Shown in pieces: positions 1 to 64,000 of a stretch of 64,000 nt of DNA. Within the stretch, counting starts at the first letter, position 1; every line of letters starts with the position of its first letter. The position numbers and the translations under genes are program-made. The notes under the pieces are model-generated. The model did not search any database. It was not told the DNA's origin and saw only the letters and a program-made list of their open reading frames with translations. Source of the DNA: Octopus vulgaris (lineage: Eukaryota); contig OX597818.1 in NCBI GenBank assembly GCA_951406725.2, positions 77,624,001-77,688,000 on the forward strand, read 5' to 3'.

Positions 1-722
1 AATTGCTTTTAGGATAAATATTGCTTAGTAATTTCAGCATTCATACTAAATTTCTACTTTCACACTCCACTAGTTCATTAGTAGAGTTTTCTTATTGACT
101 AACTTTTGGGAACTCAAGATTTTATTATTTACCCCTACTTTAAGGCGTCGAGCTGGCAGAAACATTAGCACGCTGGGCAAAATGCTTAGTGATATTTTGT
201 TTATCTTTACGTTCTGAGTTCAAATTCTGTTGAGCTCAGCTTTGCCTTTCATCCTTTCAGGGTTGATAAATTAAGTACCAGTTGCATACTGGGGTAAATC
301 TAATCAACTGGCTCTCTCCCCCAAAATTTTGGGTCTTGTGCCTAGAGTAGAAAAGATTATTTACTCCTACTTTACATTAATCTTTTTATCTCTTACTTGT
401 TTCATTCATTGGACTGCAGCCATTCTGGGGCACCACTCTAAAGGGTTTAGTTAAAGAAACGTTGTACTTATTTTATTAGTCTGGTACTTTTTCTGTCAAT
501 CTGTTTTGCTGAACCATTAAGTTACAGGGATGTAAACAAATCAATAACAGTTGTCAAACAGTGCCAGGTGACAAAGATGCAAACACTTATATAAATGTGT
601 ACACACACACACACACATACACACACACATGATGGGCTTCCATACATTTTCCATGTGCAAATTCATTCAACAAGGCATAAGTCAACCTGGAGCTATAGTA
701 GAAGACTCTTGCCCAAGGTGCC

Positions 723-2030
723 TGTAATGTATAACCAGTAAATCCTAGTTCAAAGAAACTAATTTTTAGTCATAGTCCTGTATATTATTCTGAATGGCTG
801 TTCTCTCTCTTCTTGACAAATGCACATGCTCTTTATATCAACATTATTTGCATAGCATTCACTCCCTCCTAGAAAAAGTTAAAAAAAGTCATAGCCTTTC
901 CGGGGCTTTCTGATTCCTTTGTGTTCAATGCAGCTGAGGGGATTCTTCTTTTTGTTCTTGATGGTTATCTCTAGGAGGAGGAGAAATTTCAATTGGCTCT
1001 CTGTCTGGCTCTTGAGGGACAAATATTTGGGTTAGGTTATCAGTTGGGTGGTGCCAATTGTTTTGTGGATACTGTGGTTTCGCAACTGTCTGGGTAACAG
1101 ACGTGAGCGTATTGGGGGTTGGCTTCGATTAAATCATCTTGGTCCATGATAGGGTCATACTTGTTAATGTGATTGTTCCTTTGAACACGTGCAGGTCCTG
1201 GGTTAAGAAACCATGTTGGCATCAATGTTTCCTGTTGCTGAATGTCTTTGATAATTAAAAAGACGTTCATGAGGAGTGGTGTTAGTGAATGTACAAAGTA
1301 GAGATCTGATTGAATGCAACACATCTGGAAGAACTGTTTTCCATGAAGATACTGGAAGGGCACAGGTTTTCAAAGAGAGTCGTACTGACTTCTAAATAAT
1401 ACCATTATATCTTTCTACTTGACTGTTCCCAGAGGGATTGTATGGTGTCGTCCTATTCATTGCAATGTCCTTACTGAGGAGCCGTTCTCTCAATCTTGTA
1501 GACATAAAGGCAGTTCTACGATCGGAATGTACATAACTGGGCATACCAAAAACTGAGAACAAGTCTGTAAGACACTTTATTACAGTCTGAGCTGATGTGT
1601 CAGATACTGGATAACCAAACGGAAATTGAGAGTATTCATCAACTATTGTTAGGAGATAAGGATGCTTCTTGGAAGGAATCGGACCTTTGAAATTGATGGA
1701 AATTCGCTCAAAGGGCTGCATGGCCTTAGTTAAGTTAACTGAGTCTGGTTTATAATATTGTGGTTTCACTTCTTGACATATAGAGCAATTTCTACATATT
1801 TGTTTCACATTCTCTAACGAATATGGAAGATTTCTACTGCAGATGAAATGATAAAGGTGTACTACACCAGGATGGCACAGTGCTGCATGTAACTCATAAA
1901 GCGAATGTGAACTGATTGCTGAACAGCGTAACCTTGTGAATGCATCCGGAGTGCTGTTGCTGGATCCTGGGTAATTGTGAATATCATATGAGTAAGGAGA
2001 TAACGCAATGTGCCATCTCATAATTTTATC
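723..2030 (-). mobile_element. Ty3/Gypsy LTR retrotransposon 3' remnant: integrase, PPT and 3' LTR
   Basis: ORF 1392-2021 has the HHCC finger (LHAALCHPG...CSIC) and rve core (INFKGP, VHSDR, QVERYNG). ORF 1040-1363 has the EANPQYAHV..ETTVS C-terminal segment. A purine tract at 858-872 (minus) is followed by a TG...CA LTR at 857-723. Confidence 0.88.
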
Positions 2031-4899
2031 ATAAGTACCAATTGAGTACTGGGGTTGATGTCATTGATTAATCCCCTCCCTTGAAATTGTTGGCCTTGTG
2101 CCAAAATTTGAAACCAATATTTGGATTTAGTAGACAGGTTGTCAGTATCCTGGTATTGTCAATTATCATCTTAGAAATATTGATATTAATCACTTTGATT
2201 AATTAAAACAAAATCATAAAGAAAAGGAACTGTTTTTATTGCAACCTCCTCCTGGCCCCTCTATTGTTTATCTGTTAGGGAAGAATCATAAGATTAGAGA
2301 AAAAAAACATTTGGAAATGCTATTAAATTGTCTAATCACCATCACCACCCTAATCATCATCACCACCACTAGCTCAGCTCTGTGTTGGTTGGCATGAATT
2401 AGATAAGTTTTCTCCATCCATATTTGGCACTGCTCCAGTACTAACCACATCATAGTTGTGTTAATATTTTATGTACCAGGACAGGTGTAATTGGAAAGGT
2501 TGTAGTGGCAGATAATTATATTTCACACAAAAAAAAAAAAAAAAAGATATTTTCCATAAACATCTTTCATTAATTCCACTCTATTCAACAAGTCATATTT
2601 ATCAAATTTTAGTTTCAAACCACTTCTGCCTTTTTTCAGGATCTGAACCTACTTTTTAGTCATCAGTAGGGTTGTCTATTCTGTTATAATGGCTCCTGGT
2701 CATCCCTGATTGAGCAGACTTATCAATCATTGCATGCATTCCAACTCTGACCATCCCATCATTTTGTGGGGTTTTTTTCCGGACATAGTATATTCCAGTC
2801 TTCATTGGCCTTTGTGTCCTTCAGTTTAAATGATAGTAGCCTTTAGTTTAAATGATATTTAGCTGCTGTTTCTATTAAGTAAAGCAACCATGGCTTGTTT
2901 ACTATACTGGTATAGTTGCATGGGGGACTATCTACAAAATTATCGAATTTTTTCCTTGCAAGAGGGATTGCCATTATTACAATATTATTTACTAATAATT
3001 CTTAAAAAGAAAACAAACAAAAAAAACTTTTAAGATACACAAAGCCGGTTATAAGGGAGAATATAAACTGTGAAACACCTAGAATAGGTTTTAAAACCCA
3101 CCAGATATTTATTGAAGAAAAAATAAGAAAATAATATTAACAAAAGTGCTTTACCATCTTTATCTACCTTCCAGCTTTTCTCACCCACCCTTGCATAATG
3201 TGGGGTAACAAAACACCTTCAACACTTGCCACAAAACCACCTCCCCCTCTTTCAACCTACTTGCTCAAGGAAGTTTATTCTTTTCCCTTTCTTGCAAGTT
3301 ATTTAGCAACCTTACAAGTGCCAATGTCAGATAAAAAGCACCCAGTGCACACTGTAAAGTAGTTGGTATTAGGAAAGATATCCAGCTTTAGAAATCTTGC
3401 AGGATACTGTAGAAACCATGCCAAAGCTTATGTTGGAGCATGATACATCTCTGCAGCTTGTTAGCATCTGGAGAACCATCCATCTCTTGATAGCATGCAA
3501 AAATGGACATTAAATGATGATGATAATTATCGATATAATTTTCAGTTTGAACAAAATGGTAGGTATAAAATGTAGTTACCTTTTATCTTTTACTTGTTTC
3601 AATCATTAGACTGCGGCCATGCTGGAGCACCACTTTGATGAATTTTTAATCGAATGAATTGACTCCAGTACTTATATTTTATCTAAGCCTGGAACTCACT
3701 CTACTGGTCTCTTTTGCCAAACTAAGTTCCAAGGACATAAACACACCAATACTGGTTGTCAAGCAGTGGTAGGGGATTAACACAGACATGAAGACACACA
3801 CACACATATATGAAGGGCTTCTTTCAGTTTCTGCCTACCAGATCCACTGACAAGGCCTTGGTTGATCAGAGTGTATAGTAGAAAACGCTTTACCAAGGTG
3901 TCACACAGTGGAACTGAACCCAGAGCCATATGGCCTGGAAGCAAGCTTCTCACCACACAGCCATGCTTGCACCTATGTTATATCTCTTAACCTTTTTCAG
4001 TGTTATTTGTTTTAGTTGTTCTTTTGTTAAAACTGTGTAAGGTATAAAGGGATAAAGACCTAAATATGAACAGACTGGTTTCATCAGTTTCTTATGATAC
4101 ACTTCTTGTGTTACACATAATTACTGTAGTAGGGAGCTGGGAATTATCAACCTTATACAGTGATAGCAGATATAGCTTGAAACATGTAATAGTAAAATTA
4201 CCCCCCCCCCCTTCTAATGCATGTGCATGCACATGTACACATATGTTTGTATATCTCTTATACCCTCCTTGTACCATGAGAGTATGCCCTGACATCTCGC
4301 CACCACTGTTTTTATCTCTCTTTCCAGCTACTTCCATCCACCCCTACGTAATACAGGGTAGCCATGTATCTCCTTTATAGTGAGAGACCTCTTCATGTTC
4401 CCCTTTCATATTTAGATTCTCAAAATCTAACTGAAAGCCACCTGCCTCAATATAGTACCCCTACTCACTGTAGGGGACTTTTTCTCTGTCTTGTAAGTTA
4501 TTTGGTGACCTTATTCAAACCAGTTGTGAGAAAAAAAAGTATCCAGTACACTCTGTAAAGTGTTTGGCATTAGGAAGGGCATCCAGCTGTAGAAACCATC
4601 CTAAAACAGACAGTGAAGCTCAGTGCAGTCTTCTGGCATTTCAGATCCAGTCAGATTAACCCATGCTAGCATAGATGATGAACATTAAATAATGACATTT
4701 ATACACATCTCTGTATACCCACATTCATTGCCATCTGTTATGCATAATGCAGATACATCATAACAGGTAAATTAGCAGCAGTATTTGTCTGCTGTAGATA
4801 ATGACCTTGTGGCTGCACTGTGTTTGAAAACATGAAAATATATCAAAAACAGTTAAAAATCATGCAGCAGCTGTGCTGAAAATACTAGCCTTACATTTC

Positions 4900-6700
4900 T
4901 ACCTTGTTGGACTTTCAATTTGTTTGTTTAGGCGATTTGAAATTTTTGTATGCCATCCCATAAGAATTTTCCTCTCCCTGGGGATTTTGTTCATGTGTAC
5001 AGTGGCCTTTCCCTCTGGGACACATTTGTAGCAGATGGCTTATATTACAGATGTGAAGTGTTGAAGTTTCATGTCGATGTCTGGTGTGGAGAGACATTTA
5101 GGTCAATTTTGTTTGAGGATCTCTTAATTTGTTTCCAGTTTGCCTTATGGAAGTTCAAGCTGGCAAGATTTTGAGAGTTTCTTGTTGGCTGCATGTCCAT
5201 GGTTTCCTTTGTTCTGTACATGGTCAGCTTTACCATTTTGTGATCCAAGAGTAGTGTCAGTGTCACTTTCACATTATGGATGAGATCCATTTTATTTGTG
5301 AAGCAGAGATCCAGTATGTTACCTGCCCTGATTGGTTGGAGTTCTATTTGTTCCATGTACAAAGTACTGATGAGGTTCAGGAGGGACTTCACCTGTCCTT
5401 GTTTGCATTGTGCCATTCCTTGGAGAGAATGGCCCTCAGGCCATCCGACATTGGGGAGATTGAAGTTTCCCGTAAGATGTACACTTATGTGTTGTTCTAA
5501 TGTAACCAGAACTTCTATTTTTGTAAGGCAGTCTTCAAACTTGCCTGCATCTTGAGGGTGATATGTAGCACATATAATTACATTGAGTTGTCTTACATGT
5601 ACAATTAATGTGGTACATACTGAATTTGAATGTGACAAAAGGGCCTGGGTGTGAAGTCTTTGCGGATGTACATAGCAACTCTACCATGCCTCCTTTCTTT
5701 TCTGTTGGTCTGTAATACAACATACTGTGGTTACTGTATTTCTGCATTTGCTATATCTGGTTTCACGTGTTTCCATAAGTGCTCTGCATAAGGCTTGATT
5801 GCATGCAACAAGGTCTCTCAGGAAAGGAATTTTTGTTCTGTTACTAAGTCCTGCGATGCTCAGTAAGAGCACTGATGTGATGTCTGTGTTGTTGCCAGTG
5901 GTGTCCACCTTGGGTCTATTTGCCATGGTGGTCTTGTGTATTGGGGATAGTCCAATCTGTGAGATTGATGTAGCCAGGTCAGTTGCTGTATAATCTTTTG
6001 TGCCATGCACAAAAAAGATTGTTGTTTAGCAGCTGCCCTTTCAGCAACATGTTGATGAGACTGATTTGTAGCACACGCTACATCTGCGTATCTCTGTTTT
6101 GTGGTAGGTGGTGCGTAGTCCTTTCCTTTTGGCAGGTGGTTTCTGCCTTGTTTCATGTTGGTGTGGCAGAGTCTTTGGTGTGCAAAACAGTAGCTTGCAC
6201 CTCCTTCTTCATGCCAGCAGACATCTTTCAAGTAGAATTTGCACATTCGTGTGTGCTGTCTCTTATCTTTTTTGTTGTATAGGCAGTCCAGTTTGCTTCT
6301 TTCTTTGGCTGTTTCATCTTTTGCTTTTGCTCCTTTTGGTTGTTCCTTTTTGGCTATTTCACCTCCACAGTTTTTCGCTTTGATGGTGGTAGAGGCGCTT
6401 GCATTTGGGTTTACTTTCCTGGCAGGTTTCTCGCTTAAACCATCTTCGTTTTCTTGAGTGTGTACCATGTGGAGGTAATATCTTTTATCTACATCTGTGC
6501 CTCCATCCTTGTCATCTTTGCTGTGTTCATTATCAAAGATGGCATCAGGAGTTCCGATGTGGGATCATATGAGAGCGTAAAAATGTGTAAACTCCTGCTT
6601 CATTCGCTCTATCTGTACTAAAGTTCCTGAGTAGTCATTGCTCTTCAGTGCAGCTGTGATAATATTGTTTGGATTATCTCCTTCAGTACCAGGCTCTCAA
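4900..6700 (-). mobile_element. Degenerate LINE (CR1/Jockey-group) 5' part: ORF1 with CCCH-type zinc finger plus AP endonuclease; no RT
   Basis: ORF 5860-6468 CKFYLKDVCWH..CFAHQRLC. Frameshifted APE motifs: ALMET, KKGG, ATYHP, GNFNLP, NILDLCFTN, LDHKMV. Boundaries approximate. Confidence 0.82.
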
Positions 6701-6774
6701 AAACAATGCCAATTCCATGCTCCTCCAGTTTCTGGACATTTTTCTGGATATTTTTATTTATTTATTTTTAATTT

Positions 6775-7275
6775 AACAGTGTGATGGAGGGTAGTGAAGA
6801 AATAGAGAAAAAAAGTGTGTATATATATTTAGAGAGATTGAGAGACTAAGAGGAGAGAGGAACAGAGTGTGTGTGTTTATATATTTAGGAAGATTGAGAG
6901 GTTGAGAGAAGAAAGACTGTGTGACGGATAGAAGTGAAGAGACAGAGAAAGAGAGAGGGAGTATGTATCTTAAATGCAGGTTGAGGGGCTGAGAGAAGAA
7001 AGATTGTGTGTTGGAGAGAAGTGAAAAAACAGAGAGGAGAAAGAAAAAGTGTGTATACACACACACACAATATTTGGGGAGATTGCAGGGCTGAGAGAGA
7101 AAGAGTGTGTCTATACACACAAACACACACACACACATATATATGCTTGCATACACTATATTTAGGGAGTTTGAGGGGCTGAGAGAAGAAAGATGGTGTG
7201 ATGGAGAAAAATGAAGAAAAAGAGAAAGAGAGAGTGTGTGTTTATGTATTTATAGAGAAGAAATAGAGAGAGAGA
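6775..7275. repeat. Diverged GA/GT-rich minisatellite, about 5 units of 90-100 bp
   Basis: Recurrent gaggggctgagagaagaaaga(t/c)tgtgtg..gaagtgaa..cagagaaagagagag. Confidence 0.65.
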
Positions 7276-7299
7276 AAAAAAAAAATATATATGTAATAT

Positions 7300-7570
7300 A
7301 TACGATAGTAGGTAATTTAAAGGAAAAACCCTCATTTAATATATATAGAAAAGATAAGAAATGGAGCAAGAATTAACAATGAGAAGTGGATCATTGCTGT
7401 TTAAATGTCATTATTTAGTTGAATTTAAGTGTCTGTGGATACATCTACCACTTACGTGGTTTTACATTTTGAGCAAAGCTCTTCAGAAACAGCAGACAGG
7501 AAAGTCCAAGAGAAAAGGAAGACTGCAGGAAAAAATTGACAACGATTCACATGCGGTTACATTTTGAAAG
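7300..7570 (-). mobile_element. Probable Penelope-like element terminal fragment with decayed minimal hammerhead motif (7459-7490)
   Basis: Minus strand gttt-CTGAAGA-gctttgctc-AAAA-TG-TA-aaac; the fragment sits between (TA)n tracts. Confidence 0.5.
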
Positions 7571-7599
7571 TGTGTGCATATATATATATATATATATAG

Positions 7600-7770
7600 A
7601 AACACTGCCAGATTTGACTGGGCCTGATGAAGCCTTCTGGCTTCACAGACCCCAGTAGAACCGTCCAACCCATGCTAGCATGGAAAACGGACGCTAAACG
7701 ATGATGATGATGATGATGATATATATATATATGCTAGCATGGAAAGCGGACGTTAAATGATGATGATATA
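7600..7770 (+). mobile_element. SINE family C 3' end with (GAT)n tail, plus a duplicated tail
   Basis: catgctagcatggaaa.cggacg.taaa.gatgatgat occurs twice; near-identical to the reverse complement of 60872-61000. Confidence 0.8.
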
Positions 7771-7787
7771 TATTTATGTGCATATAT

Positions 7788-8016
7788 AAGGCGGCGAGCT
7801 GGCAGAAACATTAGCACACCGGGCGAGATGCTTAGCTGTATTTCGTCTGCCGCTATGTTCTGAGTTCAAATTCCGCTGAGGTCGACTTTGCCTTTCATCC
7901 TTTCGGGGTCAATAAATTAAGTACCAGTTACACACTGAGGTCGATGTAATCAACTTAATACCTTTGTCTGACCTTGTTTGTCCCCTCTATGTTTAGCCCC
8001 TTGTGGGTAATAAAGA
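7788..8016 (+). mobile_element. tRNA-derived SINE family A, young copy (other copies about 143-356, 24265-24460, 28690-28910, 41402-41638 minus, 51970-52170 minus, 53734-53862 minus, 59797-60010)
   Basis: ggcggcgagctggcagaa head, B-box-like gagttcaaattcc, central gcctttcatcctttcggggtc.ataaattaagtaccag; multi-copy in the window. Confidence 0.85.
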
Positions 8017-8034
8017 AATATATATATATTTATA

Positions 8035-8117
<83 letters not shown>

Positions 8118-8244
8118 GCATATATATATATATTTATATGCATATATATATATTTATATGCATATATATATATATTTATATGCATATATATATATATTTA
8201 TATGCATATATATATATATTTATATGCATATATATATATTTATA

Positions 8245-8302
<58 letters not shown>

Positions 8303-8825
8303 TATATATTTATATATATTTGCATATAAATATATATATATTTATATATCGATGATGATGATGAAATATATATGCATATATATGTATGTATAAATATATA
8401 TGCATATATATATATATATACACACATTATGCATATATATATATATGCATATATATGTATGTATGTATAAATATATATGCATATATATATATATATATAC
8501 ACACATTATGCATATATATATATATATATATGCATATATATGTATGTATATATAAATATATATGCATATATATGTATGTATATATAAATATATATGCATA
8601 TATATATATATATATATACACACATTATGCATATATATATGCATATATATATATATATAGACACATTATGCATATATATATATATATATATGCATATACA
8701 TATATGCATATATACAGACATACATATATACATATATATGCATATATACAGACATATATATGCATATATATATATATGCATTTGTATTTATATGTATATA
8801 CATATATGCATATATACAGACATAC

Positions 8826-8870
<45 letters not shown>
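8017..8870. repeat. Large compound microsatellite (TA)n / TATGCA / (CA)n
   Basis: Directly visible; source of many spurious Y/I-rich ORFs. Confidence 0.97.
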
Positions 8871-8873
<3 letters not shown>

Positions 8874-10188
8874 ATAAAATTTACAATTACTTTTAGGTCT
8901 TCATATAAGGAAGCCAGTTGATTCCTGTATTATTGCGATGACTATCCTTGACTTGTATTTAATAATTGACTTAAGGAAGTCCTTAATTATCAGCAGTCTA
9001 GAATCTGGATATCTGCTCTAACAGCCAACAAATGTTTTTACTTTTGTATTCAGTTGTATCTTTTATCACATCTATTTGGACAAGTCTAGCATTGTACTCT
9101 GATGTACTCTGAAGCTACAATATTACTCAGAGTTTAATTATTACTCATTGTCACTTGGGAAAGTTATATAGCATTTATGTTCTTCTCTGGGTCAGCTAAA
9201 TTGAAATTTTAGGATTCAGAAGCGACTGTAATTATCAATGTGGGAAAAACACTTAATGTGCACCAATGAAAAGAAAAAGAGCAGAAACATATATTGAATT
9301 GAGGATGTACTGCTAATGTTTTCTCCATTACTGATTTTTTTTTTTTTGTTGTTGATATTATTGTTTTTCCTCCTGCTCCCCCACCTTCTTTCTGTAGTGT
9401 AATATTTAAATACAGTGATAATTTTACAGGCACCTATTAGTATATTTTGGTTCTTCTACTCCCCCTTTGCTAATACCACCACCACCACTTCAGAATCTGC
9501 TGAGATTTAAAACATCCTTTTGTTTCAAATTATCCCCTGACATAGTTTTGAAGTTAAGTTTTTCCTTGACTCATAGCATGAGGGAGTGTATGACAAACCA
9601 TAACAACAACTTTCCACTTATATCAAAGCACTTCTGTCTCACCCTCTATTGTCACTGTTTAGAATTTGTCGCCAGTCTAGCCTGTCTGTCATAATGGAAC
9701 ACATTATACTAGTACCAAGGTAAAATCTCACTGAAAATTCGTTTTTTTTTCTTTCCTTCTAAACCATTATAATATTCTAGTTATAGTTAGATATTTTTTA
9801 TTTTCTGTTCACATGACATTATTTTGGTTTAGTTTTCATTGTGTATTTGTTAAACACATGAAATGCATGAAGTCTGCTCTATAGTTTTGCTACATATACA
9901 ATTCAGGACTGTTTTCTGTTATGAATAAATTTTCTCTTAAAACATGCAAACTGTAAAATTATATCTTATATCATCGGTCTACAGAAATGATAATAATGCT
10001 GATGAAAATCTGTTGATCTTCATAATTATTTGCTAATGAATTTGCTTTAATCTAAATACATTCCTTGTTTACATTCATGTCTATTTTTGTTATTATATTA
10101 TTAGTTTTCCCTTTGTCATGGCCATTAATTAACTGATAAGTAAAATATGTAATAGTTATTTCATTTGGCATTTGTTTTGTATTTACAG

Positions 10189-10269
10189 CATGAAAAGGAA
10201 AGGAATATGCGACAGCAGAGTATTAGGACCATAGAAAAGATGCTTATACTCCAACAAGAAGAATGTATT
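10189..10269 (+). CDS. ARHGEF11/12: RhoGEF exon, coiled coil (HEKERNMRQQSIRTIEKMLILQQEECI), phase 0-0
   Basis: tttacag acceptor, gtaagt donor, 81 nt open; resembles the LARG post-PDZ helix (ILRKMLQKEQE type). Confidence 0.85.
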
Positions 10270-11864
10270 GTAAGTAATACTGCCTCATCACCTCTTTGTG
10301 TGTCTTGTTTGAAAGGAGTAATTTGCTGTCTGCTGGAGTTTCAAATTTCCAACATCTCTTAAGTAATTGTTTGAACTGGATATAATTGTATTTAGAAAAA
10401 AAAAAGAGGAATACATACTTATTAAATGATAATATTGACTTCTTAGATAGGTTCATGGTGTATTGTTGATGGAAAGGGATTCCTTTAATTTGCATTCAGT
10501 GTCGTCTTGGTTCTTTATTGTGCTAACCCTAGAGGGAAGAGGAAAATTCAAGTCCACTTTGAGGTAAACCAAAGTGGATTTAATACAAAACTTTGAGGGG
10601 CAGAACTAAATACTATAACATTAATCAAGCTCTGTACTGATTCTGTCAATGATGTTGATGACTGTACTTTTTCTTCTAAAAAACTGTAGTGTATTTAAAA
10701 AACAATAATTTTAACTGAAGGAATTCCATTCTTAGAAGATAGGATTTTAGCATAGTTGTTATTTGTGATAACGCTTTGTTAATAAAATAACAAAAAAAAA
10801 ATCCATAAAAACCTTTCCTCATTATCTTCTTGTAAGTCTTTTATTAAGCACTAGCTATTAACAAATAATGAAATTTAAATTCAATACTTCTAATTTACTC
10901 TATAATATTGCCATCAGACTTCCATATCGATAAGAATTTTGTATGTTTCTGAAACCTCAGCCCACTTATTTTTTTAGCCATTTTGTTACCAGACTTCTAT
11001 TGAAATGCACTTTGTGTTCTAATTCATTTTGAAAGTAATGAAAAATTTAGTAAAATAACTTTGACACTATTCAGCTGATGTGGTGTTTGGAACATAAATT
11101 AACATAAAGTTCTACTGGGAAGTTTTAATGTAGATCACTTTAGAACAGGAAGTATCAGAGGAGTGGGGGCATCTCTCTCAGGCCAGTTGGTATCAAAAAT
11201 AGTATTAATCAGTGTATTTCCTATTCTCACTCCATTTTTTGTTATATAGCCAAATATATAAAGCCTTACACTTAATCAGGTGACATCATGACATCTCAGG
11301 GTTATTATTTTGATTTGTTTTTTTATCAACCTTTCATATCTGTAAACGTGCTACTCTATTTTCATCATCATCATCATCTTTTTATGATTAAGATTACAAA
11401 AACTACCCAACTGTCAAAACCGAGTCTAAGACAATCTGAGCATATCTAATTTTGTAAACCATTCTACTACATTTGACTGAAGTAAAAGAAAGCTTTTGAC
11501 TGTTATTGATTAGATAGATCTCTTGTTACTTCAGTTCACCTTTAATTTATCTCTAACAGTTTTATAACTCACATCCTCCTTTCTGGCCAATTCTCATACC
11601 TTTCTCTTTCTACCTCCCTCCCTCCCTCTCTCTTTCACTTGCAATCACTTGTCACTCACTCACTTTTACAGTATACATCCAATGTACAATACTCTATTTG
11701 TTCCTCTCCAGCAACTGCAATTCATTTGCTTTCACAGCCATACATTATATTTCTGATATATTTACCATACAGACCTGTCAGTGCTCATCTGACAATATGC
11801 CAAAAATTAAAGTAAAAACCTCAATGTTGTATTGAGGCTTGTAAGCACATCACATTATATATAT

Positions 11865-11915
<51 letters not shown>

Positions 11916-12430
11916 ATATCATCATCATTTAACATCCATCTTCCATGCATGGGTAGGACAGTTGACAGGAGCCGGCCAAGTTGAAAATCTACCCAAGGCT
12001 ACTGTGTCTGTTTTGGTAGGGATTTTACAGCTGGATGCCCTTCCTAACACCAGTCACTCCACAGAGTGGACTCAGTGCTTTTTATGTGGCACCAACATTG
12101 GCAGGGTGTGGGGGGGCAGTGATACAGTGAGCATGACAGTGTGGGCAAGAAAGGAGATTGGAAGACAATCATAATGTATGAGGAGGAAATGTGAGGAAGA
12201 GAAAGATGCAATTAGAAGATGAGTTGTAGTTTGAATTCTTAGGGTAGAGTAGGTGAAAAGTATGTTGTTACATGTGGCTAGGATACAACTCTTCTAGCAC
12301 TCAATTTCGTAGACAGGTCTTCCCTAGGACCTCATATCGCCAAACATCTTGGTCTGCTGTCATTTTCTCCGTGAGCCCCAACAGCCTAAGATCCATCCTT
12401 ACCACTTCATCCCATTCGTTTTATTATCCA

Positions 12431-12470
<40 letters not shown>

Positions 12471-13010
12471 TGTTGGTTCTACACTCAAAACTAATTAGAT
12501 CAACTGAGTAATATAACTTGTTGACTAATTCAGATGAGCAGAGAACTGAGCCTGTCAGTTATATTATTAGTGCTGTGAATGTACTTGAAGTGATGATTCA
12601 CCAAGCTAAGAGTCTTGAAATTAATGAAGCAAGAGTTGAAAAATATGAACGAGAAGAACCCTGTACTATTTCTTCTGCTGTGTTGTGTTATCTAAGAGTT
12701 ACTACAAGAAATGATTATGTTTCTTTATATTTGTATGAGCAAAATGCCCCCCGTCCAATGGACAGTACTGAAGTATATCTGCTGAATAAAAAGCAATCAG
12801 TGTTTTCTTTTCATTAAAAAATAATTAAGCATGCCTTTATTTAAATAAAATTTTTGGTTTTGTTAAACAAAGTTAAGGCAAAAAAAAAAAAACTTCTTGA
12901 GAAACTAAATAGTCTTTTCTTCCTTCATGCCAAGTTTGAAGAAAATATCTCTTTTGTATCTTACTTTTTTGGTCTCTTAAATATGCTGCATTTTGTGGCA
13001 ATATTTCAAG

Positions 13011-13246
13011 CCAGCTGGCTTGTTTTGCACAAACTGCATGTGCATTTTTCTCGCGTACGCATAGTATCAATCACAACAGCTGATATACTTGTGCGTACAA
13101 ATGCAAGTTCCCACGGCTTTATCGATCACATTCTCACTGGAATTGATTTTTGTAATTTTTTCAAGACTTATACACACCCTGATACCATTAGTATCCACAT
13201 ATCAAATTTGAGCGCAATCGGATGGAGGATGCCCGAGATCCTAGAA

Positions 13247-13291
<45 letters not shown>

Positions 13292-13309
13292 CGGATTTTA
13301 TATAATAGA
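13011..13309 (-). mobile_element. Non-autonomous Helitron-like element with internal (CA)n
   Basis: Minus strand begins A|TCTATTATATAAAA (5'-TC). Contains an aaatttgagcgcaatcgg motif typical of small Helitrons and is CpG-rich. The 3' end is degenerate (tgcaca..tgtgca hairpin, ccag instead of ctag). Confidence 0.5.
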
Positions 13310-13629
13310 TTTGTTTTTATGTGCCATGACATCTTTCAACAAAATATTGTCATTTCAAAGAACTTTGCAATATTTTTTTTAATATTAAGCATTATATTAC
13401 AGAGATGTACTTGCATGGCAAATGTTTTTATCTGAGACCATCTGTTAAAAACTAAAATGATTTGCAGCCTGGAAGAAATGTATATATTAGCTATTTGGAA
13501 ACATACAAAGACTGTTAACCTCACTTAAATAAATGTTTAAATGAAGTTAGCAGTTTTTGTGTGTTTCTGAATACGTATCTTCAACTTTGCAATTGTTGTA
13601 AGCATTATATATTTTTACATTTCTAAATG

Positions 13630-13905
13630 GTTATTCTCCTGCCCTGGGACTGCTGACAGGCTGTCTTTCCTCTATGCCTTTTTCTACCACTACTGTAATG
13701 GCCTCTGCTTTTAAGATCTGATTGATCTCATGCCCTCTCCTACTCCACTAAGGCATTCCTGACTTCCCTACTCTGCCTCTTTTATCACTGACTTTTGTTG
13801 TGTCCAACTCTGCAGGTTCTGCACTAGTCATTATACCTAATCCTTCATTCCAAGAATGTTCCCCCCCCCTGGAATTCTCTTCCTGATTATGGTGTTGACT
13901 TATAA
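13630..13905 (+). mobile_element. Ancient LINE ORF2 C-terminal remnant
   Basis: Translates as LCLFYHYCNGLC*..DLMP and SFIPR..WNSLP, typical post-RT motifs. Confidence 0.6.
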
Positions 13906-13915
13906 AGGTTTAGAG

Positions 13916-14244
13916 CAAGGATTCTCAACCATTTTTTTTTTTATGGACCCTTTTGATTACTATTTTATTCTGGTGGACCCCTGTAGCCATTCAGTGTTTA
14001 AATACTAGTTTCATAGAAACTTCTTTCAAAATTTCTATTTTGTTTTTTTCACATTAAGTTGAACTATGTAAAATGTTAGAGAAAGAAACCGAGTTGTTTC
14101 TTGCAATACATACCAATACATTCACCTAAAGCAAAATTTTTCAGGGGCCTTTAAAATACTATTGCAAGTCCTCGCTTTATCATTTTGTTGTGTGGACCCT
14201 TATATCGACCCTCAGGCCAAATGGACCATGGTGGAGGATTACTG
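13916..14244. mobile_element. hAT (Charlie-type) MITE
   Basis: Imperfect TIRs caagggattctcaacc / ggtggaggattactg. Perfect 8-bp TSD GTTTAGAG at 13908-13915 and 14245-14252. Confidence 0.85.
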
Positions 14245-17200
14245 GTTTAGAGGAACATTAATGGCTTTAATTTTTACCAGTGTAGGAGGACCTCCAAAGG
14301 CCATGGACATTGTACCTTCCTCCAAACACATGCTCTCAAGAGTAGCACACTAGTATTTGATACCACACTTGGAGTAGTGTCTCAGGGAACATTAGTTTAT
14401 AACATTAATAGGAGTGTTAATGGTGGTCATGGCTATTCTACTAAAGCAGTGTTTTAAATTATAACTCAGGTGTATTCTAAATGAAGTGTAAAGTCATTAA
14501 AGATAATTAAAGGCCAATTAGTAGAGTGATGGATAGAATGTCTTGTAGTTTAGTTGTGTAGATTTACTTTTTGAGTTCGAATTCTGCAGATGTTGACCCT
14601 ATCAGTCATCCTTTTTGATGAAATACAGTACCAGTTGTGTACTGGGGGTTGATCTGATTTGCTCACTCTCCACCAACTGCTTTATTTAGAAATTATTGAT
14701 GACAGCAAAGCATTTAAACAGAATTCAACCAGTGTCAAATGCTATGTTAGATTTTGGTGTGGATTCTTGACATCAAATTGTTACTTAATTACTCTGTGTG
14801 TATGTAATCATATTCTTTAAACTTCTAATGAGTTTTTAATTACTAACAGTTAAGTTGTGCAAGTAAGAACTTCAACTTTTAATAGAATAATTCTAGCTAA
14901 GAACCTGCTTAATGCGCAAATAATCTTTTTCTCGTTGTGGCAAGGGTATTTGAGTTCTTGTTTTTTAGTAAATTCTCTGATGGAAATTAATTAATATAGT
15001 CTGAAGAGTTCAGTCCACTTTAAATTACAAAATTGTTTAATTAAATTCAACAAAGTTTGTTTACTGTCTCATCATATATGCATATACTAGTATGCATATT
15101 TACATACAGGTGCACATTGGTGCTGGTGTGGCTGTGTTAGAAGTTGGTAAGAAGTTTGCTTCTCAACTACATGGTTTCAAGTTCAGCCCCACTGTGTGAT
15201 AGTTTGAACAAGTGTAGGTTTACTATAGCCTGGAGTGGACTTGGTAGATGGAAACTGAAAGAAGCCTGTTGTGTTTGTTTACCACCACTTTAACAACCAG
15301 TGTTGGTTTGTTTATGTCCCCATAACCTAGCAGTCTGGAAAAAAGACTAATAGGATAAGTACCTGACATCAAAAGAACTAATAAATAAAGAAAGAAAGAA
15401 CTAGGATTAGTTTGTTCAACTAAACCTTTCATGTGGTGCCCCAACATGGCCACTGTCCAACAGCTGAAACAAGTATAAGATAAAAGATATCTACTCATTT
15501 GCTTATAATTGTTCTTTAAGTGTCCCATATTATTGACATCACAAGATTAAAGGCCTGGTGATGTTGCAAATTTCAGCATTTCACTGGATAAGGCCTTCCC
15601 TTGCCTCATCATGTTTTTTAGGAGGCTAAAACCTGATAGTGCAGGCTTACAAAACTTTATTAGTTATAGCATGTTCCCATTACTTAGATTCATGTTTGTT
15701 GTATGGTTAATCAGAGTTAGCCAACAAGAGGTTGTTAAGTTCTGGTTAAGGTGCCACTATTAATGACTTGTTAACAAGTATTTATTATCTGACTCTTCTC
15801 CTAAAATGTTATTCTTAAAATATACAATTACATCGTTGATATCTCAAAAGTATGAAATAATGCATGCTTAATTCAAAACAAGTGTGAATAAATAAGCATT
15901 ACATTTGACAGAGTAATCTGAGTGCTGAAGGGTTCACATAGATTTAATGTAAACATATTCATCTCATCATTTATTCACTCAACAATAATCTCTCTTAGAA
16001 GAATTGTTTTATATGGACAGTTTTACAAATATGGGCATTGTTCAACGATGTTGATATCAAGACACATGGGAGTGTCTTCAGTTCTGATACAAACTTCCTT
16101 ATTTAAAGTGATTGAAGTTAAAACCTTCCATCAAAATTTCATTTTGAATTATGTTCCAAGCACCAGCTTAATAATAACAAAGTTATTTTACGAAGCACTT
16201 TCTTTACTTTTGAAATTAATTGGGGGAGGAAAAAAAGGGTTGTGTATTTTAGCAGAAATATGGTAAGAAAAGGTGTAAGCCCCAAGCCAGCTTTGTTTGA
16301 GTAGACCTGAAATATAGTCATTTAACCAGGTGTGTACATGCATGCACATGTGCAAACACATATGCACATCAGCTCACACATTTACATGCACACATTTGTA
16401 CATGCATGCTCTATGTGTCAGTCTGTCTGTCACTATTTCTTCTTTCTCTTGGTCTCATGCATACACATTCTCTCTCTCTCCCTCCCTCCCTCCCTCTCAC
16501 ATACATACACACTCTCTGTCACACATTCTTTCTCTTTCTTTTTCTCTTACACATGCTTTCTGATAAGCATGTGCTTGCACATAAAGCTCTCTCTGTCTCC
16601 CCACATACAAACACCTACTTACATAATTTAATTCATGCATATACCCACTTGTTGTCTTCTCATTTATTCCATAATTTTGAAATACCATTAGTTTTCATCA
16701 AACTTACATTCTTCATTGTTGTTGAATTCCATAATTTACTTGTTTTTGTTCTGAACAAGAAACTGCTTGGTATTTTATCTTGCACATTTCTCTGGGGCTT
16801 ATTCCACATACATTTGACATAAAGCTGGATATAATTAATCAACATTTACCATTGATTATGAGAGAGAGAGAGAGAGTACTGGTGTTTGATATTTGATTCT
16901 ACCCTATGGCAATATCTCTATCTCTCAGACCCTGCCTTATTGTTGATAACATGCCCTATTGTTGGCATCTGTTGAATAACTTTGCCTGATGCTAATTCTA
17001 GCACTTTAGCTATGATGTCATATCTTCTTAACAGAAAAGGAAGTAAGGACTAACTAACTGTACACCAACATTTCCTCTCTAATCATTGGCTTCTTGCCAT
17101 CCACTGCTCACATGGACTTGTGGAAATCAAGTTTTGTAATGATGCAGTAGAGTAGACTTAAACATCAAACTTGTATTTATTTATTGAACATAAAGGACTT

Positions 17201-17788
17201 CCAAAAAACAACAAACAAACAAACGATGGGAAAACTTCAGTTTTCTCCAAAAAGATGTAAATTGTAAATCCACTGTAATAGGTCATGGTAATAATATTAT
17301 CTACAACATAAAATTCTTGTCCTTCCTATTTCTTCCACTTACTTTTCTGATAGCCTATTTTGGAAGCCGAACCCATTTCGTTTCAACCAGTTTTTGTTTT
17401 TGTTGTTTTCTTGTTTGTCCTTTTCCTGAAATAGCCTTCCCTAGCACACTTATCTAACTTTTGCGTTCATCCTCCTCTCTACCCCCTCCCTCCCCACCCC
17501 CTCTCTCTCTCAGATGGTTGGCAAAGAGCCAGTAGATAACAGTAAATAGAAAGTGTCTTAAAGAAAGGATTCAATGAATTATCTGCTTATTATTTACTTA
17601 CATAATGACTACATTGCTTCACTGATAAACATTTTACACTTCAGACATAAGAAAACAGACAACTTCAATTTAATTTAGACTTTGATGTTTAGCTTTTCTT
17701 ACTTACCTCATATAAAATTGGAATCAACAGCAAAACAGCTATACCAGGTTAGTAGTATTGATTCAAACTACTATAATTAGTTGAAAAC

Positions 17789-17838
<50 letters not shown>

Positions 17839-19386
17839 AACATGATGGCTATTGCTGTTAGTCATATCTAGTGAATCATTAAGATTGCTAACCTAACTAA
17901 CCCCATACATATGGAAGTAGTTTCCCATAATCTAGACTGTGTATTATCATACTTTCTTCTATATTCCCAGTAGCAAAAAATAAAAAATAATAAAAAAGAG
18001 AAACTTTTTAGAAAAAGAAAAGGTAAAAAACTGAAAATTTATTATAGAATATTTTATTAGTAAACCATTCTGCACTGGTAAAACTGTTGCCTCTTTACCT
18101 CTCTGTCAGTTGTCTACAGTGTTTCTCATTTAATAACTGTGATCAAAACTTTATTTACCAATACCTTGATCTCAATCTCCAGTCAGTTTTACGGTGTTTA
18201 TTGTATATTACCTAAAGCGTAGTCCACCTGTATTGGATAAGTTTTTTAAAGCCATCCATTTTGTAGTAATCCTTCTGTAATATTTTGAGGACACAGTCTT
18301 CTTGACAATATGCAAAAGAAAATCCAGTTGACCAGTCACACTCACAAGTCTTATTTCTGCCACCTGCTTTTAAAAGGTCTTTATATTGTATACAATGTCA
18401 AACTAATCCCAGTTACTAATCAATCTATGATACCAAATGTTTCTTGTCATTCTCCATTCTCACTTCATTGGCTATTTACTTATAGAAATTTTTTCAGTTT
18501 GAACAGGCCAAAACCTTGTCTTTTTGTCTCTGCAGTCTCAATCCAAAATATGTCTCTATATAGCTTTTCATGTTCTTACACTACTAAATGTTCCCTTTGA
18601 TTTTTCATGTGTCCTCATTCACTTTCACATCCCTTCAACATTTTGCATTACAATTGAAATCCTTCCTTTTTGTTGACAATTTTCCTATATTTTGTTCTAT
18701 GATAAATGTTTCTATTAAAAAACATGTTTTATTCTGTTCAGCAATATACCTTAATGTGAGATTACTAAGTTATATATTCTAAATCTAATCATTAAACACC
18801 TTCATTTTAATTACATGAATCCTTTCTGAAATTATTGTTACAGTTGGTGTTGTTGTGTATATGAATGTGTATATTTTCCTGCAGCTTCAACTTCACTATC
18901 TACAACAGTTTAGCTATTTTTATCATCATTATCATTGTCTACCTAACCAACAACTACGCTATGTACATAATTAATTTTTCTAAAATTTGGCTCCTCTGCC
19001 AAATATTCTCTCAGTTTTTAAGAACTTTATTTCTTAAAATCTTACTTAGACTATATTGTTTTCTTATTGCACTATGAACACTACAACATATTTATTTAAA
19101 GGAAAAGCATTTTAAGCTGGCAAACATTTTCACATGTTTTTAATTCCATCTTTACTACGTACATCTCTCTTTTTATACACACACACGTATAAATATACAC
19201 TTTCTCTTTCTCTCATTATAATTTTAGCAGTTCTTCGTTAACTGATGTTATTTAAAATATTTTGACCAAAGAATTTTTCCCTTATCAATACAGAGAAAGT
19301 AAGCAGGAAAAGATGGTGTCTGTGTAGAGATAGTCATATTGACAAGTAGATACACATATGTGAGTGAATGTTAGTGTTTCTGTGTG

Positions 19387-19424
<38 letters not shown>

Positions 19425-19469
19425 GAACAACAATTTTATTGACATCTATTTCATATCCATCATTTACAG

Positions 19470-19589
19470 AGAGCTCGTAAAATATATGCTAAGTCTCCAT
19501 CAGAAAAAAATAAAGAGGAATTAAATGAAAAAGAACGGACTGTTAATACTTTGGAAACTCGCCTACGACAACTGCAAAGTGAATTTCCT
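19470..19589 (+). CDS. ARHGEF11/12: RhoGEF exon, coiled coil (RARKIYAKSPSEKNKEELNEKERTVNTLETRLRQLQSEFP), phase 0-0
   Basis: tttacag acceptor, gtaagt donor, 120 nt open; heptad-like and continues the previous exon. Confidence 0.87.
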
Positions 19590-20168
19590 GTAAGTATAAG
19601 ACTCATGCTTTTCATGTTTGCTGGTATTTGGTGGAGAAAAAAAAAACAAAAAAAAAACTCCTTGTATATTTGTAAACATATACCGGATTGTTTCAAACAA
19701 AAAGTCCTTAAACATGATTTTGTAACACGAGAAAAATGTTTATTGTTTTATTGAAATTATTTTCTTGGTGAATAGAATTTTTACTAAAATTTTCATATCT
19801 TAGGACTCTGAAAACAGAATTTCTAGGTACAGACATAGCTATACGTTTAAGAAGCTTGCTTTTCAGCTACATAGTTTCACATTCAGCCAGACTGCGCAGC
19901 ACCTTGGGCAAACATCTACTATAGCTCCAAGCTCACTATTTATGTATGTATATGTATGCTTGTATTTATCACTCCTGCCACTTAACTGGTGTCAGTTTGT
20001 TTATGTCTCTGTAACTTAGTGGCGTGACAAAAGAGACCTATAGAATAAGTGTCTGACTTAAAAATTAAGTACAGGGGTTAATATGTTCAACTAAACTCTT
20101 CAGAATGGCGCCCCATCATGGCTGCAGTCCAATGACTGAAGCAAAAGATAAAAGATATATATAAATAT

Positions 20169-20200
<32 letters not shown>

Positions 20201-23200
20201 AACTTTTTATAACATGGCCATATTCAAGAAAGATGTATAGACAAATCAAAAGATTATCTGGTCATTCTAAGGGAGTTTTTGTGTGTGTGAGTAAATTCAA
20301 AAGTGTCTGATTTTTTGACGAGTCAGAATGAAGAGTCTGTTAATGATAGATTTTTTATTATTGAATGTATGAGAAGAAAATCTTTAATTAGAAGATACTT
20401 TAACATAACAGACCATATTAGAAATGTTAAAACCATATCTTGTTTGTTTTTCTGCTGCAAATCCAATGACACGTTGGCAATAACTTGTCATTTATATGGT
20501 GGTGGGCATGAGAGTGCATGTGCAACAACATAGCTGTAAGATTATTTTTATGCACTGAAGAATGGCTGGAACAAAGGTGGTACTGGTTTGTTTATCATCA
20601 TTACTGGATGTAACTAATTTAGGGACGCTTTTTTTTTGTTCCTCTAAGACATTATCATTCTTACTGTTTCCAGCATCATCATTTCATATCCACTCTTCAT
20701 GTTGGCATGGGTTGGATGGTTCAAAAGGATCCAATGAGCCAGAGAACTACACTTTGCTTCAGTGTCTCAGTTTTGGCATATTTTCTATGGTTGGATGCTC
20801 TTACTAACACTAACCACTTTACAGAGTGTACTGGGTGATTTTTTTTTGTTTATGGCACCAGCACATGTGAGTTTGTCATGTAACTTTCAAAACTTTGAGC
20901 CCCTTTGACTGAGAGGGAGTAGAATAGAGTGGGCAGTAGCTTTATGCATGATACTGCAAGTTGAAATAAGGGAAAAGAAGTAGTCTGGTAATGTAGAAGA
21001 GATACAAGGGTACCCTGCATTACATAAGGGTGCATGAGAGTAAATAGGATGGAGCCAGAAAGAGAGAAAGTTAAAGGTGACAAGATGTTAGAGTATATCT
21101 ACAAGGTATGAGAAGGCAAATAGAAGAAAGCATAGGAGACATTTTAGAATAAAGTTCAAAACCATCATTTAATGTCTGTTCTCTATGCTGACATTTGTTG
21201 GATGGTTTGACAGGAGTTGACCAGCTGGAAAGCTGTTCAGGCTCCCTATCTGTCTTGGCATGGTTTCTATGGCTGGATGCTCTTCCTATCACCAACTACT
21301 TTACAAAGTTATCTGAATAAGCTGACAATTTGTTCTTGTTGATTCCTAAGTCACTTCTGATCAATTACATCTATGTTCAAAAATGTTCCTTTTGTCTGTA
21401 TCTTACTTTTTCAGACAATATATTTAGGACTACATTATCGATTGCCTTTTTTAAGATGGTTGTGTTTGATTTGAGAGAAATTTGGCTGCTATTTATAAGT
21501 CAATTTATTACATCAACACACTCTCACTAGATATTTTTGTCAAATGGAAACCAGTCAGGCTTTACTTTCATTAAATTAAATGGAGACATTGTGTCATAGG
21601 TATCATTGTGACTTTTGATGTTAGTGAAGTAGAATTACTTTTATTAATGATATGATAGTTACAGTGATGTATATAAAGTAAATAACTACAATGGAGCCCA
21701 TGCTTCTACAAGTTACATCTACAAGAGGAGCTAAAATTAATAATGAGCCACTTGTTACTCTCACAGTACTAGGTTCTCCCTACTTTCATTGAGCAATCTG
21801 CTTTTTTTTTTAAATATCTTTTATTTTGGTAATTAATGTAATTCTCCCCTAACATAAAACCTATCTAATGCTGACATACAAATTAAAAGTTGACCTACTA
21901 AAATGAACTGTTAGTTGCTGTGGTGTGGTTTGGTTGATGAGAGAAGAGGAAGTCATTTTTATGATCTTCTCTGTAACCTTTCACAGATTGGTTTAAATGC
22001 TGTTATTCATTTGCACAAGAAACACTGAGACTATTTCTGTCCTATTATGATTTAATGTTAGAAGAACAGAAACAATAAGAAAGTATTTTGTTGCTTTATT
22101 CTTCTTACATAGAACAGTGCTGGCTGCAAAATCACAATGTTTCATTAGTCTTTGCCACTTCTTGAAACTTTTGAATCCTGTGTACATTCAACATTATTAT
22201 GTGTGGTTCAATTAGGCAGAGGAAATCTGGCTTATTATATAGATTGGTGGGAAAATGCATAGAGATAGGCTGGTTGGGGGCGGGGACAAAGAAACAAATG
22301 TAATCCCCAGTAGGTGAGAAGCTGCTAGGTGCTAGAAGTCTTCTTAGTCATGATGTATCTGATGTTGTACTTTTGTACTTTCAGCAGCCAGAATTTTCTG
22401 ATTCTTTTACACTTGTGAGACGAGTGTGGGAATTAGATATTTTATGAGGTTATGACACACACGCACGCGTGCGCACACACACACATTTCTAAGTTTTTTT
22501 ATTTTCTCTATTTATTTTTTTCTCTTAATCCTTTCTGTTAAAGAGCATAGGCTTGAGACATAAAAGACTTTTCTATTTTTCCTGAGCATTAAACTAATAC
22601 ACCTGCTTGTTGTTCCTACACCTCTCTTTGTCTTTTGTTTTCTGTAAATTTGAACTATATATATTCTTTTATTCTTTTACTTGTTTCAGTCATTTAACTG
22701 GGTCTGTGCTGGAGCACAGCCTTGGAGGCTTTTAGTCAAACAAATCGACCCCAAGACATTTTTTTTCTTTTTAAGCTTAGTACTTATTCTCTCAGTCTGT
22801 TTTGGTGAACCACTAAGTTACGGGGACATAATTGCACCAACACCAGCTGTCAAGCGGTGATGGGAGGACAGACACAAAAACACACACAGATATATACATG
22901 GAGATATATATATATATATAGCCCACTTTGCTGAGTGGTTGGTGTTAAGGGCATCCAGCTGTAAAAATCCTGCCAAATCAGTAACAGAAGTCTAGTGCAG
23001 GCTTCTTCCTGGCCAGCTTTTGTCAAACTGTCCCACCCATGCCAGTATGGAAACAAGCTTTAAATATTGATGATGATGATACGATGGGTTTGCTTCAGTT
23101 TCTGTCTACTAAATTCACTCACAAGGCTTTGGTCATCCCATGGGTATAGTAGAAGATACTTGCCAAAGGTGTCACACAGTGGGATTGAACCTAGAACTTT

Positions 23201-23429
23201 GTGGTTGGGAAGCAAGCTTTTTATCACACAGCCACACCTGCACCTACACACACACACACACAGGGTGAGAAAGAGAAGATAGGTGCCTGGCATTACATTA
23301 AATGATAAATTTAAACATTTAAACAGAAGCATAACAAGGAACAAACAAGGCAATTCACACACAATACATGGACATGCTCTTTCCTCATCAGTTCCTTGTT
23401 GTGGTTCTGTTTAATTTTTGAAGCTTAAG

Positions 23430-23770
23430 TGCTTGTGTGGTACCACATAAAAGCTCCCATGCGATGTCACGTAAAAGTGTCCTTGTGACATCATGTAAAA
23501 GTATCAGTGTGGTGCCACATTAAAGTGCCCATTTGATGCCACATAAAAGCACCCATGTGGTGCCACATAACAGCACCTGTGTGGTGCCATGTAAAAGCTC
23601 ACAGCACACTCTGTAAAGTGGTTGGCATTAGGAAGGGTGTCCAGCTGTAGAAACCATGCCAAATCAGACTGGCGTCTGGTGCAGCCCCACCAGCTTGCCA
23701 GCTCTGGGTTCACTGTCCAACTCATGCTAGCATGGGCAATGAGCATTAAATAGTGATGATGATGATGATA
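23430..23770 (+). mobile_element. SINE family C copy with expanded internal 22-23 bp tandem (gtggtgccacrtaaaagcacccat, about 7 units)
   Basis: Tandem units run into cactctgtaaagtggttggcattaggaaggg...catgctagcatgg..(GAT)n. Other family copies at about 3320-3525, 4520-4700, 11919-12100, 20677-20870, 43840-44050, 50243-50400, 55455-55617. Confidence 0.8.
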
Positions 23771-25071
23771 TGTAGACACACTCGTATGTATATATATATG
23801 GGTACATATGAATATATCTATAAACATACATATATCATCATCATTTAGCGTCCGCTTTCCATGCTAGCATGGGTTGGACTATATAAACATATATTTGTAC
23901 ATGTGAATGTATATTTAGGCACAAGCATGGCTGTGAGGTTAAGAAGCTTACTTTGCAACTATGTAGTTTTGAGTTCAGTTTCACTTGTGTAGTACCTTGG
24001 GTAAGTGTCTTCTACTATAGCTCCAAGCCAACCAATGCCATGCAATTGAATGTGGTTAATGGAAACTGTGAAGCCCATCATATTTACATATATATTAAGA
24101 AGGAGTAAGTAGAGACAAATAGAAAAGGGTCATGAGATCTATAGCAGATAGGAACCAAAACAGGGAGTTGTTGCCTTTTATGGCAACAAAATGGGGTTTT
24201 TTTCACCCTCCTTTTTTTTTTCTGTGCTAAAGACTGATTATTATGTTTGGTATGTGTAAGACAGTGAGCTGGCAGAATCGTTATCATGTCAAACATTATT
24301 TCTTCTAGCTCCTTATGTTTTGATTTCAAATCTTTCCATGGTCGACTGTGCCGTTCATCCTTCGAGGAGGATAAAATTAAGTACCAGTGGATTACTGGGG
24401 TCGATGGTATCAACTAATGTGTTCCCCCTAATATTGGTGGCTTTGTTCCCAAAGTTAGAATTAATTATGTTAGGTATGTGAAAAGAGCATGATTGTGCTT
24501 GACTGTGTGATTCAGGCTTTGAATATGGTATATTTACAGAAGTTAGAATGGTGTTTGTAGAATGATCTGTTGGATGGATAACATTAATTTCAGTGGAAGC
24601 AAATTCTAAGTATAAGGTGATGATAATGACTTTTGGATATTGATTTCTTTGTAGTTGAATTTTCAGGGACTGAATTGAGGGTTTATTATTATTATTATTT
24701 TTTTTTTTTTTGAGTGCCGGCATACCTCAACTTAGATTATTTCAAGTTAGGTCTTTTTCCACTTTACGTCATTCTTTTAAAGAAATTAATGGAAAGAAAC
24801 TTCACTGTCGGTCTGCTTATCCACCTTTACATTGGTCTCAGTGAGCATATTTAAAAGCATAAAAGTTAAGAAAAAAAAAACATAACTATAATCAAGTGAA
24901 AAGTCTAATAAACTACATTTGAAAATCTTTAGAAACTATTCAGATATCATCTAATAAAGTTTATAAAATATTTTCCCATGTTATGTCATTTTTTGAGGTA
25001 TGTTTGTATATATTTCTTGATGACACAATTTCTACTTTATTCTATGTTTTACTCTTTTATTTTCTCTTCAG

Positions 25072-25116
25072 AGTGACTTTGTTGAACTAGGACTTCCAGA
25101 TCTTTCTTCAGGACGG
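25072..25116 (+). CDS. ARHGEF11/12: Small candidate exon (SDFVELGLPDLSSGR), phase 0-0
   Basis: Long polypyrimidine tract ending ttcag, CGG|gtgtgt donor, 45 nt, frame-preserving; no homology support I can recognise. Confidence 0.55.
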
Positions 25117-25871
25117 GTGTGTATGAACCTTGACATTCTCAATGATTGCTCTCCCTCTTTTTTCTCTCTTGCAGTTGATACTTGAGACAGTCTAGGCTAA
25201 ATTAGTATTTCTGAGAAGCACAAGCGTTTTCTTTGAATAGAATCTATAATAATATTTATTGCATTTGACCAGCTACAAATATTTAATTTATTCATTCATT
25301 GTTTATTGTTGAGAAACGGTTAACCCTTAATTTTCAAAAAAAAAAGTGCAGAATTTAGTAAAATAACTTTGTCATTATGCTGGTATCTGAAGCATAAAAT
25401 AAACATGAAATTTTAATGGATAGTTTAAATTTGGATTACTTTAAAAGCAGCAGGAAGTTTGGATCAAAAGGGTTGGTCAAATACCAAAACAACCACCCAG
25501 CCCTCCCCCTCTCTCCATGCACAAAATTTTCATATTTTTGTTTTGGAGAACATTTATTATAAATAATGTTGGATGCCAAGAGTAGATTTCTTTCTGCTGC
25601 AAACATTTGGATCAGCCAGTTCTATTCATGTTTCATGTGTTCTCTGTAGATATTGACTTACTGTCAGCTCCATTAATCTCTATTAGTTAAAAAAAAAACT
25701 GCTGAGAACAGTATGGGTACTGTCCCCTCTCACCTGATCCACTTATTTTTAAAATAACAATAAAAAAAAAAACCCTTCTATCCAGAAAATGTAGTGGACA
25801 ATTCCTTCTTTTGGAACCATTTATTTATAATGACTAATGCTACAATCAGTTAATCAGACATGAGTGTATTG

Positions 25872-27151
25872 GGATCTTTCAGTTTGGCTCACAGATTTTT
25901 TTTTAATTAATTTTTTTTTAACTAAACAGTTTAAAACTTTGTATACTGGAGTAATTTCTCATGCAGAACATGGTTTACTTCGAACATTTTTGACAAAATT
26001 TCATATTTCAGAAGTTATTTTGTGTTAAAGTTGTATTTGGGTAATTTTTACCAATCAACGATGTGTATTCAGTTGAAGGAAGCTACTGCTGTTTGTGATA
26101 GTAATTGAAGAGGAACAACTTCTGGGTCATCTCTACTAAATGTCACCACTCTGTTCTATTTTATTTTTTATTTACTACCCTTTTTTTTTTGTTCGTGTAT
26201 CGGAGAAACCAGTAAACATCGAAGAATCAACAACCAGAAAGGAAGAAATACATATATTTATTCATTTGCCCGACATTGGTATTTAAACCACTGGATTGAA
26301 TTTGGGGGAAAATTTTGGTTTTATCCACACAGAGCACATCAGTGTTTAAAAGACCTATAGAGCTACAGATCCACAGCGAGCTTTTTTGTTGTTGACATGT
26401 ATGCAATTTCAAAATGCCTTATTTTACAACTATGAGATGTATTGTTATTGTTATAATTTTATCTTACTATAATCAACAACAAACATGTTTCGGCAATATG
26501 AAAGTCTTTATTAGATTAAAAATAACATTATCGAAGCATGAAGGTAAAACAAAACAAAATATACTTCTAGGAACCAATGTATTATAGCCATAGTCTTTCA
26601 TGTTGTTCACCAACCAACCTTTCCTCTGAAAAAATCAGTGGAATCAGTTGATCCCCAGACACAAATTATTTTCCTCCTGAAACTTATAGAAATGTACACA
26701 TATTAAGTGCACCTCTCTATAAGCTGTACACTAAATTTTCCAGGTAAAAATAGTGGCTTATACACCGGACAAAACGGTAATTGTATTGGCAGTGACAAGT
26801 TTCCTCACTGGCTGGTAGTTGATAGTGTAGAGGTGGCTGTCTGCCAGTAGAGAGGGAAAGAGTAAGGAATGCCCAAGAACAGAGTGGTGATATTTTGTAG
26901 AGATGACTGGGAAGTTGTTCTTCTTCGATTACTATTGCAAACAGCGGTAGCTTTCTTTAACTGAATACATGTCATTGATTGGTTAAAATTACCCAAATAC
27001 GACGACTTTAACAAAAAATAACATGAAATTTTGTCAAAAATGTTCAAAGTAAACCATGTTCTGCATGAGAAATTACACCAGTATACAAAGTTTCAAGCTG
27101 TTTAGTTAAAAAAATTAATTAAAATATTTGTGAGCCAAACTGAACAGATCT
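25872..27151. mobile_element. Non-autonomous DNA transposon with about 135-140 bp TIRs (Mutator/foldback-like)
   Basis: gatctttcagtttggctcaca...tgcagaacatggtttactt..acatttttgacaaaatttca at left is mirrored at about 27020-27150. Degenerate flanking 8-mers gtgtattg / atgcattg. Confidence 0.8.
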
Positions 27152-27600
27152 ATGCATTGAAAGTTATAAACACATGCAGATTTACAACACGCACTTCCAT
27201 TATATATACATATATGTGTGTTGTTGTTGATGTTGCTGTTGTTTCCTGGTGTAATTAAGATGTAAAATACTGTTCTAGTTTTGTTAGTAATGCCTTCATC
27301 TCTTGAGTAAGCTCTGCCTTTCTTTCTTGCTAGTGCCTGTTCACTATTATTCTCTTAACACTACTACCAGCTTCTTTTCTGATCTCACATACATATATTA
27401 TTAATTCCTTTGGCAAACAAATCTTTAATGCCTTTTAAAAATTAGAAAAATTTCTTCTCTTGCAAATGAACTTAACATTTCCTCAGCATAGCTGTTGCAC
27501 AATTAAGAACTATTTATTTACTTTCTAAATACTCACTTTTATATATATATAAAACTATCCAGTTATACACAAAATACTATATATATATATATATATATAT

Positions 27601-27968
27601 ATAACATAAGGGACTAAAGCCATCTGAATATGGCTAGGGACAGGGCAGGGTGGTGGGGGTGTTACTGTTGCATTTAGCCCCAGGCGAACATCGACGTCAC
27701 CAGAAAGGCTCGACACCGTCACGGTGCCCTAAACCTGCAAAGGGAGGTAATTCCCCGATGAAGCGGAAACCACACCTTGAAACCATGGTCCGTGTGTGGT
27801 TTCCGCTTCATCGGGGAATTACCTCCCTTTGCAGGTTTAGGGCACCGTGACGGTGTCGAGCCTTTCTGGTGACGTCGATGTTCGCCTGGGGCTAAATGCA
27901 ACAGTAACACCCCCACCACCCTGCCCTGTCCCTAGCCATATTCAGATGGCTTTAGTCCCTTATGTTAT
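27601..27968. repeat. Perfect inverted repeat: 175-bp arms (27601-27775, 27794-27968) with 18-bp spacer
   Basis: Arms are exact reverse complements; the ORF track shows mirror ORFs on both strands. Flanked by (TA)n on both sides. Confidence 0.97.
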
Positions 27969-28010
27969 CGAGCAGTTACTGTCTATATCCCTTTTAGAGA
28001 ATTATTATTG

Positions 28011-28044
<34 letters not shown>

Positions 28045-29735
28045 TATTTATTTATTAGAGCCTCTGTCTTTTTTGTTTTGTTCAGTCTCCACATTTCCCC
28101 CATTGCTGTGCATGACAGCTTGGTTGGCTGTCACTGAACAGAACTGATGAATGCTAAATTTCCTAAATCTTGATGAGCTTTCTTGTTCCGGCTACCATTT
28201 CCCTCACCACCTTGGCTGTCACCATCTCCCTCACTGCCAACTACAACAAGCATTTAGCCAGCATGATGGGCTACTTTTCCTCTTGTTGCTGCTGCTGCTA
28301 GCTATTATTGCTGCTTACCAATCCCAGCTGTGGGCAGGATCAGTTAATGCTTCTGATTTAATGAACATTGTTTTTAAAATACACCACTTCTCCCCTTCCT
28401 CCTCTTCCTCTTTATCTCTCTCTCTCTCTCTCCCTTGCTTGAATTTAAACTTCATTGATAACATTGATTGCTACAACATATGTGAAAACCAACTTTATCT
28501 AAAATTGGTCCAACATGCTGATGTAAAACTTGGCAACTTTTTAAAATGGTGTTTTATATAATCATTATTACCAGTCAGGTACTGCTGTCAGATGATAGGA
28601 TCTTCAACTGTTATTCCCCCCTTCCTCCCTCTCTAAGTTTGTTGAGGTCTTGTGCCTGAGTAAGAAATCATTACCACATTGGACAAAATACTTTGCAGTA
28701 TTTATTATTTGTTTCGGCTCTTTACATTGAGAGTTCAAATCTCAGCATGGTCAACTTTGCCTTTCACCCCTCCAGCATCAATAAAATAAAGTACCAGTCA
28801 AATATTGAGGTTGGTCGTATCAACTACTTGCCCCCCCCTCCTCACCCTAAAAAAAAAAAAAAAATTTTTTTAAAAGGAATAAAATTCAGGCCTTGTACCA
28901 ACTTTAGAAATAATTTTTATAGCCAAATGGCAGAATTGGAAAACTGCTAAGTGGAATATTTTGCTATGTTTATTTGCATTCCCTTTATATTTTGTGCTCA
29001 AATCCCGCCAAAGTCAACTTTAGGTGTCATCCATCCAGGATCAGTAAGAACTAGAGGTAATGAGTGTCCCTCTACAGAGTTTCTTAGATATCATTGATAT
29101 TTATTACTATAGTTAGAGATTCTTGTTATGTCCATTTTAGGTTAGTAATTGACTTATTTTATACATCTTTTAGTTGAGTTCCTGTCACCTTTAGTTGCAA
29201 ATAATGAAATACTACTAGATACAGCTTAAAAAATTTCAGTTTCATATGCACATGCACACATGCGCACGCGCAATCTTTAAAACTGAATTATCTTTAGACC
29301 TAGTGTCACAGGAAATGTGTTCTTGTTTGCCATTCTTTGGAAATGTTCTTTGAGTAATGCCATTATAGATCTCATTTTCCAAAATATTTACTTCTGTGGT
29401 AAATTTTTTTAAATAGTTTGAAATATTTAAATAAATTTATTTGAAATTGATAATTTAAATTCTGCATTACTTGTATGTTTATAAAGTAGCAAAATCTTTA
29501 AGAATTTGTTTTGGATTTAAAAGAGAAGTAAAAGAAAAGCAAAAAAACGGTCTTTTGCAATCTTTGATATTACTTATATGAGTGCTTCTCCTTTATTTAC
29601 GAGTTCTATAGGAACTACTTTTTCTTCTTCATATGCTTTTAAGTACATGAATACTTGCATACATATGTAGACGCACTCATGCGTGTGTAGGTCTATATGT
29701 ATTTAAATATTGGTACATACATACATATGTATGTA

Positions 29736-29789
<54 letters not shown>

Positions 29790-30310
29790 CATATACACAC
29801 ACACACACACAACTTTTGTGAGTCATAAGCATATTATAAGTATTAAAAACAGAAAAATCCAATTTAATTCTTTGTATATATTTATGTATCTTAAATATTA
29901 TTTTTAAAAAAAATAAGTCTATTAAAATGAAAAGAAACTAAAAGGTACAAATAAGCAGAAATATATTTTAGTTTAGATCTTTATATTAAGAATAAAGTAA
30001 AATTTTTGTTTTATTACCTTCCTTCTTGAAATTGATTTGAGGAAGCACTTTGTTACTTTTTATAAATTTCTCATATTGTCTTGTATTTTCTAGTGGATTA
30101 TATATATATTATATATAAATATTGTAATTCTTTTGTTTAATTGTATTATTTGTTGATTTGACTGTAGTGAGTCTCCCTCTTATTTTTCATAGAATTTTTA
30201 TGTAATGTGTACCTATTTGACTGCTTCGATTAATGTGCTTTTTATTTTATTTTTTTTTCTTCTTCTTCCCCCTTTTTTGTGTTTGTCGTGTGTCAATTAT
30301 CTGTGAACAG

Positions 30311-30520
30311 CTACCAGGGGGGTCCAAACACATTAAGCATGGCTCCGTTCCAGCTTCCATCTACAAAACAAGGGATTTAGTTGATATTCGGGATATCAAT
30401 GTGTCTCGTTCCAAGTCTGATGCCTCAAGTAAAGCCAGCCAAGTAGTCGCTGGAGAGACCCTCGGCTCCAGCCATTCCCAGCTCCCACCTGGATATCAGC
30501 AAAGAGACAACACCAAGGAG
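30311..30520 (+). CDS. ARHGEF11/12: RhoGEF linker exon (LPGGSKHIKHGSVPASIY...QQRDNTKE), phase 0-0
   Basis: gaacag acceptor after a T-rich tract, GAG|gtatct donor, 210 nt open, GC-richer than its flanks. Confidence 0.75.
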
Positions 30521-33500
30521 GTATCTATGAAATATATGCATGTAATCAATGCTACCTCCATATTCATGGAAGAATTCCTGTTGTAAATTTAGTTCTTTTG
30601 CAGTCATTCTCCATTTACTATTGTTAAGTGTTCTTCTAACAGCAACTTCTAACCCTCACTTTCTACTCAATCAAAACAGATACTTGTTTGTTGTTACATT
30701 GTTTATTGTTTTAAATAATCATACATATGTCAGAAAGAGTTCTTCAATTTCTAAAACCAAGTTAATACCTATGAATTGATCAGAACCAGGAGCCGTAGAT
30801 AATAGTAACCTATGTCTCAATTAAAATATATATATATGTTTCTTGGGGGAGACAAGTTCAAGAGGAGCTATGTCCAGCCACTCAGAATAAAGAATTGAAT
30901 ACTAAGTCTGAGAGTGAATATCGTATTTTCCTTCTTCCCTTAAAGTAGCCCCTCTAAATATTGTTTTTTTTTTTAGTTCCCAAAGAGCCATAGGAGAAAC
31001 AAAATATATTTTGTTAGACTAACAATAAAGGATTCTGTATATAGTCAATTCAAATAAACTATCAATTAAAAATTAAAAATGAATAATAAAATTAACAGAC
31101 AACAAGAGGGCATGCACAAGGAATGTATTAGTTTGACACTCAGTGAAAATGGAGTTTTTGACGTTTTGAGCAGAGAAAGGGAAAAGTCCAAAGAAGAAAA
31201 AGAAATCAACAACAGCATTTGTAGTTACACACACATATGGAGAAAAGAATTCTCCTAAGTAGAACTGTAGCGATAGGAACCAGTTTATTGCAACAGGTTG
31301 TAAAAATTTCTGCTCAGTAGTTTTGTCTTTAGAACAGAGAACAAACATTAAACTATTATTTCTTTTATAAACTGAAATAGTTAACCTTTATGTTATTTGT
31401 ACTGACCTTAATGTACCTACAACCCTTTTGTACCCATGTGTTGGACTGCTTAGTTTATTTTTAAGCATTATATTAGGACAAAGTTTTCAATGAAATACAT
31501 TTTAAAATGTACAGTTTTCTATCATTGGAAATGGTCTCAGTTAGGTTGGTATCAACTTCTCTAATTCTAATATTAAGACTCATAATACTAACATAGATGT
31601 TGTAACAGATATCTTGTCTCCTTAATGCTTTCTTCACTACTCCCTTCCCCCCAGTCATTCTGAAACACTAACATTTCCTTGCCTGCCTGCCTTTCTTACC
31701 ATCTACTTTACTGAGCTCTGTATAGTTTATATAATCTGTTCCTATTTCAACTATAGGAAGTTTTCTCTTTGCAAACAAAGTGTATTCAGAACAGATCAGT
31801 GTTGATTCCTTTACATTTTACAAGTAAAGACAGTTTACAGCACCAATTAAGAAAGGTCTACAAGTAAGAATTAAAGTTAATTAAAAAAAAGTAGGCACCA
31901 GGCATGGCTGTGTGGTTAAGAAGTATCACTTTAGGCTAGTGTCTTTGGCTATAACCCTAGGTGCTGATCAAAAGTACTAGGGTCAATTTGTTTGACTAAT
32001 CCCTTTAAGACAATGCCCCCGCATGGCTACAGACCAGTGATTGAAACAAGTGAGAGCTAAAAGCTAAACTAAATATCTGCCCCAGGCCTACATGTAGAGA
32101 GAATTTGCAACTCTAATTTAGAAATACCTACAAATAAAATAATCAAACCATCAGGAGCTGCTGATCAACTAAATATAACTTGTCTCAAACCTACACATTC
32201 ATAAGGTTGGAGCTTATCCAAATTTTCAAAGTGTTTCTAGTTCTTATTTTCATTTGGATGTGCTAGAGTAATGTGAAATGAAGTGCCTTGCTCAAGGACA
32301 CAATGTGCTACCTAGTTCAAGAATAAGACCCACAATGACAGAATCATGAGTGCAGTGCTCTAATGCTGTAACCACTTGGCCATAGGGTTGATTATCAACT
32401 ATTATATTTGAAAGTATATAAGATGCATTTTTTTTTCCTTCAAAAAATGTCTCAGAAAATCTCTCTGGTTCCTATACATGAAGTTACTCTAAATATAAAA
32501 TGCTTTATAATGTATGAGAAACTTTTATTACTGAATATGCACTTCTGAAACTGGGGTGCATCAAATATGTCTATGTATATCTTTTATGCTATCAAATTCA
32601 GTAAATATAGCTCACCTACTAGGTAGGTACTGTAAAGAAAAGAATAGAAAACACCAGTTGTCCTCTTGTTACGCTATTTGTTTTCCATGATATGTGAAAC
32701 AGAGGAAACTAAGGAGAACAGAAGTTAGTAGTTACTTTTCCCTTGAGTTCACAATTAATGTTCAAATTGATTTATTTTAATTTGATAATAATTTCTCAAT
32801 GTGATTTAACTATTTTTCATATAAACATTATGTGAATTATGCAATTAACTTCCTACAAAAATTACTGAAATAAATACAACTAGGATTGGGATTTAAAGCT
32901 AAGGTGTAGACCTACATTAACAGTTCTGATCTACAAATAACTTTGGATTATAGCTGAGATTCCCCCCTCCCTCTCAGAGTCAAGAGTCATTTGGAAATTT
33001 TTAGTTTCTTGGTAAATAATTTTGATTGAACATTTCCGACCTATGTATGAAATTTGGAATTCTATTTTCATTCTGTTTGCCACTTGCTGTGACTTACACT
33101 CTATAGTAAAGGGAGTATGTGACCAGCTTTGCTGTATATTTTAATGAAACTTTTTAAACTAACACCAGAGCATTGGAAGCAATTAACACAATCTTAAATG
33201 ATAACAGTTTATAATTGGCTTCTTTTAGTTCTCTTAGATAATTACTGTTTTCTATTCAAGCTGTCTATCAGATGCTCTGTTTGTCTGTCTCTTTCTCTCT
33301 ATTTTTCTCTCACTCTTTCTTTCTTTTTTCTTTCTTTCTTTCTTTCTTTTCCTTCCTCCCTCTCTCTCTCTCTCTCTCTGTTTTCCTCTTTCTCATTAAT
33401 TCAGTTTTTTTTTTGTTTATTTTACCAATTCTTTCTTTCTCTGAGTTAATTATATTTTACTGTCACAATATAAGTATTAATAATCTAGCTGTCTTAATAC

Positions 33501-33781
33501 ATAACAGAAATAATGATTTCTTGATTAGTTTTGATGAGGCAACGATCTTGATTTTGATGATGACGATAATGATCATGATCTTTTCTATCATGCCTCTCTC
33601 CTCCTCCTTTATTCCCTCACTAAAAATTAACTTCAACATTACCTTTTTGTCTCCATAAAAATAAACAACAAAAGTTTTGCCAAAAATTAAGTTATATAAA
33701 TAAAATGAAATGAATCATTTGCAATGGATCTGATTCCAATTTTGAGGGTAATTGGATTAAAAAAATTTTTTTATTCTATAT

Positions 33782-33816
<35 letters not shown>

Positions 33817-34567
33817 CTTATTTATTTATTGCCAGGGGTGGGTGGAGAAAAATATTACAAAGGATTCAACAAAACCATGAAAGCAATAATAACGATGATG
33901 ATGATGATGATGAATGGAAATTTGTGCCAGAATCTGCCAATATTCAATTCAGTGGCTTATTTTCTGTGCCAGTGAATTTGATAAAGATAGTATTCCTCTC
34001 TCTCTCTTTCTCTCTCTCTCTCATCTCTTCCCCCCTCTCTCTCTCTTGCTCATCTCTCTCATTGGGCTCTTAACAATACACCTTTCATCTGAATAATTTT
34101 GGGTAACTATTATTCTGCATAACTGCTACAGTCAGTTATCTTTGTATTCCATTGTTTTCTCTGGGATATTTCATAGAACAAAGAATCAAAAAATGTTTAA
34201 CTGTTAGCACGCTAAAACATTTGTGTTCCTTAAATGGAGCTCTCAGGCTTTTAAAATGTATTTAAAAGAAGAAAATTATTAAAAAATTTTTTTAGCTTTC
34301 TTCTTTAATGTTATTGTTATTGTTGATTAAGCATCTAATTAAATACCTTTTTAAATCCTGATAGTGATCAAATAAAGTATCAATTCACTGTCAGTGTTAA
34401 TTAATGACCTTCATTGGTTGTAATTTATTCTCCAGTGACCAAAGTTGTTGTTTATAACCCACTGCTTTTAATCCTTTTCTTACCACATTTCTGTATGATA
34501 TAGACACTTCTGATGAGAATCCAATTAAGGTCCAAAAGATCAATTAAGGCTGTTCATCATTTTATAG

Positions 34568-35030
34568 GTGCAGGTATGACTGTGTGATGAGAAGTTTGCT
34601 TCCCAACCACAGGGTTCTGGGTTCAGTCCCACAGTGAGGCATCTTTTCTACTATAGTTTTGGGACAACCAAAATCTTGTTAGTGGATTTTGTTGATGGAA
34701 ACAGAAAGAAGCCTATCATGTATGTATGTATGTATGTATGTATGTATGTATGTATGTATGTATGTATGTATGTACGTACGTACGTATGTACGTGTGTGTG
34801 TGTGTGTGAGTGTGTGTATTTATGATTGTCCCTCATCGTTGCTTGACAACTGATGTTGGTTTGCTTAAGTCCCATAACTTGGCAGTTCAGCAAAAGATAC
34901 TGATAGAATAAGTACCAGGCTTTAAAAGAAAAAGCTCTGGGAATCGATTTGTTTGACTAAAACTTTTCAAGGTGGTACCCCCAACATGGTCACAGTTCAA
35001 TGACTGAAACAAAGTAAACAATAAAAGATT
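34568..35030 (+). mobile_element. tRNA-derived SINE family B with central microsatellite (other copies about 385-722 minus, 3580-3975 minus, 15120-15490, 19830-20156, 23083-23245 minus, 46132-46510, 53478-53730, 53985-54350 minus)
   Basis: gtggctgtgtggtaagaag.ttgcttcccaacca..ggttcagtcccac head; ..ataagtacc..catggc..cagt..aatgactgaaacaagtaaaaga tail; multi-copy. Confidence 0.87.
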
Positions 35031-35043
35031 AAAAAAAAAAATT

Positions 35044-35365
35044 GGGGCCCAGTGGTTCGAGGTAATGAGGTAATGAGTTTGATTCCCCGGCTGTGTGTTG
35101 TGTTCTTGAACAAAATACTTTACTTCACATTGCTCCAGTTCATTCAGCTGTACACAAGTTGCAGTGTCACTGATGCCAAGCTATATCAGCCTTTGCCTTT
35201 CCCTTGGATAACATCAGTGTCATGGAGAGGGGAGGCTGGGATGTATGGGATGTATGGGCAATGGATGGTCTTCCATAAACACACTTGCCCAAACTTGTGT
35301 CTTGGAGGGGAATTTTCTAGTTGCAATCCCATGGTCATTCATGACCCAAAGGGGTCTTTACCCTA
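35044..35365 (+). mobile_element. CORE-like SINE
   Basis: tRNA-like head (cagtggtt..gtttgattcccc) followed by gtgttcttgaacaaaatactttacttcacattgctccagttcattcagctgta. Related minus-strand fragments near 32270-32370 and 50520-50660. Confidence 0.55.
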
Positions 35366-35609
35366 TTAAGCTGGTGTTTGAGTGTGAGGCATCTTAGACA
35401 AATTGAAGTAGAGTTCATGGAAATTGCATAAACCCCCTCTCAAATGAACTGTGCCTGTAATTCAAAAGGTACCACATTGTTACACATTGTGTAATGCTGA
35501 TTTTTCTGGAAAATTACATAAAGGGTACATGTACCTGTGGAATGAATACCTAGCCACTTATATGTAAATTCAGAAGCAGGTAATTCAATTAACTGAAATC
35601 TACCATCTG

Positions 35610-36050
35610 TGTGATAGTGATATATCCTTCAAAGATAAAGATTGAAGAGTTTGGTGATAATAGGAGCTGGCTCAAAAATATATTGTTGAGTGTTATCGAA
35701 CTGATACCACCTGGTGAAATCATGTTGGGTTGCAGGAAAATGAGATGTTTCCACTTTTTATAGCTTTATAATTAGATGGTGGTGACATTGATGGAATGAA
35801 GAAGTTGGGGAAATGGGAGTTGTTGTGTCTGCAGCGTGGAGTTTGAAACAAAAGCAAGCCTCAAATGTATTGGTTTTATCAGTGGGAATGTTACCTCTAA
35901 AGCTGTCTTGATTAAGGAGTAGCAGGTATGAAAATCCTGTGAAGTTGCTAGACTCATTTGGCAAGATATCAGAAGGCTGGTTGTAATTTGGGATGCAAAA
36001 AGAGCTTGCAGGAATGCATGTAGCATAAATAACAACTTCCATATTATCTA
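35610..36050 (-). mobile_element. Degenerate LINE ORF2 fragment (pre-RT region)
   Basis: Minus-strand translation gives TDKTNTF and, across a frameshift, PGGISSITL..EPAPIITKLFNL (GPDGI..ELAP.LT.LFN type). Confidence 0.55.
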
Positions 36051-36106
36051 TTAGTGTTATTTAATCCACTCAACACTGTTGAAGGTCATTGAATCAATTT
36101 TACTTG

Positions 36107-36470
36107 AACCCTTTTGTTATCTTTCTGTTGAAATACGCTGCCTTTTATTCCAATTAATTTCGAAAATAATTAAGAATTAATTGAAATAATTTTGTCTGTT
36201 TTTTTAAACAAATTACCATGAAATTTTGGTAGGTTTTAATTTCGATAATTTTACCCCTTTGTTACTATATTTCTGATGAAATACACAGCTTTTTATTTCA
36301 ATTAATTTTGAAAATAATTAAGAATTTATTTAAATAATTTTGTCATTGTTAATTTTTTTTTTTAACATAAATTTTTGATGGAAGGTTCTAATTTAGATCA
36401 CAATATAACAGGGAGTTTATATCAAGGAACTCAGTGTGGTTTCAGGCAGATTGGTATCAAAAGGATTCGG
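36107..36470. mobile_element. piggyBac-type MITE family, partial tandem duplication (other copies about 10975-11200, 16090-16195, 25320-25475, 49006-49200, 63130-63200)
   Basis: Copies start (tt)aacccttttgttac and end tggtatcaaaagg; shared internal gaatttagtaaaataactttgtcatt. Confidence 0.65.
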
Positions 36471-37320
36471 TAACTTCTTAGTTCTGCATTGGGTTCACTT
36501 TAGTAATTCCTTCAGAATTACTAAAATTCTGTCAAGTGTTCTCACTCTCTCTTTTTAATTTACATCACATTGTTTTCCTTCTTCCTTGACTAGTTTTTGC
36601 CTCTCCTTTATTTTAGTTTCGTTCTCTAGAACTTTCCTATTTCCTTTTATTTTCAATTCTTTTTTATTTTTAAACTTCAGGATGTTGTTATCCTCCCTCT
36701 ATTGGATTTGTTGCAGATGTTTTATCTGTCGACTTTCTTGTTTCTCAGTTAGACCAGTCAGTAGTATAATAAGAGTTTTAACAGCTTTCTGTCTTTCTTT
36801 CTTGAAAATGTTGGCATTATCTTACAGACATTGAGCAGAGAAATACAGAGAGATTGGGAATGTTTCATTCCTATTCCCCCTGTTCCATACCATTTTTATT
36901 CTGCCCACAAATACTTTACCATCATCAAAATCATGACTTCCACCAACACTATCATTGTCGTCATCATCACTCTCACCACCACCATTACCACTACCACCAC
37001 TATTATCATCAATATCACCATCAACATCACCTCCCTACCATCGCTATCACCACCACCATGATCAGCATCATCAGTTATATTAGAACAATGGAATTAGTGC
37101 AAACATCTCCGTATCTAATATTTAATTGTTTCCAATTAAACTTCATTTTCTGTTTTGTTGTTGTTATTCAACATTCCGCTACAACTCTAAGGTTGATCCA
37201 ATCTACTACACTCCACTTATATAACTGGCATTCAGCCTAGTCATCCTATTCACTATTGTTATTGCTGTTACTGTTATTATGGTCTTGTGCCTATGTTAGA
37301 AATTATTATTGCTACTGCTG

Positions 37321-37361
<41 letters not shown>

Positions 37362-37372
37362 GTTACTACTCC

Positions 37373-37423
<51 letters not shown>

Positions 37424-38112
37424 GGCATTGAACTGGCAGAATTGTCACTGCACTGGACAAAATGCTTATTGGCACTTCTGGCTTTTACATTTTGAGTTCA
37501 AATTCTGCCAAGGTTGACTTTGCCTTTCATCCTTTTTGGAGTCAATATAATAAGTACCTTTTGAGCATTGGGGGTTGATGTAATTGACTAGCCCCACTCT
37601 TCCCAAATTTCAGGTCTTGTAGCCAAAATTTGAAACCATTTTTATTATAATTAGGCACTGAACTGGCAGAAGCATTACCATGCCGGATAAAATGCTTAAT
37701 AGCATTTCATTTGCCTTTGCATTCTGGTTTCAAATACCACTGAAGCTGACTTTACCTTTCATCCTTTTGGGGTCAATATAATAAGTACCAGTTGAGCCTT
37801 GGGGGGGGGGGGGGGTCAGTGTAATTGACTAGCCCTCCCTCCTCTAAATTTTGGGCCTTATGCCTATTGTGGACAGAATCATTGCTGTTGTTATTATTAA
37901 GGCAGTCAGTTGACAAAATCATTACTGTGCCAACAAAATGCTTAGCAGCATTTCTTCTGGCACTTTACATTCTGAGTTCAAATGCTGATGAAGTTGACTG
38001 TGTCTTTCATCTTTTTAGAGTTGATAAAATAAATATCAGACAAGTATTGTAGTTGATATAATCGACTAACCTTTCCCCTCAAAATTTCAGGCCTTGTGTC
38101 TATAGTAGAAAG
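37424..38112 (+). mobile_element. Three head-to-tail diverged SINE family A copies separated by (ATT)n
   Basis: Units at about 37424-37630, 37652-37870 and 37898-38112. Confidence 0.8.
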
Positions 38113-38127
38113 GATTATTATTATTAT

Positions 38128-38677
38128 TGTATGAGAGAGCAGTGCATGACATCAAAGTGACACAGGTGTACAAATATACAAACCGAATATACCCATCATG
38201 ACTACTCGTCTGATAAGAGTACACCAGGCACATGCATCACAACCATATGTGCGTGACATAGTGATCTCATATCAAGATAAACAGCACATCACCTTGCAGG
38301 TGAAGCCCAGTTAGAATCTTCTTCAGGTTGAGTAGACCATTCCACTTAAAAGGTCCCCGAATAAGGGTTAAGGATGTTGAACAAAACACTCATGTTTCCA
38401 AAGGGGAATTATCTGAACCCCAAAGATTCCTCTCAACACATGGCTATGATGCTCCCCCCCTACTTCTGCTCATGATAAGAGCTGCACATATCATCAGCCA
38501 CTAAGAGACATGCTCAGCTGGTTACGGTCAAGCAACTGGCAAGCAAATCTGTGGTATTGAGCAGAATATTTGCTGTAGCCCATCATTTATACAAAGACAA
38601 AACAATGTACATGATAACACTTCCAATCAGTTAAGATCAGAAGCCTTGAGAGCCACTGCCTGATACTGCATCAGGGC

Positions 38678-38737
<60 letters not shown>

Positions 38738-38750
38738 CATTATTATTGCT
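38128..38750 (+). mobile_element. Unclassified retroposon-like insert of about 550 bp ending in a long (ATT)n tail
   Basis: Higher-GC block inserted in an (ATT)n tract, ending ctgcatcagggcatt(att)n. Confidence 0.45.
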
Positions 38751-38957
38751 ATTGTTGTTGTTGCAGTAGTTTAGTTGTAATTAAACTTATTCTGTAATCA
38801 GTATTAATTCAAAGTTCAAACTATAATTCCAAGATCACAATTGTTGTTAGGGAAAACCCATGACCATCCCTGTCAGGTGGTGACTTTCTAATTGACTGTA
38901 ATTAGTAGCTCAGTGTCCCAGTGGTCTGACTTCAAATTGGCATTGTCCTTCTCCATC

Positions 38958-39750
38958 CTATAATAATAATAATGAAATTATTGTATATAGTGTTCAGGTG
39001 TACTACAACTCATCAAAGGTGCATGTACAATACATAGAATTATGTACAAAAGTCAGGGAAGTGAACAGTTTATGAGTCATGATGCATATGTGTGCATGCG
39101 TATGGAGGTGGGGATATCAGGTGTAGTGTTGGTAAATTTCAGGAAGTATGGAGGTTTTAAAGGATGCAATGTCTCTGCAACTAACACTGATGCAGGTGGT
39201 TTGTTCCATGTTTCAGCAACTCTAAATGTGAAAAAACGTTTCCGAAAGTCATGGGAACTGTGCTGTTTTCTGACTTTGTTGGCATGCCCATGTGTGTTAG
39301 ACACATGGAGTTCAAAAAGGTGCTGAAGGTGGTTGTTGGCACGATGGTTGATAATTTTGTGGGTATTTACTAAGTCAGTTGTTAGACGTCAGAGCTTCAA
39401 TGTATCTATGCCCAGGGAAGCAAGGCATTCAGAGTATTGTAGATGCCTGATGGTGGGTATTTGCTCGGTTGCATGTCTCTGAACAGTTTCCAGGAGGTCA
39501 ATGTCCTGAGCAAGATAGGGGTTCCAGACTGGTCATGCAAATTCCAAGTGTGGCCACACCATAGTCATATACAGCTTTAAATAGATAGCTGGAGAGCAGC
39601 TGACAAAGGTCTTGCTGAGTGATGCCAAGACACCCTCAGCTTCCTTGACAGTTTTAGAGATGTGCTTTGTCCAACACAAATTGCGGTTGACAGTTATGCC
39701 CAGGTCATGTTCACAAGAAGACTTCTTGATATTAATGTTGTGGAGAGATA
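38958..39750 (-). mobile_element. CR1-clade LINE 3' end (RT C-terminus and tail), 5'-truncated
   Basis: HDLGITV, PHLEFA*PVWNP, FFTFRVAETWNKPP motifs; (ATT)n tail at about 38958-38973. Confidence 0.85.
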
Positions 39751-40554
39751 GTTTGACAAATTAAGAATGTCTTACTTTACCACCCATCAACAGGATGCTT
39801 TTAAACAACCTGTTGGATCAAGTTAAAGACATGAGATCATAAAGGATTGTCTTATTTACTTTTCCCCTTTCCTTTCTATTTCAACATATATTGCAGGGGA
39901 GGGGGGATATTGATCTCTTAAACATTATTTCTGAATTCTTCCAGGTCATCTTTGACATCATTGATCTCTTTGCAGATCAGTGGAGTTCAACCCTCTCTTT
40001 ATATTTCTTTTTTTATTTAATTTAGTTTTTTTTTTTCCTCCTAAATTTATATACAGAACAGTCATGAAAGCATCAAAACTTTTAAATCACTATATTTGTA
40101 TGGTAACCACAGATTTATTGGGTCAGATTTATTTGCATTTTGTATGTAACCAAAACAGTTGTGTTTTCATCTTTTAAACCCCTTTGCCTATTTATATATC
40201 TCTCCATATATATATCTACCTATTGACTCTTATCTGTTTTAATTTCTCCAAATATCACCTACCTCTATATATATGTTTTACCTGCTTGCTTTTGCATGAT
40301 TGCTTTTGTTTCTTTTTTCTTTCATTATTGTTCTTCAGTTTTAAATTATTCAATGTATCCACTTCTCTTTACCTACTCACTTACTTTCAACCTTTTTTCA
40401 CTTTTCTTTCTTTTTGTATTTCTTTGTTATTTTTCTCTTTTGAGAAGGAAAAACTATTTTTGAAATGAGAGCTGTACCATTTAGATAGAAGCAGAGATGA
40501 GATTGTTAGCATAGAAATTCAAGACAGCAAGACAGTTCTTATATCTAACATCAA

Positions 40555-41125
40555 CCCTTTAGCATTTAAAACGGTCATATCCTGTCAAAATATTCTACCT
40601 GTTTTATGTTCAAACTGGCCACATTAAGGCTCTCTGACCTACCCTACAATATCATTGTAAAAATAAACAGTCACATCATTGAAATCTTGAAGCTACAAGA
40701 TAATGTACAATAACTTCAATGTGAACAAGAGCACTCAGAGAGTGCAAACCTCTACCAAGGTAACACCACTGTCCTCTCAATGATTAGCCAGAGATGATTT
40801 TCAAAATGAGAATATCTGAAATAAATGAGAATACTAACAATGAACTCGGCCACTCTCAAAAATTAAGTAAAAAAAAACTGGAAAAATAATCCAGAATCCT
40901 TGTCCAGTACTGGATTGATCCCAAAATTTAATCAGTTCATGTCAGTCATGAGGCCAAACATCTCTGAAAGTTTCATCCAAATCCATCCAGCGGTTCTTGA
41001 GATATCTTGTCTACAGACAAATGAACCAATTAACAAACATTACTGAAAACAATACCTCCACCTTCGCTAAGGTGGAGGTAATAAATAACCATTGCATTTG
41101 ACAGAATAATCTGAATGCTAAAGGG
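40555..41125. mobile_element. piggyBac-type MITE interrupted by a nested insertion
   Basis: TIRs ccctttagcatt / aatgctaaaggg with TCAA / TTAA flanks. Related fragments at 15810-15933, 47990-48060 and 48540-48690. Confidence 0.8.
40726..41080. mobile_element. Helentron/DINE-1-like non-autonomous element nested in the MITE
   Basis: Perfect 12-bp terminal hairpin tacctccacctt-cgct-aaggtggaggta, related sub-terminal motif acctctacc near the other end, and aagtttcatccaaatcc..cggttcttgagatatc core. Inserted at AA/TT without a clear TSD. Confidence 0.7.
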
Positions 41126-43562
41126 TTAATTATCCTTAAAATTAAAGGAAATTTGTGAGAAAAATTTCAGCAATTAAAATTTTAATAAGAAAATATATAA
41201 AAGTCAAAAATTTATCTAAGATACTAAGTATGAATTGTTTGCTTCACAATTTTCTGGTTTTAGGTTTAGTCCTATTGCATGACATTTTCGGCAAGTGTCT
41301 TCTATATTCCCAGGCTGACCAAAGCCTTTGAGAGTGGAAACTGAAAAGAAGCCAGTTTGTGTGTGTGTCTGTGTGTCTCTTTGTTTTGATACCTCATTGC
41401 TAATTTATTTCTTTATTGCCCACAAGGGGCTAAATATAAATGGGACAAACAAGGACAGACAAAGGAATAAAGTCGATTACATTGACCCCAGAGCATAATT
41501 GGTACCTATTTAATCAACCCTGAAAGCATGAAAGGCAGAGTCGACCTCGGTGGAATTTGAACTCAGAACGTAATGGCAAGCGAAATACCACTAAGCATTT
41601 TGCCCGGTGTGCTAACGTTTCTGCCAGCTTGCTGCCCTCTGTAAACATGAAGCACCTGCTTACATACAAGTGGGCTTGTTGTATTTTAACACGTCTGTGA
41701 AAAGATACAGACTAGGGGAAAGTACTATGTTGCTTTGAAACATGCATAAGTTGGTGACAAGGAGAGTATATGGCCATTGAAAATCTGCCTCAGTTAATTT
41801 TGTCTGATTTATTCAAGAATTGAAAATAGACATTAAGAAATGGTGTGGGTGGGGGATAACAAATAGAAAATAATGATACAGAAAGTAGATAATGATGATA
41901 ATAAAAAAAAAAATTCTCTTACCTATCACCTTAATCCCACTTATCTTAACAATAACCTTTTCTATAATCTTTAATGATTCATAACCTTCATGGTTAACAT
42001 ATCATTTGCACACACACACACACACACTGTAACATAAGATCCTGTCTCAAAAATGTTCTAGAAAAAGTAGTTCTTCCCTTTGTTTCATGTAGTATTAGTT
42101 TGAAGTACCATGTTTCATCGGGGGTCAGTTTCTATATATTTCATCAATAAACATTTGTTCTTGCCTTAATAATAATAATAATAATAATAATAGATTTGTT
42201 TGTTTTCATATCTGATTTTCCATGCTAGCATAGGTTAAATTAATAGGTTAAAGCTTTGTTTTATAGTTAGATAACTTTTCTGTTGTTAACCTTTAAATGT
42301 TCAGAGACATGCATACATACATATACACACAAACACATATACATATATGTGTATACACATGAACACAAAACTGCTTCTTTTTCTGTCTCCATGTACCAAA
42401 TCCATTCATAAGTCTTAGGTCAACCTGTGGCTACAGAAGACACTTCCCAAAGTACTATGCAGTGGGACAACCCAAAATTACATGTGTTTGGGAAGCTATC
42501 TTCTGAATCATTCAGTCAAACCTGTGAATTTAAAATCTGTTTTAATTATTTTATGATTCTAGCTAAGAAAAAAATAAAATAAAAAAAATTTATTTTCTGT
42601 TATTCTAAAAATCCTTAAATTCTGAAGCTAAAATGTTTATATTTTTTACGTTCTTACAGTCTGGAATGTCTTGAATTTTTATGTAACAGTTATGTATAAA
42701 ATGAAGAAATTTCTAATTGAGGATGTAATTAGCTTCTAAGGTTTTGAAATTAGGATTGTCTTTTCAAATTTGTCAATTATAAACAGCAAAAGAAAAAACA
42801 TTCCCATTTGTAAATATCCAAGTATTTAGTTACAAAATTACAATAAGAATTAATAATATTCACTAGAGCTTTGCATATTTTAAGAAAGAAAACAATTTTT
42901 ATGATTTTCATAAGGAAGTTAGGATTGTTAAAAAGAAGTCCATAACTGAAAGCTCTCCAATAACATAGATCTTTATATACATGGTTAGTTTCATGACCAT
43001 ATCTGCCAAAAAATAAATGTTCTGCTCTAAAGGTTAATGATTTATTGCTGTTCTTTTTGATGTTGAAAATAGGTTTTGCATTCATTTTTTTTTTTCTGTC
43101 CAATATTGCAACTATAAGGAATATGATTCTATAAATGCTTAATGTTTTTTCTACTCATTGTTACACCATTGTGGTCTTGTTTTATTAACTTAGAAGCATG
43201 ACAACTCAATATTGTTTCTTTTCTTTCAACACCATGCTTCCTCTCTGGCTCAGTTTCTTAAGTATTCAGAGAGGACTCTGAAACTAATTGGGAATTTATT
43301 AACATTACATTCTGATATGAATTCCTAAACTGACTAATTAACCTTTCAATTAATTTTTCTTTTCATTAGACAAAAAAACAAAAAAAAAAAAAACAACTAC
43401 AGAATAGTTATAAATTTTCATTGATGTTTTGTTTGTTTAAAGAAAACATATTTTACTTGGTTTATCATAACTCACTCCATAATTTCATTAACTACTTTGA
43501 AATAGCAATATGTTAGTCTTTTGCTTTATTATTCTGAACAATTACATTTCCTGTTTTACCAG

Positions 43563-43703
43563 CGCACATCTTTAACAGTTGGTTCACCTGACACAAGTGG
43601 TATTTTGGATTCACCGCATGCTAGTCCCAGTAATTCTCCAACACCTGTTCACCTGGCTGATATGAGCAGTTCAAATCCAGATGCTGACAGATGTGGAACT
43701 GAG
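43563..43703 (+). CDS. ARHGEF11/12: RhoGEF Ser/Pro-rich exon (RTSLTVGSPDTSGILDSP...DRCGTE), phase 0-0
   Basis: ttttaccag acceptor, GAG|gtacat donor, 141 nt open. Confidence 0.82.
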
Positions 43704-44460
43704 GTACATTGTCTTTTATAGATTTCTTATTTAGAAAACTCAAGTTTGTTACTTTTGGCTTGTAATGTGTGTACATGTGTATGAGAGAGATATAGGCTAG
43801 CAAACAGCATGTTAATACTGACACTAATGAACGCCCAGACAGTGCCACATAAAAGTGTCCATGTGGTGCCATGTAGAAGCACCCAGCACACTCTGTAGAG
43901 TGATTGGCATTAGGAAGAGCATCCAGCCGTAGAAACCATGCCAAATGAAACTGGAGTCTGGTACAGCCCTCTCCCTCCACTCAGCTTGCCAGCTCTGGTC
44001 ACACAGTCCAACCCTTGCCAGCATGGACAATGGATGTTAAATGATGATGAGAGATGCGTGCACACACACACACACACACACTGAGAAAAAACTATATATA
44101 GGAAGTATCTGGTACAGTGTGTAAGTGAAAAAGCTGTGTTGCTATGGTTGTGTGATGTATATGGAGGATGATTGTTGGAATAAAGAAGTGCCAATCAGTC
44201 AAAGTGAAAAAAGATGACTGAGGAAGATGGCAGGGAAGAACTGGTAAAGGCTGCTCTCTGGATGTTGAATTGTACAAAGAAAATAATGGCCAGGGACCAT
44301 AATGAGTGGCAACACAGTCCTGGAGAAGGCCTCTCAAACTCATACTAGCTTGGGAAAACAAGACACAAAATGATGATCATATCAAAGTTTTAATAACTTC
44401 ATATGTCTATGTTTGTTTGTCTTTGTTTTGTTTTTATTGTCATGATTTATTTCTTTTTAG

Positions 44461-44526
44461 GACGGAGGCACAGCAGCAATAATGACCATGGAAGAAGACG
44501 ATGATGATGAAGTGCCTACTGATGAG
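44461..44526 (+). CDS. ARHGEF11/12: RhoGEF acidic exon preceding the RGS-like domain (DGGTAAIMTMEEDDDDEVPTDE)
   Basis: tttttag acceptor, GAG|gtgcag donor, 66 nt; corresponds to the IIGxEDED-type acidic motif of RGS-RhoGEFs. Confidence 0.85.
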
Positions 44527-45024
44527 GTGCAGTTTACATTTATTATTAGATTGACTATAAATTATCTCCTCTTCCCACCAAAGGCAGTCATTAGAAATAT
44601 ATCAATACTTTTGATTTCATGAAATGGCAGAATTAAAGAAAAAAAGGGGAGAAAAAAAAAATCACCTTTCATAACTTGATAGATTCAGCCATAAATGTCC
44701 ATACTTATTATTTTCATTAAGCTCTGCTGTATTGACCTGCTGATTTATAACAACAATACTGTCTCCTCAACACTTCCACACATCCATTCTCTCCCACCTT
44801 CCTCTATTTCCTCCTCACCTCTTCATCCCCTCCTGCCCACTTTTCTCTTGCAAACATGTCCATGTTTATTCACTGCTCCTATATCATTTATTTCTCATTC
44901 ACTATTGGAAAATATATTGATGTGTTTAAATAATTGGGTAGTTGTATTATAGCAATGTTTATACTGAAGACAAATCAATAACACCAGCTCATTATATGTC
45001 TCTCTCTCTCTCCCTCTCTCCTAG

Positions 45025-45132
45025 GCCGAAAATCGTTTGCCATTTGGTAATTTTGAAGAAGTAGAGAAGCGGAATGCTTACCTTTCTATATTGCTGCACT
45101 ATCTTATTTCTAATGATGACCCCTCAGCACTG
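45025..45132 (+). CDS. ARHGEF11/12: RGS-like domain exon (AENRLPFGNFEEVEKRNAYLSILLHYLISNDDPSAL)
   Basis: (CT)n-ctag acceptor, gtaagt donor, 108 nt; matches the F..L..L..RPAHL..FL..V....DP..L pattern. Confidence 0.93.
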
Positions 45133-45679
45133 GTAAGTTAGATTGTCACGTTGTACCTAAAACTACTTGCTGATATCAATTTATGTTCTAGTCTTTGTAA
45201 CTCAGCATTTTGTAAGGAGTTGTTTTACTTCACATCAAAGCTATAATTACACTCACATACACACACAAAGAAATGTCCTTTTTCTTGTTTATTACAGGTA
45301 GATTGTTTTCTTCATGATATATGAGTTGTTTGATTCTGGCCTATCACAAATGTTGATTCTTAATACATAATGTGAATGATGTTTAATTAATATTGTTTTA
45401 TGAGAGCTCTTCCAGATTAGCTCTGAAGAGCTGGTCAATTTGTGTTAATCTGACTGTGATCCTCACTGCTTAATTCAAGATCAAACAGAACTGCTCAACT
45501 TATGGGATGAACAAAGCTGGTTGGCTTCAGCATTGACTTGTATATCCCTGTATGAACAACTCAACTTAAGAAGTGAACAAAGCTAGTTGACTATAGTACT
45601 TAATTTTTGGTTTAGAAGAATTAGATTAATTTCTTGAGAATGTCCCACACCTGCAGAAACTTCAACATGCTTTACTTGA

Positions 45680-45773
45680 GGCTAGTCAAAGGCTTCAGGC
45701 TGGTAAAAGACTTCAAGTTGGTCAAAGGCATCAGGCTGGTCAAAGGCATCAAGCTGGTCAAAGGCTTCAGGCT
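45680..45773. repeat. 18-bp tandem repeat x5 (rgctggtcaaaggcwtca)
   Basis: Units start at 45680, 45698, 45716, 45734 and 45752. Confidence 0.9.
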
Positions 45774-46611
45774 ATAGCCTTTGTCATGCAGTATTTTGTA
45801 ATAAGGGCATATCACAACTGCTTTGCTGTTTGACTTATGATTCCTGTATTGGCTTCTGCAGGTATAGAATTCTTAAAGCTAAGCTGCATCACCAAAAGTA
45901 GGAGTTAGATAATTGTTGCTTTAAACATAGTTTGAGATGATGAAACTAAAATGTTACTGAAGTGTAAAGGATAAAGAGACAAAAACAAAATACCCCAGAA
46001 ACCTTCATCATGTCTTTTAGCTTGTTCTCTCTTTTCAGAGTGTAAAATAAATTAAAATGGAAAGAATTACATTTTATTGGTGGTGATAGGTAAAGCATAA
46101 TATATTGACATTTTCATTATAAGAATTTCAAGCGGGCATGGCTTTGAAGTTAAGAATCTCACATTGCAACTATGTGTGTAGTTTCAAGTTCAGTCTCATT
46201 GCACGGTACCTTGGGCAAGTATCTTCTACTATAGCCCTGGGCTGACCAAGGCCCTGTGAGTAAATTTGTCAGACAGTAACTGTGTGGGAGCCTGTTGTGT
46301 GTGTGTGTGTATGCTTGTCATACCTCCTCACCACTCCTTGACAACTGGTATTGGTTTGTTTATGTCCTTGTAACTTAGCAGTTCAACAAAAGAGACCAAT
46401 AGAGAGAGAAATACATAGGCGCTAGGGTCGATTTATTTGACTAAAACCTTTCAATGTGGTGCCTTAGCATGGCCACAGTCTTTATGACTGAAACAAGTAA
46501 AAGACAAAAAAATGCATACTTCTATTATTAAAAAAGTTAATTCATTGCTAATGTTTTTATATTTATATGTTTTTTGTGTTAATTAATTTCTTTTTCTTTT
46601 CTGTTTTTCAG

Positions 46612-46716
46612 TTTTTCTATATAATATCTGATATTTACTCATCAGCTAATGGAAGTAGTAAAGAATTAAGAAAATGGGCTTACGAAATATATTCCACATT
46701 TTTAATTCAAAATGCT
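46612..46716 (+). CDS. ARHGEF11/12: RGS-like domain exon (FFYIISDIYSSANGSSKELRKWAYEIYSTFLIQNA)
   Basis: tttttcag acceptor, gtaagt donor, 105 nt; KELRKWAYEIYSTFL is typical of invertebrate RhoGEF2. Confidence 0.94.
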
Positions 46717-47373
46717 GTAAGTAGAAAATAATCTTCTATACTTTTTTCCTCTATCTTTACAACCATAAATCCTTTTCCAGCTGCCAAATTAGTTGTGTTG
46801 TCAGCACATTGGACAGAGTATTTTGTTGAATTTGTTCAAAGATTTTCTACACTTTGAGTTCAAATCCCACTTAGGTCTGCAGCACTTTCCATCCTTTTGA
46901 GGTCAGTAATGAAAAAGAATTACTGTTCAAAGATGGTAGATTGCTGGAACTGGGTGACTTGCAGTATTTGTTTGTTGTTTTTTTTTTTTGTTTTGAATTC
47001 TGTCATAACCTAATGGATGGTAGTTCAAAATCTTATCCTATTTGTATTGTAAACTTGGTAGATTTAGTCTGTCACCTGATTTAATACAACCCCCTTGTGT
47101 CTTGGTTATCTTTAAGAGGAGGAGTTCAGTTTGTTACAAGCCATTCGAGAAAGCTCTCTGATTTTTAGAATACCTTCCTCCTGCCAGTCTCCCTGTAAAG
47201 GGTCAGGATACTATTTTGTCTCGTAACTAAAAGATTAAAAAAAAAATTATTTTTCTATTCTTAAAATAAGTCTTCTACTATAGCCTTGGGCCAACCTAAG
47301 CCTTATGAGTAGACTTGGTGCATAAAAACTGAAAGAATCCATTTGTGTTTGTCCCCCACCACCCTTTAGACTT

Positions 47374-47964
47374 TGTTATCAAATCTACCTTTTAAACTTT
47401 TTGAATTTAGTGTGGTCACTAACTTATAGTATGAAAGTGTTCGTGGAAAAGTCCTGTGAGCAAGCTTTTGAGAAGCATGTATAACAATATCAGAAGGAAG
47501 TTTTTAAACAAATAATTTAGTTTATTAAATTATCACAAGAGCTAACAAGTAATAAGAGTGTAGCCTGGGTGTGTATGCATAAGTTAGGGAAAGCATTATA
47601 ACGTACGTTTAAAAAATAGATTCAATTGGAAGTCGTTATAAGCTAACCAAAATGGAGCTAGCTTAACCGAAAATATACTGTTCATTATGAGGCAGAGTTG
47701 TGGCTGATGTCATCCAGAATTTCATGGAACATAGTGGGCATCAATGAAATAGGCTGTTTGTGATGTAGCAAGCTGAGAGCAGCTAAAAAATTTAGAGCTA
47801 GTGGTGCAAAGTTGGTGTGAAAAGCAAGGAGTTGTTCCTGTTGTTGGTCCTCCATCTTTCGACTAACTGATTAAAATACATGCTTCACTTCATGAGCAGA
47901 AAACTGCCTCTTGTATTCATATGCACCCAGCCCTGATGGGCTGGAGAATGCCTATGATGTGACA
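47374..47964. mobile_element. Possible solo LTR (TG...CA) interrupting a SINE B copy
   Basis: Begins tgttat and ends gtgaca, flanks actt/acta, minus-strand AATAAA near 47521. Weak evidence. Confidence 0.3.
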
Positions 47965-48772
47965 ACTAAAATAGCTTTCCTGATATGCTACATGAATTTA
48001 GATTAATCTGTCAAATGTAATGCTTATATTCATTCACATTGTTTTGAATTAATCATGTTCCTTGAGTATTAACAAAATTTATTTCTAACTTTGTTGTCTT
48101 TTTGCATAGAGACCTGAAATTTTCTCAGTAGGTACTTAAATACCCAATGGTTTACAATTACACATTTTCAATAAAAAAACATGCATATGTATTGATATTT
48201 GACTGTATTGTATTATTTCTGAATGACATTCTGAAGATTTTTTGGGATGAAAACTGAGAAACATCTTTGTCTGATTCATCTGAAGACAAATTACTGTTTG
48301 TTTTTTTTTATTTATCTATTTTTATCAATCATCATCATCATCACTTATTTATTTATTTATTCATTCATTCATTCAACATTTTGTAAATCTTCAACTGTAA
48401 ATCTTTCCAAGTTAGCATTGCTATTTTCTGCAGCGATATCAGTAATTGCAAAAGAAGAAAAATCTTCACTTCAGATATTGAAAAACACCTTATGCTGTTG
48501 AAAATTTCACAGTATTGTGGGCAGAAATGATTTTATCTTGCATTATCGTTTATCTTCGAGATTACGATATGATTGTTTAGCTTTAAAATGACATTGTAGA
48601 GTAGGTTTGGAAGGCTGGATTTGGCCAGTTGAAACATAAAACAGGTAGAATATTTGGGTTTGACATGACTAATTTAAATGCTTAAGTGTTTAACACTGGT
48701 TGTCTATATGATATATCTGATGTAGAAAATGAAATTATAATATTAAATATCGATATCTATTTAATATTTCAG

Positions 48773-48941
48773 CCATTAAAAGTAACGATTGATGAGAATT
48801 TAGTGAAAATAATTGATGACGTTTTAAACAGTAAAACTGACAAAGAGGAAAATCTTCGCTCTTTATTCCATGATGCAAAACATGATGTTCGTAGTGCTGT
48901 AAACTTGATGCTCAATGACTTTAGGAACAAACAAAAGTTAG
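48773..48941 (+). CDS. ARHGEF11/12: RGS-like domain exon (PLKVTIDENLV...NDFRNKQKL-G), phase 0-1
   Basis: tttcag acceptor, G|gtgagt donor, 169 nt; DFRxKxxLGL motif. Confidence 0.94.
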
Positions 48942-49665
48942 GTGAGTACTTCTTCCATTTTAATGGGTCTTTTGTTGTTATATATATAATAATAAAAAAA
49001 ACACTTAACCCTTTTGTTACACATTTCTCTTGAAATACACTGCTTTTTAATTTTGAAAATAATTAAGAATTTAGTAAGATAACTTTGCCCTTATTAAGCC
49101 TGTGTTTGAAACATAAATCAACATGAAATTTTGATAGAAGTTTTAACTGGGATCACTGTAAAACAGGGTATTTGGACCATAGGAATAGAGCAATCAAAAA
49201 GATACAGTGGAAACAAACTTTAAGCCACATGGTTCTGAAGTAGGCATTTTAACCATGTGACCATACTCAGAGAGAGAAAGAGAGACAACAGGCTTCCACA
49301 CTATTTCCATTTACCAAATACCTCTTTAAAGGGACTGAACCTGAGGTTATTAAAAAAGACACTTGCCCAGGATACAGTACAGTGGGATCAGTTCCAGAAC
49401 CACATACTTGCAAAGCAAACTTCTTCACTACACAGTCATACCTATGTTTACACATATGTAGATTCAGTGTGGTTGACATTATGGCAGACCTATCCTAAAT
49501 TATTTTTTCTAATTACTTATATATCAGTAGATATTAATTTCTGAACCAATAACATATGTAAATATGACTATTAAATATCCTCAAAAAATATGTTTGCATT
49601 ATTGAACTTAGCACAATTGAATATTGACACATATATATATATATATATACATACACATACATACA

Positions 49666-50084
49666 TAGGTAGTCATTGACTTACGATCACAATTGGTTCC
49701 GGCAGTTGGTTGTAAGTTGACCTATAGGCCTACATAGCTTTGTTTTATATTTTTCATTCTTAAGGTAAATTCTCAGGTAAAAGTTGCACACAGCATTCTG
49801 TATTATACTACAACTGTGTTATTTGTTCATAAAAAAAGTAACAAAGAATGCAAATACAAGAAATACACAATGTAGTGTAAGAAACTTGCAAAACTTAAAT
49901 AAAAATGTATTGTAGACTGGTGCTTGGCTGTGGATCTTTGATTTCGCTTGTTAGCTGACGTTAAAAAATTAAACCTATTAGATTTCAACTGGACTATTTA
50001 TTATTGCTGCCGGGAGCTGGCATGCCACTCGTCATAAAATTGATTGGTTTTAAGTCAGATAGGTCGTAAGTTAACAACGACCTG
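49666..50084. mobile_element. Tigger/pogo-type MITE
   Basis: 23-bp imperfect TIRs taggtagtcattgacttacgatc / ggtcgtaagttaacaacgacctg (17/23 complementary), inserted in TA-rich repeat. Confidence 0.75.
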
Positions 50085-51235
50085 TATATATATGTATACA
50101 GGATGGTGAGATAATTGTGTTTTGTGATTGTTATATTAAAATTATAATATTAATAATAATGTATCAACTCTTATGTAAAATAACTGTATTTAAAATAACC
50201 ATAAGCATACCTTGCAAGCAAGTATGCCTTGGTAACATGTACCATCATCATCATTCAATGTCCACCTTCCATACTGCCATGGGTTGGACAGTTTGACAGG
50301 AGTTGGCCAGGCAGGAGCCTGCACCAGACTTCTGTGCTTGTTTTAGCAGGGTTTTTTATGGCTGGATGCCCTTCCTAACACCAACCACCTGGCAGAGTGG
50401 ATTATACTTTTGCTAATTGGTTTTGGTGTGTAGTTGCAAGCAGACATAGACATCTTCTTAGGCTTTCATCCTAAACCCACAAATCATCAGGATATGACAG
50501 CTTGAGTGAGAGAGGAGTGAGCTGCACTAGCATTCAGCTGTTACTCATCTTCAGGTGAGTAGATTGAAGCAATATGAAATAAAGAGCTCAAGAACACACC
50601 TCACTGTCCAGTGCAGGAACTCAGCCTACATTGTTATGATTCAGAGCCACATGCTTTGAGTTACTAAGTATGAATATAACCCAGCTTTATTTTCTTTGTT
50701 ATATATTTCATGTAAAACCTGTGTCACCTGAAACTAGCATTGCATTTATCTCACTCCCTTTGTAAGTTGTTACAAGTTTAGCTTTGTCTCTCCATACATG
50801 ATTGGGTTCAGGCTTGGTTATGGATCTCCTGACAGGTGTGACTATGACATAAATGACTACAGGTGTGACTATATCTCTTTATACATAAATGGATACAGGT
50901 GTGGCTTTGCATGATCTCAATTTCAAACCCACTGTCTGCTACCATGACCTTGGGTTGCCCAATGCCTTCTGAAGGAAATTTAATGAATAGAAACTGTAGA
51001 AACCCAATTCTTTTCTTGGGTAGTAGTAGCTTAATCCAGAGGCTAGGTGCTAGTTTAGATCACCACATGGTCTTTTGGTGCTTTCTAAACATTTAGACCA
51101 GGTTTCCAATTTGAAAATAACTCCTTCCTACCAGTCTCCAACTTCTGAATAAAAAATAAAAAATGCAGCACATATATGTAAACTCTCTATCTCATTGCAC
51201 TCCTTAGATCTCATTCTCACTTTTTTCTTCTTCAG

Positions 51236-51341
51236 GGCTTGGCAATTTTTATGGTGTTGATGAACTTGAACTCGACATGGATAAATCTCAAGAAATGAAG
51301 ATTATTGAGAATTATCTTGTACCACATTTAGAAAGTTTTAC
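51236..51341 (+). CDS. ARHGEF11/12: RGS-like domain exon (G-LGNFYGVDELELDMDKSQEMKIIENYLVPHLESF-T), phase 1-2
   Basis: cttcttcag acceptor, gtaagt donor, 106 nt; phases match both neighbours. Confidence 0.92.
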
Positions 51342-53636
51342 GTAAGTATTCATAGTAATGTAGCAAAGATCTATGAAATTTGTGTTACATAAAATAGCTT
51401 TCAAATATGAAACAAAATGGTATAAACTAATGCAAATGAGTCACTTTCATACCAGCAGTTTTATTAATTTTCTGTGAAAACATGTCTGGTTATGAGAAAA
51501 TATTACTTTGCTGAGAGACAGGTGATGGTTAATGATAGAAAGGGTATTCAGCTGTAGAAAATCTGCTTCATCTGACCCACGCAAGCATGGAAAAGTGGAT
51601 GTTGAAATGATGATGAAGTCATCCACTTCTTTAGTAATTTCGGTAAAAATCTTATCTAAGGGGCACTACCAATCCGTGCAGATATAATGTAAGAAAATTT
51701 AGATAAACAAACTACTACACTGTACTACCTACTGTTTGATTAAAATAATTTAGTAGGTTTTTTTTTTTGCAAAACATTTAAGGGGACCATATTTAAACCA
51801 CTGATCTAGACATGCTTAAAATGGATTGTGGAACTCTTTGTGGATTTTCCCCATATGCCTGAGTAGACCTATTATCAAAAGCCTTCCATCCATGACACTC
51901 TAATAATGTAATCACAGTTGGAGTTATTCTTTAAAATCAATATGGAAAAGCTATGAAAAAATAACTATAATTGTTTCCAAGTTTGGTACAAGGCCAGCAA
52001 TTTCAGGATTTAGGGTTCGTCAATTACATTGACTCCAGTATTTGACATCTCTGAAAGGATGAGAGGTAAAGTTGACCTTGGCATCATCTAAATTCAGAAC
52101 ATAAAGAGTTGGAAGAAATGCCTCTAAGCCTTTTTGCTTAATGTGCTAGTGATTCTGCCAGTTCACCACCTTAAATACATATAATTAAACAAAGGACTGT
52201 TTGAAGTGAATTAAACAGATATTAATTGTTAGACTTGTTGTCCAAATAATAGTGCCAAGATAAACAAAAAAAAAAAAACTTTCTATGAGTCTATAAATCA
52301 ATTTTTTTAGAAGTTTGTCAAGGTGAACGAAGCAGAAAATATTTATAGAAAAACACTCAGCTATCTAAAAATAATTGTGAGAGAGAGAGAGAGAATTAAT
52401 GCTTATTTCTTTGTTAATATATTGATAGATTCTTAGAGAGATGGTACTGGAATATTCAGTTGACTTCTTTGTTTATCAGTTTATCACTCATACTTGACTG
52501 ACTAATTTAACCTGTATCTAGCACCCTTCCCATCCCCCCTCTCTCTCTTTCTTCACATGTCCATTTGAAACTTTTATGAAGAAACGGATGACAATGACTT
52601 CAAAGTTTTGGTTTGCTTTCTTTTGGAAGACAGTTTGATGAAGGCAAGCAAGCCAGAACTTCAAAGTCACTGTTAGCCTTTTTCTAATGGAAGTTTAATA
52701 AGCATTTACTCTACTGAAAAGTATTCAGCAATTCTCCATTTAATATTAAATCATTTTATATATATCTTGACATAGAAACAACCATTAATATATATATGTG
52801 TGTATTTGTCTGTTTTACAACTATTGTTGCAAGCTAACACAAGGTAGACAAATGCCCTTTGTATCACTAACTCTTACCTATTTTTCATGGAAAGTGCAGG
52901 ACTACCAGCCTTTTTGCTAACCATGAAAAGACATCAAATAACACCAGTCATAGCTCAGTAACATTTTTTGTGTGATCATATTGCAAACATTCACACACAC
53001 ATATGCATGCACACATCTCACATACAGTAGAACACAAAATGTTTATAGTTTCACGCTCTGGTTACATTGGGAGAGGGAAACTAAAATAACAAATAGAGTA
53101 GGAGTGAGTGACAATCAGAGATGCTAAATGTAGGTGAACCCTAGTAAGAGCAGCTGGTATTCTAATCAAAATGAAACTGCAAACTTTTATCAAGTTATAT
53201 TTATCAGTTTCACACACGCACAAAATCAAGTATCAAAGTGTATAAGTTGATCTACCTTTTTTGGCTGTAAATTTTGGACTGAAAAATTCAACTGCCAGAA
53301 AATACAGTATTCACACACTTACGCACATAAATAGTTTCTTTCGATTCATTTTCTACCGAATCCACTCACAAAGCTTTTGGTCACCCCAGGGCTACAGTAG
53401 AAGCCACTTGCACTATGTTGCCATACAGTGGGATAGAGTTCCAAATCATACAGCTTTGAAGCTTTTATAAACACACACAGGCACGTGTGGCTGTATGATA
53501 AGAAGCTTGCTTCCCAACCACATGATTCTGAGTTCAGTCCCACTGCATGACACCTTGGATAAGTGTCTTCTATAGCCTCAGGCCGACCAAGGCCTTATGA
53601 GTGGATTTGGTAGATGGAAAATGAAAGAAGCCCATT

Positions 53637-53688
<52 letters not shown>

Positions 53689-54551
53689 TTATGTGTGTGT
53701 CTTTGTGTCCATGTTTGTCCCCTCACCATCTCTTATTTCTTTATTGCCCACAAGGGGCTAAACATAGAGGGGACAAACAAGGACAGACATAGGGATTAAG
53801 TCGATTACATTGGCCCTCCAATGCGTAACTGGTACTTAATTTATTGACCCTGAAAGGATGAAAATATTGTTTCCTTAGTTCAGTCAGAAAACCAACGGCC
53901 ATCACCACCAGTATACATACATACATAGAGAGAGACAGGCAGATATAGGACTTTCAGATACCCTTAAACATTACTCTCTCTCTTTTTTTACTCTTTTATT
54001 GTTTCAGTCATTTGACTGTGGCCATGCTGGAGCACTGCCTTTTGTCAAGCAAATTGACCCTAGGACTTAATCTTTGTAAGCCTAGTACTTATTCTGTCGG
54101 TCGCTTTTGCTGAACCACTAAGTTACGAGGACGTAAACACACTAGCATTGATTGACAAGCAATATTGGGGGAACAAACACAAACACACACACACACACAA
54201 CGGGCTTCTTTCAGTTTCTGTCTACCAAATCCACTCTTTGGTTGGCCCGAGGCTATAGTAGAAGACACTTGCCCAAGGTGCCACGCAGTGGGACCGAACC
54301 TGGAACCATGTAGTTGGTAAGCAAGCTACTTACCACACAGCCACTCCTACTGGTCAATGTGTTTCCATTCTTCCTTTGATTGTGCTCTCTTCTTCTATTT
54401 GGACCCTAATTCTTTTACTGTATCATCTTCCTATCATCAAGGAGTTCCAAGTGGTCACTTCCAATCTTTTGGTTACCAGTTGGTAACTGCACAAGTCCAC
54501 CTGTTGCCAATGAGCATTTGCTCCACTAGCCTGGATGTGTCACAAGATTCC

Positions 54552-54606
<55 letters not shown>

Positions 54607-55162
54607 TTTTTTCTTTTATACGTTTCAGCCCTAAGGCTGTGGCCAAGCTGGAGCATGTATATATATATATATATTGTGTGTACATTGTTGGGGTATACCA
54701 GCACACAGTTTTTATAATTTATGTATATAAGTCATGGAGTGGTGGCACGATTCATCTCTGATTTAGTTTGGGTACGTGATGCTGATAAGCCACAAAAATG
54801 GTGAAACATCAAGGTCTATCTCTCCTGAATGGGATTTCAGGTGAGTTGTCTTGCCTGTCTATGACTTTCAGGTGTTCTTACAACTGGCACTTTGAAAGAA
54901 TAATCTCCACCACACCAAATCACAGCTTACCAGCAAACACATGGCATGTATATGTTAAGTGTGTGTGGTTGATGATATATATGTATATATAATAGAAGGG
55001 ATTTCAATCACCAGTTATTTGAAGTGTTTGATAAAAGTCAAAATTTAATTCCTTTTCATCAGTAACTGTTTTTCTTGAATGTCATTTAAATGTCTGTAAA
55101 TTTTTTTTAAAGTATTTTTCTATTCCTTTTTTTTATTTCCATTCTTTCTCATTGATTTACAG

Positions 55163-55346
55163 AGAAGAAAAAGCGAAGTGTGCAAGGGATCAAGCACTTG
55201 GCTGGGCACTTGCAACATATCTTCGTCATATTGGTGTTACAAAACTGTCATATCACAGTTCTGTTTTAGATCGGGTTCACAGTTTTGTGATGAAAGAACG
55301 GAAAGAAAAGGGAATTAAACTCCCAGGGACCAAATCAAAAACAAAG
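55163..55346 (+). CDS. ARHGEF11/12: End of RGS-like domain (EEKAKCARDQALGWALATYLRHIGV...KSKTK), phase 2-0
   Basis: tttacag acceptor, AAG|gtatgc donor, 184 nt; TYLRHIGV matches the family Y(M/L)xHLGV motif. Confidence 0.93.
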
Positions 55347-55771
55347 GTATGCATACACATAAGCACCCTAATTATTTGTGAGTAATATGCATAATTGTGA
55401 TTGTTGCCAGTGTAATGTAAATGGCGTGATAATAGTGTAAATGGCTTCTATGCTTGTGACATGTAAAAAGCACCCATTACACTCTTGGAGTGGTCGGTGT
55501 TAGGAAGAGCATCCAACCATAGAAACCATACCAAATTCGACTGGAACCTAGTGCAGCTCTCTGGCTTACTACTTCCAGTCAAACCATCTAACCCATGCCG
55601 AGTTAAATGATGATGACTGACACTACAGAAAATATCTGTATTTACTGAGTTTGAAAGAGAGGATATACAAAAATATGATTGATTAGGATATGTTAGCATT
55701 TTAATCTTACAGTATTCATTTATTAATCAAGTTTTATGTCACTAACTTGTTTCTGTTATTTTTCATTGTAG

Positions 55772-55880
55772 GCATACCGCAACCATCAGTTTGTTCCTCA
55801 GCATTATTACCAACTGACTGATTGTACGGTTTGTTCTAGTCCTGTGTGGGGAGTTGGTTTTCAAGGCTATCAGTGTAGCA
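55772..55880 (+). CDS. ARHGEF11/12: C1 domain, first half (AYRNHQFVPQHYYQLTDCTVCSSPVWGVGFQGYQCS), phase 0-1
   Basis: ttgtag acceptor, gtgagt donor, 109 nt; H-x12-C-x2-C-x13-C spacing. Confidence 0.94.
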
Positions 55881-57172
55881 GTGAGTAATGACTATGGTTT
55901 TTTTATTGCATGCAAATATGGTGTTTATTCAACCTGTAATCCCACACACACACAACTGTATATGTAATGATCTGGAGTTTAAAAGAATAACAGAAGTTTA
56001 TACATAGAAGAATGGGATTGGGCCAGACAAACAGAATGTCAACAGAATACTTCTTATCACTTGGTATATTTCACCTCCTTCTATACTACACCCTCCCTCC
56101 ATCTCAATCAAAGAGTCTTGTCTTGCAAGCTGCTTGGTGACCTCATTAGCACTGGCGACACACAAAAGCAGCCAGTGCACACTGTTAAATGGTTAGTGTT
56201 GTGAAGGGCATCTAGCCGTAGAAACCATGTCAAAGCAGACATTAGAGCACTATGGTGACAGCAGTAGCGACGATGACAACAATAACGAGGAGGAATTTGT
56301 AGTTAGTTGCAGGAGACATAAAAGTAGAACAGCATTGAATAACTATCCTTGATTGATGTCTAGAAAGGAAATTAGTCTTCTATAGTCAACACAAACAGTG
56401 GTTACAGAAGATCTGTTCAACAAGTTGATGAGAAACCAGAACTGGAAGAGTGTTAACAGTAATAACAGACTGAATAGAAACTATGACTTGAAACTTTAGC
56501 CCAGATTTTATTGCAAAAGATTAATAATGTAGTAAGGAAATGGGGGAAAATATTGTGGAGATATTGATAATTATTAGTTAATCAACAATTTTCTGTTAGT
56601 GTTTAATGATCAATTGATTTTGAAATATCTTGTTTTTTCTCAAGATACATGACTAATCCAAAATACTTTTATTAGACTGCATAATAAATTAGATTTTTCT
56701 CGACATATGACTTTAGGACTGTCTTTGTATTCTTAGACATTGATCAGTCAATGCAGATGATGATTGTTATCATTGAGATCAACATCATCCATCTTCCAAA
56801 TAATGATGATCATTGTCTTCCATGTTAGCATTGGGTGGACTGTTTGACAGGTTCTGACAGGTCTGAGGATTGCCTCCTGTTCTAATGTCTGTGTTGGCAT
56901 GGTTTCTGAAGCTACATGCCCAATGTAATGCCAACCACTTTACAGAGTGTACTGTGATTACCATTAAGGAAGGGAATCCAGCCATAGAAACCATGCCAAA
57001 GGAGACTTGGGAGTATGCTACATATTAAGATATTTAAGACTGTGAGACTTAAGAAACCAGAAACACTAACATATCAAACATGTATTCTACCATTTGCATA
57101 TCTGTTTGTATTTTTAAAAAAATACTTAAGACTGAAGAGAGGCATTAAAGCAATAGTTGTTGCCATATGATA

Positions 57173-57389
57173 CAAAGCAAGTGCTGGAAACTTCCTGGCT
57201 TTAAGGGTATCGCGAAAGCCCTTGTTGGAGGCCAAACCATCCAACTTCTTTTACAGGGCTTAGAAAAATTGAAGGACTGCTGCAATAAGTGTGTGAATCT
57301 GAGAGGGGAATATGTTCAATAAAATCATAATTAACTGATCTTCCTGTATTTTCTTTTACCCAAAGCCAGAAACTTTTCAGCACCCCTCA
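57173..57389 (+). mobile_element. mariner-derived MITE retaining the transposase C-terminus
   Basis: TIR cores gtgctggaaacttcctggcttt / aaagccagaaacttttcagcac with TA flanks; internal LQGLEKLKDCCNKCVNLRGEYVQ*. Confidence 0.8.
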
Positions 57390-57457
57390 TATTTTTTCTT
57401 TCTTTTTTTTTTTTTTACAATTTAGTTTTTATCTACACTTCTTATTTGACATTTCAG

Positions 57458-57580
57458 ATTGTGAGTGGAATGTTCATAAACATTGCATAGAATCCATTGA
57501 CATCTTGTGTCCACAAGGTCGGAAAAAACGAACGTCTGGGCTGATGGACAAATGGGGCCGAAAACCTAGTAATACAAATG
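57458..57580 (+). CDS. ARHGEF11/12: C1 domain, second half (N-CEWNVHKHCIESIDILCPQGRKK...), phase 1-1
   Basis: tttcag acceptor, G|gtaggt donor, 123 nt; completes C-x4-H-x2-C-x7-C. Confidence 0.94.
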
Positions 57581-58684
57581 GTAGGTTACAGCTGAGAGTA
57601 TTTAACATACGAAAACATTTATTATATCAGAGAATAGACAAAATGGAATAAAGATGAAAGGGTTTGAGATTTACAACCTACTGTGTGATATCTGGATTAA
57701 AAGTGGTAGACAAACACACAGTGTCTTCTATTAGTTTCTGCCTATCTCATCCACTCACAAATTCCTGTTCAAATTAGAGTTCTAGCAGAAGATATTTGCC
57801 CAAGGTGCTGCACATTGGAACTGATATGTATGAGAACAGAATAAAGAATACCCCTGCAGCCATAAATCAAAAAATAAGAATAATTTACCACTGTAGACTG
57901 AATAAATGGTTCGGTTTGAAATTCTGAGAACATTACCTGAAGAAGGCCAGACTGTAACAATAAGATGAGGGCACTGCTCTGAATAAATCAGTGTATCACA
58001 ATGATGATATCTTGTTTCAGATAAACGCACAAAAAAAAAATTTTTTTCAGGCTTATTTCTGCCTTTCAAGCTGCTAAGGATAAGAAGTATAAAGTTACTT
58101 ATTGAAAATATGAACAAAAGACCTTTGTAAAAACTGAATATAGTTGGAAAATCACTTCCCAATCATATCATTTGTGATTCAATCCCCGGTGCTGTACCTT
58201 GAGCAAGTAGCTTCTACTGTACTCTTGAGTGAGTAGAATTTTGTAGACTGAAGCCTATTATTTGTGTTTGTATACTGGTGTGTCCAGTTGTGTCCCTTTG
58301 GTAAAAAAAAAGCAGGCAAGTTAGCCAATACTTTTGGGAGGGTCATTTTACCCATAAAACACATGCACTAGATGTGATTCGCTTCAGTATTATTATCAGT
58401 TAATTAATTGATTAAATACCTTTCATGACAACATGAGGATGTATCCTTCATGTATTTGCTCTGTAGTGATATGAATACTATATTCTATTTTCGTTTCTCT
58501 AAATCTGACAAACTTGAAGGTTACTAAATTTTCTAATTTTCTTTCAACTCCATTAATAGATGTAAAAATATAAAGTTAGACTAATATTCAACTTGATTAA
58601 TTATGAAGCCATTGTTCTCTTAAATCGCTTTTTTCTTTTCTTTTGACTCTGTTTACATTAATCCATTTTGTAATATTCTTCTAG

Positions 58685-58774
58685 CACCACATATAAACCA
58701 AAGAAGAGAATCATGTAGTCCAACACAAAGTGGAAGTTCTGGTGTTTCAGGGGCTGATGAAGATGTCGACTCTG
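58685..58774 (+). CDS. ARHGEF11/12: Ser-rich exon (PHINQRRESCSPTQSGSSGVSGADEDVDS), phase 1-1
   Basis: ttcttctag acceptor, G|gtaaat donor, 90 nt open in the required frame. Confidence 0.78.
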
Positions 58775-59444
58775 GTAAATAGATTGGCTTTTAGCCTGCT
58801 TTTGTAGAATATGTTGGTTAACAATGGATAAGTGAATGTCATTTCCAGACTCTTTCGCTCTCTCAGAGTTCACTTTATGTATCATCCTTTAATTTACAAT
58901 TTTTGAATGCTAAAATATTAATCCACTGTGTCTCATGGAGGAAGTTTGTTAAAGGAAAAACAAAATATTTCAAAAGACAATGGAATGGCTTGCTGAAAAC
59001 AATTTCTCCTGGCCCTTTGAATATTTTCTTTATTTTTTTAAATAAAAGATTGATCCTGAAATATTGTAAGATTATTAAACAGCCTATGTAAGTTGGAACA
59101 ATGTATTATTGCTGTTGTTTATTCATTGACATCAGAATACATCAGCAAATAATTTGTTTGCTGACATATATTAACAAGAGCTACCATTTCTTGTTTAGCT
59201 TCATTGATCTGTGAATACTTACCAATGAAGAGAGACAACCAGGTTGAAATTCCATAGTGTCTCAAAGTCCCCTTACATCAATGAATTGTGTTGTGAACAC
59301 ATCTTCTAAAAGGAGAAGGTTTTCAGATATGAGATACAACAGCGATTAATATATTCATGTTTGAGCCTCTTACAACATATGAAGAACAAATAGATATGTC
59401 ATTGTCTTAATTTATAAGTAATGTTTTATCATTTAACTTTATAG

Positions 59445-59517
59445 GTTTTCATTCGGTAAACAGTATTGTAAAACGATTTGAGAAAAGTCCAGGGGAAAAT
59501 GACGATGAAAGACACAA
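59445..59517 (+). CDS. ARHGEF11/12: Exon (G-FHSVNSIVKRFEKSPGENDDERH-K), phase 1-2
   Basis: tttatag acceptor, gtaagt donor, 73 nt; V..I...FE resembles the PDZ-RhoGEF VRNIIQHFE actin-binding segment. Confidence 0.88.
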
Positions 59518-60144
59518 GTAAGTCTGAATATGTTGTATATATGACACCTTTTAGAAAAATCAATGACTTTTAGTTTTCTCTTCAAGTTTTTTTTTTCTTA
59601 TTCTATCTTCCTTTTTCAAGTGTGATTAGTTTGGTTAGTTCCATTTTATTTGCTCTTTCAGTAATTCAGATTACTAACTTCACATATTTCATCACAAAGT
59701 AAAGAGTAGACACCAGATTTTCTGAGTTGATTCTAGGATTAAGAATTGGTTTTCATGAAGACTTGTAAAAATATTTGTCATTATTTTCATCAATTAAGGT
59801 AGCAAGCTGCCAGAATCACTAGAGTGTCAGACAAAATGCTTAGCAACATTTCTTTCTGCTCTTTATAGACTTCAAATACTGCTGAGGTCAACTTTGTCTT
59901 CATTCTTTTCAAGAGTCAACAAAAAAATATGTATCAGTCAAATACTGGGGTCAATGAAACCAACTTGTCCCTTTCCCTCAAAACTGCTGGCCTTGTGCCA
60001 AAATTAGAGTTACTTATTTTTGTTGAGAAAAAAAATGTGATTTAGTCTTTTCATTTAAAAAGAAAGAAAGAAAACATTTTATCTCTTTTGGTATTGTATG
60101 TTTCTGTTCTGAATGATTTATTGGATTTTATTTCCACTTTGCAG

Positions 60145-60196
60145 GCGTGCTACTGATTTAGGGCGTTCGGAGAGCTTAAAAGATCGACCTGACCAG
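60145..60196 (+). CDS. ARHGEF11/12: Exon (RATDLGRSESLKDRPDQ), phase 2-0
   Basis: tttgcag acceptor, CAG|gtaaat donor, 52 nt; LGRSESLK motif as in PDZ-RhoGEF. Confidence 0.92.
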
Positions 60197-60871
60197 GTAA
60201 ATGGTCTTATATTTTCAGCCCTCTTCTCTGCTTTAAAGAAGACAAAAATTTAGTATTAGTGATTGTATTGTTATGGTTGTCACCTAACTGAAAGATTTGG
60301 AATACATAAACACAAGACATAGAAAGCATATTCTGTTTGATATGACAATTTCTGCTCTTCTCAAAAGTACAAATACACATTCACTGCATAGATCGAAAAA
60401 ACAGTTCATTTACCTAACCCTATCTAATCCTGGACAGCACACACAACTAAAAAAAACCTTCACCCTTTAACTGCGAAATTAAATTTCATGGTTATTTCAG
60501 TAATGATGCTAAATATCTTCCTATATTCTGCGAGTCATATTGTCTCAAAAAAAGTTTCAACCATGACATTTCTCAACAAAAGATAGGTTGGTACATAAAA
60601 CTACCTTTTGCAGTTAATTGTAATGAAATGTAGAGTAAATGTGTCTAATTTCTGCAGTAAAAGTGGTGAAGTTGCTACAAAGGATTGTCTTTGCAATCCA
60701 ACATATATAACACAATTAGTGTGATTTATCATGGATGACTGCCTCTACATCTGGGACAGCACTGCTGCTACACCCATGACCAAATTGGACACACTCCAAC
60801 TTCTGGACCTCAGGAGTATTGCTTCTTCACCCTGCTTCTTTTATCACTCCTGCTATGACTTCTGTTCCTTT

Positions 60872-61200
60872 CATCATCATCATCATCATCATCATCATTT
60901 AGCGTCCGTTTTCCATGCTAGCATGGGTTGGACGGTTCAACTGGGGTCTGTGAAGGTGGAAGGCTTCATCAGGCCCAGTCAGATCTGGCAGTGTTTCTAC
61001 AGCTGGATGCCCTTCCTAATGCCAACCACTCCATGAGTGTAGTGGGTGCTTTTTACGTGCCACCCGCACAGGTGCCAGACAGAGCTGGCAAACGGCCACG
61101 AACGGATGGTGCTTTTACATGTCACCGGCACGGGGGCCAGGCGAGGCTGGCAACGGACACGAACGGATGGTGCTTTTACGTGCCACCAACATGGGGGCCA
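60872..61200 (-). mobile_element. Young SINE family C copy with about 62-bp GC-rich internal tandem, inserted into a LINE remnant (about 60731-61300)
   Basis: CpG-rich, (CAT)n tail on +. The flanks translate as CLYIWD..LDTLQ...FYHSCYDFCS | ELVNYIPPPSRST. Confidence 0.8.
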
Positions 61201-61394
61201 GAACTAGTTAATTACATACCACCTCCATCCAGGTCTACCTACCACACCTGTTTCTTCTTTTTACATCACTCAGACTGTCTTATATCCTGGACTCCATACT
61301 GACTACTTCAACCTTGAAATTTTAATATTTTATCTCATCTTTCTCTCTCTGTTTGTCAATTTCCTTCCTTCCCAGGTATAAGCATGGCTAATAG

Positions 61395-61840
61395 GTACAA
61401 GCATGGCTTTGTGGAAGTTTGCTTCCCAACCATGTGGTCTTGAGTTCAGTCTCTCTCTGTAACACCTTGAGCAACTGCCTTCTATAGCCCAGGGTTGACC
61501 AAAGTCTTATGAGTGTATTTGCTAGATGGAAACTGTAAGAAGCCCATTGTATATATATATACACATACATGCATGTGTGTGTATATGTGTATGTGTACCC
61601 TTGTCTTGATATGATGTAATGGTTGCAAACTGTAAACCATCACCACCATCAAGCAAATGATGTTATTCATTTCCAGTCTTCTGTGAAAATTGTGTCTGGT
61701 CATGAGGAAATATTACCTTGCTTGGAAGCAAGTGAGGCTTGGTGACATGGAGGGCATCCAACTGTAGAAAATCTGCCTCAACACATTCCATCTGACTCGT
61801 GCACTCATGGAAAAGTGGACATTAAATGATGATGATGATA
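61395..61840 (+). mobile_element. Chimeric SINE: family B head, distinct middle, family C-type 3' end
   Basis: B head at 61395-61550, middle ggaaatattaccttgcttggaa, tail catggaaaagtggacattaaatgatgatg. Related copies at 41230-41840 and 51450-51617. Confidence 0.7.
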
Positions 61841-63436
61841 ACTTAGAGATTTTCAAGATAAATGTAGACCATATCTATCTCAGCAGTTTCAAAGGCCTGA
61901 CAATGGCTTAAACACTAAAGGTTTCATTTTGTGTTTTGTGAAATGTTAAACCACTGAGAATGCTATTTATTTGTTTACATCTGTTTTGTCTATACTGGCA
62001 TGGGTTAGAGTTGTATGTATTATTTATCATTGTTTTATGGCCTTGTGCTCTTCCTGTTGCTAACCTTTATCTGTTTTTCATGTGTAGTGGGGGGGGGGGT
62101 CTGTTATTCAACATCTCTTCAAAAGTGTAAAGCCAATAGGAGATTTGTTGACAAACAATGAAAACAATATCACTGCTTGTTACTTAGCAATTTTCAGAGA
62201 AGTGCAAATGTAAACAAACACATACAGGTTTATGCACACACAAATACAAGGTTTTGGTCAACCTGTAGCTATAGATGAAGACATTTACCTAAGGTACTGT
62301 ACAGTGAGATTGAAATCAAAAACACATGGTTGGAAAGCAGACTTCTTAACCACACAGCCCACACTTTTATTACATAGTCATTCATTGTCTCTTTATCTAA
62401 CTACTATATATACATACATATATTGCAAAGCTCTTCCATTTCACAATAAAGTAACTAAAAGTATGCATAGGTTTGCGAGTGACGGGTTAACAGACACCAA
62501 TGTAGTTGTAGGATGTTTGTAGATAACAATAGCCAGTATACAGAGATGGTTTGCTTTGAGAAATACTTTTATAAGTTTTAATAGATTGCTGGAAATCAGT
62601 TTTACTCATTGTATTTTTTATAGAAGAGGAAAGTAATGAAATCATATTGGAACCTTGTCAAAATAAATGCTGCCAAGTTTTGGAAGTTGGTGGTATTCAG
62701 AAACCATGAAGAAACTTGGTATTTAGCTTTGGAATAATGAATTTTTTAGGTAACAAGAACATATAAAGAGTCGTAATTAAGTTAACACACACATACACAC
62801 ACCATAGGCTTCTGTACAGTTTCTATTGAGTTTCTCTCTACCAAATTTCACTCAGTGAGATTGAACCTGAAATGACATGGTTTGGAAGCAAACATCTTAA
62901 CCATACAGTCATGCTTGCACCTATATGCACACATATACACACACTTGGCTGATGCACATGAGTGTAGGCAGTACAATTTTAGCTCCTTTAAATGAAATAT
63001 TTAATCATTGAGTGTGTACATGGCATGTGAACCACACTGACTCAACAATAAATCAATTTTAGTTATAAACCCAAATTTGCTTCTGTGTAAAGAAAGAATT
63101 AGAAATAAGTACATATGTCTCTGTTGTTTAACCCTTTCGTTACAATATTTATGTTGAAATACACTGCCTTTCTTTCAACTAATTTTGAAGAATTCAGTTA
63201 AATAGCAGAAAGCTCAGAGTAAAAGTAGTGAAGACTCTGCATCAAACAAGTGAAATGTATGTTATTGTTATCGATTTTTATTTATGCCTTTACAAATGGG
63301 AATGGATGTAACTGAGATAAGAACTTAATATTGTTCTGGAAACAAAAAAAATATTATCATAACCCATATTGGTTTTATATTTTTGACTTTGCTATGTATT
63401 GTATTTAAACATTTCTTCCTAATTTGTCTTTATCAG

Positions 63437-63549
63437 AAAGGTGATCGACGAACTAGACGAGCTAAAAGTGATGTGGATATGGATGAAAACACTATCAAGG
63501 TACTTAATAACTCAGGAAGTTCATCTACGTCTAGTCTACATTCTGCCAG
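63437..63549 (+). CDS. ARHGEF11/12: Exon (KGDRRTRRAKSDVDMDENTIKVLNNSGSSSTSSLHSA-R), phase 0-2
   Basis: ttatcag acceptor, AG|gtttgt donor, 113 nt; SDVDMD and SSSTSSL motifs as in PDZ-RhoGEF. Confidence 0.9.
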
Positions 63550-64000
63550 GTTTGTTTAATTTTTACTTAATTGGTTGTTTTTATTACTGCTTTCAATATA
63601 TATAAACAATTACAACAATTTTTTTTCTTCTTTCAATTGAAACTATTACAAATATCAATGTTATTCCTATCTGAAGTTTATAAGGACTCATAATAGAAGT
63701 AGTAGTTGGCTCTGACGACCGATGAACTAATGTACAAATTGTATAAATTCAAGTTGAATGACAGCATGTTCTCCAGATTCATTGACTATACAGGTGACCC
63801 TTTCAGTGAATGAAACACCAGCAGATCCAATCTTTGTCATGGCTGTGTTGATTTCATGCCAATGTGTGATGCATACACAATGTAATGCTTATTGGCTAAT
63901 TGGGTGCCTGGTGATGCTGAAAATCTCATTGCACAGTGACATCTGGGATATTTTTTTTAGAGTATGGTCCATGATCCAGTAGATGACATATTTGAAAGGT

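Follow-up and report, generated by a model that had tools for sequence, protein, structure and literature searches.

A perfect intronic palindrome in Octopus vulgaris, very probably a young inverted insertion of a hammerhead-bearing repeat of the non-LTR retrozyme type

The palindrome and its host intron

The window analyzed here is a 64,000-nt stretch of the Octopus vulgaris genome (contig OX597818.1, positions 77,624,001 to 77,688,000 of the forward strand), and coordinates given without a locus label (L and a number) are positions within it. On the plus strand, contigs of three putative RNA runs from two studies are spliced from 25115 to 30310 (GT..AG with the cut at +1), and contigs of all four putative RNA runs compared are spliced from 19589 to 25072; the RNA nature of these runs is our guess, as none of them is recorded as RNA. 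The contigs delimit an upstream exon (25072..25116), an intron of 5194 nt with GT..AG borders (25117..30310) and a downstream exon that was followed as far as the contigs extend (30311..30520). A single open frame spans the three host exons, which together with the splices places the element described below within a 5194-nt intron of a plus strand gene. Further downstream, a plus strand frame (48686..49030) gave a weak RGS-like match (PF09128, E 6e-5, under the curated cut-off) and a weak C1 match (E 0.02), and the leads of an Atlas search with the RGS-like frame were all below 0.9. By these matches, and with the RGS-like exon joined to the intron of the element by no contig, the host gene would be consistent with an RGS-RhoGEF. 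Elsewhere in the window there are two minus strand frames that, by eye, we take to resemble an integrase fragment (1392-2060) and a LINE-type fragment (5069-6564).

The intron contains a palindrome with arms of 175 nt each (27601-27775 and 27794-27968) that are 100% complementary, with 18 nt between them (27776..27793) whose letters match those quoted in an initial annotation of this DNA. The block as a whole (27601-28012) has a G+C content of 51.5% and 18 CpG, compared to 27-43% G+C in the other 1-kb bins of the window and 16% in one (TA)-rich bin. The RNA fold of 27590-28020 reaches -391 kcal/mol (z -38.6), and none of 100 shuffles was equally stable. The exact arms with their spacer, the GC- and CpG-rich block in an AT-rich intron and a right copy that is longer by 44 nt (27969-28012) before (TA)n resumes had all been described initially, and all are borne out. 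What had been overlooked is that the repeat is a retrozyme, that the spacer is half a ribozyme and that the arrangement recurs at hundreds of loci.

Both arms are pieces of a 359-nt monomer, numbered here such that position 1 follows the predicted cleavage site of its hammerhead motif. In this numbering, the window copy consists of minus strand 178 to 4 followed by plus strand 341 to 222, with an overlap of 4 nt, and there are zero differences between either arm and the monomer and zero between the arms. The inverted arm (27601..27775, minus strand, monomer 178 to 4) leaves the left (TA)n run (27578..27603) with a short, tail-less end, here called A, whose exact position in the window is 175-178, blurred by the TA overlap. 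The sense arm (27772..28012, plus strand, sense to the host gene) comprises monomer 341-359 and then 1-222, and its outer end, B, reaches the right (TA)n run (28012..28055) with a 44-nt tail (27969..28012, monomer 179-222) that the other arm lacks. The two arms meet head to head at a microhomology of 4 nt (27772..27775). Since the sense arm begins at 27772 (monomer 341), the spacer belongs to it and represents the 3' half of the hammerhead (plus strand), with the end of stem II, the GAAA (27779-27782), helix III and the palindromic 4-nt loop. The predicted cleavage site falls after 27790. The 5' ribozyme half is missing and the window copy is therefore predicted not to cleave; it would be inert as an element, with half a ribozyme left. 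We consider it highly probable that the palindrome is a very young, truncated and inverted insertion of a hammerhead-bearing mobile repeat of 359 nt, that is, of a non-LTR retrozyme.

The head-to-head junction at the window locus was crossed by no contig or read in the DNA and putative RNA runs compared, and contigs of the DNA runs neither covered the left flank nor bridged the insertion site. A target duplication is not measurable at this locus because both flanks are (TA)n. The summed contig depth at 27728-27859, the ribozyme-proximal part, was far lower in DNA runs X1 and X2 than in X4 and X5; depth is not copy number, and this gives a weak hint of a difference in the youngest subfamily between populations or species.

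A repeat family with a hammerhead motif

A genome-wide search with one arm produced 1021 first-look candidates, and all 40 that were scored were full-length at 100% identity. As both arms are 100% the monomer present elsewhere, the insertion is very recent, as had been claimed, and homogenization by conversion, the alternative offered with that claim, is unnecessary. Copies are spaced 359 nt (array period 359-360 nt) in arrays that switch strand and that have up to 14.8 copies per arm, against less than one unit per arm in the window. Throughout the genome we counted 510 exact junctions of end A to (TA)n, 194 of end B and 794 exact intact ribozyme cores (44 nt), with 0 in the reversed controls, all of these counts being lower bounds because subfamilies differ. 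Older subfamilies are 83-98% identical to the monomer, and a sister family, ca. 71% identical, has 4226 candidates. The sister family (L227, L241-L260) is older, with the canonical CUGANGA core, a different palindromic loop and a similar inverted anatomy in several of the loci viewed. There is also a third hammerhead repeat family, of 360 nt and with a related tail hairpin (L191:1940-2490).

The monomer is strongly self-paired (z -5.3) and its G+C content is 46.8% (168/359), marginally above the <45% given for retrozymes in a figure legend of PMC7229834. It has no protein-coding capacity, and tblastn with proteins of Penelope-like elements (PLEs) over the retrozyme loci matched flanking fragments only. 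Having no ORF with RT and GIY-YIG, the retrozyme was rejected as an autonomous PLE in its own right. We found, as tested for in non-LTR retrozymes, a tandem monomer within the range of ca. 170-400 nt, a type I hammerhead motif in each unit and an absence of coding capacity. One putative RNA run contained a 228-nt contig of the family, a contig being unable to show circles or level.

The hammerhead of the monomer is of type I, with a stem I of 6 bp, the core C-C-G-A-N-G-A, a short stem II with U-U at its base, GAAA, a 2-bp helix III with a palindromic tetraloop, and GTC, and the whole motif sits atop a long imperfect stem (z -5.4). Covariation was assessed in 16 related, hand-chosen rows from both families (the patterns required GAAA and GTC, and degenerate copies were left out); all 224 cells were paired, and both sides had changed in 6 of the 14 pairs. 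Loop III is self-complementary in all three versions, and C3-G8 changes to U3-A8. The cells paired, the cells changed on both sides and the covariation score, all inflated because the rows are related, exceeded all 500 shuffles and the slid controls. Other measures fell short, as the pairs changed on both sides were reached in 76 of 500 shuffles and the pair types in 498. By motif and covariation, self-cleavage of the full monomers of the family is putative. An Rfam scan of the window copy gave no hammerhead match, and on the window it gave 10 matches to miRNA models, all below gathering and attributable to the hairpin, so that no microRNA precursor was recognized. Positions 17-24 of the monomer (27807-27814) are complementary to the ribozyme core and might inactivate it by alternative folding; this pairing showed no covariation in the U3-U4 subfamily.

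Fixed ends and variable junctions

After removal of 26 duplicate or partial views we retained 97 unique loci, among which 79 were inverted with ends A and B, one was inverted with end B and an eroded end, and 17 had a single arm. Neither A/A nor B/B was found. The same picture emerged from either end, in two sets that overlap. Among the 59 loci picked by end A, 49 were inverted, invariably with B as the partner, and 10 were single; among the 30 picked by end B, 27 were inverted (partner A in 26, eroded in one) and three were single. To the initial question of whether other copies are monomeric or palindromic, the answer is therefore that 80 of 97 are inverted and 17 single-armed. The possibility, also raised there, that all copies would be symmetric with fixed terminal inverted repeats does not apply, as the inverted loci pair unequal ends in 79 of 80 cases.

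The two outer ends are fixed and lie 44 nt apart (A at ca. 178, B at ca. 222), and the inner junction is variable, with insertions measuring from <250 nt to >8 kb. Inner break points are scattered round the monomer. The cleavage site was passed by 102 of 160 arms, and 13 of 160 stop at monomer 46-52, the base of the long stem. Cleaved linear monomers would be expected to leave many 5' ends at the cleavage site, but only 3 of 160 arms stop at positions 1-5 and no such accumulation was seen. Junctions could be scored in 32 of 80 loci, 25 being blunt or microhomologous and 7 with extra bases, and the mean microhomology of the 25 clean ones was 1.5 nt vs 0.66 nt for random. At L133 the arms are separated by 263 nt (L133:971-1233) that repeat, in inverted orientation, the host sequence immediately to the left of the insertion. 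This points to templated repair from nearby DNA, and since the insert derives from the flank it was rejected as partner RNA.

Both flanks are pure (TA) in 73 of the 80 inverted loci, 69 of which had been picked with a TA-containing pattern. At non-TA targets, duplications of ca. 8-12 nt bracket the whole insertion (L088, L090); further ones were found at L266, L270, L272, and L274 among 30 loci, and many non-TA loci have none. Subfamily variants agree between the arms of a locus, with 242 fixed differences in common vs 144 within-locus differences in 96,405 bases. Arm lengths are correlated (rho 0.70, n 79; 0.62 in the 69 pattern-picked loci), and the correlation is not significant in the 41 multi-copy loci (rho 0.12). 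Templates were sometimes mixed, as judged from L155, a mosaic of monomer types, and L037, which changes subfamily near the junction. L160 and L188 hold neighboring copies. Taken together, the inverted, 5'-truncated copy (80 of 97), the one-sided tail of 44 nt (A/B in 79 of 80) and the AT-rich or microsatellite target with a short duplication make up the anatomy of a PLE insertion, as had been suggested from the window locus.

How the inverted arms may have been made

The head-to-head arms were probably made in one event, in which a Penelope-like enzyme, borrowed in trans, would prime one cDNA on each nicked strand of the (TA)n target. The PLE protein, probably a dimer, would bind the retrozyme RNA near positions 175-222 and nick both target strands ca. 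8-12 nt apart. One cDNA would begin at site A (ca. 178) and the other at site B (ca. 222), and both would head to the 5' end of the RNA, frequently halting at the base of the long stem that carries the ribozyme or else running past the cleavage site up to 14 times. Joining of the free cDNA ends, bluntly or via 1-7 nt of microhomology, would then give an inverted repeat with a one-sided tail. Each strand would thus use one RNA start site, with the far cDNA ends joined together. In vitro, a PLE has been found to nick and extend both strands, with reverse transcription beginning at two positions in the RNA, one at either border of the tail (PMC11167929).

A fold-back, favored by the initial annotation, is the rival that survives best, and it is close to a proposal made in the accessible text of PMC3846280. 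In this scheme a single cDNA, or an antisense template, folds on itself and is copied back to its beginning, so that the second arm is a copy of the first, and one end is trimmed by an endonuclease cut. It fits the window locus equally well, where the A arm lies wholly inside the B arm and the spacer is loop-like, and it is allowed in 57 of the 79 inverted A/B loci (41 from B and 16 from A), about ten of them with near-symmetric junctions; it would also account for the haplotypes shared by the arms. However, in 22 of the 79 (sub-monomer examples are L107, L144, and L169) neither arm contains the other, so that these cannot be simple fold-backs and two-site priming fits better. With sequence unique to each arm, every one of them would cost an extra template switch to rescue, and fold-back alone does not account for the strict pairing of A with B in both polarities. 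Provided that the 22 are genuine single events, fold-back is excluded as the sole mechanism, and overall we regard it as unlikely.

Two separate insertions into one (TA)n run, or later recombination or conversion between copies, would be consistent with the fact that such runs draw repeated insertions, as in the neighboring copies of L160 and L188. Yet there is no TA between the arms, none of 80 loci is A/A or B/B, subfamily variants are common to both arms and a single duplication brackets the whole unit, all of which makes this explanation very improbable.

The insertion may also have a consequence for the host transcript, as the intron RNA would, by the predicted fold, carry a perfect hairpin of 175 bp as a by-product. 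The initial claim of such a dsRNA in a RhoGEF pre-mRNA stands as far as the predicted hairpin goes; its role as an ADAR/Dicer substrate is putative, and the RhoGEF label has behind it a weak RGS-like match below the cut-off. From the 49 inverted loci out of 59 picked by end A and the 510 exact ends, we estimate that ca. 420 such palindromes exist genome-wide, and the window locus is therefore not special. Its perfect stem might suggest that selection has retained the hairpin as dsRNA regulating the host gene, through editing or as a source of small RNA, but there are hundreds of similar loci, and with zero divergence from the active monomer there has been no time for selection to show; we find this slightly less credible still than two insertions. 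The genomic copies showed no ADAR footprint in the form of an A>G excess (sporadic changes were A>G 10, T>C 10, G>A 25, and C>T 24, and 4 of 17 private fixed changes were A>G). The putative RNA contigs had no row of A>G inside the element, within the limits of contigs that drop rare variants, of a likeness cut at 92% and of copies that are indistinguishable. In the same intron, one putative RNA contig has a cluster of A>G differences at 26058-26118 that editing, allelic variation or paralogous repeats might explain.

Inverted arms and TA-microsatellite targets would also be expected of a MITE or of a foldback DNA transposon bounded by long terminal inverted repeats. The loci have unequal ends, lengths from <250 nt to >8 kb, arms that are tandem arrays, a single arm in 17 of 97 cases and a unit with a covarying hammerhead, which is not the fixed length and equal ends of a MITE; this reading was rejected, in agreement with the initial annotation, and we give it hardly any credence. 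Perfect palindromes are a known class of artefact, and no contig compared crosses the window junction, but an assembly or library fold-back is just as improbable as a MITE given the unique collinear flanks in an intron bridged by RNA-like contigs and the 79 similar loci with fixed biological ends, differing junctions and ages, and target duplications.

Returning to two-site priming by a borrowed PLE enzyme, the template would have spanned the cleavage site and would therefore have been a circle or an uncleaved multimer, at about even odds. A monomeric circle is suggested by arrays that are homogeneous and have fixed variants private to their locus (one in 13 copies, another in 8), and a shared multimer by L090, where the same variant monomer is second in both arms. 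The circular version in full, with one dimeric PLE complex at two fixed sites of one circular retrozyme RNA, up to 15 rounds and products joined head to head, is a tentative proposal that we rate below even. If it were true, the PLE tail, the inverted copy and the retrozyme tandems would be explained by one mechanism, replacing the self-priming model, PLEs would mobilize an RNA without sequence homology, and by our estimate at least 400 near-perfect dsRNA hairpins would have been seeded in the genome.

Autonomous Penelope-like elements in the same genome

The genome has a young autonomous PLE, with many intact 781-aa RT+GIY-YIG frames, pLTRs, a tail of ca. 38 nt and (TA)n targets, and a short end was paired with a long one, as in the retrozyme, in all 5 inverted copies for which both ends could be seen. 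We put it forward, at less than even odds, as the best candidate for the source of the enzyme. It has no detectable sequence in common with the monomer. At L066-L084 and L191-L200 (e.g., L077:2081-6800) its layout is one of two frames, a 479-aa frame overlapping the 781-aa one, the pLTR measures ca. 500 nt, and there is a hammerhead-like motif with U3-A8. A second PLE family is represented by one copy (L085:3312-6492), with an RT-EN 46% identical to the first, a 775-nt inverted copy and (TA)n nearby.

We also looked for a partner with homology to the retrozyme. When the monomer was compared by blastn with 60 GIY-YIG loci (40 and then 20, of 148 matches among 6136 candidates), we found only separate sister retrozymes and no homologous pLTR. 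Of 103 loci in which an unusual base follows the tail, the 30 compared had no shared continuation and revealed no autonomous partner. The initial annotation had looked to a Penelope RT/GIY-YIG ORF adjoining the copies, and none was found beside the retrozyme loci examined; the PLE fragments beside L113 and L186 were rejected as partner, being separate insertions. At L279:1560-2476 an old arm of the sister family is contiguous with the degraded remains of a PLE RT, and the two may form a chimeric retrozyme/PLE insertion that could point to a partner.

Comparison with known systems

In L1 twin priming, each target strand primes a cDNA and the two products are joined through microhomology. The octopus insertions differ from this in having, by the proposed mechanism, fixed primer sites 44 nt apart, so that the arms duplicate each other, and in having no poly(A). 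A lone intronic palindrome is ordinary by itself.

The family resembles the metazoan non-LTR retrozymes, as far as described in the accessible text of PMC7229834 and of a 2026 preprint (Li et al., 2026, bioRxiv 10.64898/2026.07.22.740005), in its non-coding tandem monomer (359 nt here, 350-390 nt in mussel), type I hammerhead with short helix III and palindromic tetraloop, self-paired monomer and coexistence with PLEs; the U-U at the base of helix II is also described for axolotl HHR_Amex2. Unlike the head-to-tail tandems described in those texts, the arrays here are head to head with two fixed ends, the core of the young subfamily is C3-C4 (U4C), and a homologous autonomous pLTR was not found in 60 GIY-YIG loci. 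By the testable features in the accessible parts of PMC7229834, PMC4209133, and the 2026 preprint, the family, known here from sequence alone, would work like a non-LTR retrozyme.

The insertions are similarly like those of EN+ PLEs in the accessible text of Arkhipova (2013, PMC3846280) and Craig (2021, PMC8557442), with a head-to-head inverted copy, a tail at one end, microsatellite targets, microhomology at junctions and short target duplications (8-10 bp there). They differ from them by the absence of an ORF, a tail of 44 nt rather than 30-40 and arms of up to 10-15 monomers. The closest biochemical parallel is the Anolis Poseidon (PAc) element in vitro (Frangieh, 2024, PMC11167929), where reverse transcription has two internal starts, one on either side of the tail, both strands are nicked and extended, targets are AT-rich and a dimer is predicted. 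Its dominant substrate is the uncleaved RNA, and the main text of that work makes neither a pairing of one site per strand nor a link to inverted copies (PMC11167929).

The one-sided tail is already published for PLEs. Cephalopods are named neither in the main text of PMC7229834 (Cervera and de la Peña, 2020) nor among the 35 species classes in the accessible text of the 2026 preprint, and the accessible text of PMC6962438 counts 235 hammerhead hits in the giant squid and goes no further. Our literature search, which covered few subscription papers and no supplements, found no paper on a cephalopod retrozyme family, inverted retrozyme arrays or PLE twin priming; the supplements of PMC7229834 or PMC4209133 may list such a family. 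As far as their accessible text goes, the origin of the inverted copies and one-sided tails of PLEs has been called undefined (PMC8557442), and the movement of retrozymes by PLEs has been proposed from co-occurrence and phylogeny rather than from insertion anatomy (PMC7229834; Li et al., 2026). A family that is still identical and has hundreds of insertions turns this into countable predictions, namely strict pairing of a short with a long end, non-nested arms and multi-round arrays, and the 359-nt RNA and the young intact PLE are a pair at hand, from one genome, for work in vitro.
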